From NCBI GenBank assembly GCA_963832745.1, contig CAWHVC010000002.1, positions 192,001 to 256,000 of the forward strand: a DNA stretch of 64,000 nt, in the 5' to 3' direction. Origin of the DNA: Candidatus Bathyarchaeota archaeon. GTDB taxonomy: Archaea > Thermoproteota > Bathyarchaeia > Bathyarchaeales > Bathycorpusculaceae. A program made the position numbers and the translations under genes. Positions 1 through 64,000 of the stretch are shown here, piece after piece. The number at the start of each line of letters is the position of its first letter. Position 1 is the first letter of the stretch. The notes under the pieces were generated by a model that was not told where the DNA came from, did not search any database, and was given only the letters and a program-made list of their open reading frames with translations.

Positions 1-516
1 AAAGCCTGAGGATGCCGCCACGATTTTCGGTAAACGCTCGTTTGATGTTGACGGTGCTGCAAGAAATATAGTGTTTAAGCCTTTTGTGTCTGCGGTTGTT
101 TTGAAGTCGGCTGCTTCTTCAACTGGCAAGTCGGGCACGATGAAACCGTCCACTTTGTGCTCTTTAGCTGCGCCCAAGAACTTGTCAAGGCCAATACGGA
201 ACACTGGGTTGTAGTACGTCATGATGACTATTGGCACGTCATGTTCTGCTTTGATTTGTTTGGCGATTTCCAGCACTTTCATTGGTGTGGTACCGGCGTT
301 TAGTGCGCGTAGGCTTGCTGCTTGAATTGTTGGACCGTCAGCAATCGGGTCGGAGAACGGCAACCCTAACTCAAGGATATCTACGCCGCCTCTGATTAGT
401 GCCTCCGCAATCTTGGGCGTCGCGTCAGGCGTTGGGTCTCCAGCCATAATGTAGCCAATCAGGCAGCCGTACCCGTTTTTGTTATTGTTTTGAAAAACTT
501 GGTTTATGCTGTTCAT
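1..516 (-). CDS. trpA: tryptophan synthase alpha chain (3' part outside window)
   Basis: Manual translation from ATG at 516: ...IGYIMAGDP...[23 protein letters not shown]...MTYYNP...GFIVPDLP; ATGA overlap with the trpB stop. Confidence 0.95.
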
Positions 517-1709
517 ATTTTCGCACCTATGTAATCAGCTATTGTTTCCACATCCTTGTCACCGCGTCCCGAGAGGGTGACAATGATGGATTGGTTTTTG
601 CTCATTTTTGGGGCAATCTTGATTGCATGCGCAAGGGCATGGGATGATTCAAGCGCGGGTAAGATGCCTTCGGTTTTGCAGAGCAACAGAAAAGCGTCTA
701 CGGCTTCTTTGTCTGTGGCTGAAGCGTATTCGGCGCGTTTCATGGTTTTTAGGAAGGAATGTTCAGGGCCAACTCCCGGGTAATCAAGGCCCGCGGAGAT
801 GCTTGTTGTGTTACGGATTTGCCCATTATCGTCCTGCAGGATGTATGTATGCATGCCATGGAAGACTCCTTCGTAGCCTGCCGCGAGAGTGGCTGCGTGT
901 TTGCCCGTTTCTACGCCTTCACCAGCTGCTTCAACCCCGACGAGTTTGACTTCTAAGTCGTCTTCAAATGGGTAGAATGTGCCCATAGCATTGCTTCCGC
1001 CGCCAACACAAGCAACCAACGCGTCTGGCAGTTTGCCCTCTTTTTCATGGAACTGCTTTTTGATTTCTTTTCCGATTACACTTTGGAAGTCCCGAACCAT
1101 CATCGGGTAAGGATGAGGACCCATAGTGGTGCCGATAAGGTAGTAGGTTGACTCCACGTTTGTTGCCCAATCACGAAAAGCCTCGTTAATTGAGTCCTTA
1201 AGCGTTTTAGAACCAGCCTCAACAGGGTGCACTTGGGCATCTAAGAGTTTCATGCGAAAAACGTTGAGTCTTTGACGTTCGCAGTCTTCTGTTCCCATGT
1301 AGATTTCAGCTTTCAAACCCAAAGCGGCACATGCGATGGCGGTGGCTACTCCGTGTTGACCTGCTCCAGTTTCAGCGATAACGCGGGTTTTACCCATGCG
1401 TTTAGCAAGCAGTGCCTGTCCAAGGGTGTTGTTGATTTTGTGTGCTCCGCCGTGTGCGAGGTCTTCTCGTTTTAGGTAAATTTTTGCTCCGCTCAGTTTG
1501 CGTGTTAAGTTTTCCGCGAGGTAGAGCGGTGTTGGTCTGCCCACGAAGTCGGCGAGGTAATAGTCGAGTTGTTTTTGGAATTCTGGATCCTTTTTAGCTT
1601 GGTCATAGGCGGCTTCCAGTTCGTTAACTGCTTCCATCAAAATTTCTGGAACGTATCTGCCGCCGAATTTTCCAAACTTCCCATCTACTGGGTAATTGCT
1701 TATTTTCAT
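513..1709 (-). CDS. trpB: tryptophan synthase beta chain
   Basis: [18 protein letters not shown]-lysine motif, [27 protein letters not shown]. Confidence 0.98.
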
Positions 1710-2482
1710 GCGTTTACAAACTCCCTAACTTTTTCTTCCACATTTTCTGTTAACATTATACTTGAGCCGATAAGAAACGCGGAAGCGCCTGCCTCACTAA
1801 GAAACCGTAGGTCTTCTGGCGTGCTGATTCCGCTTTCACTTACGACAACTAAATCTTCAAAACTGTTATTTTTGAGAATTTTTTTCGTTGTGTTTAAGTC
1901 TATTTTTAGGTCTGCGAGGTTTCGGTTGTTTATGCCAATTATGTCAGCGTTGGTTTTTTTGGCTGCTCGGAATTCTTCTTCTGTGTGCACTTCAAGCAGA
2001 ACCTCCAAACCTTTAGTGTGCACAAGTGTTATCATGTTATCAAGGTCTAATTGGGCGTAGCCGCGGTCGTAAAGTGCTTTAATCAGCAGTACTGCGTCTG
2101 CTCCAATGTAGTTTGCAGCATTGATTTGCACATGACTTAAGATTATGTCTTTCATTAAAATTGGAAGCTTTACTGCCCTACGAACATCTGCAAGTGTGTC
2201 TGTTGAACCTTTGAAGTGTTTTGGTTCTGTTAAGACTGATATTGCTGTTGCTCCACCTTTCTCCATGGATTTAGCGATTTCTGTTGGGTCCATGTTTTCT
2301 CGTATAACTCCAAGGGTTGGTGAAGCTGGCTTAATTTCGGTTATTATTGGGTTTCTGTTGCATTCAAGGATTGCTTTTTTGAGGCTTAAGTGCTGGCTTG
2401 GTGTAGGCTTAAACAGGTCATAATATCCACTGTCAATGGTTACTTGCGCGTCAAAGCCTAAAGTATCAAAGAAGTCACTCAC
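1706..2482 (-). CDS. trpC: indole-3-glycerol phosphate synthase
   Basis: [30 protein letters not shown] motifs. Confidence 0.96.
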
Positions 2483-3530
2483 TTTTTTCTATCTCCTCAA
2501 GAGTCTGTAAGCTACCACCAGAAACGCTGATTAACTCTTTTAGTTTACCGTAAGCTGCACCGGTTACGATGGATTTTTTGGCGATTTTCATAGCCTCTTT
2601 GAAATCGTCTGCTTTGCCACCCACAATAATCCCCGCTGCACTATTCACTAAAACCATCTCTGCTTTGGGGTCACTTAGGTTTTTGCCTGAAAGTATACTG
2701 TAAATGGTTCGGGCGCTCTCTTCAGAACTGGAAACTTTTAAGTCGGCAGCTTCTGCTTGCCTTACCCCAAAAAACTCTGGACCAACCTCAAGTTCGTGAA
2801 CTATGCCCTGTTTTAAATGTGCAATCTTTGTTTTGCCCAACGTTGAGATTTCATCTAACCCATCTAAGCCATGAACCACCATTGCTTCTTCACAGCCCAA
2901 CTTGTTTAGCGTGTTAGCTAAGGGTACCGTAAGTTTGGGGTCATAAACTCCAAGCAGCTGTCCTTTGGCGCTTGCCGGGTTCGTTAATGGTCCCAGAATG
3001 TTGAAGACGGTGCGTATGCCAATTTCTTTGCGTGGCTGGGCTGCAAACTTCATGGCTGGATGAAACGCCTGCGCAAACATGAAGCCGACCCCTATTTTTT
3101 CAATTGCCATTTGGACTGCTTCGGGTGTCATGGTAAGGTTTAGTCCCAGCTTTTCCAGCACGTCAGCGCTGCCACTTTTGCTGGTAACTGCACGATTTCC
3201 ATGCTTGGCAACTGGAATTCCTGCACCTGCAATAACAAATGCTGCTGCAGTGCTTACGTTAAATGTTTTGATTTTATCTCCACCTGTCCCGCAAGTGTCA
3301 ACAAGCCTGCTTCTCACGTTGGGTTTGATTTGTCTGCATTGGCTCCTCATTACGCTGGCAAAAGCGATGAGTTCTTCCACTGATTCGCCTTTGATTCGTA
3401 ATGCCGTTAAGAAAGCACCTGTTTGGGCACTCGTGGCTTGTCCCGTCATGACTTCTTGCATGACTTGTGATGCTTCTTCAAGAGAGAGGTCTTTGCCCTC
3501 GATTAGTTTTTGAATGAACTCGCGTATCAT
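2475..3530 (-). CDS. trpD: anthranilate phosphoribosyltransferase
   Basis: DTCGTGGD, FNVST, KHGNRAVTSKSGSADVLE, GLDEIS. Confidence 0.97.
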   Translation of the reverse strand: MIREFIQKLIEGKDLSLEEASQVMQEVMTGQATSAQTGAFLTALRIKGESVEELIAFASVMRSQCRQIKPNVRSRLVDTCGTGGDKIKTFNVSTAAAFVIAGAGIPVAKHGNRAVTSKSGSADVLEKLGLNLTMTPEAVQMAIEKIGVGFMFAQAFHPAMKFAAQPRKEIGIRTVFNILGPLTNPASAKGQLLGVYDPKLTVPLANTLNKLGCEEAMVVHGLDGLDEISTLGKTKIAHLKQGIVHELEVGPEFFGVRQAEAADLKVSSSEESARTIYSILSGKNLSDPKAEMVLVNSAAGIIVGGKADDFKEAMKIAKKSIVTGAAYGKLKELISVSGGSLQTLEEIEKSE

Positions 3531-4114
3531 AGGTTTTTGCCTTCAATGAAGTTGCGTATGATTGTTTTGCCGTCTTGGCATAGAATTGATTCTGGGTGGA
3601 ATTGGACGCCGTAAATGGGGTATTTGACGTGGCGTATGCCCATGATTTCGCCGTCATCGGCTGCTTCAGCTGTGATTTTGAGGCAATCTGGGATTGAATC
3701 GCGTTCACCTGCAAGGGAATGGTAGCGTGTGGCTGAGAAGGGGTTGCGTACGCCTGTGAAGAGTGCTTTGCCGTCGTGGTTGATTATGCAGGTTTTGCCA
3801 TGCATGAGCTTTTTGGCGTGAACCACTTTTCCTCCATAGGTGTGAATTATTCCCTGATGCCCAAGGCAAACGCCGAGCGTGGGGATGTTGTGGCTCATGG
3901 TTTGCAAGATGGCTTTACAGACGCCAAAGAATTTTTCGTCTTCAGGATTGCCTGGTCCTGGTGAGATTACGATGCGGTCAGGCTTCAGTTTGGTGAGTTC
4001 TTGTAGGTTGGTTTGGTCATTACGGAAAACCACTGTTTCCGCTCCAAGTTCGCCAATGTATTGTACGAGGTTGTAGACGAATGAATCGTAATTATCAATA
4101 ACAAGAACCTTCAC
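3527..4114 (-). CDS. trpG: anthranilate synthase component II
   Basis: IDNYDSF, SPGPG, GVCLGHQ, QFHPES; GTG start. Confidence 0.96.
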   Translation of the reverse strand: MKVLVIDNYDSFVYNLVQYIGELGAETVVFRNDQTNLQELTKLKPDRIVISPGPGNPEDEKFFGVCKAILQTMSHNIPTLGVCLGHQGIIHTYGGKVVHAKKLMHGKTCIINHDGKALFTGVRNPFSATRYHSLAGERDSIPDCLKITAEAADDGEIMGIRHVKYPIYGVQFHPESILCQDGKTIIRNFIEGKNL

Positions 4115-4115
4115 G

Positions 4116-5533
4116 TTAGGTGCCTCCTACGTTTTCGAGCGCTTTCATTAGGGCTTTGGCTTTGTTTTCAGTTTCAAACCACTCGCGTTCAGGAACAGAA
4201 TCCGCAACAATTCCTGCCCCTGCTTGAATGTAGGCTTGTTTCCTTGTCAGCGAACAGTGTACGGATTGTTATGGCGAAGTCTGCATTGCCATTGTACGAG
4301 AAGTAGCCTACTGCGCCAGCATAAGGTCCGCGTTGTGAAGGTTCTAACTCGTCAATGATTTCCATTGCGCGAACCTTTGGTGCTCCCGAAACTGTGCCTG
4401 CTGGGAAGACCGAGCGTAAAGCGTCAAAACTTTCAAGTTCATCCCGAAGTTCGCCGACTACTTGGGAAACAATATGCTGTACGTGACTGTACTGGTGAAC
4501 TTTCATGAATTCGGGTACACGTACGCTTCCGTACTTGGAGATTCTTCCAACGTCGTTGCGTGCAAGGTCAACAAGCATGACGTGTTCGGCACGTTCTTTG
4601 GGGTCAGAGAGTAGTTCGTGAGCTAAGCGGCTGTTTTCTGTTTCATCTGTCGCAATTTGGGTGGTTCCCGCAATAGGAAAGGTTTCTACCATGCGGTTGT
4701 CAACGCGAACAAGCATTTCGGGGCTTGAGCCAACAATTTGCCGTTCGCCAGCCTTGTAGTAGTACATGTAAGGGGACGGGTTAATGCGCCTTAGAGCCTG
4801 ATAGAACGGAATCAGGTTACCTTCGGTTTGGAACTGATAACGTTTAGAGAGGACAACTTGGAAAATGTCGCCTGCCGTTACATAGTCTTTGGCTTTCTCC
4901 ACCGCTTTCTCGAAATGGTCTTTTGAAAAGTTTACCTGCGGCTCAGAAACCGTTAACTCGCTATTGTCGGCGGGTTTTTGGAGTAGCTTCTCAACTTCCG
5001 CCTGCCGGTTCTCTTCTTGATAATAGTAAAGCGCCAACTGTTGGGTGTGGTCGAAGATGAAGCCGTCATCGTAAATGCCCATTTCAACCTCTGGAAATTC
5101 CAAGTCACCCTTTGGTTGGGGCAGTTTTTCCCAGTACCTCACAGCATCGTATGAAATGTAGCCTACTGCTCCCCCAACAAGCCGGAACTCGCGGTTGTGG
5201 ACTGCTTTGGGTTTTAGGATTTCTTGGATCAGGTTTAGCGGGTCGTTGGTTTTTTCTGTGGTTTTTTCGCCTGTTTGTTCGTTGCTGATTGTGGTTTGAC
5301 CATTTTTGGCTTGAAATGTCATTGTTGGCTCAAAGCCGATGAATGAGTATTGGGCTAGCTTTTTTGGTCCTTCGATGGATTCTAGGAAGTATGCGTTTTT
5401 GTAGTGGCTTTGGAGTTTTGAAAAGATTTCGAAGGGTTGTTGGGTGTAGGAGGCTTTCTTGTAAGTTATTGGGTGTGCTTGTTTAGTTGTTTGTGTTGTT
5501 TTGGGCGTTTGTGCGCCAAAGGCAATTCCTCAT
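4116..5533 (-). CDS. trpE: anthranilate synthase component I; full length needs two frame changes (about 5520 and about 4240)
   Basis: Main frame is open from 5529 ([19 protein letters not shown] upstream of the called ATG at 5322), with [31 protein letters not shown]. The C-terminal [13 protein letters not shown]...KAKAL is in another frame ending at TAA 4116. The SD-backed ATG at 5533 is out of frame. Confidence 0.9.
5483..5533 (-). CDS. 16-codon trp leader [19 protein letters not shown] (one Trp codon)
   Basis: AGGAG SD 9 nt upstream of ATG 5533; ATG AGG AAT TGC CTT TGG CGC ... TAA 5483. Confidence 0.6.
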   Translation of the reverse strand: MRNCLWRTNAQNNTNN

Positions 5534-5574
5534 TTTGTAGTGCTCCTATCAGTTCAGAAGCATACAGCAATGTT

Positions 5575-5606
5575 TTATTTAAGGCTTGTTTGTACATTAA
5601 TGTACG
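5575..5606 (-). promoter_or_regulatory. trp operon promoter (TTAAATAA) with adjacent tandem TRP-box operator TGTACA-N4-TGTACG
   Basis: Palindrome GTACATTAATGTAC 5592-5605; resembles the TGTACA TRP boxes bound by archaeal TrpY. Confidence 0.6.
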
Positions 5607-5613
5607 TTTGCAG

Positions 5614-5937
5614 TTAATAGCGATTTAACATGCTGTTCATCCAATCAAAATACTCCTTAGAACTATCAACAATAGGAACAGCAACCACTTCAGGCACCTC
5701 ATAACTATGCAAAGCTCTAACACGCTCCTCCAAATCCCTAAACAAGTCAGCCCGGGACTTCATAATCATCACATACTCTTCCTGGTAATCGATTTTTCCA
5801 TTCCAATGGAAATGCGAAGCCACGGGGCCAATAATGTTAGCGCAAGCAATCAAACGTTCATTTAATAGGGTTTTAGCGATTTTCTCTGCTTCCATCTTGT
5901 TTGATGTTGTAACGTAAACCATGACAAAGCCGTTCAT
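5614..5937 (-). CDS. cutA: divalent-cation tolerance protein CutA
   Basis: RLIACANI, HSYEVPEVVAVP motifs; 107 aa. Confidence 0.93.
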   Translation of the reverse strand: MNGFVMVYVTTSNKMEAEKIAKTLLNERLIACANIIGPVASHFHWNGKIDYQEEYVMIMKSRADLFRDLEERVRALHSYEVPEVVAVPIVDSSKEYFDWMNSMLNRY

Positions 5938-6055
5938 GTCTTGAAAACCTCACGTTATCCATATTTTTGTTTTCGGGGCATTAAACTGTTTTGTTTCTGT
6001 GTAAAACAGATTTAAGCTTCCCTGAATACATAGTTAGCATAGAAGGGATTTTGTC

Positions 6056-6556
6056 GTGAAAGAGGAACAGTTAAACATTTTAAAATTAATGAGCCAAGTC
6101 ACAAACCGCATGGACTTAACCATGTTTGCCCAAAAAGTCAACCTTGACCCTCAAGAAGCCATGGCAAATGTGCAAGAACTTGCGCATAAAGGTTTAGTGC
6201 GCAAAACTGGCAGCGGTTACGGCGTAACTGAGAAAGGCAAAGCGGCAATCAAAGCCTTCACGCCAGTGCCAGAAGACAAAAGTTTCCACTTCTATACCGG
6301 AATCGGTTATCCAACAGTTTACATTGCACAAAGCCTCTCCGACTTTTATGGTATTGCACGGCAAATTGGCGAAGACAGCCTTGAATTTCATTTATCACGT
6401 GGCGACTTTTCTAAATGGGTGGATGATGTTCTTGTTGACTGTGAATTGGCTGAAAAAATCGAAGACATAAAAAAAGCTAATCCAAAATGTGATGCAATTA
6501 GGAAAGAGCTCCTAAAAGCAATTGACCAAAAATATAGCCTCAAAGACTTACTTTAA
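6056..6556 (+). CDS. wHTH + DUF5752-like domain protein
   Basis: N-terminal winged helix (LAHKGLVRK..YGVTEKG); C-terminal FHFYTG..SLEFHL.RGDFSKWV. Confidence 0.65.
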   Translation: MKEEQLNILKLMSQVTNRMDLTMFAQKVNLDPQEAMANVQELAHKGLVRKTGSGYGVTEKGKAAIKAFTPVPEDKSFHFYTGIGYPTVYIAQSLSDFYGIARQIGEDSLEFHLSRGDFSKWVDDVLVDCELAEKIEDIKKANPKCDAIRKELLKAIDQKYSLKDLL

Positions 6557-7024
6557 TTTGAGTTCTTCTTCCAGCTTCTTGCGCCACTCTGGGACTCGTA
6601 TCTCTGTTTTGCTGTCCCATAAATCGTAGGGTTTAATATCTAACACTGGGCTGCCATCATAAGCATCCAAACCCCGTACTGTCAGAGTGGGGCCTTCAAT
6701 TTTAAGCAACTCAACAACTGTTAAGCCAATCTGGTTTGGCCGTAGACTAGTGCGGGTTGCATATACCCCTACAAGCGGTAAATCAGACATGCCTCTTGGA
6801 TGAACCTTAAATGGCAAACTCTCTCTGTTCACTTCGTTGAGGTAAAAAAGCACCATTACATGTGAAAACTCTGCCAACCCATCCAATGCTTCTGCGAGGT
6901 TTTCTCGGAGTTCAATTGTTGAGATTGCTTTACGTTTGTGTACTTCTTCTTTTTCTGCGTTGGTTTTAACAAAACCTATTGGTTGTAATACAATTGGTTG
7001 ATTGAAATCCATAGTATTCAACAA
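6548..7024 (-). CDS. tsaA: TsaA/TrmO-like SAM-binding tRNA methyltransferase
   Basis: GVYATRTSLRPNQIGLT, GLDAYDGSPVLDIKPY. Confidence 0.88.
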   Translation of the reverse strand: MLNTMDFNQPIVLQPIGFVKTNAEKEEVHKRKAISTIELRENLAEALDGLAEFSHVMVLFYLNEVNRESLPFKVHPRGMSDLPLVGVYATRTSLRPNQIGLTVVELLKIEGPTLTVRGLDAYDGSPVLDIKPYDLWDSKTEIRVPEWRKKLEEELKLK

Positions 7025-7126
7025 CCCCTAAGTTGTGGTTAACCTATAAAGCAGTTTCCCAAAACAGCAGTTTCACCATATTTTGAGTTGATTTTCAGTC
7101 ACAAGCGTCTAACCCCTCTTGGTTTC

Positions 7127-7180
7127 TATCTACCCTCTATAGGTTTCTGCATAGAACCTCTAATAGCATCCTAATAGGCT
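7127..7180. repeat. ~55-bp dispersed element, copy 1 (copy 2 at 39301-39353)
   Basis: Identical core CTATAGGTTTCTGCATA with alignable flanks. Confidence 0.75.
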
Positions 7181-7223
7181 GATCAAGCTGGTCCTCTTTA
7201 CAAGAGTTTCGACTACAAGGGTC

Positions 7224-7350
7224 TTAATGCATGGCAACCGGTGCTTTTAGCACGTTTTCTATGTATTGTGCGTCCTCTTTGCTCCCATCATTTAGAGGTG
7301 TTAATGTTATTTCTTCTGCTGATTTAACCCCAAAACCCATGTCTAAAGCC
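7224..7350 (-). pseudogene. orphan 3' end of the DUF362 gene
   Basis: GFGVKSAEEITLTPLN...EDAQ.IENVLKAP.A.H matches the C-terminus encoded at 9679-9800. Confidence 0.85.
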
Positions 7351-7501
7351 GATTTCAGCTGATCCCAGCAAAAACACCGCATCCTTTCCGAATTTGCCCT
7401 GAGCCCCGTATTTGACTTGCGCAATGGGTTTCTGTGTCTTTTAAAATGTAATTGACTCTTAAAGAAGCTTTTTTGACTATTTCGGCAACATATCAGTTGT
7501 C

Positions 7502-7533
7502 CTATAATTTAGTACATGCGTACTAAACTATAG
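7502..7533. promoter_or_regulatory. inverted repeat upstream of PadR-like gene
   Basis: CTATA-a-TTTAGTAC-atgc-GTACTAAA-c-TATAG. Confidence 0.45.
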
Positions 7534-7591
7534 AGTTAAGTAAAATTTTTGAACATATTTTTTCAGGGTGAGAGAGTTTATCGCATCAAAA

Positions 7592-7940
7592 ATGTCGGGG
7601 GATATTTGTCAAGGGCTGGGAACGCAAACAATTTGAGGAGAGTATTGTAAAAAAATATTTAGATATAATCGTTCTCAAAGCGTTAATTAAAGAGCCACTA
7701 AGTGGTTATGCGATTATTTTGAGAATTCGCAAGGATTTCGGCGTTAAATTAAGCGCTGGAACGGTTTATTCACTTTTATGTTCTTTAAAGAGAAAAGGTC
7801 TCATAGAAGCAATTGAAGGCAAAATAACCTGTTATGAACTAACTGTTAAGGGTGTGCGAAAACTGGAGATATTGAGTTAGATGAGGGGTAATTTTATTGC
7901 TTTTAATAATTCAATTTTGAAAATAAGGCTAAATGCATGA
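7592..7940 (+). pseudogene. PadR-family regulator with an early frameshift and an internal TAG at 7878
   Basis: Manual translation: YLDIIVLKALIKEPLSGYAIILRIRKDFGVKLSAGTVYSLLCSLKRKGLI...CYELTVKG. Confidence 0.75.
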
Positions 7941-7951
7941 ATATGATGTGA

Positions 7952-8218
7952 GTGCGATTGGATATGAAAAAAATGAATTTAAACGGAAATAGTGCGATAA
8001 AACATAGTTTTTCTCAAAGAACTAAAATGAATCCTCTTAAAGTAGTGCTAATTTTTGCTTTTGTATATGGGATTGGTTTCGTGTTTATTTTTTTACTTTA
8101 CTTTTTATCGCAGAATAATACAGTTCCATATAATTACTTTACATATCTTTCTTATATTATAATCTTAATCTCAGCCATCATATCTGTTGTTTGGGCTCAG
8201 AAATCAGCTAAAAAATAA
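7952..8218 (+). CDS. small two-TM membrane protein
   Basis: Two hydrophobic stretches and basic ends; AT-rich. Confidence 0.55.
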   Translation: MRLDMKKMNLNGNSAIKHSFSQRTKMNPLKVVLIFAFVYGIGFVFIFLLYFLSQNNTVPYNYFTYLSYIIILISAIISVVWAQKSAKK

Positions 8219-8518
8219 AGTTGTATATTTGATTTTTCTTTTTATTTCTACGCACTACCTTCTATCTCACATGATTAAGTCAAGATAGCAGTTTTTTCAA
8301 AGATAATTTAACAATACCCCAAAATCTGTAATGCGCAATTATGGTTCTAAATTTTTTGATTCAAACAATGTTTCAGTACTCGGAATTCGAACACTCCTTT
8401 AAAAAAGAAATTACATCGTTTTTTAGAATAAGCCAAGCTTGAATAGTTTGGATGCGTTTCACCGCCTAGCCTTAATTGAAGGGCCGAAAAGAGCATCTAA
8501 AAAAGGAGGATAAAAAAA

Positions 8519-9555
8519 TTGAATAATATAAGAAAAATTGTTATAATAGCACTCTCAGTGTTGCTAGTAACTTCATTTGTTCAAGTACCACTTGCGTTTG
8601 CACAGCTTAACAGTCGTCCAGAAGCTGTCATTCTCAGTCTAAGTGATGATGCCGCTACCGACTATACAATTGAAAAAATTAAATAGTTCATCCCTTCACC
8701 TAACGAGATTTCTAAATGGAAATAAGAGGTCCTTAAAAATTGCCGATTCATCAATTTCTTGGGCAGACCTTGAGGTAATGATTAACGATTCACCAAGTCA
8801 AGTACATCTTATTGCCACATGTTATTCCGGTGTGGTTAAAGTTGAGGGCAAATTCGTATTTGGCTTTGAACGACAAGTAGATGTAGATGAAGCCGCAATG
8901 TGGGTCACTGGTCATTATTACGGGCTAACTAATCAGTACGATAAGATTCTTGAAGATGTTGCAATATTTTACAACCGTACTTAATGAAAAAGCCATTAAT
9001 CCAGAAAGTCATATGAGAGCAGTTTTAGATTATCAAACGCAGTACACACTTGGCTGGTGGTGGGGTGTATGTCCCGGCACTTATCAGTACCCAATACGGT
9101 ATACTCAACCGGACGTATATATCCGCTATCCTTGGGTCACTCCAGAGGGGACCGCAGGTGCATTCTCCGAAGATGGCTTTGGCGTTTTTCACATTAGCAA
9201 ATCAACTGTCGATCAAGGCAATCTGGGCTTAATAATTTCTACTGGCGCTGGGTCAGCTGGCGGCGGAATTGCGGTGCTTCTTGCAGGAGCAGGCGGAATT
9301 TTATCTCTTGCAGTTGCAGGAATCGTTGCAGTTACTGGTGGAATTGAGAGTTGGATAGTCACAACATACGTAGCGGATTCAGCAGGTGCCGCATGGAAGT
9401 ACTTCAATAACTTAGGTGGGTCTGATAACTTCAATATTTGGGTAGATTGGAAACTCGGAGCGTTACCTTGGATGAACGGCGGATTCTTCTATGGTATTCC
9501 ATATTGCTACTGTTTATGGTACGGTGACAATTACTTAGGTATTGACGGAATATAA
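8519..9555 (+). pseudogene. fragmented secreted protein with Gly/Ala-rich hydrophobic C-terminal region
   Basis: AGGAGG SD, TTG 8519, signal peptide MNNIRKIVIIALSVLLVTSFVQVPLAFA; TAG at 8684; continues in ORFs 8643-8984 and 8950-9555. Confidence 0.6.
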
Positions 9556-9678
9556 TTCAATCAACAAAAATCTATTTTTTTGCATTTTTGTTGCTGCATT
9601 TTATGTTAACAATTTTTCTTACATTCAAATATTTTATGGGCACGCCTTTATCTTTTCTATACAGAGTAAAGCCAGTTA

Positions 9679-10599
9679 TTAATGAATTGCAATTGGTGCT
9701 TTAAGCACATTTTCTATACGTTGCGCATCCTCTTGGCTCTCAGAATTCAATGGCGTCAATGTTATTTCTTCTGCTGATTTAACCCCAAAACCCAACTCCG
9801 CCGCACGTTTAAGTTGGTCCTGCTCAAACACTGGGTCGTCCCCAACTTTGCCTCTTGCACCATACAGTTTTAGGATTGCAACTCCCACGGCGTCGATAGC
9901 AACTCGGTCGCGGCTTGCAAGCAGCAAATTCGGTTCAACTACGGTTCCGCTTTCTGGTCCCTTAGTTGTGAACGCTTTGATGCCATCCATGATGACAAAA
10001 TCCAGGTTGTAGAGGTTGTTTATTTCTGCAATCATTTGCCTCTGAAACGGCGACCCATGCAGTTCCCACATGTAATCATAAATGCCGCCTGGAACACGTT
10101 TAGCCACCAGACCCACAGAGTTTTTCATGGACAGAGTAAAGTGTCCGCCGAAACGGTGGGTCTTCAAACAGCAAGTCTGCACAATCTTGTCTGCGTCATG
10201 GAACATTTTTGCCATATAGAAACCGCGTAGCCAATGGGTTCCTTCATGTTCATACTTTATCCAGTCATCTTTGCCGAGTTCATCAAGAACCACTGCGTTG
10301 AATCCAAGTTGGTTGGCTAAGTTAAACACGCCCATTTCTTCGAGTACTTCCCGCGTGTTCCCCATACCGCTCCGTTCCCCTAAATCAATCTCGCTGGCGT
10401 TGGCTGCTTTGAGCCCTTCAACTATTGCTCTAAGTGTATCCAAATGTGTCGAGGCAGGGAACGGGTCAGCACTGTTAAAATTCGCTTTAACCGCAACACG
10501 ACTGCCGCTGTAGTCCTGTAGTCCCATTTTTTCCAGCAAAGCAGGCACTCCGCTTGCTCGGTCGCTAGTTTTTAAAATGAAAACTTCTGCGTTAGCCAC
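9679..10599 (-). CDS. DUF362 family protein
   Basis: VAVKANFN, LKTHRFGGHFTLSMKNSVG, IMDG, DRVAIDAV. Confidence 0.85.
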   Translation of the reverse strand: MANAEVFILKTSDRASGVPALLEKMGLQDYSGSRVAVKANFNSADPFPASTHLDTLRAIVEGLKAANASEIDLGERSGMGNTREVLEEMGVFNLANQLGFNAVVLDELGKDDWIKYEHEGTHWLRGFYMAKMFHDADKIVQTCCLKTHRFGGHFTLSMKNSVGLVAKRVPGGIYDYMWELHGSPFQRQMIAEINNLYNLDFVIMDGIKAFTTKGPESGTVVEPNLLLASRDRVAIDAVGVAILKLYGARGKVGDDPVFEQDQLKRAAELGFGVKSAEEITLTPLNSESQEDAQRIENVLKAPIAIH

Positions 10600-10728
10600 A
10601 AAAATCCTGCTCCACTAAAGTCATGGGTGATGCGAGGGTTATTAGTTTGTCGTGCATCAAAGGTGAAACAACAAAACCGCAAGCTCTATATTATTCAATG
10701 GAACATTTTAGAAAACGAGTTAAGGTGT

Positions 10729-10806
10729 GGGCCCGTGGCTCAGTCAGGCTAGAGCGGTGGACTCTTAATCCATAGGTCGCGGGTTCAATTCCCGTCGGGC
10801 CCGCCA
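10729..10806 (+). tRNA. tRNA-Lys(CTT), CCA encoded, no intron
   Basis: GGGCCCG/CGGGCCC acceptor stem, anticodon loop CT-CTT-AA, GGTTCAATTCC T arm. Confidence 0.95.
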
Positions 10807-10976
10807 AATTTCACTTATTTCTTTAACTTTTTATCGGTTCATTTTGCATATAAAGCGCGTCTTCTTATAAGTAGCGGTGGCCCTGTATTATTAAAGGGAT
10901 TTTTGACGAAGGCTATTTTGTTTCTTAACAATTTATCACCTTCATTATTATCTTCAATTATAAGTGGAGCGATAAA

Positions 10977-11348
10977 ATGAGCAATAAAAATGGAGAATTT
11001 TCTACAAAAGAAGAAATATTTGAAACTCAAGAAGAAAGTGAAGACGATGATGAAGTGACCTTTAGGTTGTTTGTCAATGGCGAAATTGTCTCTTGGGCTA
11101 AGACGCTACTTTACAGTTACTTGAAAGAGATTCATACGGCAGCATTGGAAAAGCGGAAAGGCTATGGTGGAAAACTGTTGTCCCACATAGAAAAAACTGC
11201 AGTTGAGTGTGGTGCTACTGCACTGAACGCGTGTTTTGCTGTATCTTATAGTGGTGAAGCAGTGGGGTTCTTTAGAAGTAGGGGGTATTGGCTTAAACCA
11301 ATTGACGATGAGGAACCAAGATTTTTAGAGGTTACAAAGAAACTTTAG
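10977..11348 (+). CDS. GNAT-family acetyltransferase
   Basis: KRKGYGGKLL acetyl-CoA motif; AVGFFRSRGY. Confidence 0.75.
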   Translation: MSNKNGEFSTKEEIFETQEESEDDDEVTFRLFVNGEIVSWAKTLLYSYLKEIHTAALEKRKGYGGKLLSHIEKTAVECGATALNACFAVSYSGEAVGFFRSRGYWLKPIDDEEPRFLEVTKKL

Positions 11349-11569
11349 AATGTTTGCTCTGAAACATTAAACACATAAGTTCATAAACACATATGCTTAT
11401 AAGTGTGTATGTACATATTAAGTTATGTTGATAAGTCAATAAGTGAATTGAAGGTAATAAAATTATGACAAAAACAAGAACAAAATTCGGTATTTGGCAA
11501 TTCATTTATTGGAAATATGCTTGACACGTTGAAATCGTGAATAAAAATAAAAAAAACGAGTGATTGAAT

Positions 11570-11704
11570 GTGGGTCGAATTAGCGTAGATCTTCCAGACG
11601 AGATAGAAAAACAGCTCCGATTGAAAACTGTTGAAAGATTCGGCGGGAAAAAAGGCGACCTGTCCCGTGCAGTCGAAGAAGCAATAAAAAAGTGGTTACT
11701 CTAG
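11570..11704 (+). CDS. small ribbon-helix-helix protein (44 aa, not in ORF track)
   Basis: MGRISVDLPDEIEKQLRLKTVERFGGKKGDLSRAVEEAIKKWLL. Confidence 0.8.
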   Translation: MGRISVDLPDEIEKQLRLKTVERFGGKKGDLSRAVEEAIKKWLL

Positions 11705-11907
11705 AAAGAGTAACCCATCGTAACCTCATAATAACTATATTTTATCCTTTCGTAGAAAGGTATTAGGGAAAAGCCAGCTAGCCCTCGACACTTGAAGGCG
11801 TAGATCGCGTGAAGGGCTACTAGCTGAGGTCCTCCCGTTCCTAGAATGTGACGCTAATAAGAGCAAATAATCAAGTTAACATGAATTAGGTTTTTGAGGT
11901 GAAAGAA

Positions 11908-12069
11908 ATGGTTGATAAAAATAGAAATTTAGAGATTGTTTTTCTGGATAGAGAGAGCAAGTATTACTACTCTTTAGTTGAAGTTGAAAGCGCAGAGTTA
12001 GCAAAAGGTCTAAAAGAAATCTCCACAGAAATTGCGACAAGACTCCAGTTGCAGAAAGACCAAAGATAG
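11908..12069 (+). CDS. small hypothetical protein (53 aa)
   Basis: GAGGTGA SD; MVDKNRNLEIVFLDRESKYYYSLVEVESAELAKGLKEIS... Confidence 0.5.
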   Translation: MVDKNRNLEIVFLDRESKYYYSLVEVESAELAKGLKEISTEIATRLQLQKDQR

Positions 12070-12224
12070 CTTAGTTTTCTAAGAGGAACAGTAATGAACA
12101 CCGCGAAGCCAGTGATGAAGGTCAAAGAAAAATAAACTTTTCTCCCTGCAGATTTAATTTAGAAGAGAATCAGAAACGATCCAACATTGGACAAGTTTCA
12201 ACGGTCTACCCTCTAAAAATTAAT

Positions 12225-13181
12225 TCAAACATTTACTCTAAAAGCCCAATTCAAGTAAGTTCGAAAATCTCTTGAAAGCACCAAAGAAGGCTCAACGTAA
12301 CAATGAAGGCTACATTTTTGGCAATCCTGTGTGACCTTCCAGTTAATTCCGGCTATTGCCGTTTTAATGCTAGTTTCCAAAACGGAGACGCTTGTTGCAT
12401 ATTCATTTCGTACATAACAGGGAAGAACCAGCTTTCCATCCGGACCAACATTAATCATGGCCCAAGGTTTGCATGTCCACTTCTTCTCTCTCGTCATGAC
12501 TTTAAAGTAACTCATAGAATTCACAAGAGGGTACCCCTTCTTTTTCATTGTAACAAGCTTTCCAGCTATTTCCCTGATTTCTTTTGCTGTAGGCGCAGAC
12601 GCTTTGGCATTACAATAATCATGCGCTATAGCTACGGATATTCGGGCGTTTACTTCCTTTGCAAGCTTCACCATTCCTTCAATTTCGTCAAGGTTTTCAG
12701 ACATTATAGTAGTGTTAATTGTAACTGGAACCTTTTGTGCGGCTGCCGTTATACCTCTTAACGCTTTTTTAAAGCATCCATTAACTCCGCGGATTGTGTC
12801 ATGAGTTTTTTCTAAACCGTCCAACGAAACATACACGACGCCATTGATGTAAGGTGATATTTCATCAATTCTAGACTCAAGAAGGGTACCGTTAGTTATG
12901 ATGCTTGTGTGTAATGGCAGTGAACGTGAAAAAGAAAGGATTTCACTCAAATCTTTTCTTAGAAGTGGTTCTCCGCCTTCGAACGCTATTCCGCAGGCGC
13001 CTGAATTATAAATTTGCCTTAGGATTGCTTTTTCCTGTTCAAGGCTCGAATCTTGGACGGGTCTTTTCCAGAATGGGCACATTTTGCATCGTAGGTTACA
13101 GTTATACGTTAACTTGTGGCCGCAAAACAAGGGGACTTTGATGTCAAATAAGTTAGAGATCAAACCGCGATAGATTCTCAT
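12225..13181 (-). CDS. radical SAM protein with C-terminal SPASM/twitch-like Cys cluster
   Basis: CNLRCKMC, GGEPLL, SLDG..HD.IRG, CQKCSLHC. Confidence 0.9.
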   Translation of the reverse strand: MRIYRGLISNLFDIKVPLFCGHKLTYNCNLRCKMCPFWKRPVQDSSLEQEKAILRQIYNSGACGIAFEGGEPLLRKDLSEILSFSRSLPLHTSIITNGTLLESRIDEISPYINGVVYVSLDGLEKTHDTIRGVNGCFKKALRGITAAAQKVPVTINTTIMSENLDEIEGMVKLAKEVNARISVAIAHDYCNAKASAPTAKEIREIAGKLVTMKKKGYPLVNSMSYFKVMTREKKWTCKPWAMINVGPDGKLVLPCYVRNEYATSVSVLETSIKTAIAGINWKVTQDCQKCSLHCYVEPSLVLSRDFRTYLNWAFRVNV

Positions 13182-13408
13182 CCCTAGCCAAAACGTTTCT
13201 ACGTATTGACGGACGTTTTTCTGATGCAGAATAGTTGAAACGGTTTACCCTCCAAAATTATTTAAATATAAACTATCAGGTTCACGTAAGCAAACATAAT
13301 TACTTTTTGTTTCCTAACCCCTTTGTTATGTTAGCCATGAAGAGTTAATGGATAAAACTTCTAACTTAAAACAAAGAGGTTTGGTGAATACTCTATTGCC
13401 TTCACGTT

Positions 13409-13705
13409 TTATCTGTCCTCGCTGTAATCTCTATCCTCGTGGGCTTCTTCTTCGGATGTTTCTTCTGCCTCTTCTTCGCGTGCTCTCTCTCTGGCACCTG
13501 CAGCTCTTGCTTTATCTTCCGTTTCGCCTTTTGGAGGAAAAGCATCGTCAAGCCATGCTTTAAACTGTTTTTTGCCCTCAGAATTGGAGAATGCCCACTC
13601 GCACAATTCAATTATAACTTTATTAAGATTAACTTGATGATCGTCTGCTAATTGTTTGAGAAACTGTTCCCACTTTGTAGGGATAGATATTGTTGAATTA
13701 GTCAT
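13409..13705 (-). CDS. hypothetical protein, RHH-like N-terminus and acidic tail
   Basis: GGTGGTGA SD; TISIPTKWEQFLKQLA..NKVIIELCE. Confidence 0.6.
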   Translation of the reverse strand: MTNSTISIPTKWEQFLKQLADDHQVNLNKVIIELCEWAFSNSEGKKQFKAWLDDAFPPKGETEDKARAAGARERAREEEAEETSEEEAHEDRDYSEDR

Positions 13706-13838
13706 TTCTTATTTTCACCACCATTTGCAAGTTGGAATAATTATTTCAACAATTTTGTTGCTTTATACTTTTGCATTACGTTGCTTGACCAACCTGTTTT
13801 TCTCTAATTTTGACTAAAATTAACAAAAAAGAGTTGGT

Positions 13839-13997
13839 TTATTTCCACAACTTTTTGCCAGTAAACAGCCAAATGACCACTAAGACTAATGCAATCACAA
13901 GCAGTATATGTATCAATGTGCCTATGCCTGGCAAAGCAAAGAATCCAACCAGCCAAAGTATCACAACAATTACCGCTATTGTTAATAATGTGTTCAT
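13839..13997 (-). CDS. lmo0937/DUF5670-like small membrane protein (52 aa, not in ORF track)
   Basis: MNTLLTIAVIVVILWLVGFFALPGIGTLIHILLVIALVLVVIWLFTGKKLWK; GGAG SD. Confidence 0.8.
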   Translation of the reverse strand: MNTLLTIAVIVVILWLVGFFALPGIGTLIHILLVIALVLVVIWLFTGKKLWK

Positions 13998-14011
13998 GGA
14001 AAATTCTCCAA

Positions 14012-14302
14012 CTAAGCCTCAACTACTGGCCTTAGGTACATGTGCAGTTGATCTTTTGATACTTTTAAGTGTAGACCCTTGTCCGTCCAGCGTGCAACCC
14101 CTTTTTCTAGGGCTGAAATGGCCAACATGTTTCGTACTCCGCCTTTTTTTACGCCAAGTACTGATTCGGCTATGCTCTTTTCTAATTCAATTTCGAGGTG
14201 AGTAATCTTCCACTCTTCAGGATCAATTTCTATTTCTTTTACTTTGCCGATTTTCTCGTCTAACGCAAAAACATCTTTATCCATAAATTCTTTACTTTTC
14301 AT
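14012..14302 (-). CDS. PRC-barrel domain protein
   Basis: KDVFALDEKIGKVKEIEIDPEEWKITHLEI. Confidence 0.8.
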   Translation of the reverse strand: MKSKEFMDKDVFALDEKIGKVKEIEIDPEEWKITHLEIELEKSIAESVLGVKKGGVRNMLAISALEKGVARWTDKGLHLKVSKDQLHMYLRPVVEA

Positions 14303-14697
14303 ACTACTTGTTCTTCCCGGTAATACCAATGATTTGAGATACAATACACATAGCCATTGGCAGAGTTAAGCGCTTGTTACTGTGATCCCACACCGACAGA
14401 CTGATCTTTGGTCCATAGAAAGAATTTAAAACTTTAAAACAAATAGAAAAATGGAATTTAGGTTAGTCTTCACTTTTTTCCAATCAAGCTTAACAACTTT
14501 TTCTTAGAGGTTGGTTTTCTTATAAAACGTTTCAAGCTACATTCAAAATATTGCCAAATGGCGTTTTAATTCGTGAGAAAACTGCTTGTAATCGCTCGGA
14601 AGGCTTGTCCGCTACGTCGTCTCGCCTAATGTCATGTTCCCAAAAGTGTACGACAGTGCCAGTTCTTGACTAAATAAAAAAAGAAAGAATGTTATGT

Positions 14698-15225
14698 TTA
14701 GGTTGTTACCACTGTGGTTTGATCAATTATCTTTGCCAGTGGAGCATTCGTTTTCACTGATGCTATGCCATTTTCGGCTGACTGTTTGGATAGGTAAGAT
14801 TGGCTTACAGCAATTATCTGTCCAGTAGCTGCTTTCAAATGGAAACGATATCTATCAGGTGCATTGAATTGAATTTCGAAAACTGGAGCTTGAACAATTT
14901 CAACGTGGTGAACGGGTATAGTTCCGCCGGTCGTGTAATCAGCCGTTTTAGCTATTGGTGCATTCTTTTTTATTGACGCAATACCTTTTAGAGCATTTTC
15001 TCTTGTCCCGTACGAGTGGCTTACAGCAATTATCTGTCCGTTAGCTGCTTTTAAATGGAAACGGAATCTGCCTGCAATATCACATAAAACCTCAAAAACG
15101 CCTGTCACTTTCGCCACTACAGGAATCGGTTCAGTTATCACTTCAGTGGGTGGCAATGGTTCCTCAACTGGTAGTAATTGGTTCTGGGATTTTATCAGTT
15201 GCGTGACCCTTCTTTGTATGAGCAT
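14698..15225 (-). CDS. tandem YegP/DUF1508 domains (probably the C-terminal half of a fusion)
   Basis: Two FRFHLKAAxGQIIAVS.SY...A.xGIASxKxNAP repeats. Confidence 0.85.
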   Translation of the reverse strand: MLIQRRVTQLIKSQNQLLPVEEPLPPTEVITEPIPVVAKVTGVFEVLCDIAGRFRFHLKAANGQIIAVSHSYGTRENALKGIASIKKNAPIAKTADYTTGGTIPVHHVEIVQAPVFEIQFNAPDRYRFHLKAATGQIIAVSQSYLSKQSAENGIASVKTNAPLAKIIDQTTVVTT

Positions 15226-15697
15226 TCATTTCTTCCATAGTCATGAAGCCCAATCCGCATATAGGGCATGTAAGTTCCATATTTGGCATAAGTACTCCAT
15301 TCAAAACGTGTATTATTCCGTTGTCTGTTACAATGTCTGTGTTTATCATATGTGCGTCATTGATTAACGGGTTATAATGGGAAGTCCACCAGTGGGCGGC
15401 ATCAATTTTAACGTCTTGCCCTTGAAAAGTTTTCATAGTCTTCATTTGACCTATTTCGTCAACCGTAAACTTTCCCATGACAATATGGTACATCAAAATA
15501 GCCTTGAGTTTTGGAACATTTTTCAATAATCCATCAAGTGTGCCTGCGGTAAGCTTTGCAAAAGCATCATCATTTGGGGCAAAAATTGTAAACGGTCCTT
15601 TGCGTTTCAACGTTTCAACTAATCCTGCCGCTTGTACGGCTGCAACAAATTTTGTGAAACCGCCAGCTTCGACGGCAATATCAAATATATCTGCCAT
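15164..15697 (-). CDS. fasciclin domain + C2H2-like zinc finger
   Basis: GPFTIFAPNDDAF, ILMYHIV, NGIIHVL; CPICG..F......NAH....H. Confidence 0.88.
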   Translation of the reverse strand: MADIFDIAVEAGGFTKFVAAVQAAGLVETLKRKGPFTIFAPNDDAFAKLTAGTLDGLLKNVPKLKAILMYHIVMGKFTVDEIGQMKTMKTFQGQDVKIDAAHWWTSHYNPLINDAHMINTDIVTDNGIIHVLNGVLMPNMELTCPICGLGFMTMEEMNAHTKKGHATDKIPEPITTS

Positions 15698-15871
15698 TTA
15701 TTTTCAAATCCTATAAAAATTTTCTTCTATCTACTTAGAGTATACTACAGTGATCTAAGGATAAATAACCGTGTGACTGGGGAGCCACAGATACAGCATG
15801 CAAAATAGCTGTGAATAGCTACGCTAATGCTAATTGACTTGAAAACTGCAGGAACAATTTGATTCGCAGGG

Positions 15872-16657
15872 TTAGCTTTCAGCTTTTTCCCAGTCAGATT
15901 CAAAACTTGTTCTTAACACGCCAATAAGGTTGCTATTGTTTGTCCACAAAGAAGGGCTTTCACCTAATCCGCATTCTTTAGAGGTAGTAATCAACGCTTC
16001 TTTATCATCAGACATTATAAAATGATTCAACGCTTCACTATGAAACCTGATATGAACCGAATCGATACCAACGACTTTTTTCACTTTTTCCTTTAACAAG
16101 TCGTCTGGGCTTTCTCCTTCAAAAAGGAGCCGAACCTGAGTACCTTCAGTTATTGCCAGTTTATATTCATCTGAAAACTGAGCCAAAATTGGCATAATTC
16201 TTTCTTTATCTGAGATCAACGCAACTTCTCGTCTAGAGTTACTAATCAGCCCCGCAGTCTTTGCCAAAATTGCCTTCTTTTCCGCTATCAAAATGTAAAT
16301 GCTTTCTTCTCCAAGAGGCGATTGCTTCCAATCTTTGAGGGATAGCTTCTGAACCATGCTCCTCATGCCCATCAACCGTTCTTCGGCCTTGTTTTTTTCT
16401 TCTGCCACTAGTAACGCTAAGGAATCTGAAATAAGGGTTGCTCTGACCTCAGTTGGTTTGCCCAGTAACCTTTCAACTAAGCCCATTTTTTCGAGTGCAG
16501 GCAGTAGTCTATAGACATCTTCCCTGCGCACTTTTGAAAATTTCGATACCTGTCTAACAGTAGTTTTTTCCAGTTTAAGTATCGCTAAGTAAACCTTTGC
16601 CTGATTAAGAGTCAAGCCCAAACCAAGTAAAAGCTCAGTGTTTTCATCGTTAGACAT
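15872..16657 (-). CDS. TrmB-family transcriptional regulator
   Basis: LGLTLNQAKVYLAIL...VRREDVYRLL..LEKMGLV HTH; PLD-like C-terminal domain. Confidence 0.85.
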   Translation of the reverse strand: MSNDENTELLLGLGLTLNQAKVYLAILKLEKTTVRQVSKFSKVRREDVYRLLPALEKMGLVERLLGKPTEVRATLISDSLALLVAEEKNKAEERLMGMRSMVQKLSLKDWKQSPLGEESIYILIAEKKAILAKTAGLISNSRREVALISDKERIMPILAQFSDEYKLAITEGTQVRLLFEGESPDDLLKEKVKKVVGIDSVHIRFHSEALNHFIMSDDKEALITTSKECGLGESPSLWTNNSNLIGVLRTSFESDWEKAES

Positions 16658-16854
16658 GCTATAACTGCCATTAATTTTGTGTAGAATATTATTTTTAAAG
16701 TTTTAGGTTGTTTACGTAAAATATGCACCTTTTTCCTGTTTTATAACCGTTGTTTAACTAATTTTTTAAAAGTTTGTGTTTTGCTGAAAAAGCGCAACCG
16801 TCTGTTACGCCTTTTTTGAATTTTAAAAAAGAGGCTCGATGGCATTTTTACGGT

Positions 16855-17592
16855 TTAAAAAGTTGTTTCCAGCAGTATTCTTTTCAGGATAGTGGCTCCG
16901 TGGCTTATCTTCAATTTTTTCTCGCCTAATCTTATTCTGTAAGAAATTGGTATTTCCCGAATCGTGAATCCACGTCGCTCTATCAGATGGTTCAACTCGA
17001 CTTCAATATCAAAGCCTTTAGATTTCACAAGCCATCCCTGCAAGGCAGCTGAGCGTATCACCCGCAATCCAGTTAAGGGGTCCTGAAGTGGTACACCGTT
17101 AAGCAGGTTATGCGCAAAAGCTAATAGCATGTTTCCAATGCGGAAAACTCCATGCAGTGCTTCTTTGTCAACATACCCGTTAAGTCTGTTGCCGCAAACC
17201 ATGCCAACAAGCGGTTTTTCTTCAAGTATTCTTATCATTGCCGGAACGTATTCAGCGGGGTACGTGTAGTCTGCGTCAGTAAGAATGAAATACTCCACGT
17301 TCATGTCGGCAAACTCAAGAGCTTTAGCTAAAGCATCGCCCTTGCCAATGCCATCTTGGCAAACAACTTTTGCACCTATATTCTTAGCTATCTCAACTGT
17401 TCTATCACTACTTCTGCCGTCAACCACGAGCACCGAAATATCCCCCAAGGTGTCTTTCATCTCAGCTATAGTACGCTCGATTCCAGGCGCTTCATTTAAT
17501 GCTGCAATAATAACCTGCGCTGAATAGCGGGTTTTCATCTCTTGAACTAAAATCGTCAAATCCTTCATCCAACCTTTCTTGCTTTTGTTCAC
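16855..17592 (-). CDS. GT2 glycosyltransferase (Dpm1-like)
   Basis: NEA, VVDGRSSD.T, GKG, DADYTYP, GFDIEVE. Confidence 0.9.
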   Translation of the reverse strand: MNKSKKGWMKDLTILVQEMKTRYSAQVIIAALNEAPGIERTIAEMKDTLGDISVLVVDGRSSDRTVEIAKNIGAKVVCQDGIGKGDALAKALEFADMNVEYFILTDADYTYPAEYVPAMIRILEEKPLVGMVCGNRLNGYVDKEALHGVFRIGNMLLAFAHNLLNGVPLQDPLTGLRVIRSAALQGWLVKSKGFDIEVELNHLIERRGFTIREIPISYRIRLGEKKLKISHGATILKRILLETTF

Positions 17593-17673
17593 TCGTAAAT
17601 ACTGTTACGTGTTGATAGTTTTAGAATCAAAATAGTGCATGAATGCCATCTTTCCTTTGTCAGCATCAAGAGG

Positions 17674-17991
17674 CTAAGTACCGTTATGTTCAATGATTTT
17701 TCTAAGTGAAAGTTGGCTTAGCAGTTGGCTGATATTGCTATAAGTAATTACGTTCCTCTTAGCGTTTCTTGCTTTCTTTTGGTGTTCAGTAGCATGAGCT
17801 TTGATGGCGCGATTCATGGCCTGTAAATCTGGCAACAGCAGTATTTCAGCTCCGCACTCACAGCGAATGAGTGGCAAACGGTTCTTCAGACCTTTATCAG
17901 CATTAGCTTGTTTGCCTTCAAATCCCTTCTCAATCATTACTGCTTCAGTTGCCGATAGTTTCTGAAGTTTCTCATTAATAGTTGGACACAT
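17674..17991 (-). CDS. hypothetical Zn-binding protein
   Basis: CECG...H...H pattern; AGGAG SD. Confidence 0.6.
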   Translation of the reverse strand: MCPTINEKLQKLSATEAVMIEKGFEGKQANADKGLKNRLPLIRCECGAEILLLPDLQAMNRAIKAHATEHQKKARNAKRNVITYSNISQLLSQLSLRKIIEHNGT

Positions 17992-18269
17992 ATGAATTCT
18001 AAAAGCTCCTTTCCTTCCTAACCGATAATTATATTCAAGTTATCCTTTTATTGTCCTGTCTGTGGGGTGCCCCATCTACAACGTTAAAATGTCTTCATAG
18101 GTACTTAATACTAAAACTGCACGTAGGTTTGCATACGAAAGTCCGTAATAAGGTGGATGTTGGGCTTAAGAAGAATCACATACAAACACCAAAAGTCTAA
18201 AAAAGTATTTCCAACAAAAACAAAGGTTATAGCCGGATGCAGTAATCTTTTTTGACTACTGAGGCGTTG

Positions 18270-19697
18270 TTAAGACTTTTTAGAAGCTTTTTTGGCCGTG
18301 AAATCTTTTTTATTCTTAATTGTTTTATCTTTGAAGACTTTTTTATCAATATCTTTTTGTTGTTTGAAATCGCACTTGTCGCTTTCAGTTTTCTCTCTAA
18401 ATTCTTTTTTGTCACTGCCTTTTTGTTCTTTATAGTCGCTTTCGTTATTATCGCGCAGTTTCTCAAAAGCCTTCCTTTGACCGTCGATTTTTTCTTCAAA
18501 ATCTTTTCGGTTATTATCTCTTTTTTCTTTGTAGTCGTTTTCGTTATCGTTAGTTAGTTTCTCGAAGTCCTTTTTGTCACTATAAGTTTTTTCTTCAAAA
18601 TCTTTTTGATTACTGTTAGTTTGTTCTTTGAATACTTTTTTATCTCGTTTATTTTTCTCTTTAAATCCTTTATCCAATAGTTTTTCAGCAACGGTCCCTA
18701 ATCCGTACAATTCAAAAAAGATGAATGATAAAACGAACACAAACCAAAAACTTGCAAAACCCCATAGTAAGCTTGAAGCCTGTGCCATCGAGATATTTAT
18801 TCCAAGAACTTGGTAAAGGCCACTGGAAACTATTTGTGAGAAGCCTGAAAGGGCTATGCCTTGATTGCTTATAGTGTTAACTATGGTATTTGTGATTATA
18901 ATTTTGTCAAACACTATAAACGTTCCAAGTGAAATGAAAACAAAGTACAAAGCTACAATACTGCAAATCCATGCCATGGTTTGAAAAATTATGGGTTTTA
19001 TCATGCTTTTTGGTTTTTTCTTTATAATCATTATTACATCATGAAAATTAGCTATTTGAGCTGCAATCTTTTGTTCAAATTCATCATTAGGCTTTTTATG
19101 TTTTATTTTTGCTATTATTTTAACAAGAAATTGAAGAAGCTTTCTAGTTACTGAAATATTTGTGCTTAAATAGACTATTAAAATGAGTGGCAGTGCAAAG
19201 ACCCCCATTGTTATTCCAATAGCGACTAATACGAAAGTGTTAATTGAATAATTCAATATTAACAGAATCATTCCTACGATCAAGGACAAAAGAGTGACTA
19301 AAAGTTCAAGGATATCTTTGACTATTATTGAAGCCGCTACTTTAACTACATCAACACCTTCATCTCCGCCCAAAAGATAAGTCATGAAGATATCTCCCGA
19401 CCAACCCCCAACTATAAGGCAATCAAGAAAAGCGCCAACCCAACCTAGATAGAAAACTCTTTTAAACGTAGTTTTTACTGAAACATTATCAAGAGTAGCT
19501 TTCCAAGCTAATGAATTGAATACTGCTTCACCTATCACAAGCAAAAAAACCAGGGCGTAAACTGGAGTACTTACACCGCTAATTATTATTGCAACTTTTG
19601 TAAGATCTGTGAAGAAAAAAAGATAGCTAACAAAAATTATAAAACCTACTACAGCCAGTAGGCTTACCCACTTCTTAATTTCTGGTCTATTTGACAA
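18270..19697 (-). CDS. UPF0104/lysylphosphatidylglycerol-synthase-type flippase-like membrane protein with charged 11-mer repeat tail
   Basis: About 8 TM segments, GGWSGD motif; ~120-aa K/E/D-rich C-terminus. Confidence 0.75.
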   Translation of the reverse strand: MSNRPEIKKWVSLLAVVGFIIFVSYLFFFTDLTKVAIIISGVSTPVYALVFLLVIGEAVFNSLAWKATLDNVSVKTTFKRVFYLGWVGAFLDCLIVGGWSGDIFMTYLLGGDEGVDVVKVAASIIVKDILELLVTLLSLIVGMILLILNYSINTFVLVAIGITMGVFALPLILIVYLSTNISVTRKLLQFLVKIIAKIKHKKPNDEFEQKIAAQIANFHDVIMIIKKKPKSMIKPIIFQTMAWICSIVALYFVFISLGTFIVFDKIIITNTIVNTISNQGIALSGFSQIVSSGLYQVLGINISMAQASSLLWGFASFWFVFVLSFIFFELYGLGTVAEKLLDKGFKEKNKRDKKVFKEQTNSNQKDFEEKTYSDKKDFEKLTNDNENDYKEKRDNNRKDFEEKIDGQRKAFEKLRDNNESDYKEQKGSDKKEFREKTESDKCDFKQQKDIDKKVFKDKTIKNKKDFTAKKASKKS

Positions 19698-19836
19698 TTT
19701 TTACTCATTACTCTGTTGTCTGCCTAGCATTTCACGCATTTCAGTACCTGTTCAGTGTTAATTGTGAAGTGGAGGGGTCGAATCCTTAGCTCATGTGGTG
19801 CTATCTTGCGTTATTACTGACAAACTTCTTTTGTTG

Positions 19837-20037
19837 TTATGCTTTCTTTGGTTTTATGCTAAGTTTAACATTGAGCTCAATGGTGTATTCTTGGTCCGTG
19901 TTTCCAACAGCGAAGTTCCAGTTCTTAACTTCTACGTCCATGTCCTTAAAATGATTCATGAATGAATCCTTATATTCACTAACGGTCTGGCCCATTTTCT
20001 GCAACCGCTCAGTTACATCTATATTTTTTTCAGTCAT
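19837..20037 (-). CDS. small hypothetical protein
   Basis: 66 aa, normal composition, own promoter motif at 20102. Confidence 0.7.
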   Translation of the reverse strand: MTEKNIDVTERLQKMGQTVSEYKDSFMNHFKDMDVEVKNWNFAVGNTDQEYTIELNVKLSIKPKKA

Positions 20038-20453
20038 TTAACTACGCCTCTAAAATTTCAATTCAATACAACCGTTAACCTGCACATTGCTCTTAAGACT
20101 ATGTCGCTGGGAACTAACACCTACAAGCATATTGCAACTTCCCAGTTAAGCATCTTTGCGAAAGAGGTTTTAGGCAACCTTTTTTATCGGATGGGAAGGC
20201 TCAAGACTGACTTAAAGAGTCTCATTTCTTGTCAGGTTACTTCTTTTCTTTTCGAGCATTTGTCGGTATATGATAACATTCAAAAGTGCTCACCTCTGTT
20301 AATGACCTTTCACATGGTGTTCAAGTTTTGAGCATATTTAGAAGAGATATAGCTTTTTAGCGGTGAATGGATGTGGCAGTGCTGTAGCTGTTAGTTACCA
20401 GTCACACACTTTAAAATTGTAAAAACACCTCTTTGAGGGCAGGAAAAAATTAG

Positions 20454-20813
20454 ATGTCGGTAAAGTTTTCACTAAGTGAAATAATCACTGCAATCCTAAA
20501 TGAAATCAAAGCGGCACTCAAAGAATACGCCAATCAAGCGAAAGTCACCTTCAAAAAACGCCTCAAAAAACTCTTAATAATAAGCATATTCGGCACTGTC
20601 TTGATGGCACTGGGAATCTCGCTCGCTGGGTCAGCAGCTCTTTTCATCCTCATCGGCTCACTAAGATACCTAGAAACCTCTATGCCCGCGTGGGAAGCAT
20701 GGCTCATCATGGGAACCACCTCCGCCCTTGCCGCCGCAGCACTATTCGTAGTGCTCTTTCTAATAATAAGAAAACAATTATCCTCCCCCAAAGTGCCACC
20801 TGAACAAAAATAA
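20454..20813 (+). CDS. two-TM protein, holin-like/DUF1469-type
   Basis: Amphipathic N-terminal helix, two TM segments, P.W.A.LI pattern. Confidence 0.7.
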   Translation: MSVKFSLSEIITAILNEIKAALKEYANQAKVTFKKRLKKLLIISIFGTVLMALGISLAGSAALFILIGSLRYLETSMPAWEAWLIMGTTSALAAAALFVVLFLIIRKQLSSPKVPPEQK

Positions 20814-21026
20814 GGCTCCTCTCTTTTTTATTTCTTGGTGATGGAAAAAAACTAATTGAATTCACGCCTAATGTCTATGAAAAGCGAAAACAGCACCTAT
20901 GAGAGTAAAGGAACTATTAATTCAGATTGATATAAGAATACTGATGAAGTCCAGATTAAAATCTTGGAGCTGTAGGTCCACATTCACAAAGTTATTTATC
21001 TAAAATTAAGCATTAGATGGAATGGC

Positions 21027-21123
21027 TTTGGCGGATCAGCGTTAAACAAGGCGTGAATGGATTTCAACCCCTATTCAATTTCTCTATTGTTCTCGTCTTG
21101 ATAACGTAGGTGGATCCGCCAAA
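21027..21123 (+). ncRNA. candidate structured small RNA (nested hairpin)
   Basis: TTTGGCGGATC/GATCCGCCAAA 11-bp terminal stem with inner stems; TATA-like AAAGTTATTTATC about 25 nt upstream; T-run downstream. Confidence 0.45.
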
Positions 21124-21366
21124 AAATTTTTTAGACTTTACACTCTCAGAATACCAAAAACTTCATATAATAAACAAATTTTTTCGTAATTTTTTTTTCT
21201 AAAAATTTTGTTCATCCAATCGTTTAATGTTTGATTCGCTTGTTCTTCAATCAACATATTTACAAAACGCTTTGAACAAAAAAGTAAGCTACGTCTTAAC
21301 TATCCTCCAAATTGATTGACCCATGCCTTATCAATTCGTAAACAGGAAAAAAAGATGGTTACGTTT

Positions 21367-21777
21367 CTATTTCGACAGCAATCCACCTATGAATCCACCG
21401 ATCGTTGATGCAAGCGCTCCAAAGATAGCAAGAATAATAGCTACTATTCCAACTGCAAATCCAGCCAAACCACCGAAAAGACCACCTAAGATGCCTCCAG
21501 AGACTCCTCCAACAATTGCAAGACCGACAACTGCGAATATTGTGATTATGATGCCGCCAAATATGCCGGCAAGGAAACCTGCTAATGCACCTGTTAACAT
21601 TCCTCCGCGAGATATAATGCCCGCTACAACTCCACCTATGAATCCGCCTATCAAGTGTCCAATGCCGGGAAACAGCCAACCAAGAACCAATGTAATAACG
21701 AAACCTACCAAAGCTCCAAGCCACAAACTACTCATAAAATCACCACCATTTTTATCTAAATAGACAATTTTGTACAT
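21367..21777 (-). CDS. Gly-rich membrane protein (DUF5518-like); probable start ATG 21735
   Basis: Repeated GxxxG TM helices. Confidence 0.75.
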   Translation of the reverse strand: MYKIVYLDKNGGDFMSSLWLGALVGFVITLVLGWLFPGIGHLIGGFIGGVVAGIISRGGMLTGALAGFLAGIFGGIIITIFAVVGLAIVGGVSGGILGGLFGGLAGFAVGIVAIILAIFGALASTIGGFIGGLLSK

Positions 21778-21840
21778 TCAACAACCTTACAACTCGGCAA
21801 TCAATAGAGCCGTATGTGAAAATTCACATATACGCTTTTT

Positions 21841-21972
21841 TTATTCTTCTTTCTTGAACCCTTTCTTTATGCCTTTCCCAAAATCATTCACAGCTTTAGC
21901 ACCTTTTTTGATACTATTGCCAATTGATTCTCCAATTTTTTCTGCTTTTTCGTTATGTTCCGTCGTTTACAT
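21841..21972 (-). pseudogene. small charged amphipathic peptide gene interrupted by TAA at codon 2, or starting at ACG
   Basis: GAGGGT SD, ATG TAA ACG ACG then EHNEKAEKIGESIGNSIKKGAKAVNDFGKGIKKGFKKEE. Confidence 0.5.
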
Positions 21973-22109
21973 TACCCTCTCTTTCAATAGTCGCTATTTG
22001 CAACTTAAGCATGTGTGACTGTAAGTACCCATCGACAGCTTGAATGTTGTACCTGTGCTAATCTGAACTTAGTTATTGTTAACTACTCCCTGACCATGAG
22101 AATGCCAAT

Positions 22110-22436
22110 TTAGGAGAATATGAAGCCAAGGATTAAGCCTACGATGAATCCTATGCCTAACGGTAGTATGCCTATGAGAAGTGTTCCGTATTGGATTACA
22201 ATGGGACCGTATGTGTTTGACAGGTTTTGCAACGCGCTAAGACTCAGCCCAAAAAATCCGAAGTAGCAAACAACTACGAGTATAACTGCAGCGATGATCG
22301 CGATCTTTAGTGTCTTGTGGACGAGATAGCCTACGACTAATCCGAGAATGAATGGAATAATCATTACTAAAATTGGTGGCAAACCGCCTATGCTTCCAGA
22401 AGTAATAAAACCAATTAAATCATTTATAGCGCTCAA
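22110..22436 (-). CDS. FUN14-like small membrane protein, copy 1
   Basis: ILGLVVGYLVHKTLKIAII; paralog at 24867-25193. Confidence 0.75.
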   Translation of the reverse strand: MSAINDLIGFITSGSIGGLPPILVMIIPFILGLVVGYLVHKTLKIAIIAAVILVVVCYFGFFGLSLSALQNLSNTYGPIVIQYGTLLIGILPLGIGFIVGLILGFIFS

Positions 22437-22552
22437 ACTCTACAACTCACAATTAAGCCCTAACGGTGCAAATAACTATTAAACCTGTGTAGCTGTAGTC
22501 CCCCAGCAACAGAGGGGTGTGCTGTTGAAAATTCATGTTCCAGCAGGCATAT

Positions 22553-22801
22553 TTATTTGATTACTTGTGCGTTTGCTGCTTTGTCGGTTATTCTTGTGAT
22601 TTTTACTTTTACATGTTCTCCAAGTTTTGCGTCGGCAACATAAATTACAAAGCCTTGATTTTTAGCTATGCCCTCCCCTTTTGGGCTCAATTCCGAAATT
22701 TCTACTTCTAATGCTTCACCTAACTTGACTGGGCAACGCTCAAAACCCTTGCCGTGACCCCGTCTTCCCTCGTAACTGCCACCTTGCCTTGATTTACTCA
22801 T
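22553..22801 (-). CDS. single TRAM-domain RNA-binding protein
   Basis: PVKLGE..EVEI.....KGEGIAK.QGFVIYV....GE.VKVKI. Confidence 0.9.
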   Translation of the reverse strand: MSKSRQGGSYEGRRGHGKGFERCPVKLGEALEVEISELSPKGEGIAKNQGFVIYVADAKLGEHVKVKITRITDKAANAQVIK

Positions 22802-22953
22802 AATTATACCACCAAGCTGTTTTATTACTCCTTACTCCCTATTATAGACAATAAACGCACCTTACAGTTTAAAAACTCCAGTAATCTCATCGTTTTTAAT
22901 CTACAGGTTTCGTTTCTCGTTGAGTTCGCCAACTTAATTTTAGCATTAGTAAA

Positions 22954-23592
22954 CTAGCATGTTTTTTGTAAATCATCTACCATATTTTTGGCGATAAACT
23001 CGTCAATTTTGTCAGACAAGAGCAAATCCAAGTTTTCCTTTATCCTCTTAATGCTCCAATTCCACCATTTTAATTTCAAAAGCTTCTCAATAGTCTCGGG
23101 TTCATAACGCTTTTTTATTTCTCTAGCTGGAATTCCAGCTACCACACTGTACGGTGCAACATTTTTAGTTACGACGGCTCCCGCGCCAATTATTGCCCCG
23201 TCCCCTATGCAGACACCTGACAGAATAAGCGCATTCATTCCAATCCAAACATCATTGCCGATCACTACGTCGCCTTTAGTGACTTTTTTTGGTCGTTCAT
23301 ATTCTGGAAAAATTTCACTAAAAGGATACGTTGTTATCCAATCGCTTGTGTGTTCTCCGCCTAAGAGAATATTGACGCCTGAGGATATCGAGCAGAAACT
23401 GCCAATTTTCAATTTTCCACCCGTAGGAAAACTCCAAATTAGAGGCCACGCTGACGCGTAAGTGAATCTGCCGACAGAGTATTTTTTTGTGAATTCCGGG
23501 TTGCCGGTTAAGAAATGTTCTGCAAGGGTCCATGGTCTTGGAAAAAACATTTCTTTTAGGGACAAGATTCTTTTGCTGGGATTATTTATCAT
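22954..23592 (-). CDS. CatB/Vat-related hexapeptide O-acetyltransferase
   Basis: IGSFCSI, TYPF, KGDVVIGNDVWIG, VAGIPAR, KWWNW. Confidence 0.9.
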   Translation of the reverse strand: MINNPSKRILSLKEMFFPRPWTLAEHFLTGNPEFTKKYSVGRFTYASAWPLIWSFPTGGKLKIGSFCSISSGVNILLGGEHTSDWITTYPFSEIFPEYERPKKVTKGDVVIGNDVWIGMNALILSGVCIGDGAIIGAGAVVTKNVAPYSVVAGIPAREIKKRYEPETIEKLLKLKWWNWSIKRIKENLDLLLSDKIDEFIAKNMVDDLQKTC

Positions 23593-23868
23593 AAAAAATC
23601 AGCGCCATTGCAGGCTTTCTATTCCTGTTTTTGAGTTAAATCGTGGCTTGACTTAAGATTTATGGGGGCTAAGGGTGCTCCAGTCGGCAACTAGTGAGAC
23701 TAAAATTCCCTTAAGCATAACAAGAGATGTTTTTTATGGCAAAGGATGGCTCTGGCTGTAAATGGTTGTAAAGTTACCTTCTTTGCTGGGCTCATGACAT
23801 TTTTAAAATCAAAAGAAAAATGAGCAGGCGTCAACTAGACACCTAAGTAACAAACTGCCTCTTTGTTT

Positions 23869-24798
23869 TTACAGTCTACGTTTTGGTGGTAACTGACTTT
23901 TTGGTGCCTCATCAGTTGTGACTTCACTGTTTAGTCGCTGTTTTAACCGTATCACAAGCACTTCACGGTCATTTGGTTTAAGCTGTTGCCAAGTAGCACG
24001 GTTTTCTCTGAATTCTTCGCCGGTGATTTTGTGTTGTCTTTGCAGCTCAGCAAGAAGCTTCACGAATCCCTGCATGTCAAGCTGCTCATCAGTTACTTGA
24101 TTTACCAGTTTTCTTTCTCCACCTGTGCCGGTTTGGGCTGGTTCGCTGTCTGGTGGCGGGTAAGTAGCGTAAAGGAAACGTGCAAAGTACAGGTTATCCC
24201 AACCGCGTGTGACGGGTAAACTGTTTTTGGCTTTTAGAAGTTCGGCGGTGTAGTGTTCATATTCTTGTCCAAGTGAGAAATACTTTGTTTGCCCGCTTGA
24301 AGTGTCAACTGTGTGGTTAGCAAAGTGCCGTAAGTGTTGAACGCTAAAAACTGGTAGCACCATTTTGTTTTCATAGTTGAAGCAGTAAATGATTTCCATG
24401 GCAAGCGCTTTGTCTTGATCAATACCGCCGATTCTTTCCCATTTAGCATCTATTTTCTGCGCTAAGGGCTTTCGGTCATCAACTGCTGTGCGTAGCAAAA
24501 GTTTGAAGTCGTTGATTTGCAGTCGGGCATTGCGGTAAACGTTAGAGTTGCCAAGCGTAGGGTAACCTAACAGCTTGAAAATGCCTTCTAAGTCCTGGAA
24601 GAATTCGCCGACACTGTCTGGATTTAACCTAAACAGTTTGTCAGGGTTTAACCATTCTATCTCGCGTAGGTTTTCTGCGAAAGGATATTTTTGCCTAAAC
24701 TCTTTTAGAGCAACAAGTGCTTTATCGGCTTCACGTTTGGTTAAGCCTGCTCTGTCGAAAGCGTTTGCTTTTTCTTGCATTTGATTACTTCGAAGCAT
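23869..24798 (-). CDS. hypothetical soluble protein
   Basis: 309-aa ORF; PVFSVQHLRHF and WDNLYFARFLY motifs. Confidence 0.75.
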   Translation of the reverse strand: MLRSNQMQEKANAFDRAGLTKREADKALVALKEFRQKYPFAENLREIEWLNPDKLFRLNPDSVGEFFQDLEGIFKLLGYPTLGNSNVYRNARLQINDFKLLLRTAVDDRKPLAQKIDAKWERIGGIDQDKALAMEIIYCFNYENKMVLPVFSVQHLRHFANHTVDTSSGQTKYFSLGQEYEHYTAELLKAKNSLPVTRGWDNLYFARFLYATYPPPDSEPAQTGTGGERKLVNQVTDEQLDMQGFVKLLAELQRQHKITGEEFRENRATWQQLKPNDREVLVIRLKQRLNSEVTTDEAPKSQLPPKRRL

Positions 24799-24866
24799 TA
24801 TGTACCCTTACCAAGTATGCTTAAGTGAGGCTAAATACGTTTGCGGTGTATTACGGCGTGTTGGGT

Positions 24867-25193
24867 TTAGGAGAATATAAATCCAAGGATTAAGCCCACT
24901 ACGAATCCAACGCCTATTGGTAATATGCCTATCAGTAATGTTCCATATTGAATTGCCATTGGACCGTATGTTTCTGCGACGCTTTTCAAAGAGTCAAGGC
25001 TTAAACCGAAAAAGCCCAAGTAACTAACTACGACTAGTATAACTGCAGCGATGATGGCGATTTTTAAAACTTTATGCACGAGATAACCCACGATTATTCC
25101 TAAGATGAATGGGATAATCATTACTACTAGTGGCGGTAAACCTGCAATGCTTCCTGAAGTAATAAAGTTGAATACTTGTTCTATCGCGCTCAT
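24867..25193 (-). CDS. FUN14-like small membrane protein, copy 2
   Basis: Same length (108 aa) and highly similar to 22110-22436. Confidence 0.75.
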   Translation of the reverse strand: MSAIEQVFNFITSGSIAGLPPLVVMIIPFILGIIVGYLVHKVLKIAIIAAVILVVVSYLGFFGLSLDSLKSVAETYGPMAIQYGTLLIGILPIGVGFVVGLILGFIFS

Positions 25194-25319
25194 TTTTTGT
25201 TTGCTCCAAGTAAGCCCTAAATGTAAAAATGTCTATTAAACCTGTTAGCTGTTTTTTCCAAAATCTATTTATCCGTATCAATACAAGCGTGAACAGGTAA
25301 ACAGAAAATAGACAGGGGG

Positions 25320-26501
25320 ATGGGGGAAATACAACCAGAACAGGAACATTTAACTCCAGAAACGGCACAAACCGCTTTTCAAGTATCACAATCCAACTGC
25401 ACGTTGGAAATATCTCAAAGACGATGGTTCTACATGGCTCTGGATTCATCAGGCAAAACCTGCAAGCAGGAAGCTGAATCGCCAACTCAATTTTTAGACA
25501 TTATCAACCAGTCAATGGTGGTTTGGGTCGACTACACATCAGATGACCCCGTTAAAGACCTGCCAGTTTTAGCTGCCAAACTGGGATTTAGTGAATTATT
25601 TATTTCAAGCGTAAGCGGCGGAAACGCGTTAAATTATCAAGACTTCGATTCTGAAATGTTTATGAATCTTCCATCAATCCAAATTCGAGGTCACGACGTA
25701 CAAGCTTACCCCTTGCTGTTTTTAATTAAAAAAGGCATGGTTTTTACCATTCACATGCGTCTTGTGGATAAACGTTTCATTAGGCTTAGACGTTACTCTG
25801 ACGTTATCATGCGAAGAGTGCCCGTCGAGTTTGAACCTGAAGAAAAACTTACTCTTCTTCTTTCACGTATAATTGATGCAAATAACGACAGCAACTTTAG
25901 GCATTTGCGTGCCATAGAGGAATTCGGCGACGACCTAAACAAGGACCTTATGGAACAAGACACAGACAGAACCCTTTTAGCTCCAAAAATTTACGATATG
26001 AAGCATGCACTTATCGTTTACATGAATGCTCTTTGGGAAAGCGCGGATGTACTTCATGCAATCCGTTACGGCGACGCTGAACTGCTTACTGACAACGAGC
26101 ACGTCCTAAACAAGGTCAGCTTCCTTGCGGATGAAGTCAAAAGCCAGCTTGGGCTGTCTGAGCACATGTCTGAAGTTTTAGCGTCAGGTATTGAAGCTAC
26201 CCAATCCATCTATAACAACCAGTTAACTATCGCCAATAATCAGTTAACCATTTCAAACAATCAGCTTACTAAGATGAACAACCGTTTCGCGTTGCTTGCG
26301 GCTTACCTTGCAATTGTAGGTACAGCGCTTTTGATTCCAAATACTATCGCTACTATGCTGGGTAACAGTGTCTGGGTTTATGGCCCCGGCGATTTAGGGT
26401 CTTACCTTGTTTTAATACTCAGTGCTACTTTAGCAGGCTCTATTGTCATGTGGCTTTGGATAAAAAAGCAGGACTTGCTGCCAAAAGACAAAGAACATTA
26501 A
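25320..26501 (+). CDS. CorA-family divalent cation transporter (atypical)
   Basis: WVD..P, long stalk helix, two C-terminal TM segments; GMN replaced by LGNS. Confidence 0.8.
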   Translation: MGEIQPEQEHLTPETAQTAFQVSQSNCTLEISQRRWFYMALDSSGKTCKQEAESPTQFLDIINQSMVVWVDYTSDDPVKDLPVLAAKLGFSELFISSVSGGNALNYQDFDSEMFMNLPSIQIRGHDVQAYPLLFLIKKGMVFTIHMRLVDKRFIRLRRYSDVIMRRVPVEFEPEEKLTLLLSRIIDANNDSNFRHLRAIEEFGDDLNKDLMEQDTDRTLLAPKIYDMKHALIVYMNALWESADVLHAIRYGDAELLTDNEHVLNKVSFLADEVKSQLGLSEHMSEVLASGIEATQSIYNNQLTIANNQLTISNNQLTKMNNRFALLAAYLAIVGTALLIPNTIATMLGNSVWVYGPGDLGSYLVLILSATLAGSIVMWLWIKKQDLLPKDKEH

Positions 26502-26515
26502 ACGCACTCTTTTTT

Positions 26516-26671
26516 TTAAAAGTCATAACGTGAAAGGTCAAGTTGTGAACCACATTCAGGGGTCACAAAATAAAACACGTAACCACACTTGCCACATCGG
26601 CGTTCCTGATTTTTTATTCTTTCAATCGCATTGGAACCGCATTTTGGGCATTTCACTTCAACGTTTGACAT
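26516..26671 (-). CDS. small zinc-ribbon protein (51 aa, not in ORF track)
   Basis: MSNVEVKCPKCGSNAIERIKNQERRCGKCGYVFYFVTPECGSQLDLSRYDF. Confidence 0.75.
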   Translation of the reverse strand: MSNVEVKCPKCGSNAIERIKNQERRCGKCGYVFYFVTPECGSQLDLSRYDF

Positions 26672-26818
26672 TTTGCTCCACTTTCTCAATAATAACTAAC
26701 GGTTTCAATATTAAAGAGCGTTACCATTACCTGTTATTTCACGCTATCAATCACATAATGTTAAATTGATGACGCGGTTGATTTTTAAAGAAATAACCAA
26801 TAAACTCGCGGTGAACAA

Positions 26819-27823
26819 ATGAAAGCCCAAGTATGCACCAGAATTGACAAAATCGAAAACCATCCTCTAGTTTACATGAATGTTGCTGACCCAAAACCTG
26901 CATCACATCAGCTTCTGATTAAAGTCAAAGCATGCGGAGTATGCTACAGCAACCTACACATGATAGAAGGCGAACTGCAAAAGTTCGGCGTACCTAGCCG
27001 TTTACCAATTATTCCCGGACACGAAGTCACCGGTATAGTCGAGAAAGCTGGTAGTGCCACTTTTGGTTTTCATAAAGGTGACCATGTAGGCGTCCAAGTT
27101 CTTTGGAGAGCTGATGGAACCTGCGAATTCTGCCTAAACGGAAAAGAAAACCTGTGCACTAACAAGCAAACAACAGGAGAAACCGTGGACGGCGGATATG
27201 CAGAATACATGACCATACCAAGCACGTTTGCTTACCATTTGCCTGACTGCCTAGGTTTTGAAGAGAGCGCTTCCCTGTTTTGCCCCGGTGTTACAGGTTA
27301 TCATGCGGTAAAACGGGCTGGTCTCCAGTTAGGTCAAAAAGCTGCAATTATCGGAATCGGAGGCGTTGGACACATGACTTTGCAGTTTGCTAAGCTGGCT
27401 GGTGCCCACACTGTAGCCGTAGACACAACAGAAGATAAGCTAAAACTGGCAGAACATATTGGCGCCGATGAAGCGTTAACTGCCGACAAAGTTGACGCGT
27501 ATATTGGAAAATCTGGCAAGTTTGACGTAGTTTTTGTTCATGCACCATCCCAGAAAGCTGTTGACCAAGCAATGCGGATTGTTAAGAGGGGCGGCACAGT
27601 TCTTATGGGCGTGTTTGGTAATACTGCGATTAATTTTCCTGATGAAAACTCGGTTGTCGGCAGCGTTATTGGAACAAGACATGATATGATTGAAACCTTA
27701 AAGCTTGCTTCTGAGGGTAAAATAAAAGTTGATTGGACCGCTTACCCTCTCAGCGAAGCCGAAGACGTGCTAATTAAGTTAAAGCAGGGCAAGATTGTTG
27801 GACGGGCAATTTTAGTGCCTTAA
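26819..27823 (+). CDS. zinc-dependent alcohol dehydrogenase
   Basis: CGVC, GHE, C..C......C, GIGGVG. Confidence 0.93.
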   Translation: MKAQVCTRIDKIENHPLVYMNVADPKPASHQLLIKVKACGVCYSNLHMIEGELQKFGVPSRLPIIPGHEVTGIVEKAGSATFGFHKGDHVGVQVLWRADGTCEFCLNGKENLCTNKQTTGETVDGGYAEYMTIPSTFAYHLPDCLGFEESASLFCPGVTGYHAVKRAGLQLGQKAAIIGIGGVGHMTLQFAKLAGAHTVAVDTTEDKLKLAEHIGADEALTADKVDAYIGKSGKFDVVFVHAPSQKAVDQAMRIVKRGGTVLMGVFGNTAINFPDENSVVGSVIGTRHDMIETLKLASEGKIKVDWTAYPLSEAEDVLIKLKQGKIVGRAILVP

Positions 27824-28012
27824 CCATTTTTCATTTTTAATTTTGTTTCTGCAGTTCGTTTTATTACTCAAAATGGTTTTGTCACGTTTTTTTCGTGTTT
27901 TCCGAAAGGTAAATAGCTTGAGTATAACCAGATATTTCATGAACGCAAACTTTCTCTCACTAAGGCGTTTCTACGCGCCGAAGTCTCAGATGGCAACTTC
28001 AAGGGGAAAAAA

Positions 28013-30811
28013 ATGGCAACAACATCTAAACAAAAAATTACAACCTTCCTGATCATTTCAATTCTTGTAGCTTCAAGTTTCGCTTTACTAATAACCATAC
28101 AAAACCCTGCAAACGCGGCAGCTTCCAGTGACCTGCTCCAGTATGAGTGGCCGCAGTTTAACGGTGACTCCTCATTTACACGGTTCGCAGACGGTCCCGC
28201 GCCAACAACATCCGAAGTCACTTGGGACGCTAACGTCACTAACTTAAGCAGTTATCTTGCAGCCTTTAATGGCATGGTTTTTGCCTGTACAAACAGTTCA
28301 GTGATAGCTTTAAACCGTGACACAGGCGCAACCATTTGGAGTACAGAAATTCCGATGAATGGCAGCTGGCCAGTAGCATACAAACTTGACGACACCCGCA
28401 TGTTAGTGGAGGGTACTTGTCTTGAAACTGCAACAGGCCACATTCTTTGGACGAGCGGCAACTTCACTGCAGACACCGGAAACTTCAACTCTAACGTGTA
28501 CGTTCCCGAAGAAAAAATGTTTTACATAAAAGTGGACGCGTTTGTTGAAGCATGGAACTTCTCTGACCTTTCAAAGCCACCCACCTTAGCTTGGACAACT
28601 TATGTTCCAGGCGGAGGTAGAGTTGGTTCAGGCATAACATATGGTGATGGCAAAGTTTTTCCCGGCTCATTCCAAGACCAGCAAATAGCTATTGACGCTA
28701 AAACAGGCAAAGTTCTGTGGACTACTTTCACAAAAACTGCGATGATTTTCTTTGGCTCCTACGCTGATGGTAAATTCGTCAGGGGCGGCAGCGACGACAA
28801 CACAATGTACTGTTTTGATGCAGACACTGGAAAGATCCTGTGGACTTACACTGCTGACACTTCAGGCTATTTCTGTTCTGGCACCGCAATCGGTTACGGC
28901 ATGGTTTATTCACCTAACAAGGATGGTTACATTTACGCTATCAACTTAGATAACGGCAAACTTGCATGGCGGTATAAAGGTCCAGGAACAATGCTGTTTC
29001 CAGGCATGCCAACAGTTGCTGATGGTAAAGTTTATGTTACTTCAGGACAAAACGCCCAGTACGGTGATGAGTCTGGGTCTTCACAGTTTGCTTGTTTAGA
29101 TGCTTTCACTGGAAAAGCTATTTGGACATTGCCGATTGAAGCTTATGCTCCAAGAGAATCCGTTGCAATCGCATACGGTTACCTGTACCTTATTCCAGGT
29201 GAAGTCACTAAAGCAGTTGATTCAACTTCAGGAAACGAATATGCCGTGCAAGGTCACGTAATGGCTATTGCTTCAAAAAGCTCCGCGCCTGAAACTGGTT
29301 CATGGAGCATGTTCCGTCATGACGCAGACCGTTCCTCAATTGGTGAAGGTGGACCAGCAAACTTAAGCTTAGTCTGGAAGTTTACCACAGGCGGAGCAGT
29401 AATGTCTTCACCCACCGTCGTTAACGGAGTTGTGTATTTTGGCTCTCAAGACCATAACGTTTACGCGGTTAACGCTTGGAGTGGTAACCTAATTTGGAAA
29501 TTCACAACCAATAACACGATTGAATCTTCAATGGCGGTTGTCGACAATAAAGTTGTAACCGGTGCAGAAGACGGTTACGTTTACTGTCTTGATGCTTATA
29601 GTGGTAAAATGCAGTGGAAGACGTTTGTTAACTCAGATTTGCCTGTGACTTACGGTTCAGCAGTTATGATTCGCTCTTCTCCTGCAGTAATTGATGACAC
29701 AGTATACATTGGCTCTTTAGACGGCAACATTTACGCACTTAACTTCACTGACGGCGCAGTTATTTGGAAATACCAGACAGGCGGTTGGATAAAATCTTCA
29801 CCAACAGTTTCTGACGGCGCAGTTTACGTTACTTCAGAAACACCTGACACCGGCACAATATACAAACTTAATGCAGTCGACGGCAGCTTAATTTGGAAAC
29901 AAAGCATCCCCTATGAAGTTCAATTCACCGGCGGCAACGACATGATAGGCACCCCCACAGTCGCTGACGGCAAAGTCTTCACTTCAGCAAACCTGCGAAC
30001 CTACTACTGCTTAAACGCTCAAAACGGAGCAGTAATCTGGAACTTTACAAACCCGGAAGCCAACGAATTCATCGTATCCTCCCCAATCTACCTTAACGGG
30101 CAAGTATTCATAGTTGACAAATTTGATATAACCAGCCTAAACGCAACCACAGGCCAAAAAATCTGGAACACATTCACAGGCGACGAATACTACGTTTCAC
30201 CATCGTATGCTGACGGAAAAATCTACTTAGTTACAAGCGAACGCAACATATTCATTTTTGACGCAGTAACAGGCGAAAAACTAGACCGATACATTCTGCC
30301 TTCTGCAAGCTGGTCCTCACCAACACCTTACGGCGGCATGCTATACATTGGAAGCAAAGACTGGAACCTTTACTGTCTTGGCGAATACAATACACAAACA
30401 ATGACTATCACGTTGCAAGCCGATAAGTCGCAACTAAAAACAGACGAGACAATTACTTTTTCAGGACAGCTTTCGCCAGTTAGACCAAGCGTTAATCTTG
30501 ACCTTGTTTTAACTAAACCTGACGGGTCAACACAAACAATTACAATCACCACCGAACCTGACGGGTCATACAGTTACGTTTACGCTCCAAATATTGATGG
30601 CACATACAGTGTCACTGCAACCTACCAGTCACAGCCGCCCGTTTCAAGTTCACCGTTAACTTTCACGTTGAATCAAGCAACTTCCGTTTCGCCTTCACCA
30701 ACAGCATCCGCCGTGGCCACGATACCTGACTACATTTACGCTATCGTGTTTGTGCTTGTGATTCTCCTCATTGTGGCAGTAGCGCTTCTCGTTTTAAGAA
30801 GACGTCACTAA
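28013..30811 (+). CDS. secreted PQQ-like beta-propeller repeat protein with Ig-like domain and C-terminal TM anchor
   Basis: Signal peptide; many SSP.V.DG.VY.GS.D..VYA.NA..G..IW repeats; TM followed by RRRH. Confidence 0.9.
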   Translation: MATTSKQKITTFLIISILVASSFALLITIQNPANAAASSDLLQYEWPQFNGDSSFTRFADGPAPTTSEVTWDANVTNLSSYLAAFNGMVFACTNSSVIALNRDTGATIWSTEIPMNGSWPVAYKLDDTRMLVEGTCLETATGHILWTSGNFTADTGNFNSNVYVPEEKMFYIKVDAFVEAWNFSDLSKPPTLAWTTYVPGGGRVGSGITYGDGKVFPGSFQDQQIAIDAKTGKVLWTTFTKTAMIFFGSYADGKFVRGGSDDNTMYCFDADTGKILWTYTADTSGYFCSGTAIGYGMVYSPNKDGYIYAINLDNGKLAWRYKGPGTMLFPGMPTVADGKVYVTSGQNAQYGDESGSSQFACLDAFTGKAIWTLPIEAYAPRESVAIAYGYLYLIPGEVTKAVDSTSGNEYAVQGHVMAIASKSSAPETGSWSMFRHDADRSSIGEGGPANLSLVWKFTTGGAVMSSPTVVNGVVYFGSQDHNVYAVNAWSGNLIWKFTTNNTIESSMAVVDNKVVTGAEDGYVYCLDAYSGKMQWKTFVNSDLPVTYGSAVMIRSSPAVIDDTVYIGSLDGNIYALNFTDGAVIWKYQTGGWIKSSPTVSDGAVYVTSETPDTGTIYKLNAVDGSLIWKQSIPYEVQFTGGNDMIGTPTVADGKVFTSANLRTYYCLNAQNGAVIWNFTNPEANEFIVSSPIYLNGQVFIVDKFDITSLNATTGQKIWNTFTGDEYYVSPSYADGKIYLVTSERNIFIFDAVTGEKLDRYILPSASWSSPTPYGGMLYIGSKDWNLYCLGEYNTQTMTITLQADKSQLKTDETITFSGQLSPVRPSVNLDLVLTKPDGSTQTITITTEPDGSYSYVYAPNIDGTYSVTATYQSQPPVSSSPLTFTLNQATSVSPSPTASAVATIPDYIYAIVFVLVILLIVAVALLVLRRRH

Positions 30812-30832
30812 ACAACATATTTTTTCTTTTTT

Positions 30833-32485
30833 TTATTCCTCATTTATAGGAAAATCTAAGGTAAACGTGGTTCCTTTGCCCAGTTCACTTTCAAAACCTA
30901 TTTTGCCACCCATTTTTTCAACCAACCGTTTAACAACTGCCAAACCAAACCCTTGACCCTTCGATTTTGTGGTCATTAAAGGCTGAAAAATTTTAGGTTT
31001 AATCTCGTCAGGTATGCCAATTCCAGTGTCTTGAATGCTTATACAAACGCTGTCTTTCTTTTTAAAGACACGTATGGTTAATTTTCCTCCGTTAGGCATC
31101 GCTTGAATCGCATTAGTTGCCAGGTTAACTAGTACACGTTTGAGAAATGTTACGTCTAATCTTAACATTGGCAAGTCTTTGCTGCATAAAGCGTAAGCTT
31201 CAACGTCCTGAGGCAAAGGAACAGTTGAAAGAAGTCTTGGGATTGTTACGCATAAATCAACGTCTGAAAGTTCAGGTTGTAATGGGCGGGAATAATCCTG
31301 CAGATCAGAAATTATCTTGTTAATGTAATCAATCTGCTCTTGGATTGAACGGAGGCTTTCTTGGACGTTGTCTTTGCACGGGCTGTCTGGTGAAGTATCT
31401 ATTTCTTGTTTCATCAAAAATAAGTCCCCTGCAATAGCTTGCAGCGGATTACGGATATCATGTCCAATCATGCCTGCGGTTTGCCCAATAGCAGCTAAAC
31501 GTTCCGCAGCCTTAAGCTGTTTAGTTCTTTCTTCAACAAGCAACTCCAGATTCTTGGCGTAATCCGCCAGCTTCTTCTCATCTTGTTTACGTTCAGTGAT
31601 ATCTTGCTCAACGCCATCAACTATTGTTGGTTTATTGTCTGCATCAACTTCTTTTACCATTCTTTCTGAATGTATAGTGCGCACGGAGCCATCTTGACGG
31701 ATAATACGGTAATCAAAACTTGCCTTTGTATCCGCGGTTCCTTCAAACAGTAGTTCCCTTGACTTCCTGTTGATGTTTTCGCGGTCTTCAGGATGAATTT
31801 TTGAAATATAGTCGTTAACGCTGGGGCCAAACTGTTGCGGTTTTAAGCCAAAAATGTGAAAAAGCTCTTCAGACCAGATTGCTTTATCTTCTTTACCATT
31901 ATATTCCCAGTTCCCTAAATGTGCAATACGTTGAGCCCAGTTTAGCCTTTTTTCGCTTTCTCTTAAATCCTCTTGAATTTTTAATCGTTCGGTTACATCA
32001 TCAAAAATTGCAACTGCCGCGTTAATGTTGCCTTCTTTATCGTATAGGGGTGTTGCACTGACATTAACAGTTAAATGTTTCTTATCTGTTAAGCGTTCAA
32101 TTACTATTGGGAGATTAAGGATTGTTTCACCGTAAAATAAAGCACGATAAGTGTATAATTCCTTGGTTGGGTAAATGTTACTATTTAACTCAAAAATTTT
32201 GAGGTCTTTTGCATGCTCATAAAATTCAAGCCCACATGGGTTAACGCCATGTAATTCAACAGTGCGCTGATTAACAAAAACGATTTTTCCCCGCGGTTTT
32301 ACAATTACAATTACTGCGGATGGAATATTTTCTAAAATCGCTTCAAGCATATCCCTATTTAGGGAACGGTACTGGCAGGTGTCTGCTGTTTTAGGTAGTT
32401 TTTTAGAGAAATTGTTTTTACCTGCATTATTTGAAGCTGCTTTAGACTTGTTTGTTTTGGTAGAGTAACCAGATAACTCCACCAT
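30833..32485 (-). CDS. PAS-domain sensor histidine kinase
   Basis: Two PAS domains; HDIRNPLQ H-box; NAIQAM, DTGIG, GQGFGL. Confidence 0.93.
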   Translation of the reverse strand: MVELSGYSTKTNKSKAASNNAGKNNFSKKLPKTADTCQYRSLNRDMLEAILENIPSAVIVIVKPRGKIVFVNQRTVELHGVNPCGLEFYEHAKDLKIFELNSNIYPTKELYTYRALFYGETILNLPIVIERLTDKKHLTVNVSATPLYDKEGNINAAVAIFDDVTERLKIQEDLRESEKRLNWAQRIAHLGNWEYNGKEDKAIWSEELFHIFGLKPQQFGPSVNDYISKIHPEDRENINRKSRELLFEGTADTKASFDYRIIRQDGSVRTIHSERMVKEVDADNKPTIVDGVEQDITERKQDEKKLADYAKNLELLVEERTKQLKAAERLAAIGQTAGMIGHDIRNPLQAIAGDLFLMKQEIDTSPDSPCKDNVQESLRSIQEQIDYINKIISDLQDYSRPLQPELSDVDLCVTIPRLLSTVPLPQDVEAYALCSKDLPMLRLDVTFLKRVLVNLATNAIQAMPNGGKLTIRVFKKKDSVCISIQDTGIGIPDEIKPKIFQPLMTTKSKGQGFGLAVVKRLVEKMGGKIGFESELGKGTTFTLDFPINEE

Positions 32486-32778
32486 AAAACGATTCCTCCG
32501 CTAAAAATTATAGAATCTTTCAATTAAAGAAACATTGTAGTGGTGAATTAAGTTTTTGTTTATGTTAACCTGTTATCTTAGCGAAAAGTTTTTGAAATTT
32601 GGTTTAAGAAAATTTTAAGCAGAACCCTTTTTCTTTCGTTAACGGGTCTTCATTTTTTAGCCTGTTGAGTATACTTTTGCTTATGCCGTCTTGCAGCATT
32701 TGTGGGTATTCATGTCTTTTGGGGCTTGATTAAAACGGTAAGGTTATAATGGAGAATTTTAACTAACGTTGTAACTGA

Positions 32779-32851
32779 AGCCCAGTGGTGTAGTGGTCAA
32801 GCATAGGGGCCTCTGGAGCCCTTGACAAGAGTTCGAATCTCTTCTGGGCTA
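32779..32851 (+). tRNA. tRNA-Gln(CTG), CCA not encoded
   Basis: AGCCCAG/CTGGGCT acceptor stem, anticodon loop CT-CTG-GA, GTTCGAATC. Confidence 0.93.
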
Positions 32852-32924
32852 CTTCTATTCTGGAAATTTTTTCAAGTCTATACTAAAAAGTTATTAAACA
32901 TAGCATTATTTCTGAATCGTTACT

Positions 32925-33806
32925 ATGTCTCGTAACCCAACAGTTTTCAATGCCCATCAATCATCAACCTCAAAATACTTCAGCATAATATTCGTGCTAA
33001 TAATTGCAGTACCCATAAGCATCATATTATACTTGACACTTGAAGGGCCATTGATTTTTTCAGCCATCATGTCGGCTGTACTCATAGGACTTCTTGTTTT
33101 GTTGGCTTACCTTGCATTAGCAGGAGGTACCGCACGCTATGAAGTTTCATCAAAAGCGTTACGGGTCAATTTTGGGTTAATCAAAAAAACCATTCCTTAC
33201 AAAAGAATCATCAAAGCCGAAGTCGTGGACATGAATATTACTTTGCGGTTGTTTGGCGCTAGCCTTCCCGGGGTACATTTAGGCTTATTTAGAACAAGCA
33301 TTGGCAACGTGCATCTTTATGCCACCAAAATTTCAGGCAGTTTTGTCGTGCTAACTCTTGCTGATGGAGAAAAATATGCGCTTTCTCCTGAGGAGCCTCA
33401 TGGTTTGCTTGAAGCAATAGAGCAAAATCGTTCATTTTTCGGCGTGCAGGAGCCTGCAGAGATAGCTCAGAAAGAAAAGTCTCTTTCACGGCTTGTTTAC
33501 CTGCAGGTTACAGCTGTAACTGTAATGTACATTGCTTACTTGGCTTATTTTATTTGGGTTTATGTCTCATTGCCCCAGATTGTGCCGCTGCATTATGGTT
33601 TTAATGGTGTGCCAAACCGTTTTGGCGACAAGTCCGAACTGCTGTGGATAGCAGGCATTGCCGGGGTATTTCCAGTAATTAACGCTGTCTTATCTCTCAA
33701 ATTTGGCAAGCACGAACGCGGCTTTGTTATCATGCTTGGCGCCATATTCATAGCGGTCATAGCAACGTTTTTTGCTATAACTTATTACACTGTCGGCTTA
33801 ATCTAA
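32925..33806 (+). CDS. membrane protein, bacterial PH domain + DUF1648
   Basis: LRLFGASLPG..LG.F, ALSPEEP; LPQIVPLHYGFNG.PNRFGDK. Confidence 0.8.
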   Translation: MSRNPTVFNAHQSSTSKYFSIIFVLIIAVPISIILYLTLEGPLIFSAIMSAVLIGLLVLLAYLALAGGTARYEVSSKALRVNFGLIKKTIPYKRIIKAEVVDMNITLRLFGASLPGVHLGLFRTSIGNVHLYATKISGSFVVLTLADGEKYALSPEEPHGLLEAIEQNRSFFGVQEPAEIAQKEKSLSRLVYLQVTAVTVMYIAYLAYFIWVYVSLPQIVPLHYGFNGVPNRFGDKSELLWIAGIAGVFPVINAVLSLKFGKHERGFVIMLGAIFIAVIATFFAITYYTVGLI

Positions 33807-33895
33807 AGCAAACCTTTGCCTCCAAGGTCTTTGTCACTATATCAACAAAAACTAATAATTCCCTGACAAACCAATTACCCTAAGGTAATAAACAG

Positions 33896-34768
33896 TTGAA
33901 CGGGAACGTAATTGTTCTACCTGACGGACGCAACCTCGGCTACATCAAAATCGGTGAAGGTACTCCAGTCATTTATTTTCATGGAACCGCCAGCAGCCGC
34001 CTTGAAGTTTTATTGCTAAAACGCCTGGCGGAAACTGCTCAACTGCAACTTATCGGTGTTGATCGCCCCGGTTACGGCTTATCAACCTATAAATCCCGAA
34101 AAAATCTCCAAGACTTCAATGTTGACCTCAACTATTTGGCTGATTCCTTGGGTTTGGAACGGTTTGCGGTTTTGGGGTGGTCAGGTGGAGGCGTTTTTGC
34201 CCTCGCATACTGTGCCTATAATCCTATGCATGTAACTAAAGCCGTTCTGGTTGGTGCGCCGTCATTGCCTTTTGACGTTTCCACTGCCCACAACATGCCC
34301 TTGGCACGTTATATCATGAAGCTTCCATACGTCGGCGAATTAGCCATGCGCCAGTTAAGCCGGCAACTGCTTAAAACTAACGGCGACACAGCAGCGTTTC
34401 TGGCGACACGACAAGGAAAACAGTTACTGCATGGGTGCTCAGAGGGCGACTTGAACTTTTTTAATAATTCGCAATGGCTTAGCAAGATGTATGAGTCAAT
34501 GGCAGAGGCTTTTCATCAAGGTAACTTGGGCGTAAAAACTGTAGTTGAGGAGCACCAACTTTTCATTAAGCCTTGGAATTTTCCTTTTTCAACACTTGAT
34601 GGCGGCAACGTATGGATTTGGCATGGGGCGCAAGATTTGACTTGTCGTGTCAGCAACGCTTATGCCAACGCAAAAGTTATCCCAAAATCTAACATCGAAG
34701 TTTTTGCTAACTCTGGACATTATGTAATGTTTGAGCAACTCGACAAGCTTGCTAATGTTCTCTCCTGA
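33896..34768 (+). CDS. alpha/beta hydrolase
   Basis: HG, DRPGYGLS, GWSGGG, WHG..D, GH. Confidence 0.9.
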   Translation: MNGNVIVLPDGRNLGYIKIGEGTPVIYFHGTASSRLEVLLLKRLAETAQLQLIGVDRPGYGLSTYKSRKNLQDFNVDLNYLADSLGLERFAVLGWSGGGVFALAYCAYNPMHVTKAVLVGAPSLPFDVSTAHNMPLARYIMKLPYVGELAMRQLSRQLLKTNGDTAAFLATRQGKQLLHGCSEGDLNFFNNSQWLSKMYESMAEAFHQGNLGVKTVVEEHQLFIKPWNFPFSTLDGGNVWIWHGAQDLTCRVSNAYANAKVIPKSNIEVFANSGHYVMFEQLDKLANVLS

Positions 34769-36047
34769 CTCCTCTATCGTTGCTTAGTATTCGTACACAG
34801 TTTAACGCTGACAATGCTGATGTTTCCATACTTGAAGTTGCTGATTCAATAGCGTTAACATAAAACAGCCCCTTATCCAGTTGAGTTGGCGGCAACTTCG
34901 AAATTGGCTTGAACTTGGGGTAGGCTGCTTTCCAAGTGTGTTCCAAAACTGGGGTGGCTTGGCTTTTGAAGACTTCACGGAATAGGTTGTCGGGTAATGG
35001 TTCTGTTGAAGTTAAGGTGACTATTGATTCTTCATTTTCAGTTTTTTGGATGCTGCAGTGCATTATTGGGTCAGCCTCTTTTGTTGTTAAAACAATTGCT
35101 GGTCTCTCGGAGGCAGTGTCTAAGCCAAAATAGGCTGGGTCAAAAATTCCCCGCATAACCTTGGTAAACACGGGCTGGTACTGTTGAGGCTTCCAATTGG
35201 AAACGATGATGCCTTCTAATTCTATGCCTGCTAACTCCAAGGGAGCTGCAATGATTACATTGTCAAAAACATCCGTTTCCTTTCCCGTGGATACTTTGTA
35301 GGCGCCTTTGGCTGTTTTTTCTATGCTTGTCACTTTCTGGTCCTGCTTAAACACGACGTTTGAAGCCTCAACTAAATGAACTGGAAAAGCGTTGTTGCCT
35401 TCGGTGAAACGATAAATTGGGTAGCCATAAACGCCAATTAATGAACTTAGACCTGCAAATCCGCCTAAATCCGCGTTTTGACTGTAAATTGTTCTTGTTA
35501 TTGGGGTTGCTATCTCGTTTATGAATGCTTGGCTTATTCCAGCTTCGGTTAGAAGGGCATTGTATGATTTTTGGTAATACTCTTTAAGGCCTGTGGATTC
35601 AAAGAGACTGTCTATGTCGATTGGGTGTTGCTGCTCTTGCACGTAAAATTCGGATAGTTGTTTTTTGGCCTTGTTTAAGAGGCGTAACAGGTTAAGAACG
35701 CTTGTTCGGTATCTAGAAAAAATCTTTAACTCATTAAGCAACCCGTTTCTGTTTGACCTAAAAACGGTTTTGGAGCCATCCCAAACCATAAAATCCCCAT
35801 ATTCATCTACCTGCTGAAAATTCAGCTTTAGGTCATTTACCAACTCAAGAATTGTCGTGTTAGCGCCATTGAAAAATGCGGCGCCCAGCTCCAAGTTTGT
35901 GCCGTAGGTTTTTTGGGTTAGGATTCTGCCGCCTATCCGTTGTTGCATGTCATAGAGGGTTACTTTTGTGTCTGGTAAGTATTTGTGGGCAAAATAAGCC
36001 GCTGAGCATCCTGCGATGCCTGCTCCTACGATTGCTATTTTGGTCAT
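34752..36047 (-). CDS. FAD oxidoreductase, prenylcysteine oxidase/lyase-like
   Basis: GAGIAG, IGGR, ELGA, Y.QN...GFAGL.SL, AYP, YVNAIESATSSMETSALSA.N. Confidence 0.8.
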   Translation of the reverse strand: MTKIAIVGAGIAGCSAAYFAHKYLPDTKVTLYDMQQRIGGRILTQKTYGTNLELGAAFFNGANTTILELVNDLKLNFQQVDEYGDFMVWDGSKTVFRSNRNGLLNELKIFSRYRTSVLNLLRLLNKAKKQLSEFYVQEQQHPIDIDSLFESTGLKEYYQKSYNALLTEAGISQAFINEIATPITRTIYSQNADLGGFAGLSSLIGVYGYPIYRFTEGNNAFPVHLVEASNVVFKQDQKVTSIEKTAKGAYKVSTGKETDVFDNVIIAAPLELAGIELEGIIVSNWKPQQYQPVFTKVMRGIFDPAYFGLDTASERPAIVLTTKEADPIMHCSIQKTENEESIVTLTSTEPLPDNLFREVFKSQATPVLEHTWKAAYPKFKPISKLPPTQLDKGLFYVNAIESATSSMETSALSALNCVRILSNDRGVRREH

Positions 36048-36170
36048 TCTGGGTCAAAGAAACGTTTAGGGTCGAGCAAAATAAATGTGCTTGGTTTGAA
36101 AGGTTTTTAGTTAACGGTTTGGCGTAGTTTTTATATATCATTTTATCAAATAGAACCAGAGTGAAAAGTT

Positions 36171-36287
36171 ATGGCTGATTTGAAAGGTTGCCCGTTTGGT
36201 CAAGACATAAAAAATGACTGTAAAAACTGTGATTACGGCAATACAAACCATTTTGACGCTGCATCCGGGCAATGCGTTAAACGCTGA
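36171..36287 (+). CDS. 38-aa Cys-rich peptide (not in ORF track)
   Basis: MADLKGCPFGQDIKNDCKNCDYGNTNHFDAASGQCVKR; TATA-like TTTATATA upstream. Confidence 0.6.
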   Translation: MADLKGCPFGQDIKNDCKNCDYGNTNHFDAASGQCVKR

Positions 36288-36637
36288 CTTTTCTTGCATT
36301 ACACAGTTTATTCTGTTAGCGTGATTGCTTCTTAGAATTTTTGAAATGTATGTTGCCTGTTAGAGTGACTGCGTTTAGTTTTCGTGCTGTCGCTAAAATG
36401 TAAGCGTCGGCTAACCCGAAATCTTTTAGTGTTTTTCGCATTTCGCAGTCTCGTTTGGAAAGAAAGCTCTTCATCGGTATTGATTATTGATGAATTACTT
36501 GTAATAATGTCGTATGCAAGTTCTACGTTCATGCCTTTGCTTGTAATTTCTGCAATAGTTAAGGCTGAAATGAAAATTTCCTGCCTTTCTTCAAGTAAAC
36601 CCGCTTTGTTTTGTGAAAAACTTTCAAAACAAAACTT

Positions 36638-38095
36638 CTACTTCAAAGGTAGCTCTATGGTGAAGGTTGTGCCTTTACCGTTCTGGGTTCTGTACGTGAC
36701 TTCTCCATCTTGCGATTCAATCAAACGTTTTACAACTGCTAAACCAAAACCTTGCCCCTTAGATTTAGTGGTGAAAAGCGGCGTGAAAAGTTTGTCTTGT
36801 GCTTCTTGAGGGATACCTTCACCTGTGTCTTGAATGCTGATTTGTGCGTTGCCTTTTCTGGTTTGTGCATTAATTTTTAAGGTTCCACCGTTTGGCATGG
36901 CTTGAACCGCGTTTTGGATAAGATTGATTAATGCACGTTTAAGCATTGGAAAGTCAGTTTTGAATTCTGGGAAATCTTTTTCGATTGTTATGTTAACGCT
37001 GAGTTTGCTTGGGATGTTTACAATTAGCAAAGCTTCTTCGATTGCTTTTTCGACTTTGACAGGTTCCTTGTTGGGTTTTAATGGTTTAGTGTAATCCTGC
37101 AAGTCAGCCACAATCTTGTCAATATAATACAGGTTCTCTTCAATGCTTGTTATGTTCTCACGCAGGTTCGTTTTAGACTGACAATCCGGCAACGCATCAA
37201 GGTCACTCTTAGCTAAGTACAGTTCTCCCACAATTGCTTGCAGTGGGTTTCGGATATCATGTCCAACCATACCGGCGGTTTGTCCAATAGCTGCTAATCG
37301 TTCTGCTTGGCTGAGTTGTTTTGCCCGCGTTTCTGCAAGTGCCTCCATTCGGTCGGCGTATTCTTCAAGTTTTGTCTGGAACCTTTTTCGTTCAGTTGTT
37401 TCTACAAGCGAAAAAACTAAGCCTTCAACTTCTCCTTGAGCGTTTTTAACTGGTTGAAGCGTCCAATCCCAGTAGGTTGTTCCTCTTTCTTGTTGGTCAG
37501 GAAAAATGAATGGTTTATCTTTAAAACTAGCTGGTACGCCTGTGTCTCTTACTTTGAGGAAAATTGCTTCATTTTCTTCGTTTGGGTATAAATCAAAATG
37601 GTTTTTTCCAATCATTTCTTGGGGTTCATACCCGCAGGTTTCTGCGTAGGTTTGGTTGACCTGTACAAAATTGAAGTCGCGGTCCAAATATATTAGGTGA
37701 AAGTTTGAGCAATCCATTACTGTTTGAAGCAGGTTTTTTTCTTTTTCAAGTTCCTGTTCTGTGCGTTTTAAATCATTAATTGGTGTAAAGTACACTCGGA
37801 TTTTTTCTGAGTTTGGCACCAAAAAGAATTGTGTAATAAACCAGTCGGAGCCGATTTGGGTTTCTTTGTGTATACTTGTTACGGTTTTGTCTGTTAGTGT
37901 CTTTACTGTTTGATTCCACTCGGGGAATAAGAGTTGAATTTTGCGTTTTTTTTCTAAATCTGGAAAAACCGTTTTTGATGCTCTATTTGAAAATTGTATG
38001 TTGCCTTCAAAGTTTGCTTCTATTATAGGGTTAGGGTTAAGCATGGGAAATGAAACAGACGTCGAATTCACGTTGCCGTTAGAAGATATGTCCAT
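36638..38095 (-). CDS. PAS-domain sensor histidine kinase
   Basis: HDIRNPLQ, NAVQAM, DTGEG, TTKSKGQGFGL; paralog of 30833-32485. Confidence 0.93.
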   Translation of the reverse strand: MDISSNGNVNSTSVSFPMLNPNPIIEANFEGNIQFSNRASKTVFPDLEKKRKIQLLFPEWNQTVKTLTDKTVTSIHKETQIGSDWFITQFFLVPNSEKIRVYFTPINDLKRTEQELEKEKNLLQTVMDCSNFHLIYLDRDFNFVQVNQTYAETCGYEPQEMIGKNHFDLYPNEENEAIFLKVRDTGVPASFKDKPFIFPDQQERGTTYWDWTLQPVKNAQGEVEGLVFSLVETTERKRFQTKLEEYADRMEALAETRAKQLSQAERLAAIGQTAGMVGHDIRNPLQAIVGELYLAKSDLDALPDCQSKTNLRENITSIEENLYYIDKIVADLQDYTKPLKPNKEPVKVEKAIEEALLIVNIPSKLSVNITIEKDFPEFKTDFPMLKRALINLIQNAVQAMPNGGTLKINAQTRKGNAQISIQDTGEGIPQEAQDKLFTPLFTTKSKGQGFGLAVVKRLIESQDGEVTYRTQNGKGTTFTIELPLK

Positions 38096-38220
38096 GAAAG
38101 CTGGGGCCTCTAAAATTCAACTTTAATACATTCGCTAAGATAAATATAAGAATTATCTGCGAAAACCATATTTGTTTATTTACTAATTTAGTGCAGTAAA
38201 ATTAGTTTTTTTTAAGTTGC

Positions 38221-38960
38221 TTATATATTGTTTTTCCAGAAAAGGTAAACTTTGGTTTGTGCACAGAAGCTTAACTTTTTCAGCACCTCAGCAAGCATCG
38301 TCTCATCTAATTGACTAATTTTATCCACAAATTCTTCATGTTTTGGATAAACATTTTTCAAATTAGCCAACCTTCTGCGGATTATTGCGTCGTGCTTTGA
38401 TAGTTCAACAAGAACGTTTTTGACGTTTTCTTGACCGACGACTTGAATTTTTTGTTCTGTCAAACCTGCCGCTGAAAGCAAAGTAGTATCAAAACCTAAC
38501 TTTTCAAGTTGTCTAAACGCTTGGACAACATGCGGGTTCTGCTTACTCTCTGCCACTTGTGTCATGCCTGCTTTTTCAAAAAACGGGTTATACTTCGCCA
38601 TAACCGCAACCGCCTCAACACAGGGCGTTCCAGCTTGAGACAGGGTTTCTTTGACAATTTTTTCTCCTAAACCGATGCTGCGGTATTTTGGGTGAACAAT
38701 AACACGGCTAATCAGGCTAACTTCCTCTTGGAGCTGTTTGATGTTGCCTTTCCAAACATTGCTTCTGCCAAACGTCACCGGCGAAGGGTAGCTGTAAACG
38801 CTGGCTGCACAGAGCTCGCCTTTTCGTTTGAGGATGAAGATTTTTCTTGGCGGCGGCAGGCGGTTTGTGCGATAATGGAACTGGCTCAAGGCTTTGTAGT
38901 CTTTGATTGTGCCTTGTTGGATGAACATTTGCCGTACAAGCGTGCAGGCTGCGGCCTTGG
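38221..38960 (-). pseudogene. GNAT-like domain lacking its native N-terminus
   Basis: LSQFHYR, ISRVIVHPKYRSIGLG, AVMAKYNPFFEKAGM; first ~35 aa of the called ORF overlap the upstream gene's read-through frame. Confidence 0.65.
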
Positions 38961-38998
38961 CTTTAACTGCTTGATTTCCCGTTGGAGCTGCGACATCG

Positions 38999-39325
38999 TC
39001 ATTCTTTAGCAAGGCCATCAACAGTTTTCCGTAACGTATCAAGTTCATCCTTGATCTGCGAAACATCCTACGTCTTGCCGATACTGTTGATAACTTGGCT
39101 CAGGTAAGCGGTAATGCGTATCCAGTTTTGTTGTTCAACAGACTTTTTCCCTCTGACCGATTGGACTTGGGAAACTGCTATTTCTTGAAGTGCTTTGAGT
39201 TCCATTATTAATTGGGCGCGGACTCGCTGGCTGTCACCATCAAATTTTTCCGCTAAATTAGAAATTATGCGCTGCAGAAAACGTTTGGGCGCTCGTTTTG
39301 ACCTACCTCCTATAGGTTTCTGCAT
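38999..39325 (-). pseudogene. helical protein with premature TAG at 39068
   Basis: MQKPIGGR...WIRITAYLSQVINSIGKT*DVSQIKDELDTLRKTVDGLAKE*. Confidence 0.55.
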
Positions 39326-39353
39326 ACTATTTCTATTAGGATCCAAATAGATT
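39301..39353. repeat. ~55-bp dispersed element, copy 2
   Basis: Matches 7127-7180. Confidence 0.75.
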
Positions 39354-39360
39354 CGTCTCC

Positions 39361-39630
39361 TCACTCGCTCTTCTGAGAAATCAGAATCCCCGTAATCGTT
39401 CCCGCCAAGCCTGTAATTGCCGCGAAAACCTCGCTGTTCCATGTGCCAAGCAGGGCTAAATGGGCAATCTCGATAGCCGTAAAACAGGCTGTTAGGGCAA
39501 TCGCAAATTTGGTGCCTAAAACTAAGCGGCCGCTAGGCGCAACTTCCTCAACAGGAGCCTCAGCGTTTTCCTGCAACTGCGTCTTGTTGGTTATTCGCCG
39601 TGTCAAGGCGCGTTTTACCCAGTCAGTCAA
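39361..39630 (-). CDS. small two-TM protein
   Basis: 89 aa; overlaps the upstream stop by 4 nt. Confidence 0.7.
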   Translation of the reverse strand: MTDWVKRALTRRITNKTQLQENAEAPVEEVAPSGRLVLGTKFAIALTACFTAIEIAHLALLGTWNSEVFAAITGLAGTITGILISQKSE

Positions 39631-40025
39631 TGGTTACGCACCCTCTGCTGGCGCCGGCAACGCCCAAAACTTGCGCCGTCATTTTTGGCTTTAGCGTTTA
39701 CCGTGAAGCTTTTCAGCAACACCTGAGCTTCCTCGGAGCCAACATGATTTTTCTGGATTATGCTGGCGCTGGTTGTCCATGGCAAAGGCACGGCAGTGTA
39801 GTCGATGTCGTATAAGCCGTCGCTGTAACGGAAACAGTTCTGGGCAAGAATGAGATGTTTGCGTTTTTGTCCAAGTTGCCCAATGAAGATGCCCCAGCTT
39901 TTAACGGGAACGTCTATGCCGTTGACGCCGTTGGATAAGCTTTTGCCGATGCTGGCGTCGCACCATTCAACGCAGATTAAATCGCCGGTTGTTAAGGTGT
40001 TTATTTGGTTTATGATTTCTTTCAT
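39627..40025 (-). CDS. hypothetical beta-rich protein
   Basis: GDLICVEWCDAS...SWGIFIG; 132 aa. Confidence 0.75.
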   Translation of the reverse strand: MKEIINQINTLTTGDLICVEWCDASIGKSLSNGVNGIDVPVKSWGIFIGQLGQKRKHLILAQNCFRYSDGLYDIDYTAVPLPWTTSASIIQKNHVGSEEAQVLLKSFTVNAKAKNDGASFGRCRRQQRVRNH

Positions 40026-40345
40026 TTTTTATCTACCGTTCTGTGGATTTGGCGTTTGTTAATTAAAACTTAAGGAACAAGATTGTGATATTTATGCAAT
40101 TTTCAGCTTAAAAATGCATTATTTGCAAATTATTTTATAAAAAGTCAGATTTTTAAAACCATAAAAAATGTTGCACAAAAAGATGAAATTATGTAGCCCT
40201 CACTTAACATTGTATTACTGAGCTATTTTTAGGCATTAAATTCAACCTAAACAGGATGGTTGAATTGTGCGAAACTGTTTTTCACAGGCACACCTATAAA
40301 AGAGGGCAAAGCAACATGCTAAATGCAACAACTTGGGAAATTAGA

Positions 40346-40675
40346 ATGACTGAACAATCAAACGAGAAAAACCAACAAGTCCCAGAAAAACTAGAAATTG
40401 ATGACCCAGAAAATTTTCAGTTCCACGCAGCCTACTCTGTATATGCTGAAGCCTTTGACAAAACCTCAGACGGCGAAACAAAAGGCGAATTAAATCAGTT
40501 GATTTTGGACCTTAAAGAAAACAAAATGAACTACGAAACCTTCTACCGCGACGTAGCGCCTTTCAGAAAAATTGATGTACCCCGTCAAGAACGCTTCACC
40601 ATGCAGACTCAGCGTAAACGCGATTGGCGTAAGAAGACTCAGCGTCAAGACAGAATTAAGCGTCACAAGAAGTAA
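40346..40675 (+). CDS. hypothetical protein with basic C-terminus
   Basis: ORF 40256-40675; likely start MTEQ at 40346. Confidence 0.7.
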   Translation: MTEQSNEKNQQVPEKLEIDDPENFQFHAAYSVYAEAFDKTSDGETKGELNQLILDLKENKMNYETFYRDVAPFRKIDVPRQERFTMQTQRKRDWRKKTQRQDRIKRHKK

Positions 40676-40781
40676 GCGTTCAAAGGCTTAGTGTGGTTGC
40701 TTTCAAATTCAAGATTTATGCTTTTCCTATTTTATATTAGGCTCCCTGCTTTTCGACGTTTTTGCTGCCTGAATTTGTAAC

Positions 40782-40801
40782 TGTTTAAACATGTTTAAAC
40801 A
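40782..40801. promoter_or_regulatory. perfect 20-bp palindrome upstream of the CoA-pathway operon promoter
   Basis: TGTTTAAACATGTTTAAACA, followed by AAGGCAAGTTTTATC. Confidence 0.6.
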
Positions 40802-40881
40802 ATTCAAAGGCAAGTTTTATCTACAAAGTCCACGTCACAACAGCATTAAACACCAGAAAAAAACATAAAACGTGGTAACTG

Positions 40882-41667
40882 TTGAATACTAGACTTAAAA
40901 CCCAAGACATCGCTGTAATAGCTATCTGTTCAGCACTTTACGCAGTATTTGGAATTTTAACTGGCGGCCTAACCTTTTTCGGAATAGGTTTTCTTCCTGC
41001 AGTTGTTATCCCCGCAGTTTTTGCTGCACTTTACGGTCCATGGGTTGGCGGCATAAGCGGTGCAATAGGCATTTTCATTCGAGACATGGTTGTCCACGGA
41101 AACCCCGCCTTAAGCCTCGCCGCTGGCGTTCCACCAAACTTCATATTATTCTTCATGATTGGCTACTTATACTCCAAAAACATCAGCTTAAAACAGGCTC
41201 TTGCAGGCGTAACAATAGCTGCTGTCGGGTTACTGGTTCCTTCATTAGTGTTCCTTCCAGATATGGCAGCTTATGGGGGGGAGAGTTTTACAAATGAAGC
41301 CTTCTTACTTACCTTTATGTTAACCATAATTGCCAGTTTAGTTATTATCACATTGATTTCTATTCGCTATACCGAATGGAGAAGCTACGCTATTGGCGCC
41401 GTGGTTGGTCAAATCGCAGGTGGACTTTTACTTTCTGTAATAATATGGCTAGTCAGTCCCTTGTTTCTGCAAACTCTTGGGCTTAGTGAACCTTTAGGTG
41501 CTGCTTTGATTTTGCCAATTTTTATTTGGACAATAGCAACAGAAATCCCGTTCATTCTCTTAGCTGGACCGCCAATAATTAAAACAGTACAAAAAGCCTT
41601 TCCAGCACTAAAATATAGGAATAAACCACAAGGAAAAGGCGGAATTGTTGCAAAAGAAAGTCGTTAA
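40882..41667 (+). CDS. ECF transporter S-component (pantothenate/pantoate candidate by context)
   Basis: IA.IAI.SALYA, PAVVIP..FA.LYGPWVGGISGAIG.FI.D. Confidence 0.8.
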   Translation: MNTRLKTQDIAVIAICSALYAVFGILTGGLTFFGIGFLPAVVIPAVFAALYGPWVGGISGAIGIFIRDMVVHGNPALSLAAGVPPNFILFFMIGYLYSKNISLKQALAGVTIAAVGLLVPSLVFLPDMAAYGGESFTNEAFLLTFMLTIIASLVIITLISIRYTEWRSYAIGAVVGQIAGGLLLSVIIWLVSPLFLQTLGLSEPLGAALILPIFIWTIATEIPFILLAGPPIIKTVQKAFPALKYRNKPQGKGGIVAKESR

Positions 41668-42601
41668 AGCTTTTGCGCCTGGAGCAATCTCCAGCTTCTT
41701 CGAAATTTTTGACACCAACTTAGACGGCACCCCAATCACCGACCTGTCACGTATGGGCGCAAAAGGCGGCGGCTTTGGACTCAACTGTGGCGTCCACACC
41801 AAAGTAACCCTCGAAGACGCCCCTGAAAACAACATCCAAGTATACATTAACAATCAGCCAGCATCAGGCGCTAAAGTCACCCAAAACGTAACCCAAACAC
41901 TCCTATGCCTAACCACCAAAAAATATGCAGTCACGGTTGAGCACAAAATTGATGTTCCTATCGGCATGGGTTTTGGCACCAGTGCAGGCGGCGCTTTAAC
42001 CACAGGATTGGCTTTCAAAGAAGCGATGGGTTTACCTTTGACGTATAACCAAATCGGCAAAATCGCACACATAGCCGAAATCCAGTCGCAAACGGGGTTG
42101 GGCACGGTTAGCTCATTAACTGTTGGCGGCGGTTTAATCCTTGTAACTGAACCAGGCGCGCCAGGAGTATGCCAAATCGACCGCATCCCCATCAACCCCG
42201 ACTACGTAGTTGTCTCAGGCTTCTATGACACAAGAATCTCCAAAACCCTGCTTTCCTCGCCTGAAAAGAAAATTGAGATTAACCGTTACGGCAAACAAAC
42301 ACTCGAACAAATTCTCAAAGACCCCAGTTTAGAAAATTTTCTCTCAAGCTGCTGGATGTTTGCCCAAAAAGCCGGTTTCGCATCCCAAGGTGTTCGTGAA
42401 CTGGTCAGGATAGCTGTGAAGGCGGGGGCGGTTGGTGCAGCCCAAAACATGATAGGTGAAGCAGTACACGCCGTGGTTTTGGAGGAAAACGCCCTTTCTG
42501 TGGCAGAAGCTTTTAAGCAAGTTTTACCAGAGAAGCAAGTGTTAATGTGTAAAGTGGATTTTCAAGGTGCCAGGTTGGTTGGCAATGAAGAAGCAATTTA
42601 G
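41645..42601 (+). CDS. pantoate kinase (GHMP family)
   Basis: AFAPGAISSFF, PIGMGFGTSAG, AHIAEI...TGLGTV, PGAPG, QNMIGE. Confidence 0.88.
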   Translation: MLQKKVVKAFAPGAISSFFEIFDTNLDGTPITDLSRMGAKGGGFGLNCGVHTKVTLEDAPENNIQVYINNQPASGAKVTQNVTQTLLCLTTKKYAVTVEHKIDVPIGMGFGTSAGGALTTGLAFKEAMGLPLTYNQIGKIAHIAEIQSQTGLGTVSSLTVGGGLILVTEPGAPGVCQIDRIPINPDYVVVSGFYDTRISKTLLSSPEKKIEINRYGKQTLEQILKDPSLENFLSSCWMFAQKAGFASQGVRELVRIAVKAGAVGAAQNMIGEAVHAVVLEENALSVAEAFKQVLPEKQVLMCKVDFQGARLVGNEEAI

Positions 42602-43067
42602 AAAAGTTGCGGTAGGCGGAACCTTTGACCAGTTGCACAAGGGACATAGGGAACTGTTAAGCAAAGCCTTTGAAGTAGGCGAATACGTGCTTATCGGGTT
42701 AACAAGCGACGAGTTTGTCGCAAACATGCATAAACCCCACAAAACCGCGCCTTACGCTGAGAGGTTTGCGGAGTTGACCGGTTTTTTGGATAAATCTGGT
42801 TTTAAGAACCGTTTTGAAATTTCTCAATTAAATAACTCGTACGGGTTAACCCTAAACAGGGACGGCTTAGACGCTTTGGTTGTCAGCCAAGATACAGTGA
42901 AAACTGGTGAATTAATCAACAAGAAACGTGTTGAGTCAGGATTGCCGCAGTTAAGTATAGTGGAAATTACTTTGGTGCCTGCAGAGAATAAGAAACCAAT
43001 TTCTTCCACACGTATTCACAATCATGAAATTGACAGAAATGGGCACCTGCTAAAACCCGAAGCCTAA
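42585..43067 (+). CDS. coaD: archaeal phosphopantetheine adenylyltransferase
   Basis: VAVGGTFD.LHKGH, GLTSD, LVVS, ISSTRI. Confidence 0.9.
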   Translation: MKKQFRKVAVGGTFDQLHKGHRELLSKAFEVGEYVLIGLTSDEFVANMHKPHKTAPYAERFAELTGFLDKSGFKNRFEISQLNNSYGLTLNRDGLDALVVSQDTVKTGELINKKRVESGLPQLSIVEITLVPAENKKPISSTRIHNHEIDRNGHLLKPEA

Positions 43068-43072
43068 ACTGC

Positions 43073-44002
43073 CTATTGGATTTCGCCGACCACGTTGACG
43101 GGTTTAGGTATCAAATCTTTTAGGTCTTCTAAGCGTTCAGGGTCAACGCTTGCCAAAACCACTGTTGCTGGTCCCGCGGACTTGTTAAGGTCCAAGCCTT
43201 CAATGTCAAAGAGTTTTAGTTGCCTGCCAACTCCATACGCCATCATACGCGCTTCCGAGGCAATCCCAAACGTGCCAACAGCCGCAACGTCATGCACGTA
43301 CTTTCTTTGAACAAGCTGCCCCACATTACGCAAATCCGCAATCTCCCCACGCGCCTCAGCAGGAATAACTTCTTCACCAACCTTAGGCCGCCCAATTGCA
43401 ACAATTTTGTCGCCCGGGCACGTTCTTGCCAACCGCAACTCCGCCTCGTTCGCAAATCCAACAACGGTTAAGCCTACACCAGTTTGCAAGGTTTCCATGT
43501 TGTCTTCAGTGTTTTCCAGCAGAACCTGATTGGGGTCTAGGCCCAGTAGACGGGTTTCTTTGCGTATGCCTTCAAGGATTTGGTTGCCTGTTGGGTCTTT
43601 CTCGACGCCCAGAGTGGCTGAAATTAGTAGGGGGAAAGCGCCTGTTGCGGTTACGTCCATTAGTGCAACGCGGGCAAGGAATTTTCCGAGGACTGCGCCG
43701 GTGACTTTGATTTTGTCTAGCTCTTTGGAGCCGATTGCGCCGCTGCTGGTGGAGCCTGTGACTATGGCGTGTCCTGTTGGTACTTTTATGATTGAGACGT
43801 CGCCGCGTCTGGTGTAGTCCATCTGCGCTGGTTTTACTTGGAAGACGATGGGGCGTAGCATTGTGCCTACGTTTTCGATTATGTGTAGGTACATTGTGAG
43901 GGCTTGTCGTATGACTTCGCTTCTTGTTAACTCGTGTTTTTTGGCGAGGGCATCTACGTCGTTGGCGACTTTGTCGGGTAAGCGGACGTTAATTATTTCC
44001 AA
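43073..44002 (-). CDS. RHH DNA-binding domain fused to a degenerate CblS/AIR-synthase-like domain; putative regulator
   Basis: MEIINVRLPD..ANDVDALAKKHELTRSEVIRQAL, followed by a domain homologous to 45475-46254. Confidence 0.85.
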   Translation of the reverse strand: MEIINVRLPDKVANDVDALAKKHELTRSEVIRQALTMYLHIIENVGTMLRPIVFQVKPAQMDYTRRGDVSIIKVPTGHAIVTGSTSSGAIGSKELDKIKVTGAVLGKFLARVALMDVTATGAFPLLISATLGVEKDPTGNQILEGIRKETRLLGLDPNQVLLENTEDNMETLQTGVGLTVVGFANEAELRLARTCPGDKIVAIGRPKVGEEVIPAEARGEIADLRNVGQLVQRKYVHDVAAVGTFGIASEARMMAYGVGRQLKLFDIEGLDLNKSAGPATVVLASVDPERLEDLKDLIPKPVNVVGEIQ

Positions 44003-44013
44003 TCAAGTGCACC

Positions 44014-44032
44014 TGTGTTACAATTGTAATAC
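44014..44032 (-). promoter_or_regulatory. candidate operator 1 (GTATTACAATTGTAACACA on minus strand)
   Basis: Palindromic core TTACAATTGTAA just upstream of the RHH gene start. Confidence 0.65.
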
Positions 44033-44142
44033 GTTTTGGGTTTTTATCTTTTTTACCTCTGCAGCCACATTTAGCAACTGCTGCGTGGTTCTTAGTAAAT
44101 TATTTAAACTAAAAACAATTGAATTATCTAAGGTGACTCTTT

Positions 44143-44826
44143 ATGCTCAAAAAATTGGTTGCAACCATAATTATCCTTAGCTTCTTGTTAACCGGTTGCA
44201 TAGGCATCGCCTTTTGTCAGGATTCGACTTCCATTGGCGTTAAGAAAGGTTACTGGATGGAATACACGGTTAGTGGATCAGGAAATCTTCCAGAAGGACA
44301 TGACATTGTTTGGGCAAGAATGGAAATCGTTGAGGTCGCACAAGACGGCAGCAAATTCTGGGCAAACATTGTTTCAATAGCGCGTAATGGTTCAATTTAC
44401 AGTTCGGTAAGAGACTTTGATTTTGCAGCTGGCGATGTTGAGGCTTGGATTATTATTCCTGCAAACCTTAACCCCGGCGAAAGTTTCTATGATAATTTGG
44501 CAAATAGTAGCATAACGATTCAGGGCGAAGAAACCAGAATGCTTGCAGGAGCCGACCGCACGGTTACTTACGCTAACACTACTGAGAGAGCTAAAGTCTG
44601 GGACAAAACTACTGGCATGTATGTTGAAACTATCGATACCTTGCCAGACTATCAGATTAGCGCGAACATGACTGCAACAAACATTTGGGAGCCGCAGGTT
44701 CTGGGTTTAGACCAAAGCGTATTCTACGTTGTTATAGCTGTTGTCGTTACAGCGATTGTTACGGCGGTTGTTTGTGTGCTTGTTGCTTGGCTGTTTATTA
44801 GAAGACGTGGCAAGGTGCAGCGTTAG
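44143..44826 (+). CDS. secreted protein with C-terminal TM anchor
   Basis: Signal peptide, GVKKG.W.EY, WDK.TG motifs, TM followed by RRR. Confidence 0.8.
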   Translation: MLKKLVATIIILSFLLTGCIGIAFCQDSTSIGVKKGYWMEYTVSGSGNLPEGHDIVWARMEIVEVAQDGSKFWANIVSIARNGSIYSSVRDFDFAAGDVEAWIIIPANLNPGESFYDNLANSSITIQGEETRMLAGADRTVTYANTTERAKVWDKTTGMYVETIDTLPDYQISANMTATNIWEPQVLGLDQSVFYVVIAVVVTAIVTAVVCVLVAWLFIRRRGKVQR

Positions 44827-44871
44827 CGGTATTGTAGTTTCTCTTTTTCTTTCGCTTGTTTCCACTATTTT

Positions 44872-44890
44872 GTATTACAATTGTGTTACA
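44872..44890 (+). promoter_or_regulatory. candidate operator 2 (GTATTACAATTGTGTTACA)
   Basis: 13 bp identical to operator 1; about 10 nt upstream of the CTTTTATTT box. Confidence 0.65.
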
Positions 44891-44941
44891 GGCGGCAACG
44901 CTTTTATTTTATCTATCCAGCAATAGCCAAAGTGAACGTTA

Positions 44942-45478
44942 ATGCAGAAACAAAAAACCCAAAGCAGAATCCCCAGTTACCTCTTCAGCAACCGACCAAG
45001 CGTACGAATCGCACGAATAGCCATCTTCACCGCCCTCGCCGTAGTCGGTTCATTCATAAAACCTGACCCTGCAAGTAGCATAGCCTTTGACTCCTTTGCA
45101 GGCTTCATTGTAGCTCTCCTCTTTGGCGCAACCGAAGGCGCACTCGTCTGCGGCTTAGGACACATGGCAACAGCAGTCGTCAGCGGGTTCCCATTGGGCA
45201 TCCTTCACGTTCCAATTGCAATAGGAATGGCAATCGCCGGAGCAGCCATAGGTGCAACAAACAAACTTAACCGCAAAGCGTTCATTCCAGCCCTAATCAT
45301 TGGCGTCATCATAAACACTGTAATGGTCTTCCCACTTGCCCCAATGTTGGGCGCCACTTTTGATGAAGGCTTAATCGTTGCAACCGCGCTGGCACCAGCC
45401 TTGCTTGTCGTCGCAAGCCTTAATGCCTTGCTTGCAGGCATAGTTTACATAGCAGTAAGAGGCAAAAAACCAGTTTGA
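44942..45478 (+). CDS. cblT: ECF S-component, alpha-ribazole transporter-like
   Basis: AL..VGSFIK....SIAFDS..GF..ALL.G...GA....LGH..TA..SGFPLG..H. Confidence 0.8.
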   Translation: MQKQKTQSRIPSYLFSNRPSVRIARIAIFTALAVVGSFIKPDPASSIAFDSFAGFIVALLFGATEGALVCGLGHMATAVVSGFPLGILHVPIAIGMAIAGAAIGATNKLNRKAFIPALIIGVIINTVMVFPLAPMLGATFDEGLIVATALAPALLVVASLNALLAGIVYIAVRGKKPV

Positions 45479-46254
45479 CAAACAAAACCAGTTTTTCTCC
45501 CTTTTCAATCCCAACCCCGAGAGACCTAAGAATTTTTCAGTTCACTCCCTCTGACGTAATGGTGATAGGCTGCGATTCAAGCGGCGCCATCGGACCCAAA
45601 CCCCTCGACCGCCTCAAAGTTGACGGGTATATTGTAGGAAAATTCGCCGCCCGAGTCGCATTAATGGAAGTAATTTCTACAGGCGCTAATCCTCTTTGCG
45701 TCGTCGACAACTTAAGCGTCGAACTGAACCCAACAGGTCTTGAAATACTGCGAGGCGTACGCGAAGAAGCAGTCCAAGCAGGCTTAGACCCAAAGTTGGC
45801 TGTAACAGGTAGTGCGGAAAAGAATTTTCCTTCTGACCAAACCGGCGTGGGCGTCACTGTGATTGGTATTTGCCGTAAAGACAGGCTGCGAATTGGCACC
45901 ATTCAAGCTGGGGCTGCTCTTGTGGTCATTGGCGCTCCTGCAGTGGGCTCGGAAGTGTTGGCGGGTGAAAAGCAGGGTTCTAACACAACAATTTTGGATT
46001 TGCAAAAACTTTTGGAGCTCCCGTTTGTGCATGAAGTTATCCCCGTAGGTTCCGAGGGTATACAGCGGGAAATCAAAGTTTTAACAGAAACTCTGGACCT
46101 GAAATTTGAGCCTAACCCGTCTTGCAAGGTGAGTCTTGAAAAGTCTGCGGGTCCAGCTACAGCCCTTTTAGCCAGCCTGCCAGTGGATAAAGCAGCGTGC
46201 CTTGAGGATTTATTTGATAAACCAGTAAACCTTGTCGGAACCATACTTAGCTAA
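45475..46254 (+). CDS. cblS: alpha-ribazole kinase-like (PurM/AIR synthase fold)
   Basis: RDL, GCDSSGAIG.K..D, ARVALME, E..PTG, TGS.E.N...QTG.GVTVIG, PVGS.G, KSAGPAT. Confidence 0.8.
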   Translation: MTNKTSFSPFSIPTPRDLRIFQFTPSDVMVIGCDSSGAIGPKPLDRLKVDGYIVGKFAARVALMEVISTGANPLCVVDNLSVELNPTGLEILRGVREEAVQAGLDPKLAVTGSAEKNFPSDQTGVGVTVIGICRKDRLRIGTIQAGAALVVIGAPAVGSEVLAGEKQGSNTTILDLQKLLELPFVHEVIPVGSEGIQREIKVLTETLDLKFEPNPSCKVSLEKSAGPATALLASLPVDKAACLEDLFDKPVNLVGTILS

Positions 46255-46291
46255 TTTTTCTTTGAAAAAAAAGAAGTGTGGGTTGTTGTTT

Positions 46292-47551
46292 TTACCAGTA
46301 GAAGTGCAATGATTGGAAGATGTTTATCCAGAAGTTCAAAATGTTCTGGAAGAATGATGGCGTGTCTGGTTGTGTTGGTGTTGTTGTCGGTTTTGGGGTT
46401 GTTGATGGTTGGGCTGTTGGTTGTGTTGTGGGTTTTGGAGTTTGGGTTGGGGTTGGCGTTGTTGTTGGTGAAGGTGTTGAAGTTGGTTTAGGTGTTGGCG
46501 TTGGGGTTGCGGTTGGTGTCGGTGTGGGTGTTGGTGTTGTGGTTGGTGTGGGGGTAGCTGTTGGTTTGGGTGTTGGGCTTGGGGTTGGTGAAGGGGTTGC
46601 GGTGGGTGTTGGGGTCGGTGTTGGAGTAGCTGTAGGTGAGGGTTTTGGAGTAGGCGTAGTTGTTGGAGTTGGGGTTGGTGTTGTGGTTGGTTTCGCTGGC
46701 GCTGTTACTGATGGAAAGTCAAGTCCAAGCTGTTGATACTTGGGCATGTTGTTGAGGTTTTCATTCATCCAAACCGTGTTGCCGATACCCATAGATGCAC
46801 ACTGTGATAAGAACTGGTTTAGTTCACCAACAGTTGAGCTTGTGAATGAAGAATACTCGTTATAGTCTGCGCCGACTTCTGTGTTGATTAGTTTTATTCC
46901 TTTAGATTGAGCAGTTTGCATCTGTGAGATTGCGCCTGAAACACTCCAACTGTTGAAGTAGTAGTGGTATCCTTGGTATGTGTTGTCTAAGGGGTCATTT
47001 ACTTTGGTCCATGGTTGATTCCATTTGTCAAAGAGTATTCCGTTTGTGTAACCTGCTGCGCGAATGTCAGTTACAAGGCTCTGCATTCTTGAATAGAAGT
47101 CGTTTGAAACATACTCGTTTACTAACTCAACAATTACTCTTGGATTGTTTGGGTATTCTTGCAGAACTTCAAAGACGCTGTTCTTTGCTGCTGCCCAATT
47201 GTTTTGTGCTGCTGTTGCTGATGCTTCGGTTGGCGGATAAAGGTGGTTGCGGTCAACAATTATGGTGAAGTCGCTGTGGTCAAGGAAGTACTGAACGAAT
47301 TCTTTGTGGTAAGGATGTGGACCGCTTGACCATACTGGATTTGCGCTCATGCGGTAAGTGTTTAGTCCGTTGGCTTTCATTGTGCTGATGATGCTGTCGA
47401 TTTGGGCTGTGCTGGTTGGGTACCCGCTTAAGCCCATAAAGACTTTGTTTGTTGTTTGCGTTGTTGCGGCGTTTGCATAGAAGGATACTGCGCTAAACAG
47501 TAGCGGTAGTATTATGCTAAGAGTTATTATGGCTGTTACTATTTTTTTCAA
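46292..47551 (-). CDS. secreted GH5-like glycoside hydrolase with PT linker and aromatic tail
   Basis: ELVNE acid/base, HYY, NTEVG nucleophile; (PT)n linker. Confidence 0.8.
   Translation of the reverse strand: MKKIVTAIITLSIILPLLFSAVSFYANAATTQTTNKVFMGLSGYPTSTAQIDSIISTMKANGLNTYRMSANPVWSSGPHPYHKEFVQYFLDHSDFTIIVDRNHLYPPTEASATAAQNNWAAAKNSVFEVLQEYPNNPRVIVELVNEYVSNDFYSRMQSLVTDIRAAGYTNGILFDKWNQPWTKVNDPLDNTYQGYHYYFNSWSVSGAISQMQTAQSKGIKLINTEVGADYNEYSSFTSSTVGELNQFLSQCASMGIGNTVWMNENLNNMPKYQQLGLDFPSVTAPAKPTTTPTPTPTTTPTPKPSPTATPTPTPTPTATPSPTPSPTPKPTATPTPTTTPTPTPTPTATPTPTPKPTSTPSPTTTPTPTQTPKPTTQPTAQPSTTPKPTTTPTQPDTPSFFQNILNFWINIFQSLHFYW
46370..46700. repeat. Pro-Thr linker low-complexity repeat
   Basis: GGTGTT-type hexamer runs encoding (PT)n on the minus strand. 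Confidence 0.9.
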
Positions 47552-47668
47552 TTTTCCTCTCTCTCTTGACCGCTTAACGGGTTAACGGTAATTTTTAATA
47601 ATTTTTGAGAAAAAAATTTTACAACATTTGTTAATTGTCAGCGGTTTTAAGGAGAGCAGAAAGGCAAC

Positions 47669-47692
47669 CTTTGAGAAGCTACCTTCTCAAAG
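47669..47692. promoter_or_regulatory. perfect 10-bp inverted repeat between the GH5 genes
   Basis: CTTTGAGAAG-ctac-CTTCTCAAAG. Confidence 0.45.
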
Positions 47693-47878
47693 AGATTTTA
47701 GGCGTTTGATTAAAAGCTTGGTTACTATCTCAAAACATTTTAGTCTATATAGAAGTCAACTGCCCTATAGCTCACTTACATTTAAACAACAAGAATCAGA
47801 AAAACGGTGACGCACCAAAGTTGTCACTTCTAATCTTAGCAAATTTTTTAATAAAAAGGGTTGTGGGGTGGCTACTTC

Positions 47879-49432
47879 TTACCAGAAGAAGAAGTGCCAA
47901 ATGCTAAAGTGCATTGGGAAGTAGTAGGTTCTCCAGAAGTGCCAGGATTGGAACGGATGAAATATTGACGGTATGCTTAGTTGTGTTGGCGTTGTTGTCG
48001 GGTTTGGAGTTGTTGATGGTTCGGTTGTAGGTTGCGTTGTCGGTGTTGTTTGTGGGTCATCTTGTCCTGAACCGATTGGAGTTGTAGTTGGTGTTGGTGT
48101 CTGGGTTGGTGTTGGTGTTTCAGTTGGTGCTGGAGTCGCTGTTGCAGTAGGTGTTGGTGTCGGAGTTGTGGTACCAGTTGGTGGGAATACTTTCTGTTGT
48201 TGTAGGTATTGTTGTGTGATTACTCCGCCTGCTGTCGGTGCAAAGTTTGGTGCACCAGTGTGTAGCCGGAAGATGCCGATGTCTCGGAACCAGTGGACAA
48301 TCCAGTTGATTCCCCATTCATTGAAGATTTTCAGTTCATTAGCTAAGGCTTGTTGTTCATAGTTTGCTTCTGCGCCGCTTTTGTCCATGTTTGCTCCGCA
48401 TTCAGTTACGAATATTGGCTTGTTTAGTGTGTTTAGGACGTAATCGATTTTTTCTGCGGTAAATGCGCGTTTGAGTTCATTGTAGTCGTATGCGTGGTTT
48501 GTTCCCCATTTGGCGATTGAGTCTGGGTTTGAGTAGATGCCTGTTTGTCCGTATTCGCGGTAGAGGTGTGTAACGTAAACCAGATTGTTTGTTGGGTCCT
48601 GAAGGTTTGCAGTGTTTACCCAGTCCATTGTTGAACCGCCTCCATAGTCTAGGTCTACCCAACTGCCCATGTCCCATTGTGCAAGGATTAGGTTTTGAGC
48701 GCCTGTTCCACGGATTGCGTTGATTACTTGTTGTTGTACGCCAAAGTATTCTTGAGCTGCTGCACCGTCTGCTTTTGGTTCATTCCAGATTTCAAAGAGT
48801 ACGTTATTGTAGCCTTTGAGTTCGTTTGCTACATCAGCCCACCAGTTTACAAAGTCCTGTTTGCTGGTTATGACTGAAGATGCTCCTGCCGATGTTTGGT
48901 ATGGTGGGTATGGCAGTGGATCTTGGTTTCCTCCGTTGAAGTAGTTAGTTACGCGGTAGCCGGTGAAGATTACGTACATGTCGCGTTCTGCAGCGAATTC
49001 AATGAGGCGTTTTACCGCTTCTCGGCTTGAAATGCTTGAATAAGGTGTGCTTAAGTCATATTTCCAGTTGTCAACAGATTGTATGCAACGGATGGTGTTT
49101 GCGCCCCAAGATTTCATTTGGTCAAGTTCAGCTTGAACGTTGGCGTCGCTCCACAGTGCGTTACCATTCCAGGTTCCATCTGGGTCGTCGGCCAACTCAA
49201 CTTTTTGTAGGCCTCGTAGGTAAATTGTGTTTCCAGAAGAATCTTTGATTAGTTTTCCTTCTGTGTGAAGGGGCAGTGTACTTGTTGATGTTGCTGCTTG
49301 AACTCCAGTAGCCATAAGTATTGATACCATGCTCAAAAGTAGCACGAAAGACAAGCATATGACTATGGGTTTAGCAAGCGTGTGAGTGGCTTTTAGGGGT
49401 AGCAGTGATTTAGCTCTTGTTTTTAGTTTCAT
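47879..49432 (-). CDS. secreted GH5 glycoside hydrolase with PT linker and aromatic tail
   Basis: G..I.LRG, GAN.IR, FEIWNEP, HLY, P.FVTECG. Confidence 0.88.
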   Translation of the reverse strand: MKLKTRAKSLLPLKATHTLAKPIVICLSFVLLLSMVSILMATGVQAATSTSTLPLHTEGKLIKDSSGNTIYLRGLQKVELADDPDGTWNGNALWSDANVQAELDQMKSWGANTIRCIQSVDNWKYDLSTPYSSISSREAVKRLIEFAAERDMYVIFTGYRVTNYFNGGNQDPLPYPPYQTSAGASSVITSKQDFVNWWADVANELKGYNNVLFEIWNEPKADGAAAQEYFGVQQQVINAIRGTGAQNLILAQWDMGSWVDLDYGGGSTMDWVNTANLQDPTNNLVYVTHLYREYGQTGIYSNPDSIAKWGTNHAYDYNELKRAFTAEKIDYVLNTLNKPIFVTECGANMDKSGAEANYEQQALANELKIFNEWGINWIVHWFRDIGIFRLHTGAPNFAPTAGGVITQQYLQQQKVFPPTGTTTPTPTPTATATPAPTETPTPTQTPTPTTTPIGSGQDDPQTTPTTQPTTEPSTTPNPTTTPTQLSIPSIFHPFQSWHFWRTYYFPMHFSIWHFFFW

Positions 49433-49705
49433 TTTTGTCTCTCTCTTCCTGAATTTTCGAGCCTACTAATCATTTGATGGATTTTATAGGTTTTTGCAAA
49501 GTCCAGTTATCGTGATTGTTAAGTTCAATACGCCTGTTTTTGCAAAGGCTATTTGGCAAAAAATGGGTGTTGTGAGTGTATTATAACAGTGTAATGAATC
49601 GTAAAATTGTGAGGTTCACTTAAAATTTAACCCTTATGTGTTAGAGCAATAAGCACAAGTATTATATGCATCATACAGCTAAAAATCAGGATAGGATGCG
49701 AGATA

Positions 49706-50692
49706 TTGAAAAATAAATCCATTGCCCTAATCCTAATTATCATATTAACATCAACCACCATTTATTTAACATCAAATACAACAACCCAAGCAGCAGTCGG
49801 ACAAGGAGACTGGATAACAAAATACCGAATTGAAACTGCAGATACACACCAACTACTTCTGGAACAAGACTTTGCCACAGGCACAACCAGCGGAAGCGGC
49901 GCAATAGCCCAAGGAGCAGACTTAATGGTGACCGTAACAATAAACATCGGTCTCAGCCAGCCAAGTCTCAACCTTAACCTTGCAACTGAACTGCAAAAAT
50001 CTTCAGGAAAAGATTACTATTGGTCACATGACACAAGCGACGGTTACAGTCTTGGAAGCTATAATCCAAATTCTCAATCGTTTAGTTTCCCTGAAAATGC
50101 TGGAACCCTCACAATCGTATGTTATGGAACTGTGCCCTCTGGTAAAGTAGTTCAAACAGTCGGGAACGTCACCTTACACAAGCCAACACCAATCGGTCTA
50201 GTAATTCTCAAAGACCCAAGTGGAACAGTTCTTGACCAAGTTAAACCATACATTACAGACGGCAAAATCGATGAATACAACACCCTTCTGAAGGAAAAAC
50301 AAGACAAACTGGCCAGCCTCCAAGGCTCTGGAGCCTCACCAAGCTTTGTTCAAGCATTCCAAAACACAATCGATGCTTCACAAACAGTGGCCCAAGAAGG
50401 ATTTGCTGACAACGCCATCGCCATGCTTAACGCTTTTAACGTTCCAGACCCCGCAAGTGCAACTTTGGAAATTCTCTTCATACCCTTAATTGCAGTGTTT
50501 GCGGTGTTAGCAGGCGTTTTCGGATTCATGTTCATGCGTTCACGCGGCAAAGTAGGCTACTACAAACTTGTTGTAGAAGACCAAATCAAAGACTTAGAAG
50601 GCATAACTCTTAGAGCCTCAAAAATCGATAGAAGTATGGGCGCCAATTTAGAAAGCGTAAAAGACCGTTTGAAACGGTTAGTGGGGATGTAA
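49706..50692 (+). CDS. single-pass membrane protein (signal peptide, beta-rich ectodomain, helical stalk, TM, helical cytoplasmic tail)
   Basis: Hydrophobicity pattern; directly upstream of and in frame with the tubulin-like gene. Confidence 0.8.
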   Translation: MKNKSIALILIIILTSTTIYLTSNTTTQAAVGQGDWITKYRIETADTHQLLLEQDFATGTTSGSGAIAQGADLMVTVTINIGLSQPSLNLNLATELQKSSGKDYYWSHDTSDGYSLGSYNPNSQSFSFPENAGTLTIVCYGTVPSGKVVQTVGNVTLHKPTPIGLVILKDPSGTVLDQVKPYITDGKIDEYNTLLKEKQDKLASLQGSGASPSFVQAFQNTIDASQTVAQEGFADNAIAMLNAFNVPDPASATLEILFIPLIAVFAVLAGVFGFMFMRSRGKVGYYKLVVEDQIKDLEGITLRASKIDRSMGANLESVKDRLKRLVGM

Positions 50693-50719
50693 ACTACGGT
50701 TAGAATATACCAAAACAGT

Positions 50720-53401
50720 GTGCAACTAATCGGGTTAGGTTCAGCAGGAACCAACATTGTAGAAGCATTCATGAACAATAAAAAAACAATGGACCTCATG
50801 CAAAATGAGTTAACCCGCCTCTCTCTTTTGGCAATAGACATCGCTGACCCCGAAATCCGTGCTCTACAGGAAACAAGCGAAAAAATCACCAAACAAATGA
50901 TTAAAGCCGGCATTCCAGCTGAAAGAATGCGCCTAATTGCGCAATCAGTAAAGTTTCCAACGGCAGAAGCAATGTTTGACTTCATCAACCAAAAATACAA
51001 CGAGTACTTGGTCGGTGAAGGCGCAAAACTAACTGATTTTATTCCATGGTTGCAATCCACTATGGCAATTCCGCCGATGGCCGGCGGAGCTGGACGCAGA
51101 CGCGCACTTGCCAAAGCAATCTACGCCCTGAACTATTATCAACTTGGCATCATAAGAAGCTCAATTAACGCCTTTAAAGAACAAGCTCTCTCATCAATTC
51201 TCACACCAACAGTCATTCTGGTTTACGGTTTAGGCGGCGGAACCGGAAGCGGCATCTTCTTTGACTTTGCAAGACACCTAAGAAAAGTTCTAGGCTCAGG
51301 AGTACCAATCATAGCTTTCGTGGTTACCCCATGTGGCGGTGACGATCCACCAGCAAAGGGTTGTAGCGCATTTACCTCCATGAATGAACTTGCATTGCTA
51401 CTAAACAAGGATTACAATGAAGTTGTAACCAAAGAGTTCGGTGATGTATACCGCAACCCATTAAACGCGTTAATCTACTTGCCACTGCTTCCAGCATTCT
51501 CTAAAATCGGCAACATACTAACAGCCCGAAGAGAAATGGACGAAATGGTTGTAGATATGCTGTATATGCTTATGGATTTTGACTTAGCAGACTTAATGGG
51601 TGGAATAGGCACCGAAGTGGGATTAACCTCCAATTCAGCTCACACACTGGGACTGCAGAAAGTTGTCTACCCTGTTGATGATTATATCGCCGCTTTCAAA
51701 ATCAATTTTGAAGCCCTTCAAATGCTTCAGGAACACCGCAAAGAAAAACTTGAAATCCTTGACGACATTAACTGCATAATCAAAGTTAACTCGGATGTTG
51801 CAAGAAATCATCTCAAGAATTACCTGATTAAAACAGGCACATTTAACGAGGATCAGTTTGAGGATAAAGTTAAAACCATAATAAACAGCAACCCGCGCCT
51901 TGAGGACGACGTTGCCCTGCACGTTAAAGGCATCGAAATTCAAGTTAAAAATTGGATAGCAGAATTAACAAGGTTCCTTTCAACGGTTAAATTCGTGGGC
52001 AAAACTGGACCTATTGAAGAATCAATAATCAACTTGATCATCAAAAAAGATGGTCAAAGAAAAATTGACAACCTTGAAGCCCTATTGACTAACCTAACCA
52101 AGACGCACCTTGAATTTTCTGAACGCAAAGAAGCCATAGTTGAACGCTTACGACAGCTTATACCCAGTTCACAAGTCTTCACTGTACGTCAAAAGAAAAT
52201 TTTAGACGACTACGTGATGATTGCTGAAATAGCTGAAAAAGCGTTAGACGTACTGAAATTCTATGATGAAACCAGATACTTAACAGACGCTCTTGTCCGT
52301 TACTATGAAGCGCTTCCGGAATGCCAATGCGAAAGAGACGAACTCTGTGGAATCCAGTCTGAACTGGCAACTTTGTACCTGATGGTTCAGTTGATGCTGC
52401 GTACGCCTCAAGACGAAGCAAAAATGGTTGATGAACACTTAGCCTACATTAACGGTGTCATGGCAAAACGTTTGGAGAAAAGAGGCGTCGCTGACAACGA
52501 GGTTATGCGTATACAAGAGTCAAAGAAACGTAAAGAATTCGACAAATCCAAAATGGAGCTGCAGGTCCGAAAAGTTTTCGGTTCTAAACGTTATGCCCGC
52601 GAGCAACTTTTAGATATAGACCGTAGTCTTAAACGTGTTGAGCAAGAAGAATCCTTTGCGTTGGAAACTCTTGAGCAGCTTGACAGTACTATCCGCCGTT
52701 ACGAGAAACTGGCTAAAAAGATAGAGTTAACCTCGAGTTACCGTAAACGTTTAGCTAAAATCGTTGACTTACAAGACGATTATGATGAACGTTTGGCTGC
52801 AATTGTTAAACCTAAACGGTACTTTGAGAGAAACGCTGAATTAACTGAGCAAGAGCAACGCAAGATTCTCTTCAAAATCGTAACTGAACAAGAAGACACC
52901 TTAACCCGTGATGTAATCTTCAGAGACATCCTTGACATGGACCACTTCAAAGACTACATAAAAAGCGTAGTCCGAGCATTCAAAACACCAAGCATAATGG
53001 GTTACAAACCATCATACAAAACCGACTACATCTGGGTAACCGTTTCCACGCCGCCAAACATGTGGACTGAAGATATGAGCCAAGAAGTCTACACTTCACT
53101 TGCAGGCTACGTAACAAGCGAAGTTTCAAGAACCATCACCGTGCGCCTAATCGATTCACGTGAACCTTGGACAACAAGCATTCTTGTGGTCGGGGGAAGA
53201 GGCAGACCCGAAGACATGGAAGCATTCGACGAAATGCAGTTACTCTACAGCAAATCAAACGATTTCGAAAGACACCTATCACGCAGCTACTTACTAGAAC
53301 ACGGCGTTAACGCAACAAAAATTGTTAAACAAATTAACGCCCAAAACGGTATGGTTGCAAACTTAAACGGCAACGGCAAAACAGCAGATAAGAAAGCCTA
53401 A
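50720..53401 (+). CDS. tubulin/FtsZ-superfamily GTPase with long coiled-coil insertion
   Basis: IGLGSAGTNI, AIDIAD, GGAGRRR, GLGGGTGSG signature; ~450-aa charged helical region. Confidence 0.88.
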   Translation: MQLIGLGSAGTNIVEAFMNNKKTMDLMQNELTRLSLLAIDIADPEIRALQETSEKITKQMIKAGIPAERMRLIAQSVKFPTAEAMFDFINQKYNEYLVGEGAKLTDFIPWLQSTMAIPPMAGGAGRRRALAKAIYALNYYQLGIIRSSINAFKEQALSSILTPTVILVYGLGGGTGSGIFFDFARHLRKVLGSGVPIIAFVVTPCGGDDPPAKGCSAFTSMNELALLLNKDYNEVVTKEFGDVYRNPLNALIYLPLLPAFSKIGNILTARREMDEMVVDMLYMLMDFDLADLMGGIGTEVGLTSNSAHTLGLQKVVYPVDDYIAAFKINFEALQMLQEHRKEKLEILDDINCIIKVNSDVARNHLKNYLIKTGTFNEDQFEDKVKTIINSNPRLEDDVALHVKGIEIQVKNWIAELTRFLSTVKFVGKTGPIEESIINLIIKKDGQRKIDNLEALLTNLTKTHLEFSERKEAIVERLRQLIPSSQVFTVRQKKILDDYVMIAEIAEKALDVLKFYDETRYLTDALVRYYEALPECQCERDELCGIQSELATLYLMVQLMLRTPQDEAKMVDEHLAYINGVMAKRLEKRGVADNEVMRIQESKKRKEFDKSKMELQVRKVFGSKRYAREQLLDIDRSLKRVEQEESFALETLEQLDSTIRRYEKLAKKIELTSSYRKRLAKIVDLQDDYDERLAAIVKPKRYFERNAELTEQEQRKILFKIVTEQEDTLTRDVIFRDILDMDHFKDYIKSVVRAFKTPSIMGYKPSYKTDYIWVTVSTPPNMWTEDMSQEVYTSLAGYVTSEVSRTITVRLIDSREPWTTSILVVGGRGRPEDMEAFDEMQLLYSKSNDFERHLSRSYLLEHGVNATKIVKQINAQNGMVANLNGNGKTADKKA

Positions 53402-53425
53402 GCTTTCTTTCCCATTTTATATTTT

Positions 53426-55366
53426 TTAGCTTGTTAATTTTTTAACTATTTCTTTCCATTCATCTTCTTGTATAAAACCGTTTTTGACTGCTCGGTTCTT
53501 CATGGTGTTAACTTTCTTTTCAATGGTGCTGAACATTTTTGTGGTGTTAAAGCCGCCGATAAATAATGCGATGTCTATGCGGTCGCTGTTGTCTTCAACG
53601 TATACTGGTTCTGCGACATGGATGGATTTGAGGGTGGCTTTGTCTTTAAACCAGTTGGCTGCAGCCATTTCGATTTTTCCACGGGGTACTTTTTCTTTAA
53701 GATTATACGGCACTCTTGCCAGTATATACAGTAATTCAGCACTTGATATGTCAAATGACAGGAACTGTTTGAATAGCATCGTGTCTAAGATGTTTTCGAT
53801 TGACCCGTAAACTCGTAGGCTTGCGCCTGTGCCAAACATGAGCGTGAAGATTGGTGAATCAAAGGTTTTGGTTAATTCACTAAATTCGTCAACGAACGCT
53901 TCTTTTGACAGCATCAAGTCAACAAGGTAATTGACTGCCGCTGTACCTTTTATCATGTTGCCTTTTCGGTCTACTCCCAAATAGTTTTCTATGCTATCTC
54001 TGTCTAAAAGCACAACAGGAGTTGAACCGTGCAGAGTGCATTTTCCTATGGCTGCAAAAGCGTTAAACTGACTCTCCAACGACTGGACTTTTGAAGGAAA
54101 CAGGGCTAAAGCGGCACAGTTTATTTTGCGTTCGTTAAGCTCTGCGATCATTGTGGGTAATAATGCGCTGCCGACTCCATCCCAGATTGATGCAACAATA
54201 AGGCTTCTTCGTAGTTGATTGATTGGTTTGTTTTGTAATCGTGACAAAAATGGGCTATCCTTTGACACGTTTGGCAGTATGTTAAACCAGAAGTGAGCAT
54301 CTAACTCAGCGTCTAACCCTACAATAAAGTCTGGGTTAACACGGTTTTTGCTCTCTTTTATTATGTCTTGACTGGATTTATCTATAAACAGTGGCAATAC
54401 GCCGTCAGGTTTACTTGCAAAACGACTCTTCAACAGTAGATGAACTGGGTATTCACCGATTGACAAAACCGCTTTTTCTGGAAACCTTGAAGTGTCATCT
54501 TTGGTGAATTTGCCAATTTGAACGATTCCATCAAAAAATGGCGCCTGCGAATTAATTAGCTCTGCACCCTCAGAAGCTGGAACCTGCAAATCCACAACAG
54601 GCTTAACGGTTTCATCAAGGATCACAACTGATTCAGCAATCACCTGCGTTTGTGTTTCTGCTTCCTTCAAAGCCAAATCATGTAACACAGGCTCTTGCTC
54701 TACTGGAGCTTCCGACAAGTTTGCAGGCAAAGCATCTTGTAAGTCAACTTGAATATCTGAATTTTCTGTTTGATTAATCGGTAAACTTGTTTCAACGAGT
54801 TTAGGTTTTGCCTTTTTGTCTCTTCGTAGAAAACCAAAGAGTCCTTTTTTCTTTGGTTTCGCTTCTTCCACTGGCTTAGGTTCAACCATCAACTCATTTG
54901 TCTCTTCATAAATGTTATCAGCCACGACAGGTTCAATCTGTTGAGGCTCATCCTCAATGGGTTGCACCTGTTCAGCAATGTTCACCTCAACGGTCTGTGT
55001 TTCTTCTGGTTTTTCAACCATTGGCGGTTCTGTTTCGGCAGTTACCGTTAGCTCCTCAACAGCCTCAACTGGCGCTTGCGTTTCGGCTGCTGGCTCGACA
55101 TTTTCGGTTTTGATTTCTTCAACCGTTGGCACTTCAACTGGTAGAGGGACGTTTGGCATCTCGCTTTTGATTTCTTGCGGGGGCATCTCTTTTTTGGGGG
55201 CAGACTCCTTTTTCTTCGATTGGCCAAATCCAAAACGGCTTTTCTTTTTAAGCCTGCGATTTACATTCTCAAAATAATCATCAGTACTCTTGTTTTCTGA
55301 CGATTTTTCGTTTTCTTTTTGCGAATCTACGTTACTACTGTTTGGCTGTTCGCTCTCAGATGCCAT
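53426..55366 (-). CDS. acidic disordered N-terminus + degenerate tubulin/FtsZ-like domain
   Basis: VLSIGEYP, FIDKS, ASIWDGVGSA, ALFPS, NAFAA, VLLDRD occur in tubulin motif order. Confidence 0.65.
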   Translation of the reverse strand: MASESEQPNSSNVDSQKENEKSSENKSTDDYFENVNRRLKKKSRFGFGQSKKKESAPKKEMPPQEIKSEMPNVPLPVEVPTVEEIKTENVEPAAETQAPVEAVEELTVTAETEPPMVEKPEETQTVEVNIAEQVQPIEDEPQQIEPVVADNIYEETNELMVEPKPVEEAKPKKKGLFGFLRRDKKAKPKLVETSLPINQTENSDIQVDLQDALPANLSEAPVEQEPVLHDLALKEAETQTQVIAESVVILDETVKPVVDLQVPASEGAELINSQAPFFDGIVQIGKFTKDDTSRFPEKAVLSIGEYPVHLLLKSRFASKPDGVLPLFIDKSSQDIIKESKNRVNPDFIVGLDAELDAHFWFNILPNVSKDSPFLSRLQNKPINQLRRSLIVASIWDGVGSALLPTMIAELNERKINCAALALFPSKVQSLESQFNAFAAIGKCTLHGSTPVVLLDRDSIENYLGVDRKGNMIKGTAAVNYLVDLMLSKEAFVDEFSELTKTFDSPIFTLMFGTGASLRVYGSIENILDTMLFKQFLSFDISSAELLYILARVPYNLKEKVPRGKIEMAAANWFKDKATLKSIHVAEPVYVEDNSDRIDIALFIGGFNTTKMFSTIEKKVNTMKNRAVKNGFIQEDEWKEIVKKLTS

Positions 55367-55422
55367 GTTTTCTCGATAAGCTTAAGAATGCTTTAGCAAA
55401 ATAAGGTTTTAGGTATTATCAC

Positions 55423-57828
55423 TTGAAAAGAGTAAAGGGTTCAGTTGGCAAGGTTCCAAAGGTTTCCAAGTTTACAGGTTGGGTCAGCAACCGAAGACAG
55501 AAAGGTAAAGAAAAAGAAAAAATCGAACGCACAAAGGAAACAATGCAGCTAAAACTGCTTACGTTTGTTTTTACGTTTGCAGCTATGGGTTTAGCGCTCT
55601 CAGTTATTCCGTTGTTTCCTCAACCGTTGCCGTTGCTTTTAGCGGCGTTGATAGCGTTTGTAAGTTTTAAATCACCACGAATCGGCATTCCAGCAGGAAC
55701 CACTCTTATTGGACTTGGCTTAATTTATCACCTTTCAGAAATAAACTTTATAGCGTTAATTGGTGAAGTGCCAAACCGCGTAGTTTTCACCGTAATTTGG
55801 ATGGCGCTTTTTGTTGTCCCGCCCATATTTTTCCATCGTCACAAAACAGCAATCGCAATTGATTTGGGCATAATTGCGGCCATGGTACTGTTTTATGCGC
55901 CCATTTACTATTTGGCAATCCCTATAATTTTGACTTCAGCGGTTTTCTTTAAGAAAAGTGCCGCGACAACCCTTCTGTATTACGTTTTAATTGCTTTGCC
56001 TCTGCAAGTAGTTCAATACTTCAACTATATCAAGGCAATTCCACAGCAGGAATGGTGGATTGTGCCCGGCTCTAGTCCGCCAGTTATGGTTCCGTTAGAC
56101 GGACTTCTTAAAGGGCTTCAAAGCTCGATGACTCAGTTTAGGCTTTTTGATACTGCCCAATTTGTTAACGTTGTTTATTCGCAATTTACCATATTTCCTG
56201 ATGTGTTGGGAAAAACTTTGAGGTCAGCTTTTGTGCAATATTTAGATTCGTTCCCCGGCATTTTTATGTTCATAATAATTATTGCCGGCATAGTTTTAGC
56301 GTTTGTTTTCTTCGCAAGAGTTTTCATCCAAGAAGCTAACATGCCCTATGGTGACCAGTTACTTGCGCCAGTTACAGCGATAATCACAACCGCTTTGTTC
56401 TTTATCCTGTTGAATGTTCTGCAAGAACCTTTAGCTTTTACCGCTAACATTGACGCCGGCACCATTCTTTTTGCTACCCTTGCCACAGCCGCGTTTACGT
56501 TGCCTCTATCATTTTTGACTACTGCACCAAAAATAACCGCTACAGGCGAAATGATTATTGCCAAAGCAAACGAGCTTAAAGCTGAACTAAAAGACTTCAA
56601 AACCAGCTTAGACACGGTAAAAGAATCCATTCCAGTAAACGTTAGCTCCCCCGAAGGAAAAATGTTAATCCTCTATGACAAACTAAACGATATCCTAAAC
56701 AAATCATCATCCGCCTTCTTTGCAGAAGAAGACTTAGACCGCATATACACCGATCTAAGCAAAAACACAAGCCAAGAAATCAAGAACCTCTCAGAGGAAC
56801 TTAACCAGATTCTTGGTGAGTACCAGATTTTTGTTAATGGCGAATACTCCGACTGGTCAGGCAAGCTAAAACAGGCAGGACTAAAAATCAGCAACAACAT
56901 AAGAATTAGTCCTCAAAAGGAAATGCCCCTGCAAGAACGGATTAAAAGCATTCAAGCAGTCCTTATTGAAAGCAGAAACATGGCAAACGATGTAATCAAC
57001 ACTGCTGAGCCAATCTACAACATTATCCGTGCACTTTACGATCCTGACCTGCCAGAGGATTGCCAAGTTGTAGATTTTGCAAGAGAAAAACTGCACAACA
57101 AAGCACCCTTCCATGCTATAAGCGGTTTGTACAGTGGCCTTATGAATTGGCGTAAGCAGTACAGCAAACAAGTTGAGCAGTCAATTGAGCAGCTTAACAA
57201 GTCGTTATTCTCAATTATTGAATTGGGAAAATCACCTGACAGTTTAGCAATTATTTTCGGCGACAAGTTGCCAATGATTCTTGCTGGCGCTAAACGTGCA
57301 GAAAGTATCAGGAAAACCAGCGAAACAACCCGGTTAAGTGTTCTTAACCTTATCACGCTTCGGGAAATGCTTGAAAGCTTTATTGAAACCTCAAAGGATG
57401 TCCTTTCGGTACTGTACGAGGAAATTAAGGATAAAGAGCAAACTATCGAAGACTTAACCCCTGCTGAGGATACGCTTTGGGAGAAAAACGCCACCTTACG
57501 CGAACGAATGACAGCCGCTATGCAGGAACTCTACAACCCTAAGACTCCACTTGACCAAATCATGGTGCATCTTCCCAAATATTTAGACTACATCGACGAA
57601 GCAGTACAAACACTTGTTGCATATAACGACCGAAAGGAACTCCTGTTAAACTATCCAATGGCAGAAACAGCGATTCTTGAACAACTCAAAATCAAAACCA
57701 AACTAACGCCACAGGACCTGCCGTTCCAACACAAGTATGCTCAAGAATACCTGCGGTTGTTCTACATGCAACGGTTCAGCCAGTACAGTTTTGACCGCCA
57801 AAACGCTTGGTTAATGAAAAAGGAGTAA
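55423..57828 (+). CDS. polytopic membrane protein with large helical C-terminal region
   Basis: About 9-10 TM segments in the N-terminal 365 aa, then ~430 aa helical. Confidence 0.8.
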   Translation: MKRVKGSVGKVPKVSKFTGWVSNRRQKGKEKEKIERTKETMQLKLLTFVFTFAAMGLALSVIPLFPQPLPLLLAALIAFVSFKSPRIGIPAGTTLIGLGLIYHLSEINFIALIGEVPNRVVFTVIWMALFVVPPIFFHRHKTAIAIDLGIIAAMVLFYAPIYYLAIPIILTSAVFFKKSAATTLLYYVLIALPLQVVQYFNYIKAIPQQEWWIVPGSSPPVMVPLDGLLKGLQSSMTQFRLFDTAQFVNVVYSQFTIFPDVLGKTLRSAFVQYLDSFPGIFMFIIIIAGIVLAFVFFARVFIQEANMPYGDQLLAPVTAIITTALFFILLNVLQEPLAFTANIDAGTILFATLATAAFTLPLSFLTTAPKITATGEMIIAKANELKAELKDFKTSLDTVKESIPVNVSSPEGKMLILYDKLNDILNKSSSAFFAEEDLDRIYTDLSKNTSQEIKNLSEELNQILGEYQIFVNGEYSDWSGKLKQAGLKISNNIRISPQKEMPLQERIKSIQAVLIESRNMANDVINTAEPIYNIIRALYDPDLPEDCQVVDFAREKLHNKAPFHAISGLYSGLMNWRKQYSKQVEQSIEQLNKSLFSIIELGKSPDSLAIIFGDKLPMILAGAKRAESIRKTSETTRLSVLNLITLREMLESFIETSKDVLSVLYEEIKDKEQTIEDLTPAEDTLWEKNATLRERMTAAMQELYNPKTPLDQIMVHLPKYLDYIDEAVQTLVAYNDRKELLLNYPMAETAILEQLKIKTKLTPQDLPFQHKYAQEYLRLFYMQRFSQYSFDRQNAWLMKKE

Positions 57829-57851
57829 CCCTCCATTTTTGAGGGCACTTT

Positions 57852-58145
57852 TTATTCTTTACATTGTCTTAGGTCTTTGATTTCAACTTGGGATTTGTTA
57901 AGGATAGCCGTGTCACTTATCGAGCTAATAGTTGAGACAGGCAGACAAACCATAACTTTACCCATAAACGGCTGCTTCAAGTTAAGCAAAGCAGCTGCTT
58001 GATCAGTTAAGTTAACATAAAAGTTGGTTATCTGCCAAGTTTTTTGGTCCAGTTCTGCACTTTGAGTTTCTCCAAGTAGAAAACCGTCTGAAGTATACAC
58101 TTTTTTCCAAAAAAGCCTACTAATTTCAACCATAAAAATCGCCAT
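57852..58145 (-). CDS. PRC-barrel domain protein
   Basis: KKVYTSDG..LGE....ELD..TWQIT. Confidence 0.8.
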   Translation of the reverse strand: MAIFMVEISRLFWKKVYTSDGFLLGETQSAELDQKTWQITNFYVNLTDQAAALLNLKQPFMGKVMVCLPVSTISSISDTAILNKSQVEIKDLRQCKE

Positions 58146-58261
58146 AAAAGCTGTTACTTACTTCTTCGTTAAGCGGTTATATTTATTTTGCGTTGTTGGC
58201 TGTTGAGCGTTTGTAAAATTCTTTTTTACCTTCAAGATACACTTTTGTTTGGTGAATTATT

Positions 58262-58639
58262 TTGGTTGCACCTAATGAAATTAAAGAGTTAACTCCTGAA
58301 GAAAAATCAGTTATAGAGGACAAAGGCACTGAAACTCCCTTCACAGGTAAATATTACGCTTTCTGGGAAAAAGGAACCTACGTTTGCCGACGCTGCCGTT
58401 CTCCGCTGTATCGGTCTGAGAACAAGTTTGAAGCAGGATGCGGCTGGCCAAGCTTTGACCAAGAAATCCCAGGTGCAGTAAAACGCTTGCCCGACCCAGA
58501 CGGAAGACGGATAGAAATACAATGCGCACACTGTGGTGCTCATTTGGGACATGTTTTCACAGGTGAACATTTTACTGAGAAAAATACTCGGCACTGCGTG
58601 AACAGTATATCTATGGAGTTTGTTCCAGACCCAAAATAA
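58262..58639 (+). CDS. msrB: peptide methionine-R-sulfoxide reductase
   Basis: GTE.PFTG, CGWPSF, HLGHVF, RHCVNS. Confidence 0.95.
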   Translation: MVAPNEIKELTPEEKSVIEDKGTETPFTGKYYAFWEKGTYVCRRCRSPLYRSENKFEAGCGWPSFDQEIPGAVKRLPDPDGRRIEIQCAHCGAHLGHVFTGEHFTEKNTRHCVNSISMEFVPDPK

Positions 58640-58706
58640 TCAAGCCTTTGCTTTATAGAAAGAGTTATAGGCACACTTTAAGGCAGAATAGTATTGAGAA
58701 CGCTTT

Positions 58707-59525
58707 ATGTCTACAGTTGAACCCACCCTTACGTCTTCCCCTACGGCGGCCAGCAACATCATGGGGTTGGATATCACTTTAAGCCAAATTATTTGGTTAG
58801 TGCTAATTGCTGTAATCGCTATAGCTTTAGAACGGTTAATAACACGGTACCTGTCAGGTTTCGCTAAAAGGGCTAGACTTGAAGCGAATGCTGCAAACAA
58901 TTTAACCCTAACTTTTCGCATTCTCATTTTAGTCGGAGCTTTACTTGCTATAACCGAAATTGGCGGTTTCCCCGCAGACCTGCTCATATCTATTTCAGCT
59001 ATCAGCGGTGCAGCGGTAGGTTTTGCTTCTCAAAAAACCATAGGCAACTTTGTTGCAGGACTTTTTCTGCTTTCAGCCCGACCCTTCAAAGTAGGCGATT
59101 ACGTAAAAATCGGAACAGTAGAAGGCATAGCCCAAGAAATCACCCTAAACTACGCCAAAATATTAACCGCAGGCAACAGCGTCGTCGCAATAAGCAACCT
59201 CCAAATGCTCGACCAGAACATAACCAACTACCTTAATGTAAGCAAAACAAAAGGCAGCCTTTACTGTTACACGTTTGAAATTGGTTTTGACCATTCAGTT
59301 TCAACACACAAGATAATGGAAATCTTTAACACAATATTTGACCACTATGAACGTATCTTGCCGAAACGACCTTTCTGTGTCTTAACACGTTCAAGTGCTT
59401 TAGAAAGAGTTTATACAGTTTACTTCTATGTGGAGCAGGCAGGTGACATATTCACGATAAGGCCCCAGATTGCCGATGAAGTCTTCAAACGTTGGGATGA
59501 AGAAAGAGCAAAACTAAAGAAATAA
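58707..59525 (+). CDS. mscS: small-conductance mechanosensitive channel family protein
   Basis: GFASQ..IGNFVAG...L..RPFKVGDYV. Confidence 0.88.
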   Translation: MSTVEPTLTSSPTAASNIMGLDITLSQIIWLVLIAVIAIALERLITRYLSGFAKRARLEANAANNLTLTFRILILVGALLAITEIGGFPADLLISISAISGAAVGFASQKTIGNFVAGLFLLSARPFKVGDYVKIGTVEGIAQEITLNYAKILTAGNSVVAISNLQMLDQNITNYLNVSKTKGSLYCYTFEIGFDHSVSTHKIMEIFNTIFDHYERILPKRPFCVLTRSSALERVYTVYFYVEQAGDIFTIRPQIADEVFKRWDEERAKLKK

Positions 59526-59549
59526 TTACTGTATCTCTCAAATAGTTTA

Positions 59550-59891
59550 ATGGCACATTTTATGGATAACCAAAATCAGCTTGAAGCCCAAGCAAATAAC
59601 CTGTCTAGTCTAATCAGTTATCAAGAAGGTGCAGTTGTAAGCAGAACAGTCATCGATAAGACAGCTGGAACCGTCACGCTTTTTGCTTTTGACCAAAAAC
59701 AGGGCTTAAGCGAGCACACGGCACCATTTGACGCCATGGTAATCATTTTAGAAGGCACGGCAGAGGTCACCATTGCAGGCAAACCCGTCACGTTAAAACA
59801 GGGCGAAACAACCATAATGCCCGCAAACAAACCACACGCTCTCACAGCGGTAACCCGATTCAAAATGCTCCTAATCATGATTAAAGCCTAA
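59550..59891 (+). CDS. cupin domain protein
   Basis: LFAFD..Q.LSEHTAP, MPANKPHAL. Confidence 0.9.
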   Translation: MAHFMDNQNQLEAQANNLSSLISYQEGAVVSRTVIDKTAGTVTLFAFDQKQGLSEHTAPFDAMVIILEGTAEVTIAGKPVTLKQGETTIMPANKPHALTAVTRFKMLLIMIKA

Positions 59892-60499
59892 AACGGCTTA
59901 TCCCAACAATCCCGAAAACAAAACTCTTTGACACTTTTCTTTTCTTGGTCAACTGGTTTCTCATCAGGGTATCCCATTAAAATTATTGCTTGAGGCTCAA
60001 CCGCTTCGGGAACACTCAAAACTTTCCTGACGGCTTCTTTGCAGAACATTGGCGCAGAAAACCAGCATGCCCCCAAACCGTTTCCGCTGGCAGAAAGCAA
60101 CAAGTTCTCTATTGCTGCGCCCAAGCTTTGAACCGCCAAATCCCTCTCAGCCGACATGCCTTTCTCATCAGAATACCGCCTCATACCTTCAAGGGTTAAG
60201 CATGCAACAACAAGAACAGGCGCCTTGCTGAAACGGTGAATGCTAAAATCAATCTGCGACTGCTCAACCATAACGCCGTCTTTGGCGCAATCAGAAACCC
60301 AAGCAACTGCCATAGCCTCAGCCAAAACCCGCTTAACCGCCAAGTCAGAAACAACAATGAAACGCCAAGGCTGAGCATTATGCGCCGAGGGTGCCCAACC
60401 TGCAGCTTCTAAAGCCTCTAAAACAAGCGTGTCCGGTATAGGTTGACTTGTGTATTTGCGGATGCTCCGCCGTTGCTTAAGCAAGTCTTTGATTGACAT
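59888..60499 (-). CDS. nitroreductase family protein
   Basis: RRSIRKY, APSAHNAQPWRF, GLGACW, MGYP. Confidence 0.92.
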   Translation of the reverse strand: MSIKDLLKQRRSIRKYTSQPIPDTLVLEALEAAGWAPSAHNAQPWRFIVVSDLAVKRVLAEAMAVAWVSDCAKDGVMVEQSQIDFSIHRFSKAPVLVVACLTLEGMRRYSDEKGMSAERDLAVQSLGAAIENLLLSASGNGLGACWFSAPMFCKEAVRKVLSVPEAVEPQAIILMGYPDEKPVDQEKKSVKEFCFRDCWDKPF

Positions 60500-60539
60500 A
60501 AAAGAAAGAATGTAAGTTTGGGTTTTTATTGTTTACAAG

Positions 60540-61580
60540 TTAATGCTTATTTGGTTCAAGAATCACTTTGAGAGATTCGCCTGCGTTTGCCATAAGTCGG
60601 AAGCCTTCTTGAGCTTCACGCAGAGGCAGCCTGTGGGTTATCATGTCTTTCACGTTTAGTTTTTTGGTTGAAAGAATCGCTAAGGCTTCTTCAAGATCGT
60701 TGGGTGCTGCACCGTAACTTGTGCGAATCGTGATTTCATTTCTCCAAAACTGGTTAATCGGCAAAGAAATCTTCACTGTAGGATCAGGAACCGCAAAGAA
60801 CAAAATAGTGCCGCCTTTCTCAACACATTCAACCGCTGACGTCACGGCTGAGGTTGCTCCAGTGCAAACGATAACCTGGTCAGCTAATCGTCCATCATTT
60901 AAGGACTTTATTTTCTGTGACAAATTATCTCTTGCGTCAAGCGCAAAATCCGCACCAAACTGTACTGCAAGCTTCATACGGTACTCGTTAATGTCTGCAA
61001 CAATGACTTTTTTTGCACCCTTGAATTTCGCAAGTTGCGTATGCAAAATCCCTGAGATGCCGCTGCCGATAATCAGCACAACGTCGTCTTTTTGGATGTT
61101 TGCTATTCTTTGGCCTCGGGCTACACAAGCTAAGGGTTCAATAAATGTGCCTTCTTCAAAGCTCATGTCATCTGGCAGCTTGTAGACGCCGTATTGGACA
61201 TTGATTTTTGGAACTTTAATGTATTGGCTGAAGCCGCCGGGATAATAGTTTGTGTTGTGTAGGGTTTCGCAGGCTGTATGGTGTCCTTTTTGGCAGTGAA
61301 CGCAGACGTTGCAGGGTACATGGTGGGAAACGAAGACTCGGTCGCCGACTTTTAGGTTGCTAACTTTTTTGCCTACTTGGTCGATTACGCCAGTGGCTTC
61401 ATGACCCAGCACACGTGGAGCCTTAGGGAGACGGTACCATTCCAAAACGTCGCTTCCACATATGCCGCTTGCCATAACCTTCAGCAAAACCTCTTCTTCA
61501 CCGATTTCAGGCATCGGGAATTCTTCAACACGGACATCTTTGTTATTGTAATAAACAGCAACAAGCATATAGTTCACCAA
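60540..61580 (-). CDS. zinc-dependent (polyol/threonine-type) dehydrogenase
   Basis: GICGSD, GHE, C..C..C.......C, EPLAC, ITHR. Confidence 0.9.
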   Translation of the reverse strand: MVNYMLVAVYYNNKDVRVEEFPMPEIGEEEVLLKVMASGICGSDVLEWYRLPKAPRVLGHEATGVIDQVGKKVSNLKVGDRVFVSHHVPCNVCVHCQKGHHTACETLHNTNYYPGGFSQYIKVPKINVQYGVYKLPDDMSFEEGTFIEPLACVARGQRIANIQKDDVVLIIGSGISGILHTQLAKFKGAKKVIVADINEYRMKLAVQFGADFALDARDNLSQKIKSLNDGRLADQVIVCTGATSAVTSAVECVEKGGTILFFAVPDPTVKISLPINQFWRNEITIRTSYGAAPNDLEEALAILSTKKLNVKDMITHRLPLREAQEGFRLMANAGESLKVILEPNKH

Positions 61581-61593
61581 AGCAAAAGGGTGG

Positions 61594-62391
61594 TTAAGCT
61601 TTTCCAGCTATAACCTGATTGTAGAGGTCCTCAGCTTCCTGTGGTGTGAAGCTTTCATGAATTATTGCACGGATAGCTCTGATTGATGCAACTGGATGCT
61701 CTGTTTGCCAAATGTTTCTACCCAAATTAACGCCGATAGCGCCTTTCTGAATGCCATCATAAACGAAGTCAAAGACTTCTCTTTGAGTTTCAGTTTTAGG
61801 TCCACCAGCAATAACAATGGGGACTGGGCAGCCTTCAACAACTTTCTCAAAGTGTTCTTTACAGTAATAGGTTTTTACGACTCGAGCGCCAATTTCTGCT
61901 GCGATACGTGCTGCAAGGGCCAGGTATCTTGCTTCTCTTTTCTCAAGCTCTTTGCCAACCGCGCAAACTGCCATGACTGGAACGCCGTATTCCTCACAGT
62001 CGTCAACCAGTTTGGACAAATTCGTTAAGCTTTTGTTTTCGTATTTTGAGCCAACAAAAACTGACATGGAAACTGCGCTGGCGTTTAGCCTGATGATTTC
62101 TTGTATGCCGGTTACGATGCTTTCGTTTGCAAGGTCTTCTCCTACTACTGAGACTGCGCCTGAAACCCTCATGATGTAAGGTTTTTCGATGGCTGGGTCC
62201 ACACAGTTGCGTAACACGCCACGTGTTAGCATCAAGGCGTCTGCATATTGATAAATTGGTTTTATGGTTTCTGCTGGCTTTTCAAGGCAGTGAGTTGGGC
62301 CTTGGAAGTATCCATGGTCGATTGGTAAAAAGAGGGCTTTTCCGTCTTTCTGGATGAGCTTGTTTAATCTGTTTTGCATACCCCATTCCAT
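61594..62391 (-). CDS. lsrF: LsrF-like class I aldolase/thiolase
   Basis: MEWGMQNRL, DHGYFQGPT, VKTYY, AGGPK, GRNIWQ. Confidence 0.8.
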   Translation of the reverse strand: MEWGMQNRLNKLIQKDGKALFLPIDHGYFQGPTHCLEKPAETIKPIYQYADALMLTRGVLRNCVDPAIEKPYIMRVSGAVSVVGEDLANESIVTGIQEIIRLNASAVSMSVFVGSKYENKSLTNLSKLVDDCEEYGVPVMAVCAVGKELEKREARYLALAARIAAEIGARVVKTYYCKEHFEKVVEGCPVPIVIAGGPKTETQREVFDFVYDGIQKGAIGVNLGRNIWQTEHPVASIRAIRAIIHESFTPQEAEDLYNQVIAGKA

Positions 62392-62510
62392 AATGAATTC
62401 TCCGTTAGACTGCTTTCTTGTTTTAACTGTATAATAAGTTTAGTGATAAATCACGCACTGGTTAAAGATGACAAAACAGGGTTAAGAAGAGAAATTTGTT
62501 TAAAAAAGTG

Positions 62511-62990
62511 CTAATTGTTTTTTTTAGCGGGCTTTTTGTCTGTCGATTCTAACTCTTTTATGCGTGTTTCAATAAATTCAACAACATTTTCTTCGCAGGA
62601 CAGCTTCTCTTCTTTCTGTTTTTGCAGTTGGTCTTTGATAGTGTTAAGAATTTTTTCTACATCAAAAGGCTTCATTACGTAAGCGTTTGCTCCATTGTTA
62701 ACGGCGCTGATGGCGTTTTGCAAAGTTGGGTAACCTGTTACGATGATTTTGCGCATTTTAGGTTTAGTTGAACGTAACTTTGGCAATAATTCAATTCCTT
62801 CCATGTCAGGCAGGCGAACGTCGACTAATGCAATGTTGAAAAAGGCGTTTTCGCTTTTTTCTATACCTCTTGTCGCTGTATCGGCGCATTCAACGTTGTA
62901 GCCTTCATCTGTAAGTATAGTTTCAAGAACACGACGTATGTTTTCATCATCATCGATAATGAGAATTCTTGCATTTTCAGGCATTTTCAC
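62511..62990 (-). CDS. stand-alone response regulator (REC)
   Basis: IIDDD, DVRLPDMEG, TG, KPF. Confidence 0.92.
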   Translation of the reverse strand: MKMPENARILIIDDDENIRRVLETILTDEGYNVECADTATRGIEKSENAFFNIALVDVRLPDMEGIELLPKLRSTKPKMRKIIVTGYPTLQNAISAVNNGANAYVMKPFDVEKILNTIKDQLQKQKEEKLSCEENVVEFIETRIKELESTDKKPAKKNN

Positions 62991-63125
62991 ATTTCACCTC
63001 CAAGGTTAACACGTTGGCTGATTGTTAGTGCACGTTTTACACTGACAACCTTCATTACTTCCTAAACGTTAACTCCTTTTGATAAAGCCTTTATGAACCT
63101 TTAATCTGAATTGTCAAGTATTATT

Positions 63126-63533
63126 TTACTCGGGCTGTTTCATGTAAGCTTGTTTCATTTCTTTTATATAGCCAACAAAACAAACTTGACCCGTGTCTAC
63201 GGTTATTGAGCTGCCAACTTTTAGATACAAATTTTTCATTATTAAAATTTCAAGAAACCGTGCACCTGAACCAAAAATCTGCTCCATTGCTTCTTGAAAC
63301 TTTGTTAGCCTACTTGGAATTTGATTTCTTTTTAGGCAAAATTTTTCTTCGAGGTGAAAATAAATAGATTTTTTCACGGATTCACCTAAACTGAAAAATG
63401 CGTTGTCAATAGATGATAGCAAGAGTTCATCAAATTCTTTGGCTTTGGGTGTTTGTTGGTTTGTTCCTCGAGCGGTTGGCATTGTATTAAGTATATACTT
63501 TTTATTTGCTTTTAAATGTACTTCCCTGTTCAA
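63126..63533 (-). CDS. DUF3227-like archaeal signalling-associated protein
   Basis: ID..F..LGE.....IYFHL...F.L....IP.....F..AME.IFG.GA..LE..I. Confidence 0.7.
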   Translation of the reverse strand: MNREVHLKANKKYILNTMPTARGTNQQTPKAKEFDELLLSSIDNAFFSLGESVKKSIYFHLEEKFCLKRNQIPSRLTKFQEAMEQIFGSGARFLEILIMKNLYLKVGSSITVDTGQVCFVGYIKEMKQAYMKQPE

Positions 63534-63564
63534 CTTTCAGGTTACTTCTGTATGTTTAAAAACT

Positions 63565-63768
63565 TCACTTTTCAGGAAAACAATTGCCAACGTCAGAGCG
63601 TCTCTTCTTGTGTAAAGCCTCAGTCATCAAACTTACCTCTTTAACATAGTCCATCAAAGCCAACCGCAACGCTTCACTTTCGCTAGTTCCCAACCGAGTA
63701 GCCAACTCAACAAGTATCTCACGCTGCTCCCGACTTAACACCACTTTAACCACGACTTTTCTAGCCAT
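63565..63768 (-). CDS. CopG/RHH-like small DNA-binding protein
   Basis: VKVVLSREQREIL..LA.RLG.SESEALRLAL. Confidence 0.75.
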   Translation of the reverse strand: MARKVVVKVVLSREQREILVELATRLGTSESEALRLALMDYVKEVSLMTEALHKKRRSDVGNCFPEK

Positions 63769-64000
63769 TACATTTCACACTTTTTCCTTAAATCAACCCA
63801 CAGGAAGGTCCCATGCAGGCCCTTGCGCAGTCATACAGGTTGTACCATTCAACTTTTTGGTTTCCAAGTATATTAGTGAAGTATCAGAAATGTGAGGTCA
63901 AACACAAAATGCCTTGGGAAACAACCGAAAAATGCCTCAAAAGCGGGTACAAACCAGTTGAAAACTTTCAACAAGATGGCGTTTACACCAATCATTTTCC

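Follow-up and report, generated by a model that had tools for sequence, protein, structure and literature searches.

The trp operon of an uncultured archaeon whose relatives are named Bathyarchaeia or Nitrososphaerota raises the question of how its first gene, trpE, is translated when the start codon backed by a Shine-Dalgarno (SD) sequence lies one base out of frame. To our knowledge, the tuning of amino-acid biosynthesis to supply is poorly understood in archaea, and bacterial-type leader-peptide attenuation is not established there. The locus was analyzed in a window of 64,000 nt (contig CAWHVC010000002.1, positions 192,001 to 256,000), to which all coordinates refer. A first-pass annotation of this window had proposed a tryptophan-gated +1 slip of the ribosome at the beginning of trpE.

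Layout of the trpE start region

The trpE start region is located on the minus strand and consists of the motif AGGAG (5547-5543), a spacer of 9 nt and an ATG (5533-5531). The zero frame opened by this ATG reads ATG AGG AAT TGC CTT TGG CGC ... TAA and ends after 16 codons with the stop at 5485-5483. A TGA (5532-5530) overlaps the ATG, and the trpE frame opens directly after it, at 5529, in the +1 frame only. Its earliest in-frame ATG, GTG or TTG in the window is found at 5322, downstream of the conserved FLES..G...AQYSFIG block. The features of this region are:

5543..5547, minus strand: Shine-Dalgarno sequence AGGAG, separated from the ATG by 9 nt and complementary to the 3' end of the 16S rRNA of this genome, ..GGAUCACCUCCU
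5483..5533, minus strand: zero-frame leader ORF of 16 codons, with conservation limited to the first six codons
5527..5531, minus strand: internal G-rich, SD-like element GAGGA (codon 2 = RGG), 5 nt before the CTT at 5521-5519
5515..5521, minus strand: proposed site of the +1 shift, CTT_TGG_C, with CTT in the P site and TGG in the A site (TTT GGC after the slip)
5446..5514, minus strand: G-poor, A/C-rich linker encoding Gly and then a Q/T/K/P-rich stretch, which joins the shift site to the conserved TrpE fold
4189..5520, minus strand: trpE in the +1 frame as given by the assembly, encoding component I of anthranilate synthase and identified by its TIGR01820 match and its identity to orthologs

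The 16S rRNA 3' end was read as ..GAUCACCUCCU. The first-pass annotation had described the frame open from 5529 without a canonical start until 5322, the SD-backed ATG with its 16-codon ORF, and GAGGA (5531-5527) at a distance of 5 nt from the CTT; re-reading of the sequence bore out each of these positions. As in genes with prfB-type frameshifting, a functional protein is encoded in the +1 frame after a short zero-frame ORF and without a usable in-frame start. The P-site codon CTT is slippery in that it can re-pair on UUU, and a tRNA-Leu(GAG) is present in this genome. The heptamer CTT TGG C at 5521-5515 conforms to the pattern CUU_NNN_C, with slow decoding of UGG being predicted.

Conservation of the leader across trpE loci

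For comparison, 135 trpE loci were gathered by protein homology alone. Fragments, matches at a contig end that set in deep within the query, and split or stop-ridden pieces were left out, namely matches from the genomes G010, G012, G039, G062, G097, G105, G111, G188, G190, G202, G230 and G259, and the second pieces from G115, G128, G204, G215 and G224. An in-frame TTT-GG is found near the frame opening in 132 of the 135 loci. In 131 of these 132, a start codon is located exactly 13 nt upstream (ATG in 119, GTG in 9 and TTG in 3 loci), and the resulting leader comprises six codons, M-x-x-x-NTT-TGG. A layout of such regularity is far beyond chance. The same detector did not find it in any of 74 bacterial trpE loci, all of which have an ordinary in-frame start. 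In a sample of 60 loci from the phylum outside the order, hand-picked to spread over families and not random, a leader ending in NTT-TGG is present in 36, with six codons in 23 and with 4, 7 or 8 codons in 13. The complete zero-frame ORF ranges from 7 to 34 codons (median 16; 132 loci).

At 132 of the 135 loci, the A site holds UGG (Trp), and 128 of 132 leaders contain one Trp codon. The codon of the end product, typical of attenuator leaders, is present. At the nucleotide level, T14-T16, G17 and G18 are invariant (131/131), and C19 is found in 113 of 131 leaders. The Phe codon of the trpE frame is TTT in all 132 loci and TTC in none, in contrast to two other conserved Phe positions of the same genes, which served as control and favour TTC over TTT (54:23 and 50:25). 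Similarly, TTT is followed by GGC in 114 of 132 loci versus 29 of 77 at the control Gly. As the P-site codon, CTT occurs in 57, GTT in 48, ATT in 20 and TTT in 7 of the 132 loci. For GTT and ATT, re-pairing at the first codon position is impossible after a slip, which counts against the mechanism.

Further upstream, G5 is kept in all 131 leaders and G6 in 117 of them. Codon 2 is AGG in 64, GGG in 54, GGT in 13 and GGC in 1 of the 132 loci. In ten leaders of 7 or 8 codons from other families, GGN-GGN (or GGT-GAC) is spaced constantly from NTT, not from the ATG. The position of the G-rich element is conserved relative to NTT, and the element, a putative stimulator, is partly complementary to the 16S rRNA 3' end. 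The 131-locus matrix is also G/A-rich at positions -14 to -9 relative to the start. Downstream of the site, approximately 55 nt had been described as almost only C and A. This stretch is A/C-rich: across 132 loci, the 54 nt past TTTGG contain 11% G versus 19.5% deeper in the gene.

The linker from TTT to the conserved anchor spans 13-27 codons and is invariably in frame with TTT-GG. Since it varies in length yet keeps this frame, translation in the trpE frame appears to start there. A stop codon no more than 9 nt upstream of TTT closes the trpE frame in 73 of 132 loci, and in 9 of these 73 a TAG in this frame lies directly 5' of TTT, which pins the shift to NTT-TGG. No canonical in-frame start precedes the conserved fold in 62 of 132 loci. 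Some canonical start is present in the other 70, including an ATG or GTG adjoining TTT in 20. An in-frame GTG is likewise held by the ammonia-oxidiser-type leaders (ATG GGT G..), a label for f19-type leaders that is based on likeness to the named Nitrosarchaeum locus L025. Clades with in-frame starts could make TrpE by ordinary initiation.

In locus L004, ATG AGG AAC CAC CTT GAC.. continues in frame (MRNHLDNQTT..), and its sequence reads as a natural pre-shifted allele, in which the predicted frameshift product has been made permanent. Locus L203 carries a TAG stop in place of TGG after CTT. Positions 5-9 (GG-N-AT) show a pattern of variation in the main clade as though they were read in the trpE frame as Gly-Ile/Val, which could reflect an earlier shift or a constraint at the RNA level that has no explanation here.

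The first-pass annotation had named two sequence tests beforehand, and its core reading, a tryptophan-gated +1 slip, passed both and is regarded as supported. Orthologs, close or distant, might have placed the ATG in frame with trpE, and 131 of 135 stay one base out. NTT-TGG is kept while the remaining leader and the linker vary.

Promoter region and RNA structure

Two further elements are located upstream of the SD sequence:

5575..5588, minus strand: BRE/TATA-like promoter element ..AAGCCTTAAATAA.., read from the sequence
5592..5605, minus strand: palindrome GTACA-TTAA-TGTAC, which adjoins the promoter on its upstream side and may serve as the operator of a transcription regulator

Of 130 loci, 126 contain the motif YTTAAATA, in most cases 47-53 nt upstream of the start codon, and from this placement the ATG and its SD should be part of the mRNA. 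In 46 of 130 trpE loci, a palindrome of the form GTRCA-N3-6-TGYAC precedes the start codon by 66-81 nt. It may resemble the TRP box of methanogen TrpY. Its position next to the trp promoter suggests that transcriptional control probably exists too.

In the window, the 5' UTR contains a possible hairpin covering the SD, with a weak single-sequence fold (z -1.87). RNAalifold found 0 conserved pairs among 60 leaders (from 34 nt upstream to 21 nt downstream of the start), which were picked across families from the first 75 of 131 distinct leaders. Rfam gave no match within 5250-5750. Given both results and the G-poor region, no terminator/antiterminator hairpins of a transcription attenuator were found. 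The suggestion of the first-pass annotation that FttA might terminate transcription on C-rich leader RNA gained no support; in published abstracts, aCPSF1/FttA is linked to U-tracts. The supposed echo of E. coli TrpL in the residues LWRT was rejected, as RT follows W in only 6 of 132 leaders.

A second gene with the same cassette

Two whole-genome scans were performed. The first returned 74 matches, mostly internal to long ORFs. For twelve candidates with a +1 frame opening near the start, the N-terminal translations were inspected; three of these were compared with Pfam and gave no family, a weak PLD-like match and an ABC ATPase, respectively. These candidates were dropped because none is an amino-acid biosynthesis gene. 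The cassette scan returned 41 matches, and an in-frame start is missing only in trpE and in one further gene, a LeuA/CimA-family synthase that heads an ilvBN-leuCDB cluster. The hisG gene of this genome has an ordinary SD and ATG.

The leader ATG-RGG-NAT-YGY-TTT-ATY is found in all 30 examined orthologs of the LeuA/CimA-family gene; in this genome it encodes MGYCF-I. Its sixth codon is Ile in every case (ATC in 17, ATT in 13) and varies synonymously; the overlapping residue in the gene frame flips between F and S. G-I/V is retained in both trpE and the LeuA/CimA-family gene (WGIAL). LeuA and CimA were not separated by NCBIfam or a PDB sequence search, and the Ile codon would point to CimA. As two operons share one cassette with differing sensor codons (UGG in trp, AUU/AUC in LeuA/CimA-ilv-leu), the module looks portable and programmable.

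Proposed mechanism of trpE expression

We consider it fairly probable that expression of trpE depends on a programmed +1 ribosomal frameshift by which tryptophan supply is sensed. TrpE is probably made only when the ribosome slips forward at the tryptophan codon. Ribosomes would initiate at the SD-backed ATG at 5533 and translate M-R-N-C-L, which would place CUU in the P site with the single UGG next to be decoded. Under a shortage of charged tRNA-Trp, the A site would stay empty and the peptidyl-tRNA-Leu could slip from CUU to UUU. GGC would then be read and full-length TrpE made, with the predicted N-terminus MRNCLGAQTPK..., and translation would continue into trpGDCBA, the genes of which overlap tightly. 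With ample Trp-tRNA, UGG would be read and translation would terminate at the zero-frame stop (5485-5483), giving no TrpE. The G-rich SD-like element GAGGA, at its fixed upstream distance, probably aids the slip, possibly by pairing with rRNA, as in bacterial prfB.

Alternative explanations

Among the alternatives, the one that fares best holds that the +1 shift at CUU_UGG is required but constitutive, so that it holds TrpE at a fixed low level or persists as a tolerated relic, independently of tryptophan. A conserved layout shows no response by itself, transcription may already be regulated via the conserved palindrome and promoter, and L203 has a TAG stop for TGG. However, in two unrelated operons of this genome the codon in the A site matches the end product of the pathway, Trp in trp and Ile in LeuA/CimA-ilv-leu, and the Ile codon changes solely synonymously in 30 of 30 orthologs. 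A site of fixed efficiency would not need this codon identity, which speaks against a constitutive shift, and we regard it as unlikely.

TrpE might instead be initiated in its own frame at a non-canonical codon (ATT 5526 in the window, ATC or ATA in relatives), with the ATG frame as an overlapping uORF that competes or couples. ATH is kept in the main clade (A8 in 122 and T9 in 121 of 131 leaders), and the trpE-frame peptide G-I/V-x-F-G looks conserved. However, the SD is located 16 nt from ATT with a strong ATG in between, and in nine loci a TAG immediately 5' of TTT rules out any start at this position or further upstream. Coding in the trpE frame also leaves unexplained that TTT is never TTC and that C mostly follows GG, an unrelated enzyme carries the same nucleotide cassette, and the N-terminus of L004 corresponds to the ATG frame. 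Initiation of this kind is thus improbable, and ATT 5526, which the first-pass annotation had allowed as an alternative start, is unlikely to act as one in this clade.

Slightly less probable still is a start at the ATG followed by a +1 shift already at codon 2 (AUG_R_GGN), giving the product M-G-I-A-F-G.. and leaving UGG as a back-up or with another role. It would account for the main-clade variation, which at positions 7 and 10 resembles wobble in the third codon position of the trpE frame, and for the G-I/V shared with the LeuA/CimA-family gene (WGIAL). The nine loci with TAG before TTT argue against it, as do the in-frame allele L004, which keeps M-R-N-H-L, and the strict zero-frame constraint on TTT-GG and TTT-ATY. 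Moreover, leaders of 7-8 codons displace the ATG and not the G-rich element or NTT-TGG.

The condition of trpE in this particular genome bears on a last alternative. The remaining features of the operon are:

4233..4248, minus strand: extra base breaking the trpE frame near its 3' end, unique to this genome
1..4114, minus strand: trpG, trpD, trpC, trpB and trpA (the last cut by the window end), with overlaps of 4-8 nt

The protein matches TIGR01820 (TrpE-arch) over residues 32-431 with an E value of 2.7e-144 and 481.8 bits, below the cut-off of 512.05, a shortfall that fits the 3' frame break. It is 58-92% identical to its orthologs. The true C-terminus of TrpE runs on in another frame to a TAA at 4116-4118, and the extra base within 4233-4248 is missing from all 7 aligned relatives; an error of the assembly and a genuine mutation are the two possible sources. 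Other indels in the window had been suspected, and this one was found, but it is a separate matter from the 5' site. With this second frame break, trpE may be defective in this genome. The downstream genes encode the Pfam domains GATase, Glycos_transf_3, IGPS, PALP and Trp_syntA, and their overlaps suggest translational coupling of trpGDCBA to trpE. The assembly comprises 5 contigs. A search for sequencing runs gave four DNA runs with small shares (0.06-0.08), no RNA run and none that contains this genome; their reads yielded short contigs of relatives only, none bridging 5504-5557 or deciding on the 3' indel.

Although the 3' frame break, the 5-contig assembly and the lack of a run holding this genome would fit a single-base assembly error at the ATG or a decaying pseudogene, the former is refuted by recurrence of the 5' layout in 130 other independently assembled genomes and the remaining operon is intact, which makes this explanation hardly credible.

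Comparison with known systems

Bacterial prfB, encoding release factor 2, is autoregulated by a +1 shift at CUU_UGA_C with an upstream internal Shine-Dalgarno-like element. The tryptophan-gated shift at trpE would share with it a main ORF that lies in +1 relative to a short zero-frame ORF, the change from CUU to UUU in the P site, a C after the A-site codon, and a G-rich element, partly complementary to rRNA, a few bases upstream. The proposed trigger, a slow A site, and the proposed signal, the availability of whatever factor decodes the A-site codon, would also be the same. In contrast to prfB, where the gene product RF2 itself recognizes a UGA stop in the A site, the A site here holds the sense codon UGG, and the sensor would therefore be charged tRNA-Trp, not a release factor. 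The gene, trpE, is a biosynthetic enzyme heading an operon, the domain is Archaea, and the site is located at codons 5-6, right after initiation, with a spacer of ~5-6 nt between the G-rich element and the P site.

The hungry-codon (Ty1-like) +1 shift has a heptamer that differs in the A-site codon alone, and its CUU slip is driven by a slowly decoded sense codon, as is proposed for trpE. According to a review, the Ty1-like heptamer is highly efficient by itself. In the Ty1-like case, the slow step is a rare tRNA-Arg of fixed abundance and not a regulated amino-acid supply, and the context is eukaryotic, with no link to biosynthesis of that amino acid.

Similar to bacterial attenuation (trpL, ilv and leu leaders), trpE has a short leader ORF with end-product codons, product-matched leaders are found on different operons, and a stalled ribosome is proposed to switch the operon on. 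Unlike in bacterial attenuation, there are no terminator/antiterminator hairpins and a single sensor codon replaces a run of them. The leader also overlaps the structural gene, and the output would be a change of frame, not transcription read-through.

In Methanothermobacter, the protein TrpY represses archaeal trp operons at transcription initiation. The TGTAC-containing palindrome adjoining the trp promoter is a point of likeness, but protein-based control of initiation leaves the out-of-frame start unexplained.

Implications

In the literature searched, no description of a frameshift at trpE or of an amino-acid-sensing frameshift in archaea was found. In PMC8211752, the terms trpE, tryptophan, anthranilate, isopropylmalate and 'amino acid starvation' have 0 occurrences each.

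We lean, by a small degree, towards the broader view that many archaea use a ribosome-intrinsic counterpart of attenuation. It would consist of a short leader (six codons in most cases) with a slippery NUU before a single end-product codon, and an upstream G-rich element pairing with rRNA; shortage of the amino acid would cause a +1 shift into the first biosynthetic gene. If true, recoding would have a new regulatory use here, a frameshift under the control of a sense codon. The charging of tRNA would act as the sensor and the reading frame of the ribosome as the switch, with neither an RNA switch nor a protein factor needed. The cassette is approximately 19 nt long with an apparently exchangeable sensor codon, and might find use as a synthetic sensor of amino acids. 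In hundreds of genomes, trpE and the LeuA/CimA-family gene will be truncated or given a wrong start by gene callers, and pathway-completeness calls for uncultured archaea could wrongly score such genes as broken.

Organization of the trp operon and the trpE 5' region

The candidate +1 frameshift site is located at the start of trpE, the first gene of a trp operon whose gene junctions are overlaps of 4-8 nt.

Features of the trp locus in the window
minus strand: trp operon in the order trpE, trpG, trpD, trpC, trpB, trpA (ORF table, Pfam, NCBIfam)
5529-4189, minus strand: trpE as assembled
end at 5614: cutA, upstream of trpE
5605-5592: palindrome GTACA-TTAA-TGTAC between cutA and trpE, adjoining the trp promoter and overlapping the cutA end
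about 5588-5575, minus strand: BRE/TATA-like element AAGCCTTAAATAA
5547-5543, minus strand: Shine-Dalgarno (SD) sequence AGGAG, 9 nt spacer to the ATG
5533-5531, minus strand: zero-frame start ATG, opening ATG AGG AAT TGC CTT TGG CGC ... TAA (16 residues)

The trpE frame runs one base ahead of the frame of this ATG and is closed by a TGA that overlaps it (5532-5530). Its first ATG, GTG or TTG is found at 5322, past a conserved block of 18 residues. The first-pass annotation had described this arrangement and proposed a slip from CTT to TTT when Trp-tRNA is scarce; a re-read of the window found all its sequence statements on the 5' region correct.

The palindrome is likely an operator. It is reminiscent of the TRP box of methanogen TrpY, and a similar palindrome (GTRCA-N3-6-TGYAC) is found in 46 of 130 related trpE loci. 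The 5' UTR (5541-5562, minus strand) can fold UGCUUCUG/UAGGAGCA (z -1.87), which would mask the SD sequence, and an anti-SD-like stretch is located upstream of the SD sequence in many relatives. Single-sequence folding, RNAalifold and Rfam revealed no terminator/antiterminator structure, and no conserved pairs were predicted in 60 leaders by RNAalifold.

Further downstream, the trpE of the window carries one extra base within 4233-4248 (minus strand), in GACAAGGAAACAAGCC, that is absent in seven of seven aligned relatives. It puts the conserved C-terminal 40-odd residues in another frame, which runs to a TAA at 4116-4118. The extra base is a fault of the assembly or else a genuine mutation that inactivates the gene.

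Conservation of the out-of-frame layout

In an initial survey of 31 related genomes, 20 trpE loci were recovered, all but one with the same arrangement. The main search covered 251 genomes of the order and gave a match in 130; 5' regions were fetched for near-full-length matches (109 regions). Six publicly named archaeal loci from a genome-contig scan were added (titles Bathyarchaeia, Nitrososphaerota, Thaumarchaeota and Nitrosarchaeum). The resulting 135 trpE loci, the window's included, were picked by protein homology alone and represent at least six families of the order in independent assemblies, related genomes not being independent samples.

An in-frame TTT-GG is present near the opening of the trpE frame in 132 of the 135 loci. 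In 131 of these 132, a start codon is located exactly 13 nt before it (ATG 119, GTG 9, TTG 3), which yields a zero-frame leader of six codons (M-x-x-x-NTT-TGG) and puts trpE in the +1 frame. The out-of-frame ATG of the window is thus kept in relatives, and the orthologs do not place it in frame with trpE; in-frame placement is what the first-pass annotation had named as adverse to its proposal. The remaining locus, L202, has ATA where the start is expected and an ATG two codons further upstream in the same frame. With the same detector, the layout was found in none of 74 bacterial trpE loci, each of which begins at an ordinary start codon in frame.

At trpE of genomes G219, G207, G234 and G209, and also of G230, the open frame runs to 607-668 aa, which suggests that certain species of the same genus have trpE-trpG fusions.

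Frame constraint and position of the proposed shift

The Phe codon of the trpE frame at the site is TTT in 132 of 132 loci and never TTC, despite the use of TTC elsewhere: two conserved Phe positions in the same genes show TTC:TTT ratios of 54:23 and 50:25, and all other Phe codons of the first 140 residues a ratio of 540:418. Phe coding therefore does not account for the conservation of the third T, which is the first base of TGG in the zero frame. The following codon is GGC in 114 of 132 loci, which means that TGG is mostly followed by C; at a control Gly, GGC is found in 29 of 77. In a position matrix of 131 loci, the invariant or nearly invariant positions are the ATG, R4, G5, G6, A8, T9, T14-16, G17, G18 and C19 (113/131), and all positions after C19 are variable.

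A stop at most 9 nt upstream of TTT closes the trpE frame in 73 of 132 loci, in 64 of them as a TGA overlapping the start (ATGA). In the other nine, a TAG directly abuts TTT (ATG GGT GAY YTA GTT TGG) and leaves no upstream translation in the trpE frame; there the frame change must therefore occur at NTT-TGG. The linker from TTT to the conserved fold varies from 13 to 27 codons and is in frame every time, hence trpE-frame translation begins at TTT-GG. The A/C-rich stretch after the site, pointed out in the first-pass annotation, is a genuine, conserved, G-poor feature, and it also codes for this Q/T/K/P-rich linker. Termination of the operon by FttA at this stretch, suggested there as well, finds no support here; published abstracts connect aCPSF1/FttA with U-tracts. 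LWRT resembles the end of E. coli TrpL by chance: RT follows W in 6 of 132 leaders, less often than HT, LR or QN.

Single loci depart from the pattern. In L004 (genome G006), one T of the run is missing and ATG AGG AAC CAC CTT GAC AAC.. is in frame with trpE, giving an N-terminus (MRNHLDNQTT..) equal to the predicted frameshift product. The locus could be a natural constitutive allele, the alternative being that the assembly dropped one base of the T run. L203 reads CTT TAG, a prfB-like site in which a stop replaces the Trp codon, and a second trpE copy in the same genome (L204, genome G089) has an ordinary in-frame ATG. Three loci of family f31 (L269-L271) carry one extra base in the cassette (GGGGTATGTGYCTTTGG), which places the usual ATG in the third frame; a new ATG opens a leader of four codons, M-C-L-W.

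G-rich element and occurrence outside the order

Codons 2-3 of the leader are G-rich in all cases. In the main clade they are AGG or GGG and then NAT; the TAG-closed clade has GGT GAY, in agreement with the SD core GGUGAU, and GGT GGN is found in the ammonia-oxidiser-type leaders, so labelled for the likeness of f19-type leaders to a Nitrosarchaeum locus. The 16S rRNA 3' end of the window's genome reads ..GGAUCACCUCCU. Among 60 loci hand-picked across families outside the order, 36 carry a leader that ends in NTT-TGG; its length is six codons in 23 loci and four, seven or eight codons in 13. All ten seven- or eight-codon leaders keep GGN-GGN (or GGT-GAC) at a constant distance from NTT, not from the start codon. 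Because of this fixed spacing, the G-rich pair fits an internal SD-like stimulator as in prfB, which would pair with the rRNA. No leader was detected in the other 24 loci (21 of f23, f27, f33, f35, f42 and f50, the single one of f56, and one each of f13 and f30), which, judged by their in-frame starts, appear to use ordinary initiation.

An isoleucine version at a LeuA/CimA-family gene

In a scan of the window's whole genome (G000), only two genes, trpE and that of a LeuA/CimA-family synthase, were found to have the cassette ATG-RGG-NAT-YGC-YTT-codon together with a long +1 ORF that lacks an in-frame start.

Features of the synthase locus (L210)
G000:C3:281654-283195: LeuA/CimA-family synthase (NCBIfam NF002085, 614.7 bits)
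L210 1573-1602: leader, ATG GGG TAT TGC TTT ATT CAA .. TAA (MGYCFIQPLP)

Translation of the +1 frame gives the enzyme sequence (W)GIALFNRFPKRINFLDTTLRDGEQ. The synthase gene heads a cluster with ilvB, ilvN, leuC, leuD, leuB, a second LeuA-family gene and pheA; this second paralog lies 7 kb downstream and starts with an ordinary ATG. hisG of the same genome has a normal start. Orthologs of the synthase were matched in 85 of 121 genomes of the order, and in the best 30 loci ATG-RGG-NAT-YGY-TTT-ATY is present without exception. Codon six is ATC in 17 and ATT in 13, synonymous in the leader frame, and the overlapping gene-frame residue switches between Phe and Ser. A stop directly follows the Ile codon in 10 of the 30 leaders.

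Since unrelated operon-heading enzymes share the cassette and differ in its sixth codon, Trp or Ile, sensing of amino-acid supply is favoured over a merely fixed level of expression; this codon match in two operons is the strongest argument that the site would act as a sensor. NCBIfam and a PDB sequence search do not separate LeuA from CimA for the synthase, and its Ile sensor codon suggests a citramalate synthase. An inverted repeat, TCCCACA-N7-TGTGGGA (L210 1693-1713, minus strand), located upstream of the promoter region of the synthase gene, may be an operator and differs from the trp palindrome.

Of the 39 tRNAs found by the default ARAGORN run on this genome, just two are tRNA-Leu and none is tRNA-Trp or tRNA-Tyr; the missed genes probably carry introns overlooked by that run.

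Alternative routes to the trpE frame

An earlier shift, at codon 2 of the leader, is kept as a live alternative. The variation at positions 5-9 of the main clade (GG-N-AT) looks like that of a trpE frame translated as Gly-Ile/Val at this point, and the same G-I-A motif precedes the LeuA/CimA-family gene. The pattern recurs before two unrelated proteins and is missing where TAG closes the frame, and for these reasons we think that it reflects a nucleotide-level constraint of the cassette. Ordinary initiation could contribute in clades with in-frame starts: a canonical one occurs somewhere before the conserved fold in 70 of 132 loci, ATG or GTG directly precedes TTT in 20, and a GTG lies in frame within the ammonia-oxidiser-type leaders. 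No such start occurs in the clade of the window itself. A single-base assembly error at the 5' site is ruled out by recurrence across independently assembled related genomes.

Of the routes to this trpE product, sequence comparison gives the best support to a +1 frameshift at CTT_TGG, in which confidence is considerable. The site likely senses tryptophan, and the two claims combined are considered rather probable.

Comparison with known recoding and attenuation

The prfB site consists of CUU_UGA_C with an upstream SD-like element, and the trpE site would work alike. It nevertheless falls outside the prfB system, because its A-site codon is a sense codon and its gene is trpE. P-site GTT and ATT allow no re-pairing at the first position after the slip. 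The Ty1/ABP140 site CUU_AGG_C shifts at about 40%, owing to slow decoding of its A-site codon, according to the review PMC5009743, and the trpE site would work in the same way. In its logic it resembles bacterial leader-peptide attenuation, without an RNA switch. No description of such a device was found in the literature searched, and neither trpE nor tryptophan turned up in a term search of a 2021 review on recoding in archaea (PMC8211752). The trpE site would extend programmed +1 frameshifting in a new form.
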